Part shown: positions 1 to 64,000 of the stretch, piece after piece | Position numbering within the stretch: position 1 is the stretch's first letter | Layout: each line of letters opens with the position of its first letter | Origin: Octopus sinensis | Lineage: Eukaryota | Assembly: GCF_006345805.1 (NCBI RefSeq) | Contig: NC_043001.1 | Coordinates: 127,348,001 to 127,412,000 of the forward strand | Reading direction: 5' to 3' | Length of the DNA: 64,000 bases | Position numbers and translations under genes: made by a program | The notes under the pieces: generated by a model | Told to the model about the DNA's origin: nothing | Seen by the model: the letters and a program-made list of their open reading frames with translations, nothing else | Database searches by the model: none

Positions 1-80
1 AAGTGACGGGGACATAAACACACCAGCATCGGTTGTCAAGCAATGCTAGGGGGACAAACACAGACACACATATGCACACG

Positions 81-157
<77 letters not shown>

Positions 158-292
158 TACGACGGGCTTCTTTCAGTTTCCGTCTACCAAATCCACTCAC
201 AAGACACTTGCTGAAGGTGCCACGCAGTGGGACTGAACCCGGAACCATGTGGTTGGTAAGCAAGCTACTTACCACACAGCCACTCCTGCGCC
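1..292 (-). mobile_element. SINE family A (tRNA-headed, CORE-like segment, internal (TA)/(CA) microsatellite), partial with internal deletion
   Basis: Reverse complement begins GGCGCAGGAGTGGCTGTGTGGTAAG...GGTTCAGTCCC (pol III A/B-box-like). Same sequence recurs at 19969, 26738, 52590 and 53800. Confidence 0.85.
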
Positions 293-1577
293 ATCTTTTC
301 TTCAAAATTTGGGCAGGTTTCATTCTGGAGAAACCCAGCATGTGGAAAAGCAAACATTACAGTAAATCAAATATTCTAAAACTAATCCAAGCTTTACTCG
401 TTAATGATTTCATTAGATGAAAAAAATCTGTCTATAAATTAACTTAAATCAACAAGTCATATTTTTCCTTCTTGTTATGAAATTTGGAACAAAGCTTACT
501 CTGTACTTGAAGATGATCAGAAATGTTGATGTAAGCAGAATTTAATGCACCATTCTCATCATCATTGTTTTACATCTGCTTTTCATGCTGGCATGGGTTG
601 GATAGGTTGTAGCTGCTCTTGTAGATGGGTGAGGGGACCATAGCCTGCTCGTAAGTTTTATTTTTGGCTTGGTTTTTTTGGTTACATGCCCTTCTGACAC
701 CAACTACTTTACAAAGCTTACTGGGTGCATTTTTTCATGATACCAACACTAAAGAGGACAAAAGGAAGACAGTGATGGATGTCAATACTAGATGGCCAGG
801 GAGAGAGATGTATGAAGGACATGCAGATTTGATAAAGTTACTTAAGTATATACTTCAAGATGTTGAGATAGCTAGGATAAAATTAAGAGGATCATACAGG
901 TCCCATGACCTCCCTAGAGGATCATACATTGCTCCCATGACTGGAAGCAATGTAGGATGAACCAAAGAGACCCACTGTTATACTTAGTCACATCAGCAGC
1001 ATACATTCGTAAAAGATTATTTTATTGGAAAATGCTGAATATGCTTTCAGAATATTTTTTGCTGTGATAGACTTAATCCTGGTGTAACCCCATCACCAGG
1101 CCCTTCAGTACATTTAGCAGTCCACCACTCTATTAAAAGCATTCAGACTAGGTTTCTAGTCTGAAAATTTCCCGTGTGTAAGGATTTCTTTGTTATTTTT
1201 CTTCCATTGATCTTGAAAACTCTACAAAGAAAAGATCTTTGGCACTGCCCTGCCTTCTCTGACCAAGCTATAAATATTAAATCTGTTGTGAAAAAGCAAA
1301 GGTATTCCTCTATCAACCTAGCAAGTAGGTAAACTAATACAACCTGTAAGTTTAGGTTAAGAGGATGAACAAAGTATTTCAGTTGGATTAAACATAAAAT
1401 TAAGATCAACTATGCAATGTTAAGAATATGGTGGCCAATAATATCTTTGGTACATATAGGAAATATATCTCATGTTTGGGATCTTCAGCAGAATCATAAC
1501 CCTGCAGTACTTACTGATATGTTTGTCAATGAGTCAGAATTACTGAAAGCAAGGTGGAAGGTGTGATGTAAAAGTGT

Positions 1578-1806
1578 TTAACCCTTTAGTGTTCGCATTA
1601 TTCTGCCAAAATTAATCCATTTTTATCCACATTGTTTTGAACTAATCATGCATTATCTTGTAGTTATGAGATTCTGATGAGGTAGCTGTTAATTTTTAAA
1701 ACGATATTGTAGGGTTGGTGTGAGAGACCAGATCTGGCCAGTTTGAACATAAAACAGGCAGAATACTTTTGGCCGGATATGGCTGGTTTAAATGCTAAAG
1801 GGTTAA
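1578..1806. mobile_element. piggyBac-type MITE (TTAA target duplication)
   Basis: TTAA|CCCTTTAG ... CTAAAGGG|TTAA. Near-identical inverted copy at 32663-32891. Confidence 0.85.
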
Positions 1807-2157
1807 AAAATGAGGTAATATTAAGAATCCAGAGAAGCTTGTGGTAGTTAATCCATAAAAGTTCAAAGAAAAGTACAATTTACTTAGAGGATTGACGAAG
1901 TCAGTGTTTCAGAAACTTGTATATTTTTGAAGAGAAAGAATATTGAGGCTAACAGCACAGTTGCAAAAAGGCACTAGGGGAAAGAAAGAGTAACTTGGAA
2001 AGGTGGGTGAAACAGTGTGATTAGCATGAGAGGATTTGACAATAAGCGTAAGCCAGTGTCAACAATGGTTCCTGAAATTCTGAACCAGAAACTACAGCCT
2101 AAAAGATAAGACTCGTTCTGGAAGATCTGTAGAGCTTGACAAGGATGTCCTGCTAAC

Positions 2158-3002
2158 CCTAGAGGAACAAAATCCACTGTTGAGGAACTAGCAGAGAAGC
2201 TTTGATTTGGTCATTCAACCATCCATCAACACCTGCGTGTCATCAGCAAATTGGATCGATGGGTTTCTCACAAACTTTCTGAGTCTAATCATGTGCAGAG
2301 TGAATGTGTGCTCTTTTTGCTTTTACGCCCCACGAATGAACCATTTTTGGACCAAATAGTGACTGGTGGTGAGAAGTGGGTCCTCTATAAATATGTCCAG
2401 TACCGAAGACAGTGGGTAGGGAAAGGAGAAACACCGGCACCCCGGGCTAAAGAAGGTCTTCACCCAAGTATGGTGTTGTTATTGGTTTGGTGGGATATGA
2501 AAGATTTAGTTCACTTTGAACTTTTAAACCCAAATCAAACAATAACAAAGATCTACTGCAAGCAGCTTAAGTCAGCACTGGAAGAAAAATGACCCATCTT
2601 TGGTTTCAAGGTGAAAGGTGTTCTTCCATCAGGATAATGCTTGACCACATGCAGCAAGAATGACATTCCAAAGGCTGGAGCAGTTTGGATGGGAAACGAT
2701 GCCCCACCCACCATATTTGCCAGACATTGCCCCATCTGATTGTCATTTATTCCACATTTATTCAATCATTTTGACAGAAAAAATATGAATTCTGTAGACG
2801 AGGTCAGAACAGTACTGGAGGAGTATTTTTGTCACAGACGAGTGAATTTTGGAAGGGGATCCTTGCATGTCTACCAGATAGATGGAAGAGCATTGTAGAA
2901 AATGAAGGAGTGTATATTTTAGATTAAAAAAGAACTTTATCTTAATTTTGAAAAATAAAGCAGTATAAAAAAAACTGCATTATTTCGGGGACAACCCAAT
3001 AT
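2158..3002 (+). pseudogene. Decayed mariner (Tc1/mariner, D,D34D-type) transposase, 3' part plus right TIR
   Basis: Translates to WVSHKL, IVTGGEKWV, LHPSMVLLLVWWD, HQDNA*PH and HPPYLPDIAPSDCHLF with frameshifts and stops. Ends in a TIR-like ...GGGGACAACCCAA followed by TA. Confidence 0.9.
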
Positions 3003-3164
3003 ATATAACTAAAGCAGAAATTTAGTTGTGAGAGTTGCAGATAGATTTATTTTCCTATATGACTTTCATATGCTTACAGCCATTTCATAACCTTCCCCAT
3101 GTAGTATTCATTTCATTATGAATATACAATTGTATTGTATAATGCTGAGCAAACATGTTGATGC

Positions 3165-3615
3165 AAGGATGGAAGAAATTTAGAGAGCTATTACCTCTAT
3201 TGGCAAAGTGAAAGGCAGATTGTATGATGCTTGTTTATGAATGGCTATGCTCCATGGTAGTGCGATCTGGACCCTGAATGCAGATGTCATGTGTATTCTG
3301 GAGGGGAATGAAGCCTAGTATGCTCCGATGGATGTGCAACATCAGTGTGCATATATGACAAAGTGCAAATGCACTAAGAGAAAAGCTGGGCATAAAATGA
3401 ATCAGATGTAGCATGCAAGAGAGATTACATTTGTTTAGACATGTGATGCGTAAAAAAGTACTGATCACTTCATGTGGATAGCACTTGTGGAAGAGGGAGA
3501 CCCAGGAAGACATGGGGTGAAGTAGTGATGACCAATCTCAAGATACAGGGCCTCATGGAGGATTTGGCAATCAACCAAGATATCAGGCAATATGAGGTTC
3601 TTGAAAAGACCCACT
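3165..3615 (+). mobile_element. RTE-clade LINE 3' fragment (degenerate)
   Basis: Frame pieces KGRLYDACL*MAMLHGSAIWTL...SMLRWMCNIS...GRGRPRKTWGEVV match the RTE ORF C-terminus. Confidence 0.7.
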
Positions 3616-4002
3616 CACCTCAGTGAAACTGAGTTCTGAAAGACCTTTATATTCCACCCACATGTAACATTAATTCACACACCCTACCCCCAATGAATCA
3701 AGCTTCATCTCTTCTTCAGGCACTACGCTTAACACCACCACTCTGTCATCTTTTTCTCTTGGCCTTTCCTGGCCAACTATATATCACTTTTCTGTTGCTC
3801 CTCTATATAGCCCATGTTTCATCAATCACAGCATTCTCCCCTTTCGCCTCCTTCCCCTTTTTGACCCTTTGTGAACTCTTATTCATGCACTCTGTGCAAT
3901 TTTCTACCATTCCATTCATTTACACATCTTTGTATCTTGAGAGTACGCCATGGAATCAATATGTGTGCTCAGCATTATACAGTACAACTCTATATTTACA
4001 AA

Positions 4003-4255
4003 TTAACCCTTTCATTACCGTATTTAATTTGAGATGCTCTGTGTTTCATTCAATTTATTTTAAATATAACAAAGAATTTAGTAAAATAACTTAGTTATCA
4101 TTAAGCTAGTGTTAGGAACATAAATTGTGACTAAGGTTTGGTAGAAGATTTTAATTCAAAACTTATGAAAACAAGACATTTGTACTGCAGAGCCAGAGGT
4201 TGGTATCAAAAGACATTTGTACTGCAGAGCCAGAGGTTGGTATCAAAAGGGTTAA
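4003..4255. mobile_element. Second TTAA/piggyBac-type MITE family with an internal ~37-bp tandem duplication
   Basis: TTAA|CCCTTT ... AAAGGG|TTAA. AAGACATTTGTACTGCAGAGCCAGAGGTTGGTATCAAA is repeated twice at 4173-4248. Confidence 0.75.
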
Positions 4256-5511
4256 TGCAAATAAAGAAAGCTAACTCTTCAGATCACTAAAACATCATGC
4301 TTTTCATCCACAATTCATCATTATCATCATCACTTAGCGTCTGCTTTCCAAGCTGGCATGGATTAGACATGGTAAGCTGGGGAGCTGAACCAAGTTTGGC
4401 ATGGTTTTTGCTGCTGGATGGCCTTCCTAATGCCAATCACTCCAAGTGTGTAATGGGTGCTTTTTATGTGCCACCAGCATGGGTGCCACTTACATGACAT
4501 TGGCATTGGCCACAACTACAATTTCCCTTGGCTTGACAAGTCTTCTGAAGCATAGCATATTGCCAAAGGTTTTGGTCAATTGTCATTGCCTCTGTGAGGT
4601 CCAACATTCAAAGATCATACTTCACCACCTCATCCCATGTTTTCCTGGGTCTACCTCTTCCACAGCTGTCCTCATTGGCCACTGCTACAATTTTATTTGG
4701 CTTGATGGGTCCTCTCTAGCACAGCATATTGCCAAAGGTCTCGGTCACTTGTCATTGCCTCCATAAGGCCCCATGTTTGAAGTTTGTGCACTTTGCTCGC
4801 TATTCTATTTTCATTACACCAACTCTATGCTTACAGCCATATCACAAGTTTTCATCTCATCTGATCACCAAAGCTAAGTAGTGTTGAACTTAGTTTCTCC
4901 TTAATTGAGTGACCTGTTAGGGAAACACAGATGCTGTGGCACTTTGGGCAAGTGTCTTCCATTAGAGCCCCAGGTCAAGCAAACTGAGAGTGGATTTGGT
5001 AGATGGAAACTGAAAGAATCCCATTGTATGCATGTATAAAAAAGTGTGTGTTTGTGTGCACCCTTATCCTGATATCATGTGATGATTTTAAATATACATC
5101 ACTGTCATACAAGTGATGCTGTGTGTCTCCAGTCTTCCATGAAAATCCTGTCTAGCCACAGAGAAATATTACAGGGGAGGGTTGCCAACAGGAAAGGTAC
5201 CCAGCCATAGAAAATTTTCGTCCACAAACTCCATCAGACTCATACAATCATGGAGAAGTAGACATTAAATGATGGGGATGATGAAAGGCAGTGTATTTCA
5301 ACAGAAATAGAGTAACTAAATGTTTATTTGGTGACTAACAGTATTTCTCCATCAGCAACCATCATTCTGTTTTCTTCATCCTCTGAATTAAAACTTTTGA
5401 TATTGTGATATATATTTTACCTTTGCAATCAAAAATATCCTTTCATAGATTCATTGCATTTTTTCGCTCTAATAATTATATTTTTTTTCTTTCTTTCTTT
5501 CCTCATTGTAG

Positions 5512-5544
5512 ATTGTTAACCGACTGGGTGAATCCAATTCCATG
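5512..5544 (+). CDS. Candidate 33-nt internal microexon (IVNRLGESNSM or LLTDWVNPIP)
   Basis: Long polypyrimidine tract ending TTGTAG, donor ATG|GTATAG, frame-preserving length. No homology support. Confidence 0.3.
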
Positions 5545-7428
5545 GTATAGTTGTTTTATATTCCCTGCAAACAGAACTTTCATTCCCTCATCTTTCCAGT
5601 CTTATGCCCTCACTCCACTACATCACCAAACATTGTGAATTTTTCAGTTTTTTGTATTCTATATTCAGTGATTGTTTTTTTTAAATTTTATTTTTACATC
5701 TGTTTTTGTAAAAAAATTTACTTTGTTTATTTTATATTTGCATTGTTTTTATTTCTTCTAAATAATTACTGTAATAATAATTATTATCATTATTATTATT
5801 ATTACTTTTGTTATTAGTATTTTTGTTACGATTATTGTATTTTTGTTTCCAGTAAAGAACACAAATTCTATTTATATTTTAAATGATGTGTTAATTGGTT
5901 AAAACTAAGATCTTTACATAAATTAACAAATATGATGAGTTAGGTGTGTAAGATCAAAACAAAGATGTAGTGATAATGGTTTAAATTACTTCAAATTACA
6001 AGTTTGTCAAAAGAAGAACAATCTCTAGAGAAAACACTAATTTTCTCTCTCTCTCTCTTTTACACTTTCTTCATTCTTCTTTCCTTCTCATATCCCTTCT
6101 CTCTTCACTCTTTTTTTCTTCCTCTCTATTCTTTACCATCCCATTTATAAATGTATCTATATGTATAAATGTGCAAACATCATTAACACATACATATCTA
6201 CACAAAATTAATACACACACACAATATATATATATATATATAATAAGAACTTGCAAAATTATTTATTATTAATTCAACAAGATATTAAGATTCCTAAACA
6301 GAAGGGTGACAACAGTTATTACCTTTCTATCCAGGAATTGTTAATATATTCCTGAATCAATAATAATAATAATAATAATAGATATATATGTGTGCATAAT
6401 CTGTTTTATATTCCCTGCAAACAGAACTTTCATTCCCTCATATAAAATCAAAAGAAAAATATTTAAAGCAAAAAGAGCTATGGGCTGATTCTATAGATTT
6501 TATCTGTTCTCTTTCTAATTGTTAAGCTTTTTTTTTTTTGCTCTATTAAGGTGCTCTAACTCTATGGCTGCTAAACTGATAAATACCAGCACCCACTCTC
6601 ACACACACACATACCCCAGGTCCAAAAATTGTTAATGAAATATTTTTGCCCAACCCATCTTTATTCATGAGCAAACAAACTGAAGTTTGCATCCATGCAT
6701 CTCTTCTCTCTTCACCATCATGTTGGACAAGTTTAAAGCTTTAAAGATCATTTTAAGTCTATTAAATATGGCAACTGTTTGTACTTTTCCCTTTCGATCC
6801 CCATAACCCCCAACTCTTGTGGAATTCTACTCTAAATGGTGGGACAAAATGTACAGTTTCAAAACTGCACTTCTCCAACTCAGTTTGTAAATGCCTAATA
6901 ACTCCAAAGGACCAACACACTTTTAACTCTCCTTCAGTCAAGATGTCTGATGAATTTCTTTGTGTTAATTTTCTTATATATATAACATCACTGCCTCCTT
7001 ACTCTTTCTCTCTGTCCCCCATTTATTCACCCCATTTACTCTTCTATTTGCTTTTCTTTCCACCGTCTTATAGAAATATATTCATTTATTTATTTGAAGC
7101 TGTCACTATTCCACCTTACCTACTACTCTATATGATGTTTATTGGGCTGAAGGATATGTTTAAAGAATGAACTAAGTTAGTGTGTCACAAAAAGAAAAGA
7201 TATCTAATGTTTCCTTATTTCCTCTGGAGAAAGTTATTGGATTTTATTTCCTGACAAAATCTTATATTTGCCTCACTTGCTGTATGTCTTAAGTACTCTT
7301 TATTTCTTCATTGTACATACACATACATAGATTCTTCCACTAAATTCTCTAGATGTTAGACCTACATTTTTTTCAATCCTTATTGAAACCTATCCACACT
7401 GTTATTCATAACTGTCCTACTGTTCAGT

Positions 7429-7814
7429 GTGGAGGCGCAATGGCCCAGTGGTTAGGGCAGTGGACTTGCAGTCGGAGGATCGCGGTTTTGATTCCCAGAC
7501 CGGGCGTTGTGAGTGTTTATTGAGTGAAAACACCTAAAAGCTCCACGAGGCTCCGGCAGGGGATGGTGGTGATCCCTGCTGTACTCTTTCACCACAACTT
7601 TCTCTCACTCTTACTTCCTGTTTCTGTTGTACCTGTATTTCAAAGGGCCGGCCTTGTCACTCTCTGTGTCATGCTGAATATCCCCGAGAACTACGTTAAG
7701 GGTACACGTGTCTGTGGAGTGCTCAGCCACTTACACGTTAATTTCACGAGCAGGCTGTTCCGTTGATTCGGATCAACCGGAACCCTCGTCGTCATAACCG
7801 ATGGAGTGCTTCCA
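7429..7814 (+). mobile_element. SINE family C (tRNA-headed, ~385 bp), full length
   Basis: GTGGAGGCGCAATGGCCCAGTGGTTAGG...GGTTTTGATTCC head. High identity to copies at 25406, 28471, 43344 and 61035. Confidence 0.9.
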
Positions 7815-10436
7815 CATTTCTTCATTGTACACACACACACATACATAGATTTTTCCATTAAATTCTCTAGATGTTAGACCTACATTTGTTTTCAATCCTT
7901 ATTGAAACCTGTCCACACTGTTACTCATAACTGTCCTACTGTTCAGTATGGACAACAAGACTGATCAAAAGCTCTGTTGGCAGCAGCCTTTAATGGCAGT
8001 TGATATCGAATCTATTACTTTACACTGTCGCATGACAATTTGGTTAACCAACTTGATGTCACACACCTACTCAAACAGAACTAATTGTAATTACCAGAAA
8101 CCAGTAACGGTAATGGCAACTTATACTTACCCTGTATTTAATATATGATTGCCAAGATACGGAAAAAGAAAACAATCCCTTAGTCCTGCATAAGTTATGA
8201 ATTTATGCATAGCTTCAGGGAAAATTTTGAACTGAGACTATCATCTTAGGTGGTTTCCTTGTGCTGCAAGTTTGTTTTTTGAATACAGATTGGTCTGCAT
8301 CGCTCTTTGCAGGGGCAGGTAACTCTGCTTGTCTCACAAGCTCAACTCTTATTTCATGTTTGAGTGGTTTGCAGTAAGAAGGGCTTCCAACTAAAAGCTT
8401 TCCATTAAAAATATGAAAAGAGTAAAAACAAATGTAAAATTAAAATCTCTTGATCAATCTAGTCTTGCACACTTCTCATGGTGCCACCAGTAAGTTTTTG
8501 CTTTATTTTCTGATGTAATTTAAAGAAGACCTTTATAAGTGAGAGTTATCAACCATCTCTGACAATCAGCTAACAAAATAATACAATAATGACTGTGCTA
8601 CGTCCATGGTTATCATTACTTAGGCCATGTATCTATTCACTTAATAAATGCCAATGTTCAACTGTTTGTCTGTCCTGGAAGGTAAAAAAAAAAGCAACTT
8701 GATCATGCAGGTGCAACTTCACTTGTAACAAGCAGCAGATGGCAACAAAGGGAAAAATTCAAGTAACTATTGATTGAAATAAGTGCAAACTTGCTATAGT
8801 CTACAGTCTATAGTTCTGCTAATATATTTCCTCAGTGAATAACAATTGAGTGACACTATTTAGTACTGTATTTATGATCCACTTCAAGACTTTTGAGTCA
8901 GCTGAGGAGTTGCTGGCTCTTATATCACTCTATTGTGCAGTAAACAGATTGTTTTGCACTGAACATTTGCAAGTTGGAGAGCAAACAAAGGTTATACAAT
9001 AGAATTTTTTTTACATTTCTGTATTTTTTTAAGACTGAAGCCAGTGCCAAAGACCCTTTTGCAGGGGACATCCAAGGCTGATAGTGGGAGAGAAAAGTAT
9101 CCTCTAGCCAAAGGCTGGGCACAAATGCTTGCAGTAAAGTGAATTCCACTAAAGGCACCCAAGATACAGTGTGATGATGTTACACCAGGCAACAGATTTT
9201 AATCTATCACCCATTTGTAGGGCATGATGGGATCTGAACTCAGAGTAGCAAAGAGCCAGAAAAGCTATCACATGGCATCTGATCTGATGTTCTTAGAATT
9301 CTACTTCTCTGGGTTTCAGTCGCTGGACTGTGGCCATGCTAAGATACCTCTTTGAAGAGTTTTAGTCGAATGAATTGACACCCCACCCCCACACTTATTT
9401 GTGAGCTTGGTACTTATTTGATCAGTCTCTTGTCAAACTGGGGATGTAAACAAAGCAACCTCAATTGTCAAGCAGTGGTGAGAGACAAACACACTGACAT
9501 GTACGCATGCCTACATGTGCGCATGCACACACACACACACATACAACAAGCTTCTTTCAGTTTCTGCCCACTAAATCTGCTTAAAGGCTTTGATCCGGTC
9601 AGGGCTAGAGTAGAAGACACTTGCCCAAGGCATCATGCACTGAGACCCAGAATCATGTGGTTTTGTATCAAACTTAAATGGCTGGAAAAAAAAAGTTGAC
9701 TTCAGCAGGATCTGAACTCAGAGAGTCAACAAATACCACAAGGCATTGTATTCATTGTTCTTCCAACTCTGCCAATTTGCAATGTACTTGATAGGAATAT
9801 GACTTCCAAAAACAGCAGAACTCCAACGAATATCACTTGTAAGTAGCATAACAAATTTGTAGAATATATATTTTGGTACGTGGTACACACTATAATGATA
9901 ATTGTTATTTTCTGGCACTGATATAAAGCTACAAATTGTAAGAAAAGAAGTGTGATCAACTGGATCAATCTCAGTTCAATTCTAGTCATTCATTTATTTA
10001 AAGGTTAAAGGCAAAGTTAACATTGATAAAATTTGAACTTACACCAACAAAGCTTAAAGATATCCTGAACTCAACCATTTTTGTTAATAATAGTAATAAG
10101 GATTTTTAACTCTGCCATAAGCGATATACCTGAGATATGGATGGGGTTATGGCTTGTGTTGGTTGGCCACATGCCTCTTGGTCACAGTGGATAAGGAAGT
10201 ATCTTGCAGAGATGGGAGCTGACTGGGACACTGCTTAAAGGGTTGCATGAGATGACCTGAGCAGATGCTAACAAATAGTGGATGCAGTGTTGTACTGCAG
10301 AGGCACAGGCTCCTATACCTGATCTGGCCTGGCTTGAATATACTTGTCTCAATTATACCAACTCTCTCTCTCTCACTTGTATATCTGTGGTCTTGTACCA
10401 TGCTTATGTTACTTTGTTTCAAACATTAGCAATCAT

Positions 10437-10632
10437 TACGGAGATGTACTTGCATAGCAAGTGATTTGATCTGAGATCGTGTGCTGAAATGAAAACAATT
10501 GCAGCGTGGAAGGTGTTTGTAAGCCATTTAAGAAACACACAAAAGCCGTTTGATTCACTTCAACATTTAAGTTTAATTTGTCAAAATATTTTCGTCGCTT
10601 TAAGACCGCGACCTGTTCACTGACAAAAATCC
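10437..10632 (-). mobile_element. Short repeat carrying a hammerhead-like fold at its 5' end (Penelope pLTR-like remnant)
   Basis: Sequence duplicated at 14770-15026. Minimal hammerhead fold at 10577-10627. Confidence 0.5.
10577..10627 (-). ncRNA. Minimal type I hammerhead ribozyme, G3-C8 core variant (predicted)
   Basis: UUUGUCA-GUGAACA-G-GUCGC(9-nt loop)GCGAC-GAA-AAUAUU-U-UGACAAA: 7-bp stem I, 5-bp stem II, palindromic helix III, NUH site. Confidence 0.6.
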
Positions 10633-11397
10633 ATGTTCTGCCATTTGTTAAACTGAAAGAAGCTTAACTGTCACTTGCATTAGTTATTTGGACATTTATG
10701 TAGTTCCAAGTAGACACAGACATCCTCTCAGCTCTCTTACTTTGGGCACCAAGGAACAGTGAGGTATGGCAGATGGAGGAAAGAAATGGTAGCACCAGCA
10801 GACAGCAAGTACTTTACTTTCTACTAGAGTAGATCAGCAGAGCAATGTGAAATGATGTGTCTTGCTGAAGGACACACCATGCTGACTGGTCCAGGAATTG
10901 AACTTCTGGCCATATGACCAATGCCCTAACCACTAGGTCATGTGTCTTTACAAATTGATAGACAGTCTCAAAATGCATTTGAACCCAGAATGTCAAGAGC
11001 TGGAATAAATGCTGCAAGTCATTTCATCTGACAAATAATTCTGCCAGTCTACCAACCTCAGTTGTAATTCCTTGTGCAGAATACTTTATTTTATTTGTTT
11101 ATTTTTTTATTATTATATTATTAATTAACTTGTCTCCAGTCCCAAGAGAAAACCCTTGACAACACAGTTTATAACATCATAATCATTTACATGGAAACAA
11201 TGATGCTCAGAACCCAAATTATAGAGCATGTGTGTATGAGAGAAGGAGAGAGAAAGAACAAGAGGAGGTTTGTTCCTCCTGTTGGTGCTGAATGAAAAGC
11301 CTGCTTATATTGAGCTTGCATATTCATTATTTATAATAGACAATGTATGTACAATGCCTACTGTCCTTTAGGAGGTGTGCCCAGTACTGGTATATAT

Positions 11398-11628
11398 ATT
11401 TCTTTATTACCCATAAGGGGCTAAACACAGAGGGACAAACAAGGACAGACAAATGGATCAAGTCGATTACATCGACCCCAGTGCGTAACTGGTACATAAT
11501 TTATCGACCCCGAAAGGATGAAAGGCAAAGTCGACCTCGGCAGAATTTGAACTCAGAACATAATGGTAGATGAAATACGGCTACGCATTTCACCTGGCGT
11601 GCTAACGTTTCTGCCAGCTCGCCGCCTT
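11398..11628 (-). mobile_element. SINE family B (GGCGGCGAGCTGGCAGAA head; GCCTTTCATCCTTTCGGGGTCGATAAA core)
   Basis: Matches copies at 12522, 39498, 40282, 42465, 45847 and 48051. Confidence 0.88.
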
Positions 11629-11895
11629 CAATACTGGTATATATGTTTCCACAAGTCCCATGTATATCATCGTTTCTACTATAGGCACAAGGCCTGAAAT
11701 TTGGGGAGGAGGGAGCTAGTGATTTACTTCAACCCCCAGTGCTTGACTAGTACTTCAACCCCAAAAGAATGAAAGGCAAGGTCAACCTTGGTGGTACTTC
11801 AACTTGGAATGTAAAGACAAACAAAATATCATTTAGCATTTTGTTTCATTTGCTAATGGTTCTGCCAGCTTGCCACCTTACAAGCCACCCCAACC

Positions 11896-11938
<43 letters not shown>

Positions 11939-12521
11939 TAATAAATGAAATAAAACATATGCATATATATAAACATATATGTACGTACCTACCTCTACAT
12001 GTACATATACACGCATATATGAGTACAGGACACCAAAGGGACGTCGAACACAAAGAGAAACGAAAACATAGACACAAACCAAAGGAACTGGACATTTTTT
12101 TAAAAACAACAAAAAATGGAGTACAGGACAATTAACACAAAGAAAAAACCCCTTCTTCGGTAGCTATGGTTTCATCTACTCTACGTTTCGAAGGATAAAA
12201 GCGAGACGTATCTTCGACAAGAAACTTTCCTTCCTGCTAAAAGCAAATCAATTAAAATTCTGAGATCTTTTCGCAGAGGGGTAAAAAATGGTAAAAAAAC
12301 AGGACAGTAACAACAGTACAAAATATAAACAGTAAAAGACAGGACAGGGAAAAACAAGATAAGAAGGGCTGTTCAGAGTAAGCACAGATGGGAAGAATAG
12401 TACTCAAATACTGGAAGTAGAGTAAACCAAAACTGTGATGAATGGGAAAGTGAAACTCTGATTAACAGTTTAAGTGGTGTCTTTGCAGCTTTATTAATAA
12501 AGTATATATATATATATATAT

Positions 12522-12750
12522 ATTTCTTTACTACCCACAAAGGGCTAAACACAGAGGGGACAAACATGGACAGACAAACGGGTTAAGTCGATTACATTGA
12601 CCCCAGTGTGTAACTGGTACTTAATTTATCGACCCCTAAAGGGTGAAAGGCAAAGTCGACCTCGGCGGAATTTGAACCCAGAACGTAACGGCAGATGAAA
12701 TACGGCTACGCATTTTGCCCGGCGTGCTAACATTTCTGCCAGCTCGCCTT
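12522..12750 (-). mobile_element. SINE family B
   Basis: Same head, core and tail (...GTGGGTAGTAAAGAAAT) as other B copies; inserted in (TA)n. Confidence 0.88.
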
Positions 12751-13965
12751 ATATATATATATAATGGATACTTGTATCATGGCCCTGGTCACGATAACTA
12801 AAAGATACTATAAGAACTATTTATTACCAATAAGAGAGCAGAATATGCCTGAGCACTAAAGTCCAACAAATCATGCTTCTATACTCTTAAGTTTAATCAG
12901 AGTGGTTTTAATACATCCTCAACACTAAACTTCTTGTTTCCTTTTTTTTTTCTAGCCACCTTCTATTTCCCTCCTTTCTCTTTCTTCTGCTCATCTTTTC
13001 TTCCACCTCCTTCCTTGCTCTCCCCTTTAATGTTCAGTTTTTCTTTCTTTTTCACCTCCTCTTTTTTCTTCCTATTCTCTCTCTTCCATTTTACATCTTT
13101 GTTTCTGTTTTTATCTCTTTTCCTTCCTCTTCATTCTCCACCATACACTGTCTTTCCCAACATACATCCCCTTACTATGCATCTACTACACTGTCCTCTC
13201 TCTCTCTCTCTCTCCTGTATTACTCATTTCTTCTGTGGAATGGTCAGTTATTTTTTTTCTTCAGATTTTTAGTATTTTTTTTGGGGGGGGGGGGGTATTC
13301 TTATTGTTCTTTTGCTCTTCGGCTGACTTCTGTGATGACATGTAAATTCTGTGTGTGTGAAGAGAGAAGAAAGATTATAAGTAAAAGAATAAGTAATTTA
13401 AAAAATCCTAAAGGGATGCCCCAGCATGACCACAGCCCACTAGCTGGCAGACTCTTCACAGAATTGGATTTATGGGATTAAACTGAAGTAGAGTCAAATA
13501 AATATATAAAGAGACCGAGAAAGTGAGAGTGATGACAGTGAATCATAACTGACCTAGACGTTGACCTATTGGCCACAGAAAAGGTCAGTTGCCCATGTTG
13601 TATCACTGGTACTGCATCAACATTGTGTTCACCATGTTACAGAAACATTTAACTCTGAATGTGGTCCCTGAGTCCAGTTCACTGTAAATACAAGTACATT
13701 GGGAGGTGGAGAGAAATGGAAACTTAAAAGCAGTGTCATTAATTTGTGGTGCTATGTTTGAATCCTGCCAGAGGCTGGACTGCATCTGTACCATGTACCT
13801 CACGTGAGTTTGAACCTGGTTAAGGATGATGAAATCTCCAGTGTTGGTTGCTAATATGATGAGATCTTGAGAGATGGCCCTCAAGTTTTTTAGATTGGCC
13901 TTTAATGTAATATAAGATCTCCAATGATACCCTCCCCCACAATGTAATTCAAGGTTTTTATTTTA

Positions 13966-14204
13966 CACTATCCATACAACAGAGGCATACAAGCATCTTT
14001 TTATCTATAGCTATGAAATCCCATATGGACAGTTAAAAGATGCATGTGAGGTTCTTTTCTCTCAGATTTGACAACATAGCAAGTAGAACACATATAAGCA
14101 TCTTTGGGATATTACAGCTGCCTGTGAGCGATGCATATATGGCCCACTAGGATTTCATAGCTATAGATAAGAGATACCAATGTGCACCTATAGTATGGAT
14201 ATTG
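13966..14204. mobile_element. MITE with ~55-bp imperfect terminal inverted repeats
   Basis: TATCCATAC...TTATCTATAGCTATGAAATCC (13969-14021) is mirrored by GGATTTCATAGCTATAGATAA...GTATGGATA (14150-14201). Confidence 0.65.
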
Positions 14205-15518
14205 TTAAAGAAATTGTACAAGAAAAAAATTTAAGGAAAGGAAAATTTGCTGAAAAGCACTTCATTTATCAATAGAAAATTTGGTGGCTGAATTAACTCA
14301 CCCTATGTGTACTGCACCACCCCTAAATGTCCAAAGGTTTGATTAAAGGTATTCCAGCCATAACCACTCTACCTTTAATTCAAACATTGTGTGTCTAATA
14401 CATTACATCATCATTTGTTTTGTTTTTTTAAGACAATAGAATGGTTTGAGAAAGATATGGCTTCCTCTTGTGTGTGTGTGTGTGAAGGATTATTAAATGT
14501 TTGTGGGTTTATTTTTTTTTTTAAGTTTCTCTTTTTTAAAGAAAAATAAATGAAAAAGAAATATTCACATATAATTGAAGGACAAGAGAAAAAGATCGAC
14601 TTTTTAAATCTTGTGTTTTTATTTTTCATTAAAAAAAAAAAGGAAAAGCAAAAAATGTAAAATGCATAAAATATACACTGAAAATGTTTTTCTTAACACC
14701 AATGATGGACATATTTAATAAACGGAACTTTGAATCAAACAGTGGTTTTGTACTGTGTCAAAATTTGACATACTTGTCTCAATTATACCAACTCTCTCTC
14801 TCTCACTTGTATATCTGTGGTCTTGTACCATGCTTATGTTACTTTGTTTCAAACATTAGCAATCATTACGGAGATGTACTTGCATAGCAAGTGATTTGAT
14901 CTGAGATCGTGTGCTGGAACGAAAACAATTGCAGCGTGGAAGGTGTTTGTAAGCCATTTAAGAAACACACAAAAGCCGTTTGATTCACTTCAACATTTAA
15001 GTTTAATTTGTCAAAATATTTTCGTCCCATATGGTTTTTGTACTGTGTCAACCAAACCCCTTTATCTCAATACCACCAGCCTAAGAGGGCCTGATATTGC
15101 AATGGGTACACTGGCCTATTACATCAGACTAATGACAAGCCTGGTGGTGAACTTGCTTGTATTTGTTTACTATTAGTTACCCCTGGAAAATCCATGGGTG
15201 ATCAATGTTCAATGTTATAGTTGATTACTTGCAACAAACTGTATATAAAGGGATTGATTGAATAAAATATGCTTGTCGTTGTCATTTAACACCTGAAATA
15301 ATATATAAATATACACCCAGTTACCTTTAAATGTTGCCATTGCTGGCAAGGGTCTCAGCTCAAAGAGTCAACAGGGTATTTGAGTAACAGCCAAAGAATC
15401 AGTGGTCTACATTCTGACCTCCACCACAGGTTTGTGCATCTGTTGCCAAAATCACTTTATATTTAATCAAGATAATAGGTGTCACATGGTGAAGTAATTA
15501 TTTCTGTAGATATATATA

Positions 15519-15744
15519 TAGGTACAACATCAATTTTCTGGAACTTTTGGTTGCGAAACCTTTCCAGATTACTGATTTTTCTGAACCAGAGGTGCTTGTT
15601 TTAGTCAACACACTCTAAATGTTTCAAATATTGAATTTACTTAAAATAATAAAATGAAATACAGTACCTATACATTAGTGTAAATTAGTGCAGATTATAA
15701 AAGTTTTTGGACTATCAGTATCTGGAAAGTTGGTGTTGTACTTG
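15519..15744. mobile_element. Old Tc1/pogo-type MITE
   Basis: TAGGTACAACATCAATTTTCTGGA and TCTGGAAAGTTGGTGTTGTACTTG are imperfect TIRs. Confidence 0.5.
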
Positions 15745-15769
15745 TGTATGTGTATCTATGTATATATGT

Positions 15770-15812
<43 letters not shown>

Positions 15813-16814
15813 TGCATGTATGGATATTTAGCACTTTCTTTCTTGTGAACAACAGTGAGAAGGGATTGTCTGTTCGATTAGGGCAGAACAAATATCACTG
15901 TACTTTTTGTTCGGATGCACTAGTTTATTAGTTTTACACATGCATATACATGTGTAACAAACTCCTGCACACTGTTTCCGACTTTGAAATTCCGCTCCCA
16001 AAGTATTAATCAGTCCAACACTAGGTTAGTAGACTCTAGCTGAAGAAGTCACACAAAAGTATAAAACCTGAAACCTTGTGGCTATGAAACAAATATCCTC
16101 TCCATAAAGACATTGCTGCAGAACAAACACCACAAGGTATTGTATTCATTGTTCTTCCAACTCTGCCAATAGATAAGTGTTTGTGTGGAGCCATGTGGAG
16201 GAGTGGTTAGAGAGCTTTTCTCATAATCAAAGTTGTGAGTTCTGTTCCTGCACAAGGTGGTGTTTTTGATTTGTTTACAACACTGACCTCATTCGTTTAT
16301 CACTGGGATAATCTTTGTAGAGTTAACTTAATCCAAAATACACTGCATTAGTGGTCACACTATGAAACATTGGGTTGTGAAATATTCCACATTTTCAAAA
16401 TTAATCACTAAATCTAAGAGATTTGTTAAATCTAGAATTAAACATTGATTTCTAAAATCAAGATATTTTCCTAATATTTTACTTCTTTTTCTTTTTTTAC
16501 AAGGGATTTTTGTAAGAAGGGTGTACAGTCTATTATTGACTCAACTTCAATATTTTTGATAGATGTATCTCATGTGATGTAGTGGGTGAAAGGAAGACAA
16601 AAATTGACTCCTGAAACTGAGAAGGCAAAAACTAAACACTATTGCAGTACTGTACTAGATGCAGCAATGGCTATATGGATAAGAAGCTTGCTTTACAACT
16701 ACATGGGTCTGAGTTCAATCCTATGATATGGTACTTTGGGCAAATGTCTTCTACCATATTTCAGATAGAAACTATGTGGAAATTTGTAAAGGTAAATGGT
16801 AAAGGTAAATATAT

Positions 16815-17110
16815 AGTGTGACCAACTGAGACAATGGATATTATCCAACCATCTTATTCTTGGTCTACCCCTTAGGTCTTCTGCCAGTTGGCTTGGAGAA
16901 TCTATCCTGAGATTCTTTCCTGTGATGTTCAGATCATGTGTCCATGGTACCAGAGCTGTAACCTCTCAATGCAGACAAGTAGAGGTTCAATCTGGGGAGA
17001 CTCTCTTATATTCTGAGCTATGCACCCTTTTGAGTAACATTATTCTAGCGATGAACATATACCATCTCTCTGTTACAAAAAAATACAATATTAAGGAAAT
17101 CTCCTGACTT
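16815..17110 (-). mobile_element. RTE-clade LINE 3' fragment (degenerate)
   Basis: Minus-strand IEPLLVCIERLQLWYHGHMI...RGRPRIRWLDNI. Confidence 0.6.
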
Positions 17111-19122
17111 TAGATGACTGTTTATCCCACAGAATAATGTAATGTAGTGATTATTGCAGTAATTAATTAATGTTGTTGATTTTTGTAATTGTGGACTATT
17201 CCATGACCTATTGGCTCACAGGGCTTCTACCACTGAAGATTTTTGACTTCATGCAGGGTTTCTTGGTTAAGTTGGTTTAACAAAGACTATGCCTTCCCAA
17301 GCTATACCTGAGAGAAGTGGGTAGCTGAAATCATGCTTTGCAAACTCGTAACAAATATGTCAATTTTACAATGAGGCCACTGCTTAGAGTAGCGAACTAA
17401 ATGCAGTATTGCATTCAACAGTGCCCACAAGTATGCCTTAAGTTTTTTAAGCAAATTGGAAAATATCAGGATATCTTTTTAATGCACTGCATTAGAGCAT
17501 TTATTTTTTTTCTTCACAGCAAAGTACAATGCATGTGCCCATATCTGTTTCAAAAACAACTTTGGTACTTGTTTTATTTATACAATAAAACATTTAAAAA
17601 GCTAATGGTGACCTGTCATAACAATTTGAGTAGTTTATTCAGTGTGCCTTGTCTTGATAAAGATTGAAAATTGCTGCTTTAAACATTTGATCATTTACTG
17701 CAAATGCTATTAGTCTACTCTTGAAGAAATGTCTGCTTCAGGCAATTCTGAAGCAGCAGCAACTAATACAACTGTAAAAGATTAAAATTAGGTATTCATA
17801 GTTGCATTCTTATCTCATGTTGTTCGACATATCCTGAAAATTTTGTGAACCTCAACAAATACACATACTTTCAAATGTTCCTAACTGTATATTTTGTATG
17901 AATATTTATTTAATGTACCCTTTCTATTAACTGTTGCATACACCATTTCTTATTTCCCATATTCTATATTCATTATGCTTCTTCCCCAGACCTATTTAAC
18001 AATTTTCTCCAAGCTCTAATTGTCATTTATTGCAGCCAAAGAAAGAATAACAGTTCTCACTATACTCTGTAATCCTGACCTCCAAAGAGGACCAAAGCAG
18101 GCCAGTGTGTCCAGAATGGAGTTCTATGCCCCATATATGCCTTGTAATATATTTAGACTGTTAGGTCTGTAGGTTGTTGGTTTAGCATTTTGTCAGCCGT
18201 CACTGACCTGCTGAAAACAGAATTGACACTGATATATTACTGGTATAAGTGCCTATATATTTATTAATCCTTTGTATGCTGCTTACACATATTTCAGTGT
18301 TCCTGGAAGAATGATAAAACAGAGCATAGAGAATATAAGTAAATTTATGATTGCTGTTACTCTGTTGCAGCCTACTGTTGGTGTGTATTTTGTTTTCCTT
18401 CATAGAATAAATATAAAGGAAGGTGTGCTTGGAATCAATTGAATATCCCCTTCATCCTTGTACATCACTGGTGTTTTATCATAATCAGATTTTGAATGTA
18501 AATAACACAAATATTAAATGGCTGATTAGTTAAGAAGTTAGCTTCACAAACATGAGGTACTGTATTCAATCCCACTACATGTTATCTCAGGCAAAAGCAT
18601 TGAGTCAACATGTTCTTTGTGAATGTAATTGGGTCGGTAGAAACTGTGTAGAAGCTCATTGGTGGGATTCTACCTATAATTCAAAAGGTACACTGTCCTA
18701 CTGATTCTGTCTGAGACTTACATTACAAGTACATGTGACAGTGAAATGCTCAGTCACTTACAAACTAATTCAATGAGTAATACAATTGAATTGTGATCTT
18801 TGAAACCAACTGAGATCCAATAACTACCATTTCTATAAATCTAACACCTTTCATACAAAGAAATAACTAAATCTTATCAGGTTGGACAACGGTCCATTAC
18901 TTGAAGATGTGCAAAGACATTTTTCTATATGCATTTATTTTTGTAAGGGAAAGGACATTAAAGGGATTTTAAGCAAACCCCAGTGTATTACCAGTACTTA
19001 TTTATCAACCTCAAAATGTTGAAAACAGTCAACAATCACTTGTCCATATGAGAACGTGAACTCAAAAGCAATGAAGTGTAATGAAACAAATTAGAAAGAA
19101 GTACTTGTGATCAATTTGTTTA

Positions 19123-19300
19123 TCATCATCATCATCATCGTTTAACGTCCGTTCTCCATGCTAGCATGGGTTGGACGGTTCGACCGGGGATCTGGGAAGC
19201 CAGAAGGCTGCACCAGGCTCCGGTCTTATCTGGCAATGTTTCTACAGCTGGATGCCCTTCCTAACGCCAACCACTCCGTGAGTGTAGTGGGTGCTTTTTA
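19123..19300 (-). mobile_element. SINE family E (3' end ...CCAACCCATGCTAGCATGGARAACGGACGTTAAA + (TGA)n tail), 5'-truncated
   Basis: Recurs at 19520-19690, 20880-21090, 21691-21781, 33299-33485 and 37945-38185. Confidence 0.85.
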
Positions 19301-19968
19301 ATATTCCAGAAAGTGTATCAATAAAGAAGAATGAAGTGCAATGATTAATGTCAAGCTCGACAGGGTCTCCTTTCCCTGCCAATCCATTGAAGTCCATATC
19401 ATTGACCAGTTTTGTAAGGCAGTTGATAGGGACAATTGGAAACTCCATAATCCATTCATGCACATCACTAATTGTGTGACAAAGCATCTGATTCATGTGA
19501 GGAGGCAGATATATGTACTATCACCATCATCATCATCATCATTTAGCGTCCGTTTTCCATGCTAGCATGGGTTGGACGGTTCAACTGGGGTCTGTGAAGC
19601 CGGAAGGCTTCATCAGGCCCAGTCAGATCTGGCAGTGTTTCTACGGCTGGATGCCCTTCCTAATGCCAACCACTCCGTGAGTGTAGTGCATGTAGTATAC
19701 TAGTATTTACCTAGTATTTAATATAGACATTAGAGTGACACACATCAAGTCAGCCCACATTATATTTACCCTGTTTGGGTAAAGTGTTGTAGATGAGTAT
19801 CAAAAACATAAATAAGTAAATTTTGGTTGCAACTAAAAAATGAAAATAGAAGAGATAAATATAAGTATATAATCATATATAAACATTAATATGATAAAAG
19901 AGAATATCAAATGCATGGTAAATATATAAGGAATACAACAAATATACAATATTATATTATAATACAAT

Positions 19969-20360
19969 AGGCGCAGGAGTGGCTGTGTGGTAAGTAGCTT
20001 GCTTACGAACCACATGGTTCCGGGTTCAGTCCCACTGCATGGCACCTTGGGTAAGTGTCTTCTACTATAGCCTCGGGCCGACCAAAGCCTTGTGAGTGGA
20101 TTTGGTAGACGGAAACTGAAAGAAGCCCGTCGTATATATGTATATATATATGTGTATGTGTGTCTGTGTTTGGCCCCCACCAACATCGCTTGACAACCGA
20201 TGCTAGTGTGTATACGTCCCCGTAACTTAGCGCTTCGGCAAAAAGAGAACCATAAAATAAGTATTAGGCTTACAAAGAATAAGTCCCGGGGTCGATTTGC
20301 TCGACTAAAGGCGGTGCTCCAGCATGGCCGCAGTCAAATGACTGAAACAAGTAAAAGAAA
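19969..20360 (+). mobile_element. SINE family A, full length
   Basis: tRNA-like head, GCACCTTGGGYAAGTG CORE-like segment, internal microsatellite, tail ...GACTGAAACAAGTAAAAG. Confidence 0.9.
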
Positions 20361-20879
20361 AAATATATATATATAAACATTAATATAATAAAAGAGAATG
20401 TCAAATACATGGTAAATATATAAGGAATACAGCAAATATAATACACACACACGCACAAGTACTTAATCCATCTTTGGTCAGGTACATAGGAACATGGCTA
20501 GGAAGCAACTGAATATGATACAATGCAGCACATTGGGCAACAGAACTGATCATCAACAAGTTAGAAAAGAAGGCACATTATACAATGGGACCAGACAGCA
20601 TATCATACCGACCAAGAAACCTTCAACTACACAATACAGAGGCTGAACAACCATTTCCAGTTATGGCCAGGATTTCCATATTTTGAAAAATCTGAGATGA
20701 AGAATTCATCTAGAATTAGTGCCAAATGTTTTCTCTTAGAGGTATGTGGAAGACAGAGTAGAACAGCTCTATCAGTAGGTTAAGTGTACCAAGCTTAGCT
20801 CTATAGCATAGATTTTTCTTAAAAGCTTTATCTATGATTCCAAGTACCAGCAATACCTTGTCCTCTGCATTGGTTGGCT

Positions 20880-21090
20880 TCCTCGCCTCGACTGGCTTCC
20901 GTGCAGGTGGTACGTAAAAAGCACCCACTACACTCACGGAGTGGTTGGCGTTAGGAAGGGCATCCAGCTGTAGAAACATTGCCAGATAAGACCGGAGCCT
21001 GGTGCAGCCTTCTGGCTTCCCAGATCCCCGGTCGAACCGTCCAACCCATGCTAGCATGGAGAACGGACGTTAAATGATGATGATGATGAT
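20880..21090 (+). mobile_element. SINE family E
   Basis: Exact inverted match to 19141-19300 over 160 bp; (TGA)n tail. Confidence 0.85.
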
Positions 21091-23336
21091 GTGCTCTTAT
21101 AGGACAGCTGTGCACCTCAACCATCTCATGCATTTCAAGCCTACTCTCTCACATATGAAGCAATTCGGCACAAATTTGTAATCACTCAAACCTTCGCCTA
21201 TGATGCTGTAGCCTTCCAGTGATTGCATGGAATGCACAGCCATATTCATCACATACAGCTCTGATATGAATTCACAGGACCGTCTTTTACATTTCTTGCC
21301 TCTACACTAGTTAGAATGGTACCTGAGCAGATGAAACAGACCACTCTTTCTACTACATTTGTTGCATCAGTAAATTAGTTTTCCTCCTTTCTCAGAAGAG
21401 CCAGAGAAATGCCATGGAAGCAGGAGACAGAACAACCTGATGCTCATGCATAGTATTTCAAAGCAGGCCTCATCCACTGTCAGACCAGTAAATTTCTCAA
21501 TGTAAGCTGAGAAGTCAGTGGCCTTTTGACAGGAAAGCTGTCTACCCCATAGTGGCAAGGTGTGTGAACAATATTCAAGTATGAATTTGTCTGGTTTTTC
21601 CTTACATATTCAGCATCATCATCATTTAACATTTGTTGTCCATGGATTGACCAGGGCTGGCAAGCTGGAAGGCTGCACCAGACTCCAGTATGGTGCAGCC
21701 TTCGGGCTTCCCAGACCCCAGTTGAACCATCCAACCCATGCTAGCATGGAAAGTGGACGTTAAACGATGATGATGATGATGAACCCTGAAAGAATAAAAA
21801 GCAAAGTTGGCTTTGGTGAGGTTTTTGCTCACAGCATAGAGACCCAAAAGAAATATTGCTATGTTTTTTGGGGTTTTTTTTTGTTAAAATTTTTTTGTGA
21901 TGTGCTAAAGATTCTGTCAACTCACTGCCTTAACAGCTACATCATCATCATTGTTTAACATCCTCCTTCCATGGTTTCTATGGCTGGATGCCCCTTTCCT
22001 AACACCAACCACTCTGAGAGTGTAATGGATGCATTTACATGCCACTGGCACAGGTGCCATTTGTGTGACACCAGTATCTGCCATGACTGTAATTTTACTT
22101 GGCTTGTGATAGTAAAATATTTACTCCAGGAGCTTTGCTTAGATATAAGGAACATAAATCAGAAATGGTTGTTTTTTCCCCACAATGAACTTCTACAGTA
22201 TATTATGACTGACCAGTAGGAGCCATCCTGTTCCAAATTGGTCACTGGTTTAATAGTGTCTGGCTGCTATTTGACTCCTTTCTTTGTCTCTTCCATTTCA
22301 TCTCTTCACACACAGTCACCCACAAATGACTAGACCAATCTAGAATGATTGAACCTACTGAGACAGCAACCAAAAAGAGAAATAAAAATAATGGAAAATA
22401 ATGCAGAAAAGACAACAATATCTCTCAGGCCTTGCTTTAATCACAGATTTAAGTGTTCTTACTATAACAAAGAGGCATTCATTAAGATTAGAAGTGTAAA
22501 CATTCGTAATACTGCTACTGATGTGTTGTGTCCACTGGACACTTATAAAACTGATTCTAATCTTAATTTCCTGTTGAAAGGTTTATAACAGTAGAAAAGG
22601 TATCGATATGTAGCATAGCACATTGAATTGTGCCTCTGAGTTACTCACACTCATGTTCTACTTTTAACAGTCTACACAAGTGGTTAGTAGTAGCAGCGTC
22701 ATACAACTGTAAAATAACAATTCATCAAAGAAATACAAAAGAGAGCATTCCTTTTACATTGCATTGAAAAATGTAAAACAATCCTTCTGTTTTATAGTAT
22801 TAGCATTCAGATAAATCTGTCAAATGTTATGTATATTTATTCATATTTTAAATTAATTATACATTATCTTGAAGATGTGAGATTTCACTGATGTAATTGT
22901 TTATCTCCAAAGCGACATTGTGGGGTAGGTGTGAGAGGCCAGGTCTGGCTGGTTTGAAAATTAAACAGGTAGAATATTTGGGCCAAATATGACCAGCTTA
23001 AATATTAAAGAGTTAAAATAAAGGTAGTTTGTTAAAGGATCACAGGTTGTTTTCACTGTTAAATGGAAGACATGTTTTCATCAGACAAGAGTACTCTTAA
23101 TAACATAGCAACATTGATGAACTGAAAGAGAAAATTAGAACAGTTAACAAAAAACAGACAAGCAAAAAGAGAAAAATATTGCAATTAACCTATGGGATGC
23201 AATTCATAGTACTAAAACGGTAACAGAAGCAAATCTTAATTACCAATTTGTGATTCTCAATGTGCTGAGAAGTACATAAACATGTATATATATATAGATA
23301 TGTATTCATTTATGAATATGAGTTTGCATACACACT

Positions 23337-23403
<67 letters not shown>

Positions 23404-23623
23404 TCAGACATGAGATTGTAGACTGCCAGTTTGATAGAATACTAAATGTTATTGGTGAAATGTATTATATACACCACTTTTGTTTTAACTATTATACTTA
23501 TGTACACCATATATATATATGTGTGTGTGTGTGTGTGTATAAACTCAATTATTTTTCCCACTCCACTATCATAAACCTATGATGTGATAACAGTCAAGTC
23601 TGAGGTAATCAACTACATGAAAT

Positions 23624-23924
23624 GTGATCACGTGATCACGTGACCGACCAGTCCATCAGATGTAGTTACACATCGCTGGTCACAATGCGTTCGCATTGTT
23701 TTAGCTTTCGAATGACGCCACCCCGCTGGCTAAGTGAGCAGGCCAACAGAAGAAAGAGTGGTGAAAGAGTACAGCAGGGATCACCACCCACTGCCGGAGC
23801 CTCGTGGAGCTTTTTTAGGTGTTTTCGCTCAATAAACACTCACAATGCCCAGTCTTGGAATCAAAACCGCGATCCTACGACCGCGAGTCCACTGCCCTAA
23901 CCACTGGGCCATTGCGCCTCCACA
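23624..23924 (-). mobile_element. SINE family C' (C head with an alternative tail ending GGTCACGTGATCACGTGA)
   Basis: Shares the 5' half with family C. TSD ACATGAAATGT on both sides. Second copy at 42068-42342. Confidence 0.85.
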
Positions 23925-24043
23925 CATGAAATGTAAGAACATTTATCCATCAAGAAGTATTCCATGTTATGTGTAGAAATAATGTCATAATCAGACAAAT
24001 CCCAAACAGCATCCATATAAACCTAATCCACATTTATTGAGGA

Positions 24044-24475
24044 CTAGCAGCATAGCCCGGCGTTGCCCGGGTAAGTAAGAGCCCCTAGTAGGCAACGACT
24101 AATCCCAATCTAGTCCTTTCCTTCTAGGGAACGAAGGCGCATGTGTAGGTTGCAATGTCTTCTCTTCACTCGAATACTTCTGTGTATACGATGTTGCTAG
24201 CTGTCCCTTTGGGCGATAAAAAGGTCGAGTTGTGTCCCCTAGACAGAAAATGTGTTGCATATAAAAAGCTTAGATTCTCGACCCCATGTCGAATTTATCG
24301 ATATTTTTCAGAACTGGGGGAACTTTTCAAAACTTTCCCTGCGTTAGTTTTGAATTATGACATTGAGCTATGTGTGTGTCAAGTTTCATCAGAATTGGTT
24401 GAAAGCCGTGGTCAGGGTGAGGGTACAACCTGACAGACACACAGACAGACAAACTGCCGTTTATATATAGAGAGA
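24044..24475 (-). mobile_element. Non-autonomous Helitron
   Basis: Minus strand reads A|TC 5' end, (GTCT)n subterminal microsatellite, 3' hairpin CCCGG-GCAACG-CCGGG, then CTAG|T. No TSD. Confidence 0.85.
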
Positions 24476-25405
24476 TGGTTGTCAAATTAGTGATCGCAAT
24501 CAACTACTTTTAAATAAACACAAATACAACACTTCGTAAATACTTGAGAAAATGTTAAACGTAAAGTAGCTCCTCTATATACTGAGAGAGTTTTCTTTCC
24601 CAATGGTCTAGCATTTTTGTTGACTTTGTTTTGTGGTTCAAGTCCTGAGGTTGATCTTTACAGGGATTTAATTTATTTTATTTTGTTTTACATATGTTTG
24701 GTTTTTTTCATTTCCCATGAATGAGATGGTTTCTGTGCAAATTTGGACATACATAATATAAGGATTTTTTTTTTTTTTCAGTTAGAATTGTTTCTTTCTT
24801 TCTTTTCTTTTAGCTAAACATTCATTCATTAAAAAGTAGATATTGATATTATTTAGTCCCAGTTCAGCCTTGATCGAACAGGTGTATTTTGAGGGAATTT
24901 GGCTGTGATTTCTAGCAACCAGTTTGAATGGCCATATGTAGACTCCTGGGTTGGCCTAAAATATGTAAGTGTTGAAACCATTTGCCAGTCTGATTAAATT
25001 AAGCAAGCATTAGCAATAGTAGGGTTAGAACTGGAGACCATATGGTCAATAGTCAAACCCATTTCTAAAGCCAGTAGGTTTTCTCTACAACAGAAATTTA
25101 AGATTTGCCTGTGTTTCCTTCTTTATTTTCTTCATGTTTTTAACAATACAATTTTTTTCTTTATTTCCCCTCCTTTCTTCTTTCATTCCATTTTCATTTC
25201 AGAATAAAGTCTGATGTCATTTATCTTTAGTTTGTTCCAAGTGAGTAATTACAATCTTTCATGAAATTCTTCATTATTTATCTATCTCTACATATTTTTG
25301 TGTACTGTTTACTGTGACTGTTACTGTGTATGTAGATTTGTCTTTGTCTAATGTAATAAGTACATATACAAAAAAAGTACACCAGTTTGGGTTGTTCCGT
25401 TACAT

Positions 25406-25789
25406 TGGAAGCACTCCGTCGGTTACGACGACGAGGGTTCCGGTTGATCCGATCAACGGAACAGCCTGCTCGTGAAATTAACGTGTAAGTGGCTGAGCAC
25501 TCCACAGACACGTGTACCCTTAACATAGTTCTCGGGGATATTCAGCGTGACACAGAGAGTGACAAGGCCGGCCCTTTGAAATACAGGTACAACAGAAACA
25601 GGAAGTAAGAGTGAGAGAAAGTTGTGGTGAAAGAGAACAGCAGGGATCACCACCAACCCCTGCCAGAGCCTCGTGGAGCTTTTAGGTGTTTTCGCTCAAT
25701 AAACACTTACAACGCCCGGTCTGGGAATCGAAACCGCGATCCTACGACCGCGAGTCCGCTGCCCTAACCACTGGGCCATTGCGCCTCCA
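25406..25789 (-). mobile_element. SINE family C
   Basis: Full length; TSD CCGTTACATT. Confidence 0.9.
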
Positions 25790-25832
25790 TGCCGTTACAT
25801 TAGTATGAAGTAACATCATAGTATATAAGTGT

Positions 25833-26210
25833 ACTCTCTTTTTTACTCTTACTTGTTTCAGTCATTTTGACTGTGGCCATACTGGAGCACCACCTTTAGT
25901 TGACCAAATCGACCCCAGGACTTATTCTTTGTAAGCCTAGTACTTATTCTATCAGTGTCTTTTACCGAACCGCTAAGTTACATGGACGTAAACACACCAG
26001 CATCGGTTGTCAAGCGATGTTGGGGGGGGGGGACAAACACAGACACGCAAACACACACATATATATACATATACATATATACGACGGACTTCTTTCAGTT
26101 TCCGTCTACTGAATCCCCTCACAAGGCTTTGGTTGGCCCAAGGCTATAAGAGAAGACACTTGTCCATGGTGCCACGCAGTGGGACTGAACCTGGAACCAT
26201 GTGCTTGGTG
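25833..26210 (-). mobile_element. SINE family A
   Basis: Reverse complement of the 19969-type element. Confidence 0.85.
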
Positions 26211-26375
26211 TAGGTGAGGATGTGTTGTTAAGAAGCTTACTTCTTAACTAATCATATGGTCTCATGTTCAGTGCTATTATGTAGCACTTTGAACAAATGT
26301 CTCTGCTACAGACTGTGAATGACCAATACTTTATTAGCGGATTTGTTAGACAGAAACTGAAAAATATCCCATCAT

Positions 26376-26382
26376 ATGTGTG

Positions 26383-26426
<44 letters not shown>

Positions 26427-26493
26427 ATATATATTTATGTATGTGTATATGTATGTATATCTATATGTATGTATGTATACATACATATGTATA

Positions 26494-26562
<69 letters not shown>

Positions 26563-26667
26563 GTATGTGTATAAATTCCTCTCTATTTACTTAATATTGA
26601 GGTCTCATTCTTTTGTTGTCATTATATTATTATTATTAATATGTGTGTGTGTGTGTATGTATGTATG

Positions 26668-26698
<31 letters not shown>

Positions 26699-26735
26699 TT
26701 ATATATGTAAGTATATACATGTATGTATATACATG
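26376..26735. repeat. Compound (TA)n/(TATG)n/(TG)n microsatellite
   Basis: Direct reading. Confidence 0.95.
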
Positions 26736-26737
26736 TA

Positions 26738-27112
26738 TGCAGGAGTAGCTTGCTTACCAACCACATGGTTCCGGGTTCAGTCCCACTGCGTGGCATCTTG
26801 GGCAAGTGTCTTCTGCTATAGCCCCGGGCCGACCAATGCCTTGTGAGTGGATTTGGTAGACGGAAACTGAAAGAAGCCTGTCGTATATATGTATGTATAT
26901 ATATATGTGTGTGTATTTGTGTGTCTGTGTTTGTCCCCCCAAGCATTGCCTGACAACCGATGCTGGTGTGTTTACGTCCCCGTCACTTAGCGGTTCGGCA
27001 AAAGAGACAGAATAAGTACTAAGCTTACAAAGAATAAGTCCCGGGGTCGATTTGCTCGACTAAAGGCGGTGCTCCAGCATGGCCGCAGTCAAATGACTGA
27101 AACAAATAAAAG
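26738..27112 (+). mobile_element. SINE family A
   Basis: Matches the 19969 copy, with a short head deletion. Confidence 0.88.
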
Positions 27113-27164
27113 AATATATATATGTGTGTGTGTATGTGTATGTATATACATATGTATATATATA

Positions 27165-27210
<46 letters not shown>

Positions 27211-27914
27211 TATGTATATACATACATATACACACACACTCACACACATACACAATAGTCTTCTTTCAGTAATGTGTGTAGATGTGTTTAAGTGCTCCTT
27301 TGTCTTGACATCATGTGATGATTATGAACAGGCATCCCCACCATACAAGCGCCATTGTTCATCTCTGGTCATCCATGAAAAAACATGTGGCACCATGGGG
27401 GAAACATGTGGAGGTAGGTGACAGGAAGTGCGTCCACTTGTAGAAAAACCTGCTGCAGCAAATTCTAGCTGACATATGCAAGCGTAGAGAAAGTGGACAT
27501 CAGATGATGATGATGATGATGATGTGTTTTAAGTTGTTGTCTCTTATTAATGTAGTGAATGTAACTAATCCTGCATCTGGAGTACTTTGCCAAAGTAGTG
27601 TTGTTGTTGTTGTTGTTGTTGTTGATGTTGGTGTTGGTGTTGGTGTTGGTAGTCAGTTTTGCCTGTTTAATGTGGCTGCTACTTAATCTTGCATGTCTTA
27701 GTTACCTTAGCATAGCATTTCTGTTGCTGCTGCTGCTTTTATTGTTTAGCATTCAAGTAAGCCCTTATTGAGCAGGTTCCCTGGGCTAAATCATTCAAGC
27801 TATAACCATATTACCAGTCTTCGTGTTTTTTTTTTGTTTGTTTTCTTTTTTTTTTTGTGTGTGTGTGCTAGATATGATATACTCCAAACTACAATATCCT
27901 ATGGGTTTTTAACT

Positions 27915-28142
27915 TTAACCCTTTAGTGTTCAGATTACTCTGTTAAATGTAATACTTTTTCACTCAAATCATTTTGAATTAATCATACATTATCTTATAG
28001 CTTTGAGGTTTCAATGATGTGATTGCTTATTTCAGAATGTCAATGTAGGTTAGGTGTGAGAGGCTAGATATGGCCAGTTTGAATGTAAAAACATCTAGGA
28101 TATTTGGGCCTGATATGGCCAGTTTAAACACTAAAAGGTTAA
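27915..28142. mobile_element. piggyBac-type MITE (subfamily shared with 35750-35976)
   Basis: TTAACCCTTTAG...CTAAAAGGTTAA. Confidence 0.8.
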
Positions 28143-28470
28143 GGAAATTTGTAACAATCTGATCTGATTCAGATTCATATGTTACACTTTGTCACACAGT
28201 AGCTTGATGAGAAACAAAACACTTAACCCAGCTTGTCTTGCAAAAGATGCAGCTTCTATTATTCTGTCATAAGGAATTGGCTTGGCAAAGTTATAAGAGT
28301 GTTGAACAAAATGTTTTGAGGGTCTGATCACAACCCTTTACATTCTGAGTTTAAATTTTGCTGAGACTGCCTTTATCAACTGTTCTCTCCCACACAAATT
28401 TAAGACCTTATGCCTGTTTTGGCCCTTAAAGTCAACTTTACCTTTTGTTCTTTTGAAATTGAAAAAATGG

Positions 28471-28856
28471 ATGGAAGCACTCCGTCGGTTACAACGACGA
28501 GGGTTCCGGTTGATCCGAATCAACGGAACAGCCTGCTCGTGAAATTAACGTGTAAGTGGCTGAGCACTCCACAGACACGTGTACCCTTAACGTAGTTCTC
28601 GGGGATATTCAGCGTGACACAGAGAGTGACAAGGCCGGCCCTTTGAAATACAGGTACAACAGAAACAGGAAGTAAGAGTGAGAGAAAGTTGTGGTGAAAG
28701 AGTACAGCAGAGATCACCACCATCCCCTGCCGGAGCCTCGTGGAGCTTTAGGTGTTTTCGCTCAATAAACACTCACAACGCCCGGTCTGGGAATCGAAAC
28801 CACGATCCTATGATCGCGAGTTCGCTGCCCTAACCACTGGGCCATTGCGCCTCCAC
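28471..28856 (-). mobile_element. SINE family C
   Basis: Full length; TSD AATTGAAAAAA. Confidence 0.9.
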
Positions 28857-28913
28857 AATTGAAAAAAATAAAGCACCAGTCAAATACTAGAATAGATTTA
28901 ATTGCCTCCCCTT

Positions 28914-28949
<36 letters not shown>

Positions 28950-29268
28950 ATATATGCACAATAGATTATTAATAGATTTAATTGACGAGCCCACTTCTCT
29001 CTAATTTTTCAACTTGTACCTATGTAAGAAATCCTTGTTAGCACTAAGATATTGCTGAAGACTGAGTCTTTGGACTCACACATACTATGTTAATTCATTT
29101 TAAGTTGTCAATTAATTGAAAATAAGTTACATAGAGTAATTAAAAGAGAGTATCTGAAAGTTGGGATGGTCATGGTTGGAACGTCTTTGATCTTAGATGT
29201 GACTAAACTGCTGCAATGCAAACAGACATGGATGTGGTTCACATGTAAATTTTATACTATCTTCTGTC

Positions 29269-29490
29269 GTTGTTTAGCCTTAATTTAGGATTTGTCAAGC
29301 AGACTCATGATGAAAGGCATTCCAGCCATGACTGCCCCATCTTTTATTGTGATATAATATATACTGACCTAAATTAATCATTGTATATTTCTTTTCTTTT
29401 TTTAAGTGGGAGACTGTAATTCAAGGGAGATTTAGCTGTTATTGCTAGTTTGTTGACTACGCATGTAGATGCTACCTCACTGGCTTGTGC
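29269..29490. repeat. Old dispersed non-coding repeat (GTTGTTTAGCC...AAAGGCATTCCAGCCATGAC...GGGAGATTTRGCTG)
   Basis: Degenerate relatives at ~24850-24955, 51430-51580, 53250-53320 and 60610-60680. Confidence 0.5.
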
Positions 29491-29682
29491 CCGCTGCTTA
29501 AATAAATACTGCCTCCCCTCTATATACATGCATAAGAGATTATTAATTAAGAACGTATCTTCCAAGTATTGCTAACTATTTTTTTGCCTCTATTTAACTG
29601 CATGAAATTCTCCTCTTAAAATGTATTGCACCCAACTGTAAAGTACATGATATCTGCACTTTGTAAACATATGTTGTCTTCT

Positions 29683-30105
29683 TTACTTGTGGCAGCTGAC
29701 TTGGCAGACACCCATAAAATTATCAACCATCTTACAAACAATAACTCTGAGCACCTTTTCGAACTCCACCCGTCTAGCACCCTCAGACATATTTACAAAG
29801 TCAGAAAACAGCACAGCTCCCATGACTTTAGGGAACATTTTTTCACGCTGAGAGTTGCTGAAGCATGGAACAAACTGCCGGCATCGGTTGTTAGTTGTCG
29901 GAGCACTGCATCCTTCAAAACTTCCATACTTCCTGACATTCGCCAACACTACACCTGATTCTCTCCCCTCTATACACACACAAGCATGTATCTGACTCAT
30001 ACATTGTTCGCTTTCCAGACATTTGTACATTATTGCATATACTTTATACACACTTTCTGACAAGTTGTGGTGCACCTGAGCACTGTATACAATAATTTCA
30101 TTATT
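29683..30105 (+). mobile_element. CR1-clade LINE 3' end
   Basis: HKII...HIYKVRKQHSSHDFREHFFTLRVAEAWNKLPASVVSCRSTASFK is a typical CR1 ORF2 C-terminus, followed by a 3' UTR. Confidence 0.8.
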
Positions 30106-30631
30106 ATATTATAATTCATTATTTGATGTGTTTAAAGATATTTAGAAAATACAATGGAAAGTCATTTACTGAAGGAATTTCTAAGCTAAAAGTCCAATAT
30201 AAAAAGAGAACATAGAATCAACGCCCTCAGTTATCAGTCTTGTTGTTGAAGTTGGTCCTCTACAGCAATACACAAGAGTTACTTGTTCCTTCACTTATAT
30301 ATGAGTACCACAAAGGAATATGACTCATCTCAAGTAGGATATAGATACATATTTGACAAAATATTGGTTTCAAATTTTGGCACAAGGGCAGCAATTTCAA
30401 AGGTGAGGGTAAGTCGATTACATCGACCCCAGCGCTCAACTGGTATTTATTTTATTGACCCTGAAAGAATGAAAGGCAAAGTCAATCCTGGCAGCATTTG
30501 AACTGAGAATGTTAAGTTGGAAGAAAAGCTGTTAAGCATTTTTTCCAGTGCGGTAACAGTTATGCCAGCTTGCTGCCTTATTTTGGACAAATTATTAACA
30601 TGAAATTATCTGAAGTGATGCATGCATGGCT

Positions 30632-30848
30632 TAAGGCAGTGAGCTGGCAGAAATGTTAGCACAACGGGCGAAATGCCTAGCGGTATTTCGTCTGTCTTTA
30701 CATTCTGAGTTCAAATTCCGCCGAGGTCGACTTTGCCTTTCATCCTTTTGGGGTCGATAAATTAAGTACCAGTTGCTTACTGGGGTCGATCTAATCGAAA
30801 GCCTCCTCCCCAAAAATTTCGGGCCTTGTGCCTAGAGTAATAAAGGAT
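30632..30848 (+). mobile_element. SINE family B' (B head/core with alternative tail ...AAATTTCRGGCCTTGTGCCTAGAGT)
   Basis: Many degenerate copies at 11668-11880, 32978-33195, 33815-34030, 38190-38405, 40914-41130, 41730-41935 and 49580-50160. Confidence 0.8.
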
Positions 30849-32662
30849 GTATGCATGGCTTTGTTTAAAAAATTTTCTTCAAAACCACATGGTTTTTAGT
30901 TCAATATTAGTTCATAGCATCTTAGGAAAATGCCTTCTTCCGTTACTCAGGCAGACTAAATCCTTGTAAATAAAACTTGACAGATGGAAACTGTGAAGAA
31001 GCCCATCAGATGTATGTATGTATGTGTGTGTGTGTGTGTGTGTGTATTGATGTTTGATGGCAAAAGTCAGTGTCAAATGAAAGTTATTTATTGTTTTGGT
31101 TTTTTCTGTTATTTTAATCAATCTTGGATACATCCCTTTATGTCTGGTTAACTTTGCCTTCCAGCTACCCCTAAGGTTGAGGAATTAAACACCTCTCACT
31201 AGTACTGAGAGAGATATATCAACAAAATCTTTGACAATAGTAACCCCCCAGTCTGATCACGGTCCAGTGACTGAAATTGTGAAATCCTTATTTTCAAGGA
31301 TTATAATCCAGTAATTCCTTCTAAGTAAAACTAAATATATTTGTATATAATGTACAAAAAACACACATATATATAATTCTACCATGTATGATTTTAATGT
31401 ATTCTCTTTCTAATTACCCAGTATTTTCTACTTAATGGAATATTTTAATCATTCTGTGGGTATTTGGTGTGTCCTTTTTTTCATAATATGTCTTCTTTTT
31501 TCATATGTTGTGTTCCCTGTTTAACTGTTTCATGTCTACTCTGCATTAATGCACTGTACTCCCAGGAGTAAATATATTTTCTTTGATAAGGTTTCACATC
31601 TCTTACATATACATGTGTGTGTTTATGTGTATAATTCTCCTTGTTTGTCTAGACATGTTTTATATCAAATTATATGCCCAATCTCATCCACTCATGCTTC
31701 CCTCTGTGTGTACTGTATATAACATTCTGTCTTCTCACAACATCTCCTGTGTAAGTATACAATCACCTCTCTTTGCTTACATGCCTCACTCTAAATGTAA
31801 GGGAAACAAGAAATATTTTTGGCCAAATCAATCCCAGTATTTCAGTAGTATTTATTTTATTGCCCCTAGAGAGATGATAGGGAAACTCAGCATTGGTGAA
31901 CCTCTAACTTGAACCTGTGAGAACATCAAACATCAAAGACACTGCAAACATCCAACATGAGTTTTCAAAGATCTAGTATCATGTTGGAACAAATGTTATA
32001 TTTTGGAAGAATTTAACAATAAATACATGCAAGTTATGATTATTATTAGCTGAAAAGTTAAGGAATTACACAGACCAAACAGATGAGCTAAAAGTATTAT
32101 GGTTATTAGGGAATGTGCCCCATCAATCTAATTAGATATATACAGTTTTCTCTCTTAACATCATTGCTCCACACACCCCTTAATTATGAGCAGCACTCAA
32201 CAACAGTCCTTATATATGCTCCAATTATTGGGTCTTGTTGCCCGGGATCCTTAACATGGCATCTCGACAACCAGCCTTTCTTTTCAGTACCAGAAGAGGA
32301 CATGTCTATAATTTTTTTTTTGCCAATAGACCCTTTTCATGATGCAGTCTAGGATGTCTTGGTGTGCGTGTTACTGCAGCATCATTCCAGATGCAAGAAC
32401 AAATCTTTGTGGTTGTGCCTTGCTCGAGCTTTGTAGAGTATCAATTATTGCTTATAAAACCTATTAGCATTGCCCCTTGCTCCAGATCCCACAAGTAAAA
32501 AGAAAAAAATTAGCTCCACCAGAACAATACATAACCACTTCTGGAAAGATATTGATAGATTCTATATAAGAATAGACACAGTACATTGTACAAAACAGCA
32601 ATAATGGAATCTGTAAATTTCATTGGAACCTTCTCAGCAAGTGTTCATTTACCTTGAGCATT

Positions 32663-32891
32663 TTAACCCTTTAGCATTTAAACCGGCCATATCCGGCCAA
32701 AAGTATTCTGCCTGTTTTATGTTCAAACTGGCCAGATCTGGTCTCTCACACCAACCCTACAATATCATTTGAAAAATTAACAGCTACCTCATCAAATTTT
32801 CATAGTTACAAGATAATGCATGATCAATTCAAAACAATGTGGATTAAAAAGCATTAATTTTGGCAGAATAATGTGAACGCTAAAGGGTTAA
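32663..32891. mobile_element. piggyBac-type MITE
   Basis: TTAA TSDs and CCCTTTAG TIRs; inverted copy of 1578-1806. Confidence 0.85.
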
Positions 32892-34586
32892 AGCATGTTT
32901 TCCAAAATGTACATATTTTTTCTTCTTTCTTTTGTTCCTGATATCTCTCAAATCATGCGCAACAACAGCAATGAGTAATCCTTTCTACTATAGACACAAG
33001 GCCTGAAATAGTGGGGAAGAGGTTAAGTTGAGTACATGAACCCCAGTGTTTCACTGGTACTTAATTTATCAACCCCAAAAGGATGAAAGGCAAAGTCAAC
33101 CTTGGTGAAATCTGAATTCAGAATGTGAAGACGGACATAATGTCACTATGCATTTCATCCTGTGTGCTAACAATTCTGCCAGCTCGCCACCTTAACAACA
33201 ACAATAATTCTTTCTAAATTTGGCCCAAGGCCGGCAATTTAAGGCCACTGGGGCAAGTTGGTTACATCAAATACAATAAGTGACTAGTATTTATTTTATT
33301 GGCGTTAGGAAGGGCATCCTTTGGCGTTAGGAAGGGCATCCTTGGCGTTAGGAAGGGCATCCAGCTGTAGAAACACTGCCAGATCTGACTGGCCTGGTGC
33401 AGCCTTCGGGCTTCCCAGACCCCAGTTGAACCATCCAACCCATGCTAGCATGGAAAGTGGACGTTAAACGATGATGATGATGATGAACCCTGAAAGAATA
33501 AAAAGCAAAGTTGACTTTGGTGAGGTTTTTGCTCACAGCATAGAGACCCAAAAGAAATATTGCTGTTTTTTTGGGGTTTTTTTTTGTTAAAATTTTTTTG
33601 TGATGTGCTAAAGATTCTGCCAACTCACTGCCTTAACAGCTACATCATCATCATTGTTTAACATCCTCCTTCCATGCTGGCATGGGTTGGACGGTTTGAC
33701 AGGAGCTGACCAGGCAGAAGTCTGCACCATACTTCTGTGTCTGTTTTGGCATGGTTTCTAAGGCTGGATGCCCTTCTTAACACCAACCACCCTGCAGATA
33801 ATAATAATAATAATAATCTTCCTACTATAGGCACAAGGCCTGAAATTAGGAGGAGGGATCTAGTTGGTTACATAATAACAGTGCTGTAGTGGTACTTATT
33901 TTATCTACCCCAAAAGGATAAAAGACAAAGTTGACCTCAGTGGAACTTGAACTCAGAATGTAGAAATGGACAAAATGCCACTAAGCATTTTATCCAGTGT
34001 GCTAATGATTCTACCATTTCACCACTTTGATAATGCCTTTTCTGTTTTGTCCACCAGGACCATGAGGTGGATTGACAAATCTTATGTCTCTTAAATATAA
34101 TGCCTATTAGCACAACTTTCACTCATGGAAATGTTCATTTATTATCATCATTGGTGAAATAAGTACCAGCTTTGTGCTGGGGTTGATGTAACCAACTCGC
34201 CCCTTCCCCACAAATTTCAGGCTTTGTGCCTAGAGTAGAAAGGATTATTATTATTTTTATTATTATTATTATTATCATTAGTGAGGGCATATAGCTTAGT
34301 GTTTAGGATGTTGCACTCACAATCACAAGATCATGGTTTCAATTCCTAGACCAGGTGGTACATTGTGTCCTTGAGCAAAACACTTCACCTGTGATCACTT
34401 CAACACCTGACGTGTGGTACACCATGCACCTGTTTAGGCAATGCCAATTTGATGGAAGGAGTAGCTTATGTACAGCACACACGTTTCATCACAATAAACA
34501 ATTTGTGCAGGTCATTCAACAAAAAGCTGAACACTCATATATCGTCTTCAACAGGAGAGTCCATTATTATTATTATTATTATTATT

Positions 34587-35203
34587 GAGTGAGAGAGCAG
34601 TGCATGCCATCAAAGTGACACTGGGGTAAAATATACGAAGCCCAATATACCCATCATGACTACCCGTCTGATAAAGTTACACCAGGCACATGCATCACAA
34701 CCATATGTGCGCGACATGGTGATCTCATATCAAGATAAACAGCACATGACCTTGCAGGTGGGGCCCAGTTAGAATTTTCTTCAGGTCGAGTAACCCATCC
34801 CACTCGAAAGGTCCCTGAATAAGGGTTGTTTAAGGATGTTGAACGAAACACCCATGTTTCCAGAGGTGAATTATTCATTATTATTATTATTATTATATTA
34901 TTATTATTATTATTGAGTGAGAGAGCAGTGCATGCCATCAAAGTGACACTGGGGTAAAATATACGAAGCCCAATATACCATCATGACTACCCGTCTGATA
35001 AAGTTACACCAGGCACATGCATCACAACCATATGTGCGCGACATGGTGATCTCATATCAAGATAAACAGCACATGACCTTGCAGGTGGGGCCCAGTTAGA
35101 ATTTTCTTCAGGTCGAGTAACCCATCCCACTCGAAAGGTCCCTGAATAAGGGTTGTTTAAGGATGTTGAATGAAACACCCATGTTTCCAGAGGTGAATTA
35201 TTC
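34587..35203 (-). mobile_element. Two tandem ~290-bp non-autonomous retroelement copies (34587-34876, 34915-35203) embedded in (TAA)n
   Basis: Near-identical units, each flanked by (TAT)n. Further copies at 48642-48928 and 49337-49437. No ORF and no tRNA head. Strand inferred from the (AAT)n tail. Confidence 0.75.
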
Positions 35204-35749
35204 ATTATTATTATTATTATTATTATTATTAATACATTCCATAAAATGACTGGCAAATGAAGTTGAGTTAATGTATTATGGAAAGAACTCTTTAGTCTTC
35301 CCTTGGACAAGACAACCATGCTGGCATCAAAATAAAATGCATCCGTTATACTCGGTAAAAAGATTTGTATAAGGATGGGTATTCAACCATATAAGCCATA
35401 CAGAATGAAACATATATGAATAAAACAACATCTGGGCCCCACCAAACTTCTATGAGAGCATTATCTTTGAACAAGAACTGACTATGATGACCAGTCCAAA
35501 TGACCTTAGTATGAAAAACTAACATAATATGGTATTGATGCTGATGGTTAATCACAATAAAAACAACTACAGTGATAATCAACAGAGTACTTTTCAGCAG
35601 CGATCAACATCATAAAGTTGTCATCAATTATAGCTTAATAATGGAAAACCTACTCCACTTAAACAGTTGATTTCATATGGGAGAAAAAAAACACAAGAGA
35701 TTAGTTCCTACTGGAGAAAGTATCCTACTCAGTACCTACAACATGTCTT

Positions 35750-35976
35750 TTAACCCTTTAGTGTTTAAACCGGCCATATCCGGCCCAAATATTCTACATG
35801 TTTTATATTCAAATGGGCGATATCTAGCCTCTCACACATAACCTGCATTGACATTCTAAAAATAAACAATCACATCATTGAAACCCCAAAGCTATAAGAT
35901 AATGCATGATTAATTCAAAACAATTTGAGTAAAAAGTATTACATTTAACAGAGTCATCTGAATACTAAAGGGTTAA
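35750..35976. mobile_element. piggyBac-type MITE
   Basis: TTAACCCTTTAG...CTAAAGGGTTAA. Confidence 0.85.
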
Positions 35977-37944
35977 CAAGTTTTGACTCATCACACTGCT
36001 GGTATCCTAGCCATTCTACAATTACTAAAGTCCAAAGAGCTGTCTCAAAAGTAAATTTTCCTTCATTAATTATTAATTATTATCTTGAATATTTTCAGTA
36101 CATTATGATCTGTCTTTTTTTTTTTTTTCCTTTTCAATTCTTTCTCTGTCTTTCACTGTATCTTTCTTTTTGCAGATATTTTTTTAAGAAATGATGTTTG
36201 AGTGGGATGGAGGCAACAGATAGAAGCATTTAAAAACTATATGTCTTGTGATGTCTCATAATGATGATACAGCTATTACTAATGATAATGATGATGACAA
36301 TAATGATGATTTCTTACATAGGTACAAGACCAGTAATTTGGAAGGAAGGGAACTATCAGTTATATCAATCAACACTAATACTACTTCAGTCATTTATCCA
36401 CCCTGGACCAATGAAAACTAAAGTTGTCCCCGATGGGATGTGAACTCAGGATGTAAAGAGCTGTTACTATAAACCACAAGACGTTTTGTCAAACTTTCAA
36501 ATGATTCTACTAATAAAAGAGTAATTGTTTCTAATGTAGGTACAAGGCCAGAAATTTGAGGAGAGGGGTAAATAGCTCAAATTAGCACCAGTGTTTGACT
36601 AGTGCTTTATTTTGTCAATCCTAAGAGGATGAAAGGCAAAGTTGAACTTGGAATATTAGAAGCTGGAATCAAGGAACAAAACACACCTTTTGTGCATGTC
36701 TTCCAACAATGAAAATTAGTCTTACGTTTCCAACAAGGAAACACAAAAATAGTTGGGGGGGGGGGGCATTTTCATTCATATAATTCATATACCAAGTTTA
36801 TTCTTTGGTTTATAATAAAATTACATTGAAATTTAAATAATGATAATAATCATAATAATACTAATAATTCAGAAATATATTTATGTATTATCATACTTTG
36901 AAAAGATGATTGTAACATTTTTATCATAAAACAAAAACAACCTCAATAGTCATTCAATAAAATTCTTGTGGCACCAACAACATACAATGCTTGCTGATAA
37001 GACTAAATATTCTAAAATGGATTGAGAAATTCAAAGGATTTCTTTGGTCTGATAGTAGGACACCTGTCATGTCTACAGGATATGCAGGTTTGAGTCTCAT
37101 GGGCAGCCTTCAACATTTTCTGTCCAAAGGGATTTTTAACCCAAAATTTACCTGCTATTATTTATAGCTTTATGTGTTTGTTTGTGGGTGTGTGTGTGGT
37201 GTGTGTGTGTAAGCAATATGTTACATGATTATTGAAGTTGTTTATGATATATCATTGATGTATTTGATGGTTTCATTAGTATCAAATATATATATATATC
37301 ATTGGGTTGAGTGGTAAAAAAGTTCACTTCACTACTGCCTGGTTTCAGGTTCAGTCCTAGTGTATGGCATCTTGAACCCATGCCTCCTACTATAGCCTGG
37401 AGCTGTGGAAACTGTACAGAATCCTGCAGTGTACTGCATAAGTGCTTCCATAAGTGCTTCCATACTGGCACTCCTTAAAACTTACATCCTTTGTTCATGT
37501 CCTGTAACTCAGTGATTCAACAAATAGCCATTGATAAAATAAGCACTAGGCTTTAAAATAGAATATTAGGATCAATATCATCATTTCATCATCATCATCA
37601 TCATCTAACGTCCATGAAACATGAATAAAAGAATGTCTTTTTCATTATTTTCAATGATGTCAAATATATATCAGTGATATTTTTTATCCTTCTTCATATA
37701 TTTTTGTTTCATTTCAACGATTAAAAATGGATGTTCTTTATATTTTATTGCTAAAACAAAATGAAATCAGCAAAAAAGTTTGGGTTTTTTTTTTCTTTTT
37801 CTGGGATCAACTGAAAAGAAATTGAAATAAATAAGGAATTGGAAACAAAATCAGCAGCAGTTCCTTAGTTCCTTAAATCATTGCATGTTAATTCTTCACT
37901 TATAAAATCTCATCTTTCTCTCTCTTCCTCATATATATATATAT

Positions 37945-38185
37945 CATCATCATCATCGTTTAACGTCCGTTTTCCATGCTAGCATGGGTTGGACGGTTCG
38001 ACTGGGGTCTGGGAAGCCAGAAGGCTGCGCCAGGCCCAGTCTGATCTGGCAGTGGTTCTACGGTTGGATGCCCTTCCTAACGCCAACCACTCCGTGAGTG
38101 TAGTGTGTGCTTTTTACCTGCCACCTGCACAGGTGCCAGACGAGGCTGGCAAACGGCCATGATCAGATAGTGCTTTTTACGTGCT
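37945..38185 (-). mobile_element. SINE family E
   Basis: Same 3' end and (TGA)n tail as 19123. Confidence 0.85.
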
Positions 38186-38894
38186 TTTTAGGTTTCAAAT
38201 TTTGGCACAAGGCCAGCAATTGTGGGGGTGAGTGCAAGTTGATTATATCAACCCCAATGCTCAACTGGTACTTAGTTTATTGACACCAAAAGGATGAAAG
38301 GGTAAGTCAAGGTTGGCAGAATTTGTACTCAAACATAAAGACAGATAAAATACTACTAAGCATTTCACTCAGAATACTGACAATTCTGCCAGCCCACTGC
38401 CTTTCTCAGATGTATATATTGAAACTGAATTGCCAATTGAAAACTCATCTCACAATAGCTATCTATCTATCTGATATATATATATATTACCATCATTTAC
38501 TATCCACTTTTCCGTGCCTGCATGGGTCAGGAGTCAGATGCATTTGTTGAGGCACACACACATATGCATACATGTATTGTACTCATGCACACACTCACAC
38601 AGTGAATGTATGTCTGTTTGTCCTGGGTTGCTCAAAAATACCAAATGAATGCTCACAAAACCACATATATCATAACTTACTATCTCACACTTTATAGCAT
38701 ATGTTTTTATGTATACAGTATTGATGTATTTGGATTAAATTCTAAATTTTTCATCAATGTGTAAGCACAAAGCATTATACTTAATGTTTATTAAAAATAC
38801 TCATTTTGAGATCCAGTTAACAAGCACCCACTCACCAATATTCTGTGTTTAAGTGTACTATCATCATGCCTAACTATTTTTAGTCTCCTCTCTT

Positions 38895-38927
<33 letters not shown>

Positions 38928-39024
38928 ACGGGAAGGTTTACGAAAATAAACAAAAGACGAAGGCAGGTGGAGTACAAACAAATAATTGTATTAGTATGGC
39001 GCTCAGGAATAGAAATAGAATAAG

Positions 39025-39062
39025 TCTTTTACGTTTCGAGCCTACGCTCTTCGACAGAAAGA
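39025..39062 (-). ncRNA. Minimal hammerhead-like motif, A6U core variant, inside a pLTR-like repeat (~38927-39200)
   Basis: UCUUU-CUGUCGA-A-GAGC(GUAG)GCUC-GAA-ACGU-A-AAAGA. Confidence 0.5.
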
Positions 39063-39497
39063 TACACAGAAAAGAAACAAGGAGACAAAAAAAATGCGTG
39101 TAGGAGCTAACTGTCAATCATGGCGTTCTGACTTCAGGCAGAGATCAGAGGTCAGACGTTAGACGCTGAGAGAGAGTATGAGGGCTTTAGGTCACAGATG
39201 ATCTGCTATAGCTGGTCATTCATTAGGTTCCAAGCTCATAGCTGAAGCTGGAGCTAGGGATCTGTAAGTAGGGTTCCAAGTCAGCAGGTACATATTAAAG
39301 GAAAAAGAAAACAAAACCAAGACAGGACGAGCATCTCGGGTCATTTAGAATATTTAATCAGAGTAAAGTGAATCAAAACAAGAGAAGTGGATGTGATTAT
39401 TGTCTTACAGCTGTTTCTGGAATATCCCAGAAACAGCTGTCAGACATTAATTCTTATCCATTTTTTATTCACTTTACTCTTATTAAATATTATATAC

Positions 39498-39727
39498 ATT
39501 TCTTTACTACCCACAAGGGGCTAAACACAGAGGGGACAAACAAGGACAGACATAGGTATTAAGTCGATAACATCGACCCCAGTGCGTAACTGGTACTTAA
39601 TTTATCGGCCCCGAAAGGATGAAAGGCAAAGTCGACCTCGGTGGAATTTGAACTCGGAACGTAACGACAGACGAAATACGGCTACGAATTTCGCCCGGCG
39701 TGCTAACGTTTCTACCAGCTCGCCGCC
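39498..39727 (-). mobile_element. SINE family B
   Basis: Full length. Confidence 0.88.
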
Positions 39728-39765
<38 letters not shown>

Positions 39766-39821
39766 AGAAACATTAAGCAGTGATGTGTATAAAGACAAAC
39801 TTCTTATCAGTTCAAATATAC

Positions 39822-39992
39822 TTGGGGCATATTCAAACTTGTAAGAAAGCCATTCAGTGTATTTTGTTGTGGAGAAAATTTCTTGCTGTATACAAATGGG
39901 TGTAAACACACCAAACCAGTTCAAAGTGCTCTCTAACCAGACCGATGGATAAATGCTTTTCAGAGAGGTTATCACTTCTTCAGCGTCAGACA
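39822..39992 (-). CDS. Candidate 171-nt phase 1-1 coding exon of an unidentified protein (SDAEEVITSLKSIYPSVWLESTLNWFGVFTPICIQQEIFSTTKYTEWLSYKFEYAP)
   Basis: Acceptor GTTCTCTTTCCAG, donor CAA|GTATAT, a single open frame, non-repetitive protein-like composition. No recognised homolog. Confidence 0.35.
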
Positions 39993-40281
39993 CTGGAAAG
40001 AGAACACTATGAACTGACAAGAGATAGATATCTTTTATTATATTTCCATCATTGTAATGAGACTGGCTTTACTAATCAGTGGCTCACTATAGATAAAATA
40101 CAAACAAACGCAGCACGCACACACACACACACACACACACTGTATAGGCACCGTTTTCATTTCAGAAGATTTCTTGCAAAAGATCAAATCCAAAGTTATT
40201 AAAAGCAAGATGTACAAAATTTTGGGTATCCCTCTGAGAAATTGTGTTTCGTGTACACAATTGTAAGTTATATATATATAA

Positions 40282-40500
40282 AGGTGGCGAGCTGGCAGAA
40301 CCGTTAGCGTGCCGGGCGAAATGTTTAGCGGTATTTCGTCTGTCGTTATGTTCTGAGTTCAATTCTGCGGAGGTCGACTTTGGCTTTCATCCTTTCGGGG
40401 TCGATAAATAAAGTACCAGTTTTGCAACTGGGGTCATTGTGATTCCTTTGTTCTTGTTTGTCCCCTCTATGTTTAGCCCCTTGTGGGCAGTAAAGAAATA
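40282..40500 (+). mobile_element. SINE family B
   Basis: Head, core and tail as in other B copies; inserted in (TA)n. Confidence 0.85.
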
Positions 40501-41317
40501 TATATATATTACAGCTCTCCAAAATTTTACCACCTACACTTATTTCCTTTAAAGATAACAAATATTTATTTCTATTATTAATACGAATACTAATTTGAAC
40601 ATAGAAAATGAATGTATGTAGGCAGAATTTACAAGCATTCGCTTAGATTGCCTCCCTTGCATATAAATGTCCCTTGAGAGTTACGTCCCCTAGATACTAA
40701 CTTATGAAACTGATATTTGAATGGTTCAAGCAGTAGGGCCAAATACCTCATGGTGTTTGATATTTTCTGCTCCATTCTCGCTGGAATCCATAAAATAAGT
40801 ATCTGTAAAATAATGGAATCAATACAATCGGCTACAACCCCTCTAGATTTGTGTCTTCTTTCATATGTAAGAAAACAGCATATTTGTAATCTTAATGTAT
40901 CTAAACATAATGCTGGTTTCAGATTTTGGCTCAAGGCCAGCAATTTCGAGGGAATGGGGTGAGTCGGTTAGATCGACCCCAATGCTCAACTGCTACTTAT
41001 TTTATCGACCCCGAAAGGATGAAAGGCAAAGACGACCACGACGGAATTTGGACCCAGAACGTGAAGACGGACGAAATGCCGCCAAGCATTTTGCCCGGGG
41101 GTGCTAACGATTCTGCCAACTCGTCGCCTTATATTTAAACATAATATTGAAAATAATTGTTGTAAAATTACGTAAGCAACTGCTGGGTCATAGTCGACTG
41201 AATTAACACCTCAGCATTACTAGTAGTTATTTCTATCAACGCCGGAGGAATATAAGGCCAAGTCCACCGGGTCGGGATTTGAACCTGCTCGTAAGTCCTA
41301 AATTAAATTCCATCAGG

Positions 41318-41675
41318 TAGGCACAGGATTGACTGTGTGATGAGAAGCTTGCTTCCCAACCACATGGTTCTTGATTCAGTCCCACCGCGTGGTACTTTCG
41401 GCAAGTGTCTTCTACTATAGCCTCGGACAGATCAAGGCCTTGTGAGTGGATTTGGTTGACGTAAACTGAAAGAGGCCACATATATATATGAGACGTTTGC
41501 CATCCCCCCACCACCACCACCGTTTGGTAACCAGTGTTGGTGTGTTACGTCCCCGCAAAAGAAACCGATAGAATAAGTACCAGGCTTTAAAATTTTTTTT
41601 AAGTACTGGGGTCGAACCATTCGTTTAAAAAGCTTTCAAGATGGTGTCCAAGCATGGCCGCAGTCTAATGAGAAT
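41318..41675 (+). mobile_element. SINE family A-related, diverged
   Basis: Recognisable head, CORE-like segment and tail. Confidence 0.75.
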
Positions 41676-42067
41676 ATAATATTTTATTGGGTGTTCTACA
41701 AGTTCTGCTGTATACTCCCCTAATAATTTTTCCTACTGCAGACACGAGGCCCGAAATATTAGAGGAAGGAGTTAATTGATAACATCGTCGCCAGTGCTCA
41801 ACTGGTTCATATTTTATCGACCTCGAAAGGATGAAATGCAAAGTCGATTTTGGCGCTACCTGAACTCAGAACATAAAACCGGAAGCTACTAAGCTTTTTG
41901 CCAGCATGCTAACGGTTCAGCCAGCTTGCCGCTTTTCTTCCCTAATAATAGTGAATGTCAAAATTTTCTCCCTCTCTGTTTTATTCTTTCTTCCACCCTC
42001 TCTCTTTCTCTCTAGTAGAAACACTCTGCCGCCACCCACTCTTTACCAGCATTTATATAATATATAA

Positions 42068-42342
42068 CCTAGTGGTTAGGGCAGCGGACTCGCGGTTTCG
42101 ATTCCCAGACCGGGCGTTGTGAGTGTTTATTGAGCGAAAACACCTAAAACTCCACGAGGCTCCGGCAGGGGGTGGTGGCGATCCCTGCTGTACTCTTTCG
42201 CCACAACTTTCTCTCACTCTTTCTTCTGTTGGCCTGCTCGCTTAGCCAGCGGGGTGGCGTCATTTGAAGACTAAAACAATGCGAAGCGCATTGTGACCAG
42301 CGATGTGTAACAACATCTGATAGCCTGGTCGGTCACGGTGAT
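42068..42342 (+). mobile_element. SINE family C'
   Basis: Matches the reverse complement of 23624-23924. Confidence 0.85.
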
Positions 42343-42464
42343 ATATTATTGATAAAAACGGTAAGATAACAAAAGAAAGAAAGAGACCTCGAAATTATGT
42401 AGAGGAATTTATCTGTAAATGTAATATGTGACAATTGTATATATAAATATATATATATATATAT

Positions 42465-42683
42465 ATTTCTTTACTACCCACAAGGGGCTAAACACAGAGG
42501 GGACAAACAAGGACAGACAAACGGATTAAGTCGATTACATCGACCCCAGTGTGTAACTGGTACTCATTTAATCGACCCCGAAAGGATGAAAGGCAAAGTC
42601 GACCTCGGCGGAATTTGAACTTAGAACGTAACAGCAGACGAAATACGGCTACGCATTTCGCCCGGCGTGCTAACGTTTCTGAC
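42465..42683 (-). mobile_element. SINE family B
   Basis: Near-consensus copy with a slightly truncated head. Confidence 0.88.
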
Positions 42684-43343
42684 AGATATATATAACCCGA
42701 CAATTATTCAAGTCTGTCTCTTGGGACGTTGGTAAGACTTAAATAATTGTTGAGAGACATCTCTCTCAACATGAAACCAATGGTAGTCTTGTTAACCCAT
42801 GAATAAGTGATATTTATCCCCTAATCCAGTGTTGAGCACTCTTTCTCACTATTCGATATATCTGAGCGAGCCAGAATACTTAAAGACTCCCTTAAACCCG
42901 ACTCGCTGAATACTCGCCAAGAAATATTCACACAGTTTATCCATTTCAAGTGCTACCTACAGTAAAATTGGGATTCCCCGTTCGCTGATTAAGCTCGTAA
43001 GCGTCCTTACGATCCGTTAGCAGGCCAAGAAATAGATCGTTATTCCTCAAATTGCTGATCTAGGGGAGATAACCAGTTCTCACCAACGCCGGACCTTTTA
43101 TTCTCTGGCGATTTTTTGACCAATTGACCGTAACAACTTTCTATATCCGAGAGGTGAAAAGTTATATTTGTCTTTGTAGAGTTAAATTTGTCTGATGAGC
43201 TGTCCACAAAGCTGCAGTTTTTGTGGCTGCAAAACCATTGGTCACTCTATGACCAGACTTTAACTTTATTGCTTCAGTATTTTACTGCTCTATACTTTAG
43301 TGGGCTTATTATTCGGGTATATGATATATTGACTATATATATG

Positions 43344-43729
43344 ATGGAAGCACTCCGTCGGTTACGACGACGAGGGTTCCGGTTGATCCGAATCAACGGA
43401 ACAGCCTGCTCGTGAAATTAACGTGTAAGTGGCTGAGTACTCCACAGACACGTGTACCCTTAACGTAGTTCTCGGGGATATTCAGCGTGACACAGAGAGT
43501 GACAAGGCCGGCCCTTTGAAATACAGGTACAACAGAAATAGGAAGTAAGAGTGAGAGAAAGTTGTGGTGAAAGAGAACAGCAGGGATCACCACCATCCCC
43601 TGCCGGAGCCTCGTGGAGCTTTAGGTGTTTTCGCTCAATAAACATTCACAACGCCCGGTCTGGGAATCGAAACCGCGATCCTATGACCGGGAGTCCGCTG
43701 CCCTAACCACTGGGCCATTGCGCCTCCAC
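43344..43729 (-). mobile_element. SINE family C
   Basis: Full length; TSD ACTATATATAT. Confidence 0.9.
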
Positions 43730-44074
43730 ACTATATATATATTGTTGACGTCATAAGAATTTCATAAACTTTCAAGAGTATGCGGAATATTTCTCCTTTG
43801 GAATAATTGTTCTCGAAGCAAACCACATACAGCTATAAAGAGCAGCATGTAAATATTTGGTTGAAAAACTCTTTGGGATTAATAACATAGAAGGATTGCT
43901 TCGGTTCAATGGTAGAACGATTGTTATGTCTACTGGAAATTGAGGTTCGTATCCCACGGTCAGCTTTCCACTTTTCCATTATGTGTGTGTGTGTGTAGGG
44001 AGGTTACGTCTTTGTGTTTTTGTTTCTCCTCACCGCTTGATAACCGGTGTTTGTTTTTTTATATGTATATATAT

Positions 44075-44413
44075 GAGACCCCCTTCGGTCACGACACAGA
44101 CCATGGGATTCCACCTAGAAAGTTACCCCCACCGCCGGCACAAGTCCGGGCAAGGTTGTTTATGGAAGACCACCAGTCGCCCATGCATACCGGCCTCTCC
44201 CCTCCACGCCACTAGTGTTATCCAAGGGAAAGGCAAAGGCCGATACAACGTGGCACCTGTGACGTCGCAACTCATTTCTACAGCTGAGTAAACTGGAGCA
44301 ATGTGAAATAAAATGTCTTGCTCAAGAACACAACACACAGCCCCGTCCGGGATTCGAGCTCACAACTTTACGATCGTAAGCTCGACTCTCCAACCACTGA
44401 TCCATGCGCCTTC
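44075..44413 (-). mobile_element. SINE family D (tRNA-headed CORE-type SINE)
   Basis: GAAGGCGCATGGATCAGTGGTT...TCGAATCCC head followed by TGTGTTCTTGAGCAAGACA CORE motif. Relatives at 10800-10945, 34282-34560 and 63935-64000. Confidence 0.75.
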
Positions 44414-44460
44414 ACACACACACACACACACACACATACATACATACATACATATATATA

Positions 44461-44502
<42 letters not shown>

Positions 44503-44839
44503 AAATGGGTTTCGTTTTAGTTTATATATTAAGCGGGAAACGACACTGGGCGGTGGCAGCCATCTACAACAACATGCAGAAATTCAAAGAATGACCGCAA
44601 GAAACACGTCCACCAGTTTGGCATGGTTCCACTGTATATGTATGGAAGATGGTCTACCAACGTCACGACCACCAATGTACCACCTCAAAACGAATGAGGA
44701 CGGGCTAATGCCAAAATTAGAACGGTACAGGGAAATAATCATCCTTTCGGGTCGATAAATTAAGCACCAGTTACGTATTGGAGTCGATCTAATCGACTGA
44801 CCCCCTTCCCCAAAATTTCAGGATTGTGCCTATAGAAGA

Positions 44840-44875
<36 letters not shown>

Positions 44876-45265
44876 CAGTAGTAGTTGTCCACCTTTACGT
44901 TCTGAGTGCAAATTCCGCCGAAGTCGACTTTGCTTTTTACTTTTCAGGATCGATAAAACAGGCACCAGCTGAACACTGGAGCTGGTGTAACCGAGCAGCG
45001 TTTGCATTAAAAAAATTTTCAGGCCTTGTGCCTATAGTGAAAACAAATTAGTGAGGAGTACTCGAGAAGGTAATCTCGGTGGGCAGGGTGGATCGGGATC
45101 TGTCGGGTTCATTGGTTGCCTCTGGGTGATGTTCCCTCATCTATTGGAGATGTTGTTTGCTGAGATGTTTTAGTAAATTATTAATGTTTTCGGGTTTTAC
45201 GTTTTCCCGCTGACTTTTGTATTGTCTCAAATGTTTTTGCCACGCTTGTATCCAATAAAGACAGA

Positions 45266-45313
<48 letters not shown>

Positions 45314-47430
45314 GTCTTTGCACAACTTCTAACGCTAGAGATGTACTACGGTGTCAGCTGTTCACTACCAGTGAATTAAGGTTTCTATTCTCCTTAAACT
45401 TCTTCCATATGTTGTCAGTTCCGTCCTCCATTTCGCCATACTTTTTCCAAGCAACTACTCAACATTCGATGCAATACAAAATAGGTTCAGACATTCCATA
45501 ATCCAAGAATGTGGGCTCATATCGTACGCCTTACGATAATCGATCTATGATATGGCTAAGTTAGTTTTCCTTCTCTTGCAGTCTCTAAGTAAAGTTTTGT
45601 CAACCAGGTGTTGATCCTTGGTACCTCTGCATATACGCTTGCAACTCTTGTGCTCGTGTGGCAGGACTTCATTTTTTCTAGATGCCTGTACATTGACTCT
45701 GCGACTATTTAAGTCAATAGTTTCCACATAAGTGGCAAACAGGATGTCGGCCTGTAACTGTCTACTGTTTTGCCTTTTCCGATGTTTTTCAAGCACAATA
45801 CTGTCGTACCCATTGTCAACTACTCTGGTGTTACTCGGTCGGCATTTGCGGCGAACTAGCAGAAGCGTTAGCACGCCGGGCGAAATGCTTTGCAGTATTT
45901 CGTCTGCCGTTACGTTCTGAGTTCAAATTCCGCCGAGGTCGACTTTGCCTTTCATCCTTTCGGGGTCGATAAATTAAGCACCAGTTACGCACTGAGGTCG
46001 ATGTAATCGACTTAATACCTATGTCTGTCCTTGTTTGTCCCCTCTATGTTTAGCCCCTTGTGGGTAATAAAGAAATAGGCATTTAACAAGGTGTTGAGCC
46101 GCGCAGCTATTCGCGCATGGCATTCACCAAATCTTTTGATCCAGAAGCCTTAAACTCCATCTGGTCCCGGAGCCTTCAAGTTGCCAATTTTTTTGCTGAT
46201 TTCCTTCACTTCCCTAAATGAAATGACTAGTTCTACCTGTTTTGGACAGACAACTGTTTATGTCCCTTCTTGCAACCATTCAGCATCATTCTTGTGTTCC
46301 TTGTCTTTGCTCCAGATGTCACTTCAAAACCTTTGACTTTCAATGTTATCTGGTATCAACTTTTCATCTGTACACTCTCCATTTATTTCTTTGTAGAATC
46401 TCTTCTGATCTACTCTGAATAGCCTATTCTCCTGGTATCCCTTCATTCTTTGATCGTATCTTACCATCTTTGCTTTCTTTTCAACTGGGCGTTATTTCAG
46501 TTCCTCCATTACCACTTTCAGGCCCTTTTTTTTCTGTATCATACTTCCTGTTCAGTGCCCTGTGCTTTTGTTCGCTTTTAAGCTTCCCCTTCTCTTTTCG
46601 CTCTAACACAGAAATGTCCTTCGAGAGTATATCTAACCCCGCCTGTATTCTTCTTTTCCACCATGGATCTTTTCTTTTGTCACTCCCATTATGTTTCTTT
46701 TTCTTGACATCAACACCCACATTTTCTGCTTTGATCAAATTATTTGTTTCTGTGATGTTTTTTTGTTTTGGTGTATTTCAGTATTTCATTCACATTTTTC
46801 TTTTCTAGGTTCAGTTTCCACCGACCAACATTTTTAAGGTTGCAAATAATGTGGCTATCGTCCCCCGGTAACCTTGCCTTTACGCTGTCGTAGATTGTGT
46901 TTTGCTCATCTGTTATGTCATCATTAGTTTTATAGTCATCTTCCAAACCATCTGTATGTTTCTCATCGAGCAAGTTATCGCTGTTCCTTTCCTGTGGTTC
47001 ATTAGATTTCACCTGTTTTCTGCTGTGAGATTACTTTTCTCAGTAGGAATTGTATTTTCATCGTTTCCTCTGCTGCTGTTTTCTTGGAAAACAGCTTTTG
47101 ATACCCGTCTTTTGATAGCTTCGTGCTCTGCTTCTGTGAACCAACGATTTTTTTCTTATTGCTCCAGCTTGATCAAATAATCTCTGTTCCGTGAGTTGAA
47201 ACAATCCTCTTTCTCTCCATTGATCATACATACGTTGTTGGTATCCTCTAATATGAGCGCCGTTTTCATCTACAGGGTTGCCCAGGTAGTAAGACTCCAT
47301 GACCACAGCATTGACTTGTTTGTTCCATTTACGCCGTATTTGCTGGTCCATTGCTGGTTAACGACAGGCTGGAGCCTGACCAGTATCTCTGAGCCTACCG
47401 GGTGCAACACTGTCACCATCAAAGGCTTCA
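45314..47430 (-). mobile_element. R4/Dong-clade non-LTR retrotransposon, decayed and internally deleted, interrupted by a SINE
   Basis: N-terminal RRKWNKQVNAVVMESYY..RGYQQRMYDQW..TEQRLFDQA; PWWKRRI; NRLFRVDQKRFYKEI; RT motifs [39 protein letters not shown]. The 3' end abuts (TAA)n at 45268-45313. Confidence 0.85.
45847..46080 (+). mobile_element. SINE family B nested in the R4/Dong element
   Basis: Full B copy; GGCATTT repeated at both junctions. Confidence 0.88.
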
Positions 47431-48050
47431 GTTTCATTACCACTGTTATTCACAATATTTTGTTTTTTCATTGTCACTCACATAAGGGAGCGATTATCGG
47501 GCTGCACAATTACCAGTGTTTTTATTGTGACACCATCATTAGATGTATCATCAATCAGGACATGGGGAAATTCCAACCGCTTCCTTTCATGATAATAATC
47601 ATCACTGATATTATTTTCATTATTTTACTATTTGAGTTTTGGCTGATTGTCATTAACACTTTCGTGTTAGTACTAGGCTCCGGGTCTTGTTTATTAGCGT
47701 AGACAATTTGAAAGAGCACCGCTTCTATAATTATAAACAAATAAATGTAGTCAAACAAAACAAAGAAACAAACAAAAAACTAATATCATCCCCTATTTTT
47801 TTCCGTGGGGGTATATATTTGTTTAATGCCGGGATGGGGTAGGGTATATATATCTATATCTGTTTAATGCTTTTGGGATCAATAGTAGTCTTCGTCGTTT
47901 GTTTTTATTCGATTCACTTATGTGTGTCTGCGCTTGTTTATACATTACTTAATGTTATTTTAAAATATTAAAATGCATTCATGTAAAACTGGTGTGCATA
48001 CGTAATTTAGTTTACGTACTTATGTGTTTGTGATGTGTACTTAATCGGAT

Positions 48051-48280
48051 TGGCGAGCTGGTAGAATCGTTAGCACGCCGGGCGAAATGCGTAGCCGTAT
48101 TTCGTCTGCCGCTACGTCCTGGGTTCAAATTCCGCCGAGGTCGACTTGCCTTTCATCCTCTCGGGGTCGATTAAATTAAGTACCAGTTGCGCATTAGGGT
48201 CGATATAATCGACTTAATCCGTTTGTCTGTCCTTGTTTGTCCCCTCTGTGTTTAGCCCCTTGTGGGTAGTAAAGAAATAC
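48051..48280 (+). mobile_element. SINE family B
   Basis: Near-consensus copy. Confidence 0.88.
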
Positions 48281-48641
48281 ATAGTCCAATATGTACGTAC
48301 TCGGATATAATCCAACACTTTTAATGAATATTACTTACTCGGGTGTAATCCAGCGCTTTGTTAGTCTGGCGTGCGTGTTTACACGTGTTGTGCGAATGAC
48401 GGAGGTAACAAAACAGTTAAAATACATCGTTTCATTCGGAAAGCAGAAATAAATTTCAATGAGTATTACTTACTCGGATATAGGCCAACATTTTGTAATT
48501 TATTTTAGACTCCATTTTGTTGTCTTTATTCCCGATGTTTTTGGTAGGTTTCGAATCAGAGCGATTATCATTCTTCTTCTTCTTCTTCTTCTTCTTCTTC
48601 TTCTTCTTCTTCTTCTTCTTCTTCTCATTATTATTATTATT

Positions 48642-48928
48642 GAGTGAGAGAGCAGTGCATGCCATCAAAGTGACACTGGGGTAAAATATACGAAGCCCAA
48701 TATACCCATCATGACTACCCGTCTGATAAGGGTACACCAGACACATGCATCACAACCATATGTGCGCGACATAGTAATCTAATATCAAGATAAACAGCAC
48801 ATGACCTTGCAGGTGGGGCCCAGTTAGAAATTTCTTCAGGTTGAGTAGCCCATCCCGCTCAAAAGGTCCCTGAATAAGGGTTGTTTAAGGATGTTGAAAG
48901 AACCACCCATGTTTCCAGAAGTGAATTA
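48642..48928 (-). mobile_element. (TAA)n-embedded ~290-bp non-autonomous element, third copy
   Basis: Matches 34587-34876; (TAT)n on both sides. Confidence 0.8.
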
Positions 48929-49295
48929 TTATTATTATTATTATTATTTTATTATTATTATTATTATTATTATAAACGCGGCGAGCTGGCAAAATCTTTA
49001 ACACGCTGGACCAAATGCTTAGCGGTATTTCGCCCGTCGCTACGTTCTGAGTTCAAATTCCGCCGAGGTAGACTTTACCTTTCATCTAATCGAGGTCGAT
49101 AAATTACGCACCATTGAATCGAATTATCTCCTGCTCCAAAATGGCTACCCTTGTGGCAAAATTTGAAACCATTATTATTAATACAGTTCTATATTTAAGA
49201 GATGAGGAATTATGTACATTATTTACATTATTTACAAGATGAGGACAAATATCCGTCAAATGTAAATAAAATAAATAATGACCATTATCATCATT

Positions 49296-49333
<38 letters not shown>

Positions 49334-50519
49334 TATTGAGTGATATGAGTACACCAGGCACATGCATCACAACCATATGTGCGCGACATGGTGATCTCGT
49401 ATCAAGATAAACAGCGCATGACCTTGCAGGTGAGGCCCGAGGCTATAGTAGAAGACACTTACCCAAGGTGCCACGTAATTGGACTGAACCCAGAACCGTG
49501 TGGTTGGTAAGCAAGCTACTTACCACACAGCCACTCATTATTATTATTATTGTTGTTGTTGTTGTTGTTGTTGTTACGAAGGCGGCAGCTGACAGAATCT
49601 CGGCACGCCAAGGAAAATGCTTCGCGCCATTTCGTCCGTCTTTGCGATCTGAGTCCATATTCGACTTTGCCATTCATCCTTTCGGATCGATGAAATAAGT
49701 ACCAGTTGAACACTTGGGTCAATGTAATCGTGTAGCTCCCTTCTCCAAAGTTTCAGACCTTGTGCCTAGAGTAGAAAGGATTATTATAATTATTAAGGCG
49801 ATGAGCTGGACAAAATGCTTATGGCATTTCGTGTCTTTACGTGGTCGACTTTGTCTTTCATCCTTTCAGGGTCGATATATTAAGTACGAGTTGAGCCCTG
49901 GTGTCGATGTAATCGACTATTCCCCTCCCTCAAAATTTCAGACCTTGTGTATATCGACGAAATGATTATTGCTCAGGCGGTTAGCTGGCAGAACCGTTAG
50001 CTCGCTGGACAAAATTCTTAGTAGCATTTCGTCCGTTTTTACGTTCAGGGTTCAAATTCCACCGAGGCCGAATTTGCCTTTCATCTTTTCGGGGGTCGAT
50101 GAAATAAGTAGCATTTGAGTTTTCCATCCCACAAAATTGCTGACCTTGTGCCAAAATAAGAAATGATAATTACTACTGTTGTTGTTGTTGTTGTTGTTGT
50201 TTATTAGACATCTTGCACGTATACATGCATAATTTATTATATACATACAAATATAATATGCTGACACCGACAAATGTTAGAAGACTTCTGTTGCTTCATA
50301 GATAAATTACGATATAAACGCTGCTGCCTGTTGATTTATGATGACATGGGCTTACCAAAAGGACGTTAACAGCTGACTCTCTCATTTGGAGTAACTGTTC
50401 TTTAATTATTTCTACTGGGTTAAATTGGAAATTAATGGAGATTACCTCAATTATTTTCTGCATGTTCTTATTTGCTTTTTATTATTATTCGCATGTGAAA
50501 TATCTCGGTCCTCCCCTTC

Positions 50520-50826
<307 letters not shown>

Positions 50827-50999
50827 GCACGTGCTTTTCTTTCACTTATTTTTGAAGTAGATCCGTAACCATTATCCTAATCTTTATCTTCCAAATTCTA
50901 GGCAATCTTTTAGAACGCATGCATGTACCCCTCAAACACGCGTACATGTACCTACGAGCGTAGTCACGCGCTTATAGATAAATGCCCACACTCATATAT

Positions 51000-51365
51000 A
51001 TGACTGAGTGGTAAAAAGCTTACTTCCAAACCACATGGTTCTGGGTTCACTCCCACTGCGTGGTAACTTGGGCAAGCGTCTTCTACTACGGCCTCGGGCC
51101 GATGAAAGCCTTGTGAATAGATTTGGTAGACGGAAACCGAAAGAAGCCTGCTGTGTATATATATGTGTGTGTGCGCGCGCATGTGAGTGTGTGTGTGTCC
51201 CACTACTATCGCTTGACAACCGATGTTGGTATGCTTACGTCTCCGTAACTTAGCGGTTCGGCAAAAGAGAACGGGAGAATAAGTACTAGGCGTACAATGT
51301 CCTAGGGTCAATTTCTTCGACTAAAGGCGGTGTTCCAGTATGGCCGCAGTCGGATGACAGAAACA
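51000..51365 (+). mobile_element. SINE family A
   Basis: Head, internal microsatellite and tail present. Confidence 0.85.
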
Positions 51366-51676
51366 ATATTCTGAGAAAAAGTATTTTTTCACCACAACAA
51401 AACATTTACACATACTCAGAAGTGTCTCTGTGGTAACTTGAGCAACTACAAATAACAGCCAAATCTCTCTTAAAACATACCCTTTCATCAAACGTAAGAC
51501 ACAGATTTACAGTATTTCAGGAAGAAAAAAAAACTATGTAATGGGTCTGCTATATCAAAGGCAACACTGGGCTAAATAAAACACAGACATACTTCACATT
51601 AAAAGATTATCTACCAAATGATACTAATAAACAATAATAAATCTCTGAGCGAGGTATTAACAGTAACTGCTCTATA

Positions 51677-52160
51677 ATATAAGCGGGATCAGCCATCTGA
51701 ATGTGGCTAGGGACAGGGCGGGGTGGTGGGGGTGTTACTGATGCATTTAGCCCCAGGCGACTATCGACGTCACCAGAAGAGCCGACACCATCACGGTGTC
51801 CTTGCTAGCCTGCAAAGGGAGATCAGCCTCACCGAAGATACGGATGCTACACACGGATTTTCTACGCCAGTGACTGTGGTTACTGTGAAAATCTATATAT
51901 ATCTGGCCTGTACAGGAAGTCCCTCAGCGAAGAACGGTGCTTGCCATGCGCTGACAAGAGGCAAATACCTCGAAACCGGTCCGTGTGTAGCATCCATATC
52001 TTCGGTGAGGCTGATCTCCCTTTGCAGGCTAGCAAGGACACCGTGATGGTGTCGGCTCTTCTGGTGACGTCGATAGTCGCCTGGGGCTAAATGCATCAGT
52101 AACACCACTACCACCCCGCCCTGTCCCTAGCCACATTCAGATGGCTGATCCCGCTTATAT
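51677..52160. mobile_element. Foldback: 181-bp inverted arms (51677-51857 / 51980-52160) around a 122-bp spacer; probable Penelope-like inverted pLTR
   Basis: About 3 mismatches between arms. Spacer contains TATATATA (51894-51901) and a hammerhead fold. Confidence 0.75.
51945..51987 (+). ncRNA. Minimal hammerhead ribozyme (G8A-mutated core) of Penelope type
   Basis: CAUGCG-CUGACAA-GAGG(CAAAUA)CCUC-GAA-ACCGGU-C-CGUGUG. GUC cleavage predicted after 51981. Confidence 0.65.
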
Positions 52161-52199
52161 GATACTAATAAAGTTGACCGTATATCTTCGAAATTTCAT

Positions 52200-52427
52200 T
52201 CCCTGGTAAATCTCTGTGTATCTTAAGATTGTTCAGGCAGAGTGGCCTCCCTTACTTCAAGACCTCAAAATTGTGCGGCTCGACCTCGTTTTCGAGGTTA
52301 TTTTTGTAGTAAAAAAAGAGTTATTGTGCAAAAAATATACTTTATTTGGTAGCCGAATGATTACTGAATATTTTGTACCTCATAAGTCAAAATCGGCAGC
52401 TCAGTTTTCGAATCTATAAGGAACATT

Positions 52428-52467
<40 letters not shown>

Positions 52468-52485
52468 CTGTTTTATTATATAAGA
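52200..52485 (-). mobile_element. Helitron-like 5' fragment
   Basis: Minus strand A|TCTTATATAATAAAACAGAG(TG)n...CCGATTTTGAC resembles the other Helitron 5' ends. No 3' CTAG hairpin found. Confidence 0.45.
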
Positions 52486-52589
52486 TATATATATTCTACG
52501 TTAGCCTACTAACTCAAACCCGTCCAAATTTACTGTGATATGGTGTATGCTTATATATTAGGCAAATTCAAGTAGTGTTTAAAAAATAT

Positions 52590-53125
52590 ACAGGCGTAGA
52601 AATGGCCGTGTGGTAAGTAGCTTGTTTACGAAACACATGGTTCCAGGTTCAGTCCCACTGCGTGGCACCTTGGGCAAGTGTCTTCTACAATAGCTTCTAG
52701 CCGACCAAAGCCTTGTGAGTGAATTTGATAGACGGAAACGGAAAGAAGCCCGTCGAATATATGAATATATATATATGTATGTGTGTGTATATATGTTTGT
52801 GTGTCTGTGTTTGTCCCCCCACCCCAACATCGCTTGACAACCGATATAATCGACTTAATCCGTTTGTCTGTCCTTGTTTGTCCTCTCTGTGTTTAGCCCC
52901 TTGTGGGTAGTAAAGAAATAGGTATGACTGATGAATACCGACCTGGGGTTAAACAACAATAAAAATGACGTGTATGTTTACGTTCCCGTAACTTAGCGGT
53001 TCGGCAAAAGAGACCGATAGAATAAGTACCAGGCTTACAAAGAATAAGTGCTGGGGTCGATTTTCTCGACTAAAGGCGATGCTCCAGCATGGCCACAGTC
53101 ACATGAATGAAACAAGTAAAAGAGT
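52590..53125 (+). mobile_element. SINE family A interrupted by a SINE-B tail plus an inverted local copy
   Basis: A sequence breaks at ~52845 and resumes at ~52972. Confidence 0.8.
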
Positions 53126-53403
53126 ATATCGTACAAAATATTTTTTAATAATACTTTTTTCATTTTAGCAGTTTCCATAGTTTCATTTTATTATCGATGA
53201 AACACCTCCAGAAGTGAAAATCAAAAGAAAATTAGGTACGTCATTTTTATTGGTGTTTAACCCCAGGTCGGTATTCATCAGTCATACCGATGATCAAAGC
53301 CCTCCAGCTGTGACCACTTTCTTTTGTACATATGTTAAGGCGGTTATGTACGTTCCGGGCGTGATTTGCGTGAAATATACTTACACGCACGCACACACAC
53401 ACA

Positions 53404-53476
<73 letters not shown>

Positions 53477-53799
53477 TTATATATATGTAATTTAATATAC
53501 ACAGTATTTAAATGTGAGTTACTATGCGTTTCATGCTCTGATAGTACAATAGTCGGGCAAGCTTGTTTAGCGTGCTTAATCGTGCAAGTTTTCAGGTTCA
53601 AAATAAAATCATGTGTATATTAAATGATATTTGTCTTGTAGGATAGACTGCTATTTCGTTGATCCCACCAATAACGGAACTGTACACGACAGCTAGCTAG
53701 ACAGATAGGTAGATAGATACACACATACATATATTTTATACACACGCACACACACACACACTAAAGACACACACAAACATGTGTGAGTGTGTGAGTGTG

Positions 53800-53949
53800 T
53801 GACTGTGTGGTAAGTAGCTTGCTTACCAACCACATAGTTCCGGGTTCAGTCCCACTGCGTGGCACCTTGGGCAAGTGTCTTCTACTATAGCCTCGGGCCG
53901 ACCAAGTGGATTTGGTAGACGGAAACTAAAAGAAGCCCGTCGTATATGC

Positions 53950-54015
<66 letters not shown>

Positions 54016-54190
54016 GTGTGTGTGTGTGTGTTTGTGTGTCTGTGTTTGTCTCCCCAACATCGCTTGACAACCGATAGAATAAGTACTAGGCTTACAAAGA
54101 ATAAGTCCTGGGGTCGATTTGGTCGACTAAAGGCAGTGCTGCAGCATGGCCAGAGCCAATGACTGAAACAAGTAAAAGAGTAAAAGAGAA
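53800..54190 (+). mobile_element. SINE family A with internal deletions and expanded (TG)n
   Basis: Head, core and tail match other A copies. Confidence 0.85.
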
Positions 54191-55049
54191 TATATATAAG
54201 TTCTAGTATAGTGTTCAGATATCCCAGAATCTCTGGAAATATCAACATTCTGAATTTTCAATTCATCTATTATTGTTGTTTATTATTAATATTTAATGTA
54301 ATTCTGTCACAAAAATGAAAAATCAATTTAACGTAATCGGGATTTTCCTTCCTCGGATAATAAAATCCAGTAAATATATTAAACATTATTGAATATTAAA
54401 ATCTATTATCTAAAAAGCTATTTGGGCAAATGAAAACATTTATTAACTGAAAATTATTCGTTAATTTCTCTTTAGATAACTGAATACAATAATCACAGGG
54501 AAATTATTGCTAATTGCTTAAATATGTTAAAATATGTTCCATATTCCATTAAATATTCACATTTTGCAAACAATTCAAACAATTTAAAAATGAAAGACAT
54601 TTGCGCATTTATGTAAATGTGCCGGAAATTTAAGAAATACTACGTTGAGAAATAAAACATTCAAGTATAACGTAACAGATGTCTACTTTAGTTAACGCAT
54701 AAATCGACGATCATTGAGACAGCTGCCAATAATTGTACAGGCAGTTTGACTGAATGTGGCGTCGTTATGTATGTCCATGAAGTAAGCAGCAACGGCATGA
54801 ATTTATTAAGTAAATAAATACATTATGACAAACTATTTTGGTCAGTTGAGCTGACCCGCTTACATAAAATTTTTATTTATTTCTGTTCTTTTCATTTTTT
54901 TTTTTTTGTTTTACATTTTTCTTTTAAATTTTCTGCTGAACTGCCTTATGACATTAAAGGTGTCTCTCAGAAATTGAACTCCGAATAATTCTACTACGAC
55001 CAATATCAGGATCTCCTGATGAAGATACAACACAGTAGCGGAGGTTTAT

Positions 55050-55276
55050 GTACATACATACAAGTACATACATACATACATACATACATACATACATACA
55101 AGTGTACCCACAATCACACACATACACACATACACGTATAAATATACATTCACGCACGCACACACATTTACAGACATACATACATATACGTACATACATA
55201 CATACATACATACATACATACATACATACATACATACATACATACATACATACATACATACATACATACATACATA
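55050..55276. repeat. (TACA)n microsatellite region
   Basis: Direct reading; second tract at 56072-56175. Confidence 0.95.
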
Positions 55277-56071
55277 AACAACTGATGCAGACTTTGTGGA
55301 GTTAACACTGAAGATATCATCCACATCATAAGCAGAGGTCCGAAAATGTCATCACGGTTTTATCTACTGATGAGGCGTGATGTTGCTAGGACACTATAAT
55401 GAAATCCATCGGAAGGATTAACCCCGAGGACAAACAAATAAGAACCCACAGTATGGTAGAAGCCATAGCTACTTGTAATACAAAGGAGTACTGGTGGAAT
55501 GTCCCAGTAAAGCCCTCAATAAAAAAGTTAAGCACAACAGACCTGATATAATGATTTGGGATAGGAAGAGAGACTGTAAAGTTGTTGGAATTAGCTGCCC
55601 AACGGATGTTAGCATAAAGCTGAAGATCAGTGAAAAGAGAATACCTGCGCTGAACTATTGAGAAATCTGCTGTTACTCTATCCAGACTACAAGTTCAGGT
55701 TTGTACCTATAGTTATTGGGGCCCCGAATTATGTAAAACACTTCCTAAATACCAATCTTGAGAAATTAGGCTTCTCAAAACCAGAAAGGAGAAAGCTAAT
55801 TCGAAGACTACACATTTAATCCATCACTGGGACTTTAAACATCTGTAAAACTTTCCAGAAGTTTATCATTTAGATATATATGAGCTTATCTAGATATGCA
55901 ACTATATGCATGGGAATAAATGCATGAAACAAAACACAGATCTGCCCATATACATACATACAAAAATACCCTATTGTTGATGTTGAAATTCCAGTGAAAG
56001 AGCATTTGGATCTAGGTTAGAAACCGGCTCTTTCTCTATTGGCAAGAAATCTTGAAATAAAACTGAACAAT
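55277..56071 (+). mobile_element. 5'-truncated R4-clade (restriction-like endonuclease) non-LTR retrotransposon 3' end
   Basis: CRLCGVNTEDIIHIIS zinc-knuckle remnant, EYWWNVPV, KHNRPDIMIWDR, ISCPTD, LYPDYKFRFVPIVIGA; frameshifted. (TACA)n on both sides. Confidence 0.8.
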
Positions 56072-56145
56072 CATACATACATACATACATACATACATAC
56101 ACACACACATACATACATACATACATACATACATACATACATACA

Positions 56146-56175
<30 letters not shown>

Positions 56176-56176
<1 letters not shown>

Positions 56177-56525
56177 GTGCACAGTTGTGGAAATCAGCAG
56201 CCCAGCGAAAAAGAAAAAGCCTATGCTAAACTACTGAAGAATCTACAGCTACTCTATCCAAATTACAAGTTCAGGTTTATACCTGTACTTATTGGGGCAC
56301 TGGGATATGTAACACATTGCCTAAATACCAAACTTGAGAAATTAGTCTTCTCAAAACCAGAAAGGAGGAAGTTGATTCGAAGACTACAGATTCAAGCCAT
56401 CACTGGAACTGTAAAAATCAGTAAAACTTTCCAGAAGTTTATCATTAGTATATATGAGCATGTCTAGACATGCAACTATACACATAGGATACATGCATAA
56501 AACAAGACATACAAATCTGCACATA
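56176..56525 (+). mobile_element. Second, shorter copy of the same RLE element
   Basis: EKEKAYAKLLKNLQLLYPNYKFRFIPVLIGALG...TGTVKISKTF; aligns with 55575-55955. Confidence 0.8.
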
Positions 56526-56629
56526 TACATACATACATATACATACATACACATATACATATATATATACACGCACGCACACACATATACACATACATAC
56601 ATATAAATATATATATATATACACCCACA

Positions 56630-56685
<56 letters not shown>

Positions 56686-57194
56686 TATTATTATTATTAT
56701 AATAAAATCGTCAATGCATACAGGTTTTTAAGAGGCCTTGTTCTCGGCATTTCAAGTTTTTAGAATACCCAGAGGAACGGCTGATTGCAATGTGTAGGTG
56801 ATATTTGTTTACGTTTAAGTGGACATAATGATATTAAATATCTTGACAATGATCACAGCGCAGCATCAACAGAAAGACACGAACCATCGATCTTTTGACT
56901 GCAAGTTCTACATAGCATTGACCTAATCAGCTATGGATCTTCGTTTACATGACAACGAAATTATTTCGATTGTCATCGATTGCTGATACCTTTGCGATTA
57001 ATGATAAAATAACAAAGATTCAGGACATTTAATACATTTGTTGCTTGGAAGCCATTCTATTTTATATCCTTATTGTTATAAATAAAACAATAGTTTAAAC
57101 TTCTTGGTAGCAGGTGTAGTGTACGATTTACAAATGTTGGCTTCATCAGGATTTGGTTTAACATTTCACTTCTCCAGTTCTTCATTGCTATGCT

Positions 57195-57420
57195 TACATA
57201 TGTCGGTGATGAAGGACCTCCACGCCCTCTTATCCTATATAAGATTTAGTTAGCAAGTTATTAAGCCAGTCTTTCTAAAGCCATAGGCCATTGAGTATCT
57301 TCTCTTTCAGACTTCCTCGGTTCTTTTTTGTTTTCTTCTCATGTGCTATCCAATGAACTTAGCCCGTTGTTTTTTTTATGTTGTTAGGAAGCTTCCTAGT
57401 TGTTTGTCCCTGTCTGCATA
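57195..57420 (-). mobile_element. RTE-like LINE 3' remnant
   Basis: Minus strand KKQRAKFIG*HMRR...DKRAWRSFITDI. Confidence 0.5.
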
Positions 57421-58007
57421 AGATACAGCATTTGTGTAAGGAAACATATTTCATATTAATCGGATAAACACTGAGCCAACCGGTTCTATCAGTTCAATAC
57501 GGCAATAAAAATATGAGACAGATAAATGATAAACGTAAAGCGATTTTCTTGTGATAAGTTATAAAGGTGATAGTGTAAAACAGTCCTTCTGAAGTGTACA
57601 AATTAGATTAGAGGCACATTGTTTAATGTATACTGGAATTTAAAGAGTTAAAGATTTCGTAAGTTCTTATATATGCATAAGTACACAAATGATGGAAAGA
57701 ACTGAAATGAGATGTGATGTCTGTATTTTTGAAGAGTATTATTCGAGTAATTGAATTAGAAATAAAACAGGTTGAAGCCAAGTATCTGACACGACTAACC
57801 TCTTATAATAGGTGCGCTATCGTATAATAATTATATAATTATTCCGCACTTAATTGCAAGGTTAATTATTGTAGAGACTGGGTATAGCCAAATGATTCTC
57901 GAGTATTTTTCTGTCCTCCACTCGTTTGATTCCACAGCTCACTCTCACCCTACACAATCGTATCATCCAGAAGAACGGTTGTGGGTCAGAATACGGTAAA
58001 AAGATAA

Positions 58008-58400
58008 TCTGTTATATAAAATCCGTTCTGTCTGTCTGTGTGTGTGTGTCTTCTAGGATCTCGGGCATCCTCCATCCGATTGCGTTCAAATTTGATATGT
58101 AGATACCGACGGTATCAGGGCGTGTATAAGTCTTCAAAAAATCACAAAATTCGATTCCAGGTGAGAATGCGATCGATAAAGCGTGAGAACGTGCATTTGT
58201 ACGTGCAAGTACATCAGCTGTTGCGATCGATACTACGCGTACACGAGAAAAATGCGCGTGCAGTTTGCGCAAAGAAAAGCTGGCTGGCTTGAAATAATGC
58301 CACAAAATGCAGTATGTTTAAGAGGCAAAAAAGGCAAGATGCAAAAGAGATATTTTCTTCAAACTTGGCATGAAGGAAGGAAAGACTATTTGGTTTCTCA
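58008..58400 (+). mobile_element. Helitron-like 5' portion (right boundary uncertain)
   Basis: A|TCTGTTATATAAAATCCG(TCTG)n(TG)n...CCGATTGCGTTCAAATTTG. Confidence 0.55.
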
Positions 58401-58920
58401 AGAAGTTTTTTGTTTTGCCTTAACTTCGTTTAACAAAACCAAAAATTTTATTGAAATAAAGGCATGCTTAATTACTTTTTTAATGAAAAAAAAAACACTG
58501 ATTGCTTTTTATTCAGCAGATATGATTCAGCACCGTCCATTAGACGGGGGGCGTTTTCCTCGTGCATTTATAAAAAGGAACAATAAACCCAACACCAGCT
58601 TCTCAATGTTTTCTTTCTTAACATTTCCATAATTCGCAGCAACAAAACTACTTGAGCTCAGAGCATCTTACAGAATGTATTGTTTCAGTAGTGTATTGAG
58701 AATTCAGTAATTAGGCAATTATAAAAAATGGCTTTGGAAAATATTCCTTGGCTACTGTCTGCAAGAATATATATTTATTTTATGTGGTAAACTGAAAAAA
58801 TAATTTTCAATTTAACTGCAAAATTATAATTATAACAAGAAGAAAATACATTAGCATTAACGAAAATTGTTCTCATTTGGAACAAAGGAGAGAACTCTTA
58901 AGATTTAAAGTGACCTGAAA

Positions 58921-59419
58921 TCTATATATATAAAACTGTAGTTGTGTGAGTGTCTGTCCCCTTCGATTTAGATTCCTAACTACTCCCACATTTTGCGGTG
59001 CAGTTTAACCAAATTCGGGTATCTTATAGTCGTGATTCATATCGAGCCCGTCTGAGTATTAGCGCGCGTCTACGATGAGTCTACGATTTTAAAAATAATT
59101 TAACATCATTTTTTATTCCATTTTAATGCATAATTTTTCGTGTGTCGATGGCGGCGGAGTTGGCGTCCATGGTCACACCTGCACCTGTTTGCTTCTCCCT
59201 CGTGAAGCTGTGGGGAAGGGAGTGTAAGGAAATCAACGTCGTAAAGCGTTGTCAAGGAGACCAGCGTTCTTTTAGAACAACGACTTCATGGCTTGAAGAC
59301 ACCAAAACAGAAATGGCTAAGAAAGCCCGAATTGGCATCTATAAGGGAAGTAACTCTCTAAAAATGCTTATATAGTTATTTCCCTTACAAACCCGAGCAA
59401 CGCCGGGCGATACTGCTAG
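58921..59419 (+). mobile_element. Non-autonomous Helitron
   Basis: A|TCTATATATATAAAAC 5' end; 3' CCCGAGCAACGCCGGG hairpin then CTGCTAG|T. Ends homologous to 24044-24475. Confidence 0.85.
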
Positions 59420-59910
59420 TAAAATTATAAAGAAGGAATAGGAGATAATTTTAAATTTTTATTCGGCTGAAATTTTGGAAGTTCTTTCCTTTGTTCCTGA
59501 GAAAGATGAGTCAATCGACCCGAGTACTCCTTTCATCGACAGGAAGGAATTAATTACAGGTGAACTCGATCGGATTTGAAATCTTCACCGAGAAGAAACA
59601 CAACTAAACATTGCAACAATCTTGATCAACGTGTTTTTTCTCTTGGCCATTCTTAAAAATTTCCTAACAATTGTCAGAAATGTGCGGACAAAGTCATTTA
59701 AAGTAAAGACAAAGGAAAGAATTTATGCAATAGATTTATGGGAAAGGATTTCGATGGATATTCAGATAAGTACAACCAGCTGGAACGAATTAAAGGAGCT
59801 TGTTTAAGTGATAGGAAAAACTAAGCTAAGACAAACTCATTGACAAGTCAGAAATTAATGGTAATTTAAGGAACAGTTAAGTTAGTGAATATCAAGACTC
59901 TGTGTGTGTT

Positions 59911-59945
<35 letters not shown>

Positions 59946-61034
59946 TTATATCCGATTTTATAATGTTGTGTGGATGAAAGATAAATTTCCCCTGGACAGA
60001 ATATCAGTTTATTCTTTGATAGTTTGGTAGCACATTCGATTAGACAATTAAGTTAACTTGCACTATGTAGAATAATGTCGTCTGTCCGGAAACACAACAA
60101 AACGTTTGCAGAAGTTTCGAACCCACATCCTAGGAGCTAGTAGTCTAATACTGCCTTATCCACCCAGACATTTCCCTGCCACATTAATATCAGTTACAGC
60201 ATTTGGTTACAACTTCATTAACTAAGGCTGTCACTTAAAAAGAATTGATCCCCTCTAGGTCTGCGTCGCCTAGGTACACAACGACGATGATAATAAATAT
60301 TCAAATGAATTGTATGAATTATCTACTATTAAACTTTTCTAGCAGCAATCTAAGACTCCTGTGGATAAAGAGATGACATCAACACAGATGTTGTATAATA
60401 AAGCAAATGTATTGATACTTCACAATTAAATGTCAATTTAAATGAAGCAGATGGGCAAGCGGACTTGACTCTAGGAAAATCTGATAACTGGTTCTAAACA
60501 TTATAGGACTAAGCAGCCTTGGCTTTCTGTGGACATGAAAACTTTCAACTTCTAAGATGGTTCTGTCGAAGAAATAGATGTGTTCTTCTGTCTATTTGAC
60601 GAGTTAAGAGCGCGTTCTCGACCGGCTAGAAATAACAACCATATCTCTCTAAAACCAAATCCTATCATCTTAAAAGAAAATGATGCATTGGATATGGTTC
60701 TAGGTGTAGTAAGGGTAAAAAGAAAAATTATTAACCATTGACTAATAATATTTTAATGATTTCTACAAATAATGAAAACACGTAGGCTTCACTGGCCGAA
60801 ATAATTATAAGTAATAAGAATGTTCGTTGGTTGCTGTAGAAAATTAGAATTACATACACAATAAATCTAATAAACTGTGTAAAAAAATTCTAGTCCCTGA
60901 TCGCTTTTTTAATACATTTTGTACCCACCCATAATAGTTGGCTTGATTAGTTTCTGTTAGATTATCAGGAATTGTACTATGTGTTCTGAGGCGAAAGGCC
61001 GAAGGTCAGCTTTGAAAGCTGAGACCGAAGACCT

Positions 61035-61417
61035 GGGAAGCACTCCGTCAGTTACGACGATGAGGGTTCCGGTTGATCCGAATCAACGGAACAGCCTGCT
61101 CGTGAAATTAACGTGTAAGTGGCTGAGCACTCCACAGACACGTGTACCCTTAACGTAGTTCTCGGGGATATTCAGCGTGACACAGAGAGTGACAAGGCCG
61201 GCCCTTTGAAATACAGGTACAACAGAAACAGGAAGTAAGAGTGAGAGAAAGTTGTGGTAAAAGAGTACAGCAGGGATCACCACCAACCCCTGCCGGAGCC
61301 TCGTGGAGCTTTAGGTGTTTTCGCTCAATAAACACTCACAACGCCCGGTCTGGGAATCGAAACCGTGATCTTATGACCGCGAGTCCGCTGCCCTAACCAC
61401 TGGGCCATTGCGCCTCC
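61035..61417 (-). mobile_element. SINE family C
   Basis: Full length; 13-bp TSD AGACCGAAGACCT. Confidence 0.9.
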
Positions 61418-61758
61418 TAGACCGAAGACCTACTGATAGCAGCACAAAATTATTGCCTATCCACCTTATTGTCATTATTAAAATGCGTTCGTCCAGTCCT
61501 TCACGTTCTGAGTTCAACTTCTACCAAGGTCGATTTTGCCTTTCATCCTTTCGGGGTCGATAAAATAGGTATTAGTTAAGCACCGGGGTCGATGTAACTG
61601 ACTTACCTCTTCGCTGAACTTGCTGACCCTGTGCTACCAAAATTTGAAACTATTATTGTAATGTGTTCTTGGATGATTGTGAAATATATGAAATCACAAA
61701 GAAAAAATACAATCGATCATGTGGATTCAGATACACAAAAAAGTGTATACACACACAA

Positions 61759-61796
<38 letters not shown>

Positions 61797-61979
61797 AGGC
61801 GTGGTTGTGTGGTAAGAAGCTTGCTTCCCAGCCACATGGTCCCGGGTCCAGTACCGTTGCGTGGCACCTTAGGTGAGTACCTTCTACTATATCCTCGGGC
61901 CGACTAAAGCCTTGTGAGTGGATTTGGTTGACGGAAACTGAAAGAAGCCCGTTGTATGTATGTATGTGTGTGTGTTTAG

Positions 61980-63470
61980 ACACCATTCCCTCTAACATAC
62001 CCCTGAAGAAATTCTTTAGACTCAGGTTATAGACCGAAACAGCTCTTTTCCCAGTCTGTTCTCCCAGTTTTCAAACAGAGAAACAGATCCCTCGCAGTCA
62101 ACTATCGCCCAATCTCACTCACTTTCCCTATCATTAAAGTGTTTGAAAAGGTAGTGAGATCCTAAATTCAAACCAGCATGGCTTTCACTGCAGTAGGGAC
62201 TATCTAACACAGTTCTTACACCACATTGATGATCTCCTTAAAGCCTTGGGATCAGGTTCGAACTCTGATGTCATATATCTTGACTTCAGTAAAGAGTTCG
62301 ATAGAATCGACCATAATATCCTACTGTCAAAATTGTCAAACGTTGGAATCCGTGGAAAACTACTACACTGGACTGAGTATTTCCTGGGGAACAAAACACA
62401 TGTTATGATCGTTGGAATCCACTCAAGCCCAGCAAAGGTCACCAGTGGTGTCTCTCAGGGAACTGTCTTGGGCCCGCTTGTCTTTATAGTCTATATAAAC
62501 AATCTTACCAGTGTCACAAAACACAGAAAAGTGAAAATATTCGCTAAAGACGGAACTGAACTCCAGTCTGATCTACATGCCGTAAGTCAATAGGCAGACA
62601 AAAATAATATGCAACTAAACGAGGGAAACTTTGAGCTAATGCTTTTTGGAAGAAAGACTATGCTAAAACAGCCATACACGCTCCCTTCAGAGGAACCGCT
62701 CACATCATCTAATAACATCAGAGACCTCGGAGTAACTGTTGATAACAATCTCAACTGGAGTGCCTACATCAACACCAAGGTCGATATAGCTCGTAGGATG
62801 AGCTCCTGGATCCTAGGTACCCTCCGGTCCAAAGAACAAGATGTCATCATTCCTCTTTTCTCCTCCTTTGATACGGTCATACTTTGAATACTGCTGGCCC
62901 CTGTGGTCTCTCCATACAAAACGAAACATTTTGAAAACTGAATCACCCCAGAGGTCATTCACTAAAAGAATTAAGGGCACGACTGATCTCGATTATTGGG
63001 ATCGCCTTAAAGCATTGAAACTCTATTCTCTCCAGCGCCGCCGTGAGTGATACATCATTTGCACCATGTGGAGAATATACCACCAGCATTGCCCAAATGA
63101 CCTCAACATTAGCTTCAAAATTCATCCAAAGCTAGAACCACGGGCCATATGTCCCCTACCCAATTCAAGATCACAACACATAAATACACTGCAACACAAT
63201 TTCTTTTCTTCAACAGGCCCTATCCTATTTAACAGATCAAAGAGGAACAGGATCCCATCACCTTTAAACGGGATCTGGACAAATTCTTCAAGGAAATGCT
63301 TCTGTTTGTTCCCAACCCTACAAGATAAGCCACCTATACCTGGATACAATTCACTCAACAAGAATTCCCAACTCGAATGGACCATGATACCACAAAACTT
63401 GACTTTAAAATAATTTAACTAATCCTATCAGGTGGTGCTATTAAGTTAGACATGGCATGGACCAATCTTT
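61980..63470 (+). pseudogene. CR1-like LINE reverse transcriptase, decayed 3' half
   Basis: NYRPISLT, QHGF, DVIYLDFSKEFDRIDH, SGVSQGTVLGPLVFIVYINNL, IRDLGVTVDNNLNW, EYCWPLWS, RLKALKLYSLQRRRE; multiple frameshifts and stops. Confidence 0.9.
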
Positions 63471-63475
63471 GGTCA

Positions 63476-63704
63476 AATTAACGTATAGCACTCCACAGAC
63501 TCGTTTACCCTTAATGTAGTTCTCGGGGAGATTCAGCCAAGGCTAGCCCTTTGAAATACAGGTACATCAGAAACAAGAAGAAAGAGTGAAAGAAAGTTGT
63601 GGTGAAAGAGTACAACAGGGTTCGCCACCACCCCCTGCCGGAGCCTCGTGGAGCTTTAGGTGTTTCCGCTCAATAAACACTTACAACGCCCGAGAGAGAG
63701 CGAG

Positions 63705-63783
<79 letters not shown>

Positions 63784-63930
63784 ATTCTGTCGGTTACGAC
63801 GACGAGAGTCCCAGCTGATACGATCAACGGAACAGTCTGCTCGTGAAATTAACGTGCAAGTGGCTGTGCACTCCACGGACACGTGTACCCTTCTCAGGGT
63901 GATTCAGCGTGACACAGTGTATCAAGGCTG
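63476..63930 (-). mobile_element. Two diverged SINE-C fragments separated by (GA)n (63691-63781)
   Basis: Both flanks align to family C. Confidence 0.7.
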
Positions 63931-64000
63931 GTGCTTAGCTGAGTGGACTGGAGCAACGTGAAATAAAGTGTCTTGCTCAAGGACACAACGCGTCGCCGGG

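What the first reader, a model, noticed from the sequence alone, without database searches (positions are those of the whole stretch)
51618..52172. 181-bp foldback whose arm starts at a predicted hammerhead cleavage site
Seen: GC-rich near-perfect inverted arms 51677-51857 and 51980-52160. The spacer has a TATA box ~50 nt upstream of a hammerhead fold (51945-51987, helix III ACCGGU, GUC site after 51981). The duplicated arm begins within 2 nt of that site. A 14-bp direct repeat ATGATACTAATAAA brackets the structure (51618-51631, 52159-52172). Established: Penelope-like elements carry hammerheads in pLTRs and often insert with an inverted pLTR copy. Inference: the inverted arm is a cDNA of the self-cleaved RNA, so ribozyme cleavage set the repeat boundary. 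G8A is plausibly later CpG decay. If transcribed, the hairpin is a strong ADAR/Dicer substrate.
Basis: partly seen in the sequence, partly recalled or inferred. Interest (0 to 1): 0.75.

Follow-up and report, generated by a model that had tools for sequence, protein, structure and literature searches.

The report
Penelope-type hammerhead retrozyme, head-to-head insertion
This foldback is one of at least 76 scattered insertions of a 360-base non-coding repeat that carries a predicted hammerhead ribozyme; it is likely a Penelope-type retroelement pasted in head-to-head, and its arm ending beside the predicted cut site is likely a coincidence.

Summary
The locus is a 535-bp insertion of a dispersed 360-nt non-coding unit. 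Across 76 insertions the outer ends fall at two fixed sites. The inner ends scatter: 2 of 117 lie near the hammerhead cut site, 3.6 expected. 88 of 117 arms read through that site. This is the known architecture of Penelope-like elements (two reverse-transcription start sites) and fits a non-LTR retrozyme. The hammerhead is supported by covariation (C3-G8 and U3-A8 subfamilies, palindromic helix III variants in sister families). This copy's C3·A8 mismatch is inherited within a subfamily (17 of 67 insertions), not CpG decay in place. No autonomous partner was found. Cleavage, circular RNA, transcription of this locus and editing are untested. Verdict: new member of a known kind, with one testable twist: a mismatched-core subfamily that kept spreading.

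The parts
51618..51631 (+). Left copy of the 14-bp target site duplication (last 2 nt overlap the element's tail end)
   Evidence: Identical to 52159-52172; single copy in 13 of 14 paralogous empty sites
51630..51672 (-). Tail of the element (unit 308-350), between the two fixed 3' ends
   Evidence: 99.6% match to unit 123-350 over 51630-51857; family ends at unit 303-307 and 346-352
51673..51857 (-). Inverted, 5'-truncated copy (unit 307 down to 123): the left arm
51853..51857 (.). 5-nt microhomology at the inversion junction (unit 123-127 reversed = unit 356-360)
51858..52164 (+). Forward copy (unit 1-307): spacer plus right arm; C3·A8 subfamily
   Evidence: 98% to the tandem unit of L003; subfamily
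51894..51902 (+). TATA-like run, promoter function untested; varies between subfamilies
   Evidence: sequence; variants at unit 37, 38 and 44
51903..52023 (+). Predicted long rod extending hammerhead helix I
   Evidence: monomer fold z -2.9 (on L003); 14 of 43 consensus pairs with a change on both sides in at least one row, mostly from two sister-family rows
51945..51987 (+). Predicted type I hammerhead: C3 51951, A8 51956 (mismatch), palindromic helix III 51975-51980, predicted cut after 51981
   Evidence: motif; 115 family copies; sister families
52159..52172 (+). Right copy of the target duplication (first 6 nt overlap unit 302-307, 5 of 6 matching)
51400..52400 (.). Older dispersed repeat that the element interrupts (flanks 51400-51631 and 52159-52400)
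   Evidence: paralogues 73-89% identical over the flanks

Best explanation
The locus is a head-to-head insertion of a dispersed 360-nt non-coding repeat with a predicted hammerhead, likely a non-autonomous Penelope-like element (non-LTR retrozyme) copied by a borrowed RT/GIY-YIG enzyme. Shown: two fixed outer ends 45 nt apart (unit about 307 and about 352), scattered inner ends, a 14-bp duplication, preference for (TA)n, both arms from the same subfamily, and arms longer than one unit. Inferred: a Penelope-type enzyme nicks both strands of an AT-rich target 14 nt apart. Each 3' overhang primes reverse transcription on the same uncut (multimeric or circular) RNA, one at each start site. The two cDNAs stop at variable points and are joined by microhomology, here ACGGA. 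The hammerhead likely serves to make monomers or circles, not to set insertion ends. The C3·A8 core is inherited and is predicted to be weak or dependent on a partner ribozyme.
For: 154 exact hits of a 22-mer in G000, reversed control 0. 76 distinct insertions mapped: 46 simple inverted, 25 single-orientation, 5 complex and left out of the end counts. Of the 46 inverted, 38 have both ends intact, and all 38 pair one 300-307 end with one 344-352 end; 8 have one eroded or other end (p 4e-12 against 50:50). Inner ends are scattered, with 2 of 117 at unit 120-130. 88 of 117 arms span the cut site and 56 of 117 exceed 360 nt. Partner arms differ by 1.3%, against 4.0% to arms of other insertions (39 insertions). 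Exact microhomology of 4 nt or more occurs in 6 of 46 junctions against a null of 1.6% (p 9e-5). A TA run lies within 20 nt of an end in 65 of 71. Sister families share the architecture (L127, L163), and their best-kept parts are the hammerhead and the tail. In vitro, an anole PLE cuts and extends both strands, starts RT at two sites that bound the tail, and inserts normally with dead-hammerhead RNA (PMC11167929). Young RT+GIY-YIG elements anchored in (TA)n exist in G000.
Against: No autonomous element shares sequence with the unit among 46 GIY-YIG loci examined. The two hits were separate insertions of sister families, and only 150 of 5029 candidates were scored. Rfam hammerhead models do not hit. 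The tail (45 nt) is longer than the 30-40 nt reported and has no stable predicted fold. Most junctions (40 of 46) lack 4 nt of exact microhomology, and 9 have filler. Only 5 of 122 insertion-private variants are shared by all units of an insertion, so a single circular template is not shown. This locus holds one hammerhead and less than one forward unit, so it would fail Li et al.'s two-unit criterion for an 'active' retrozyme.
Confidence: 0.85

Rival explanations
1. One reading: the tail-primed cDNA ran off the 5' end of a self-cleaved RNA (unit 125) and then annealed by 3 nt, so cleavage set the arm boundary.
For: Position 125 lies inside the ambiguous 123-128 junction. 2 of 44 tail-ended arms stop at 123 and 126.
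Against: No family enrichment: 2 of 117 against 3.6 expected, 1 of 115 without this copy. This copy's core pair is mismatched. L011 joins at the same ACGGA with the other TCCGT, which is not a cut site. PLE insertion did not need cleavage in vitro.
Confidence: 0.1
2. Inverted arms arise by self-priming (snap-back) on an antisense template, as proposed for rotifer Penelopes, rather than by priming on both target strands.
For: Proposed in PMC3846280 (passage). 6 of 46 junctions have inner ends within 10 nt of each other, 2 of them identical.
Against: 40 of 46 junctions, including this one (123 and 356), are asymmetric. The arms always end at different outer sites, and partner arms differ by 1.3%, consistent with equal age.
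Confidence: 0.08
3. A long-TIR MITE, or an assembly fold-back artefact.
For: The arms are 98% complementary. No contig spanned the whole locus. Some family loci are duplicated in the assembly (L011/L012, L030, L083).
Against: Arm lengths run from 36 to 1376 nt, with tandem units and variable inner ends. The arms differ at 3 sites and only one carries the tail. The 14-bp duplication is confirmed by paralogues, and another insertion has an 11-bp one.
Confidence: 0.02

Closest known systems
Metazoan non-LTR retrozymes (Cervera & de la Pena 2020, PMC7229834; Li et al. 2026, 10.64898/2026.07.22.740005)
   Same: Non-coding unit in the 150-450 bp range (mussel 350-390 bp), type I hammerhead with short palindromic helix III, tandem copies, target duplication longer than 4 bp, structured monomer, PLEs in the same genome.
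   Different: Dispersed head-to-head insertions in (TA)n dominate here rather than long arrays. A subfamily carries an uncompensated C3·A8 core. Circular RNA and cleavage are not shown here. Unit GC is 50%, at the edge of the reported '<50%'.
EN+ Penelope-like elements and their pLTR/tail structure (Craig et al. 2021, PMC8557442; Arkhipova et al. 2013, PMC3846280; Frangieh et al. 2024, PMC11167929)
   Same: Inverted 5'-truncated copy, partial tandems, a tail at one end only, two fixed ends, AT-rich or microsatellite targets, hammerhead upstream of the ends.
   Different: No RT/GIY-YIG frame, no sequence-matched parent found, tail 45 nt instead of 30-40, and short complementarity between element ends and target at both junctions of this copy, whereas PAc starts at a site not homologous to the cut DNA.
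U3-A8 hammerhead variants of Schistosoma Cercyon PLEs (PMC4209133) and others (PMC3088659)
   Same: Natural C3-G8 to U3-A8 covariation; one subfamily here has it (8 of 67 insertions).
   Different: Here the half-way state C3·A8 is itself an amplified subfamily.
L1 twin priming (recalled, no call)
   Same: Both target strands prime on one RNA; cDNAs joined by microhomology give an inversion.
   Different: Here both priming sites are fixed and the two arms overlap in sequence, producing a fold-back.

Membership tests
Non-LTR retrozyme | Type I hammerhead in each unit | tested here: met
   Motif in 115 unit copies; C3-G8 majority, U3-A8 covariant, helix III palindromes vary across sister families. 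Rfam models did not hit. This copy's 3-8 pair is mismatched.
Non-LTR retrozyme | Unit of 150-450 bp in tandem repeats | tested here: met
   360-nt unit; arms up to 1376 nt, 56 of 117 longer than one unit. Met by the family; this locus has under one forward unit.
Non-LTR retrozyme | No coding capacity | tested here: met
   Longest stop-free frames over the locus are 111 and 93 aa; the 111-aa one has no Pfam hit, the 93-aa one was not scanned.
Non-LTR retrozyme | Target duplication longer than 4 bp | tested here: met
   14 bp here, 11 bp in L024; unreadable in (TA)n sites.
Non-LTR retrozyme | Self-cleavage of the RNA | not testable with these tools
   Needs in vitro transcription.
Non-LTR retrozyme | Expressed as circular and linear monomer RNA | not testable with these tools
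   Only assembled contigs were available; they cannot show ends, strand or circles.
Penelope-like element (structure) | Inverted 5'-truncated copy plus optional tail at one end | tested here: met
   46 of 76 insertions simply inverted; 38 of 38 with intact ends have the tail on one side only.
Penelope-like element (structure) | AT-rich or microsatellite target | tested here: met
   65 of 71 with a TA run within 20 nt of an end.
Autonomous Penelope-like element | RT + GIY-YIG open frame | tested here: not met
   None in the insertion; family insertions consist of unit sequence only.
Derivative of an identified PLE pLTR | Sequence homology to an autonomous element's pLTR | tested here: inconclusive
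   No match in 46 GIY-YIG loci, drawn from 150 scored of 5029 candidates.
MITE | Fixed TIRs, uniform structure and short fixed TSD | tested here: not met
   Variable arm lengths and inner ends, unequal outer ends, TSDs of 14 and 11 bp.

The most novel reading that the evidence does not exclude
The family is a natural read-out of the Penelope mechanism. One enzyme dimer primes both target strands from two start sites on a single circular RNA (38 of 38 intact inverted insertions pair unlike ends). The C3·A8 subfamily is a catalytically crippled half-way state between C3-G8 and U3-A8 hammerheads that kept transposing by borrowing an intact core in trans through the shared palindromic helix III, or without any cleavage.
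Probability: 0.3. Interest if true: 0.6.

Novelty: new member of a known kind. Interest (0 to 1): 0.36.

Why it matters
The class and the insertion architecture are in print. What this family adds is a young set of copies (1-2% divergence within subfamilies) with three hammerhead core states side by side. That makes an open question testable: does hammerhead cleavage matter for PLE or retrozyme spread in vivo? The strict pairing of unlike ends also gives a genome-scale match to the two RT start sites seen in vitro. If read through, the 535-nt insertion would fold into a roughly 185-bp duplex (-428.5 kcal/mol), but nothing here shows that this locus is transcribed.

Tried and rejected
Rfam scans of the locus and of five related loci: no hammerhead family hit; other hits were microsatellite-driven or below their gathering scores.

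Search for an autonomous partner: GIY-YIG search and 46 loci, no pLTR homology. The match next to the PLE in L135 is a separate sister-family insertion in a TA run.

Expression: no RNA holder listed. Four runs guessed to be RNA, from one study and kept as contigs, hold family and sister-family pieces but no junction-spanning piece; not used as evidence.

Orthologous empty site: contigs in 3 of 4 runs skip exactly 541 nt, but only 10-11 letters fit both sides rather than 14. That points to paralogues, so an empty allele is not shown.

Rooting the three core states with two sister elements was unresolved, so the order of changes, or recombination, is open. The tail has no significant fold. An 18-nt motif search for a sister family gave one real hit (L163) and one chance hit in an unrelated LINE-like sequence (L162).

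Host gene: 49 of 89 long frames scanned gave a transposase hit, an RT hit and one sub-threshold DUF hit; short exons would be missed. Earlier findings: none. A paper on tolerance of the 3-8 pair was not held, so the activity of C3·A8 itself comes from no call.

Full report
Observation. The locus has no second copy in the window. A search of the own genome with spacer plus right arm gave 106 matches from 40 scored of 1509 candidates, many spaced 360 nt apart. A tandem copy (L003) defines a 360-nt unit. On it, the window reads unit 350 to 123 inverted (51630-51857), then 356/1 to 307 forward (to 52164). The 14-mer is a target duplication: 13 of 14 paralogues of the interrupted repeat join the flanks with one copy. 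The host looks like an octopus from its flanking repeats; that is recalled and was not tested.

Family architecture. An exact 22-mer has 154 hits, of which 100 were listed. I mapped 100 loci to 77 places and dropped L012 as a duplicate of L011, leaving 76 insertions: 46 simple inverted, 25 single-orientation and 5 complex, the last left out of end counts. Outer ends fall at unit 300-307 or 344-352. All 38 inverted insertions with two intact ends pair one of each, 20 one way round and 18 the other; 8 had an eroded or other end. 65 of 71 have a TA run within 20 nt of an end, so this copy, with a readable duplication, is an exception. Partner arms differ by 1.3%, against 4.0% to arms of other insertions, so both arms come from one source. 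Some 'single' insertions carry short inverted stubs below my threshold (for example L005 and L018).

Test of the cleavage-boundary idea. Inner ends spread over the whole unit. 2 of 117 lie at 120-130 where 3.6 are expected, and 1 of 115 without this copy. 88 of 117 arms read through the site and 56 exceed one unit. The sample leans to copies holding unit 171-192 or resembling this copy, which would not hide arms stopping at 125. The junction here has 5 nt of microhomology. L011 uses the same ACGGA with the unit's second TCCGT at 136. Exact overlaps of 4 nt or more occur in 6 of 46 junctions against a 1.6% null; most junctions have 0-2 nt or filler. For this copy alone run-off at 125 remains possible, and 2 of 44 tail-ended arms stop at 123-126.

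The hammerhead. In 115 copies the core boxes, stem II and the ACCGGU palindrome are nearly invariant while loop II varies. The family is young, so this alone is weak. Stronger evidence is covariation: a U3-A8 subfamily (100/99 support) and sister families, one 63% identical, that keep the core and stem I and change helix III to other palindromes. Their best matches to the window are the hammerhead (81% over 58 nt) and the tail (85-89%). The consensus rod has 14 of 43 pairs with two-sided change, mostly from those two sister rows, in an alignment of 10 chosen rows. The monomer folds at z -2.9. Rfam did not recognise it.

The 3-8 pair. By insertion, 42 are C3-G8, 17 are C3·A8 and 8 are U3-A8, of 67 with a core. 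Genome-wide exact patterns give 96 (14-mer, control 3) and 27 (16-mer, control 0). CpG decay in C3·A8 insertions is 13 of 410 sites. Five insertions with two or more cores have C3·A8 in all of them, and the state goes with other diagnostic bases. It is therefore inherited. One copy in a C3-G8 clade (L081) does look like real decay. On the tree C3·A8 is not a supported single clade (3 changes), and rooting failed. The literature I saw says U3-A8 is active (PMC3088659, passages) and that C3G or G8C single changes abolish cleavage (PMC11167929). That C3·A8 is weak is my inference, as is rescue in trans through the palindromic helix III, which extends the dimer model in PMC4209133.

Mechanism. Shown: fixed paired ends, variable inner ends, the duplication, same-source arms, read-through. 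Inferred from PMC11167929: a PLE protein nicks both strands of AT-rich DNA and starts RT at two sites bounding the tail. Here the target overhangs also show short complementarity to the two ends, 5 of 6 nt on the right and 2 nt on the left. Whether the template is a circle or an uncut multimer is open. Five private variants are shared by all units of their insertion (up to 5 of 5 in L099), and 117 are not. Young RT+GIY-YIG elements with a CxxxxCxxC linker, (TA)n-anchored ends and a U3-A8 minimal hammerhead exist in G000, but none matches the unit, so the helper is unidentified.

Comparison and novelty. It works like a PLE insertion and meets the sequence-testable criteria of a non-LTR retrozyme. 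It is not an autonomous PLE or a MITE. Cleavage and circular RNA were not testable. Searches for Octopus with hammerhead and retrozyme or Penelope listed no paper describing this family, judged from listings and, for PMC8557442, passages. Searches for G8A, C3U or C3-G8 listed none on an amplified C3·A8 subfamily. Repeat databases and subscription journals were not searched.

Papers seen: PMC11167929 parts 1-2 of 4; PMC4209133 parts 1-2 of 4; PMC7229834 parts 2-3 of 6; 10.64898/2026.07.22.740005 parts 1-3 of 5; passages of PMC8557442, PMC3846280, PMC3088659 and PMC7151607. No supplements were read; species tables there could already list this family.

Verdict: real, explained, a new member of a known kind; interest 0.36.

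Noticed in passing
L134:674-4377, L132, L142, L131, L133: Young GIY-YIG PLE family with intact 781-aa RT+EN frames. L132, L134 and L142 also have an overlapping upstream frame of 470-479 aa with no significant Pfam hit. It has a CxxxxCxxC linker (Neptune-like by PMC8557442's description) and a U3-A8 minimal hammerhead about 70 nt before its (TA)n-anchored end. A two-frame EN+ PLE may merit its own look.
   Followed up: partly
L135:6936-7274; L127:45-420; L163:1390-1669: Sister retrozyme-like families (63-85% identical) inserted in (TA)n with the same hammerhead and/or tail; L127 and L163 show the same two-end inverted layout. Contig depth over the tail was about ten times that over the unit body in DNA runs, hinting at much larger related families.
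   Followed up: partly
L083; L030; L011/L012: Whole insertions with flanks appear twice (1334-nt and about 1800-nt spacing, or on two contigs): local duplications or assembly redundancy.
   Followed up: no
L080:1141-1327: A truncated copy flanked by (GATA)n rather than (TA)n.
   Followed up: no
window:2206-2592 and 62147-62593: Transposase_1 (partial DDE) and RVT_1 fragments.
   Followed up: no
window:50988-51198, 52590-52800, 53787-53997: Dispersed SINE-like repeats around the locus, with an inverted relative at 49434-49537.
   Followed up: no
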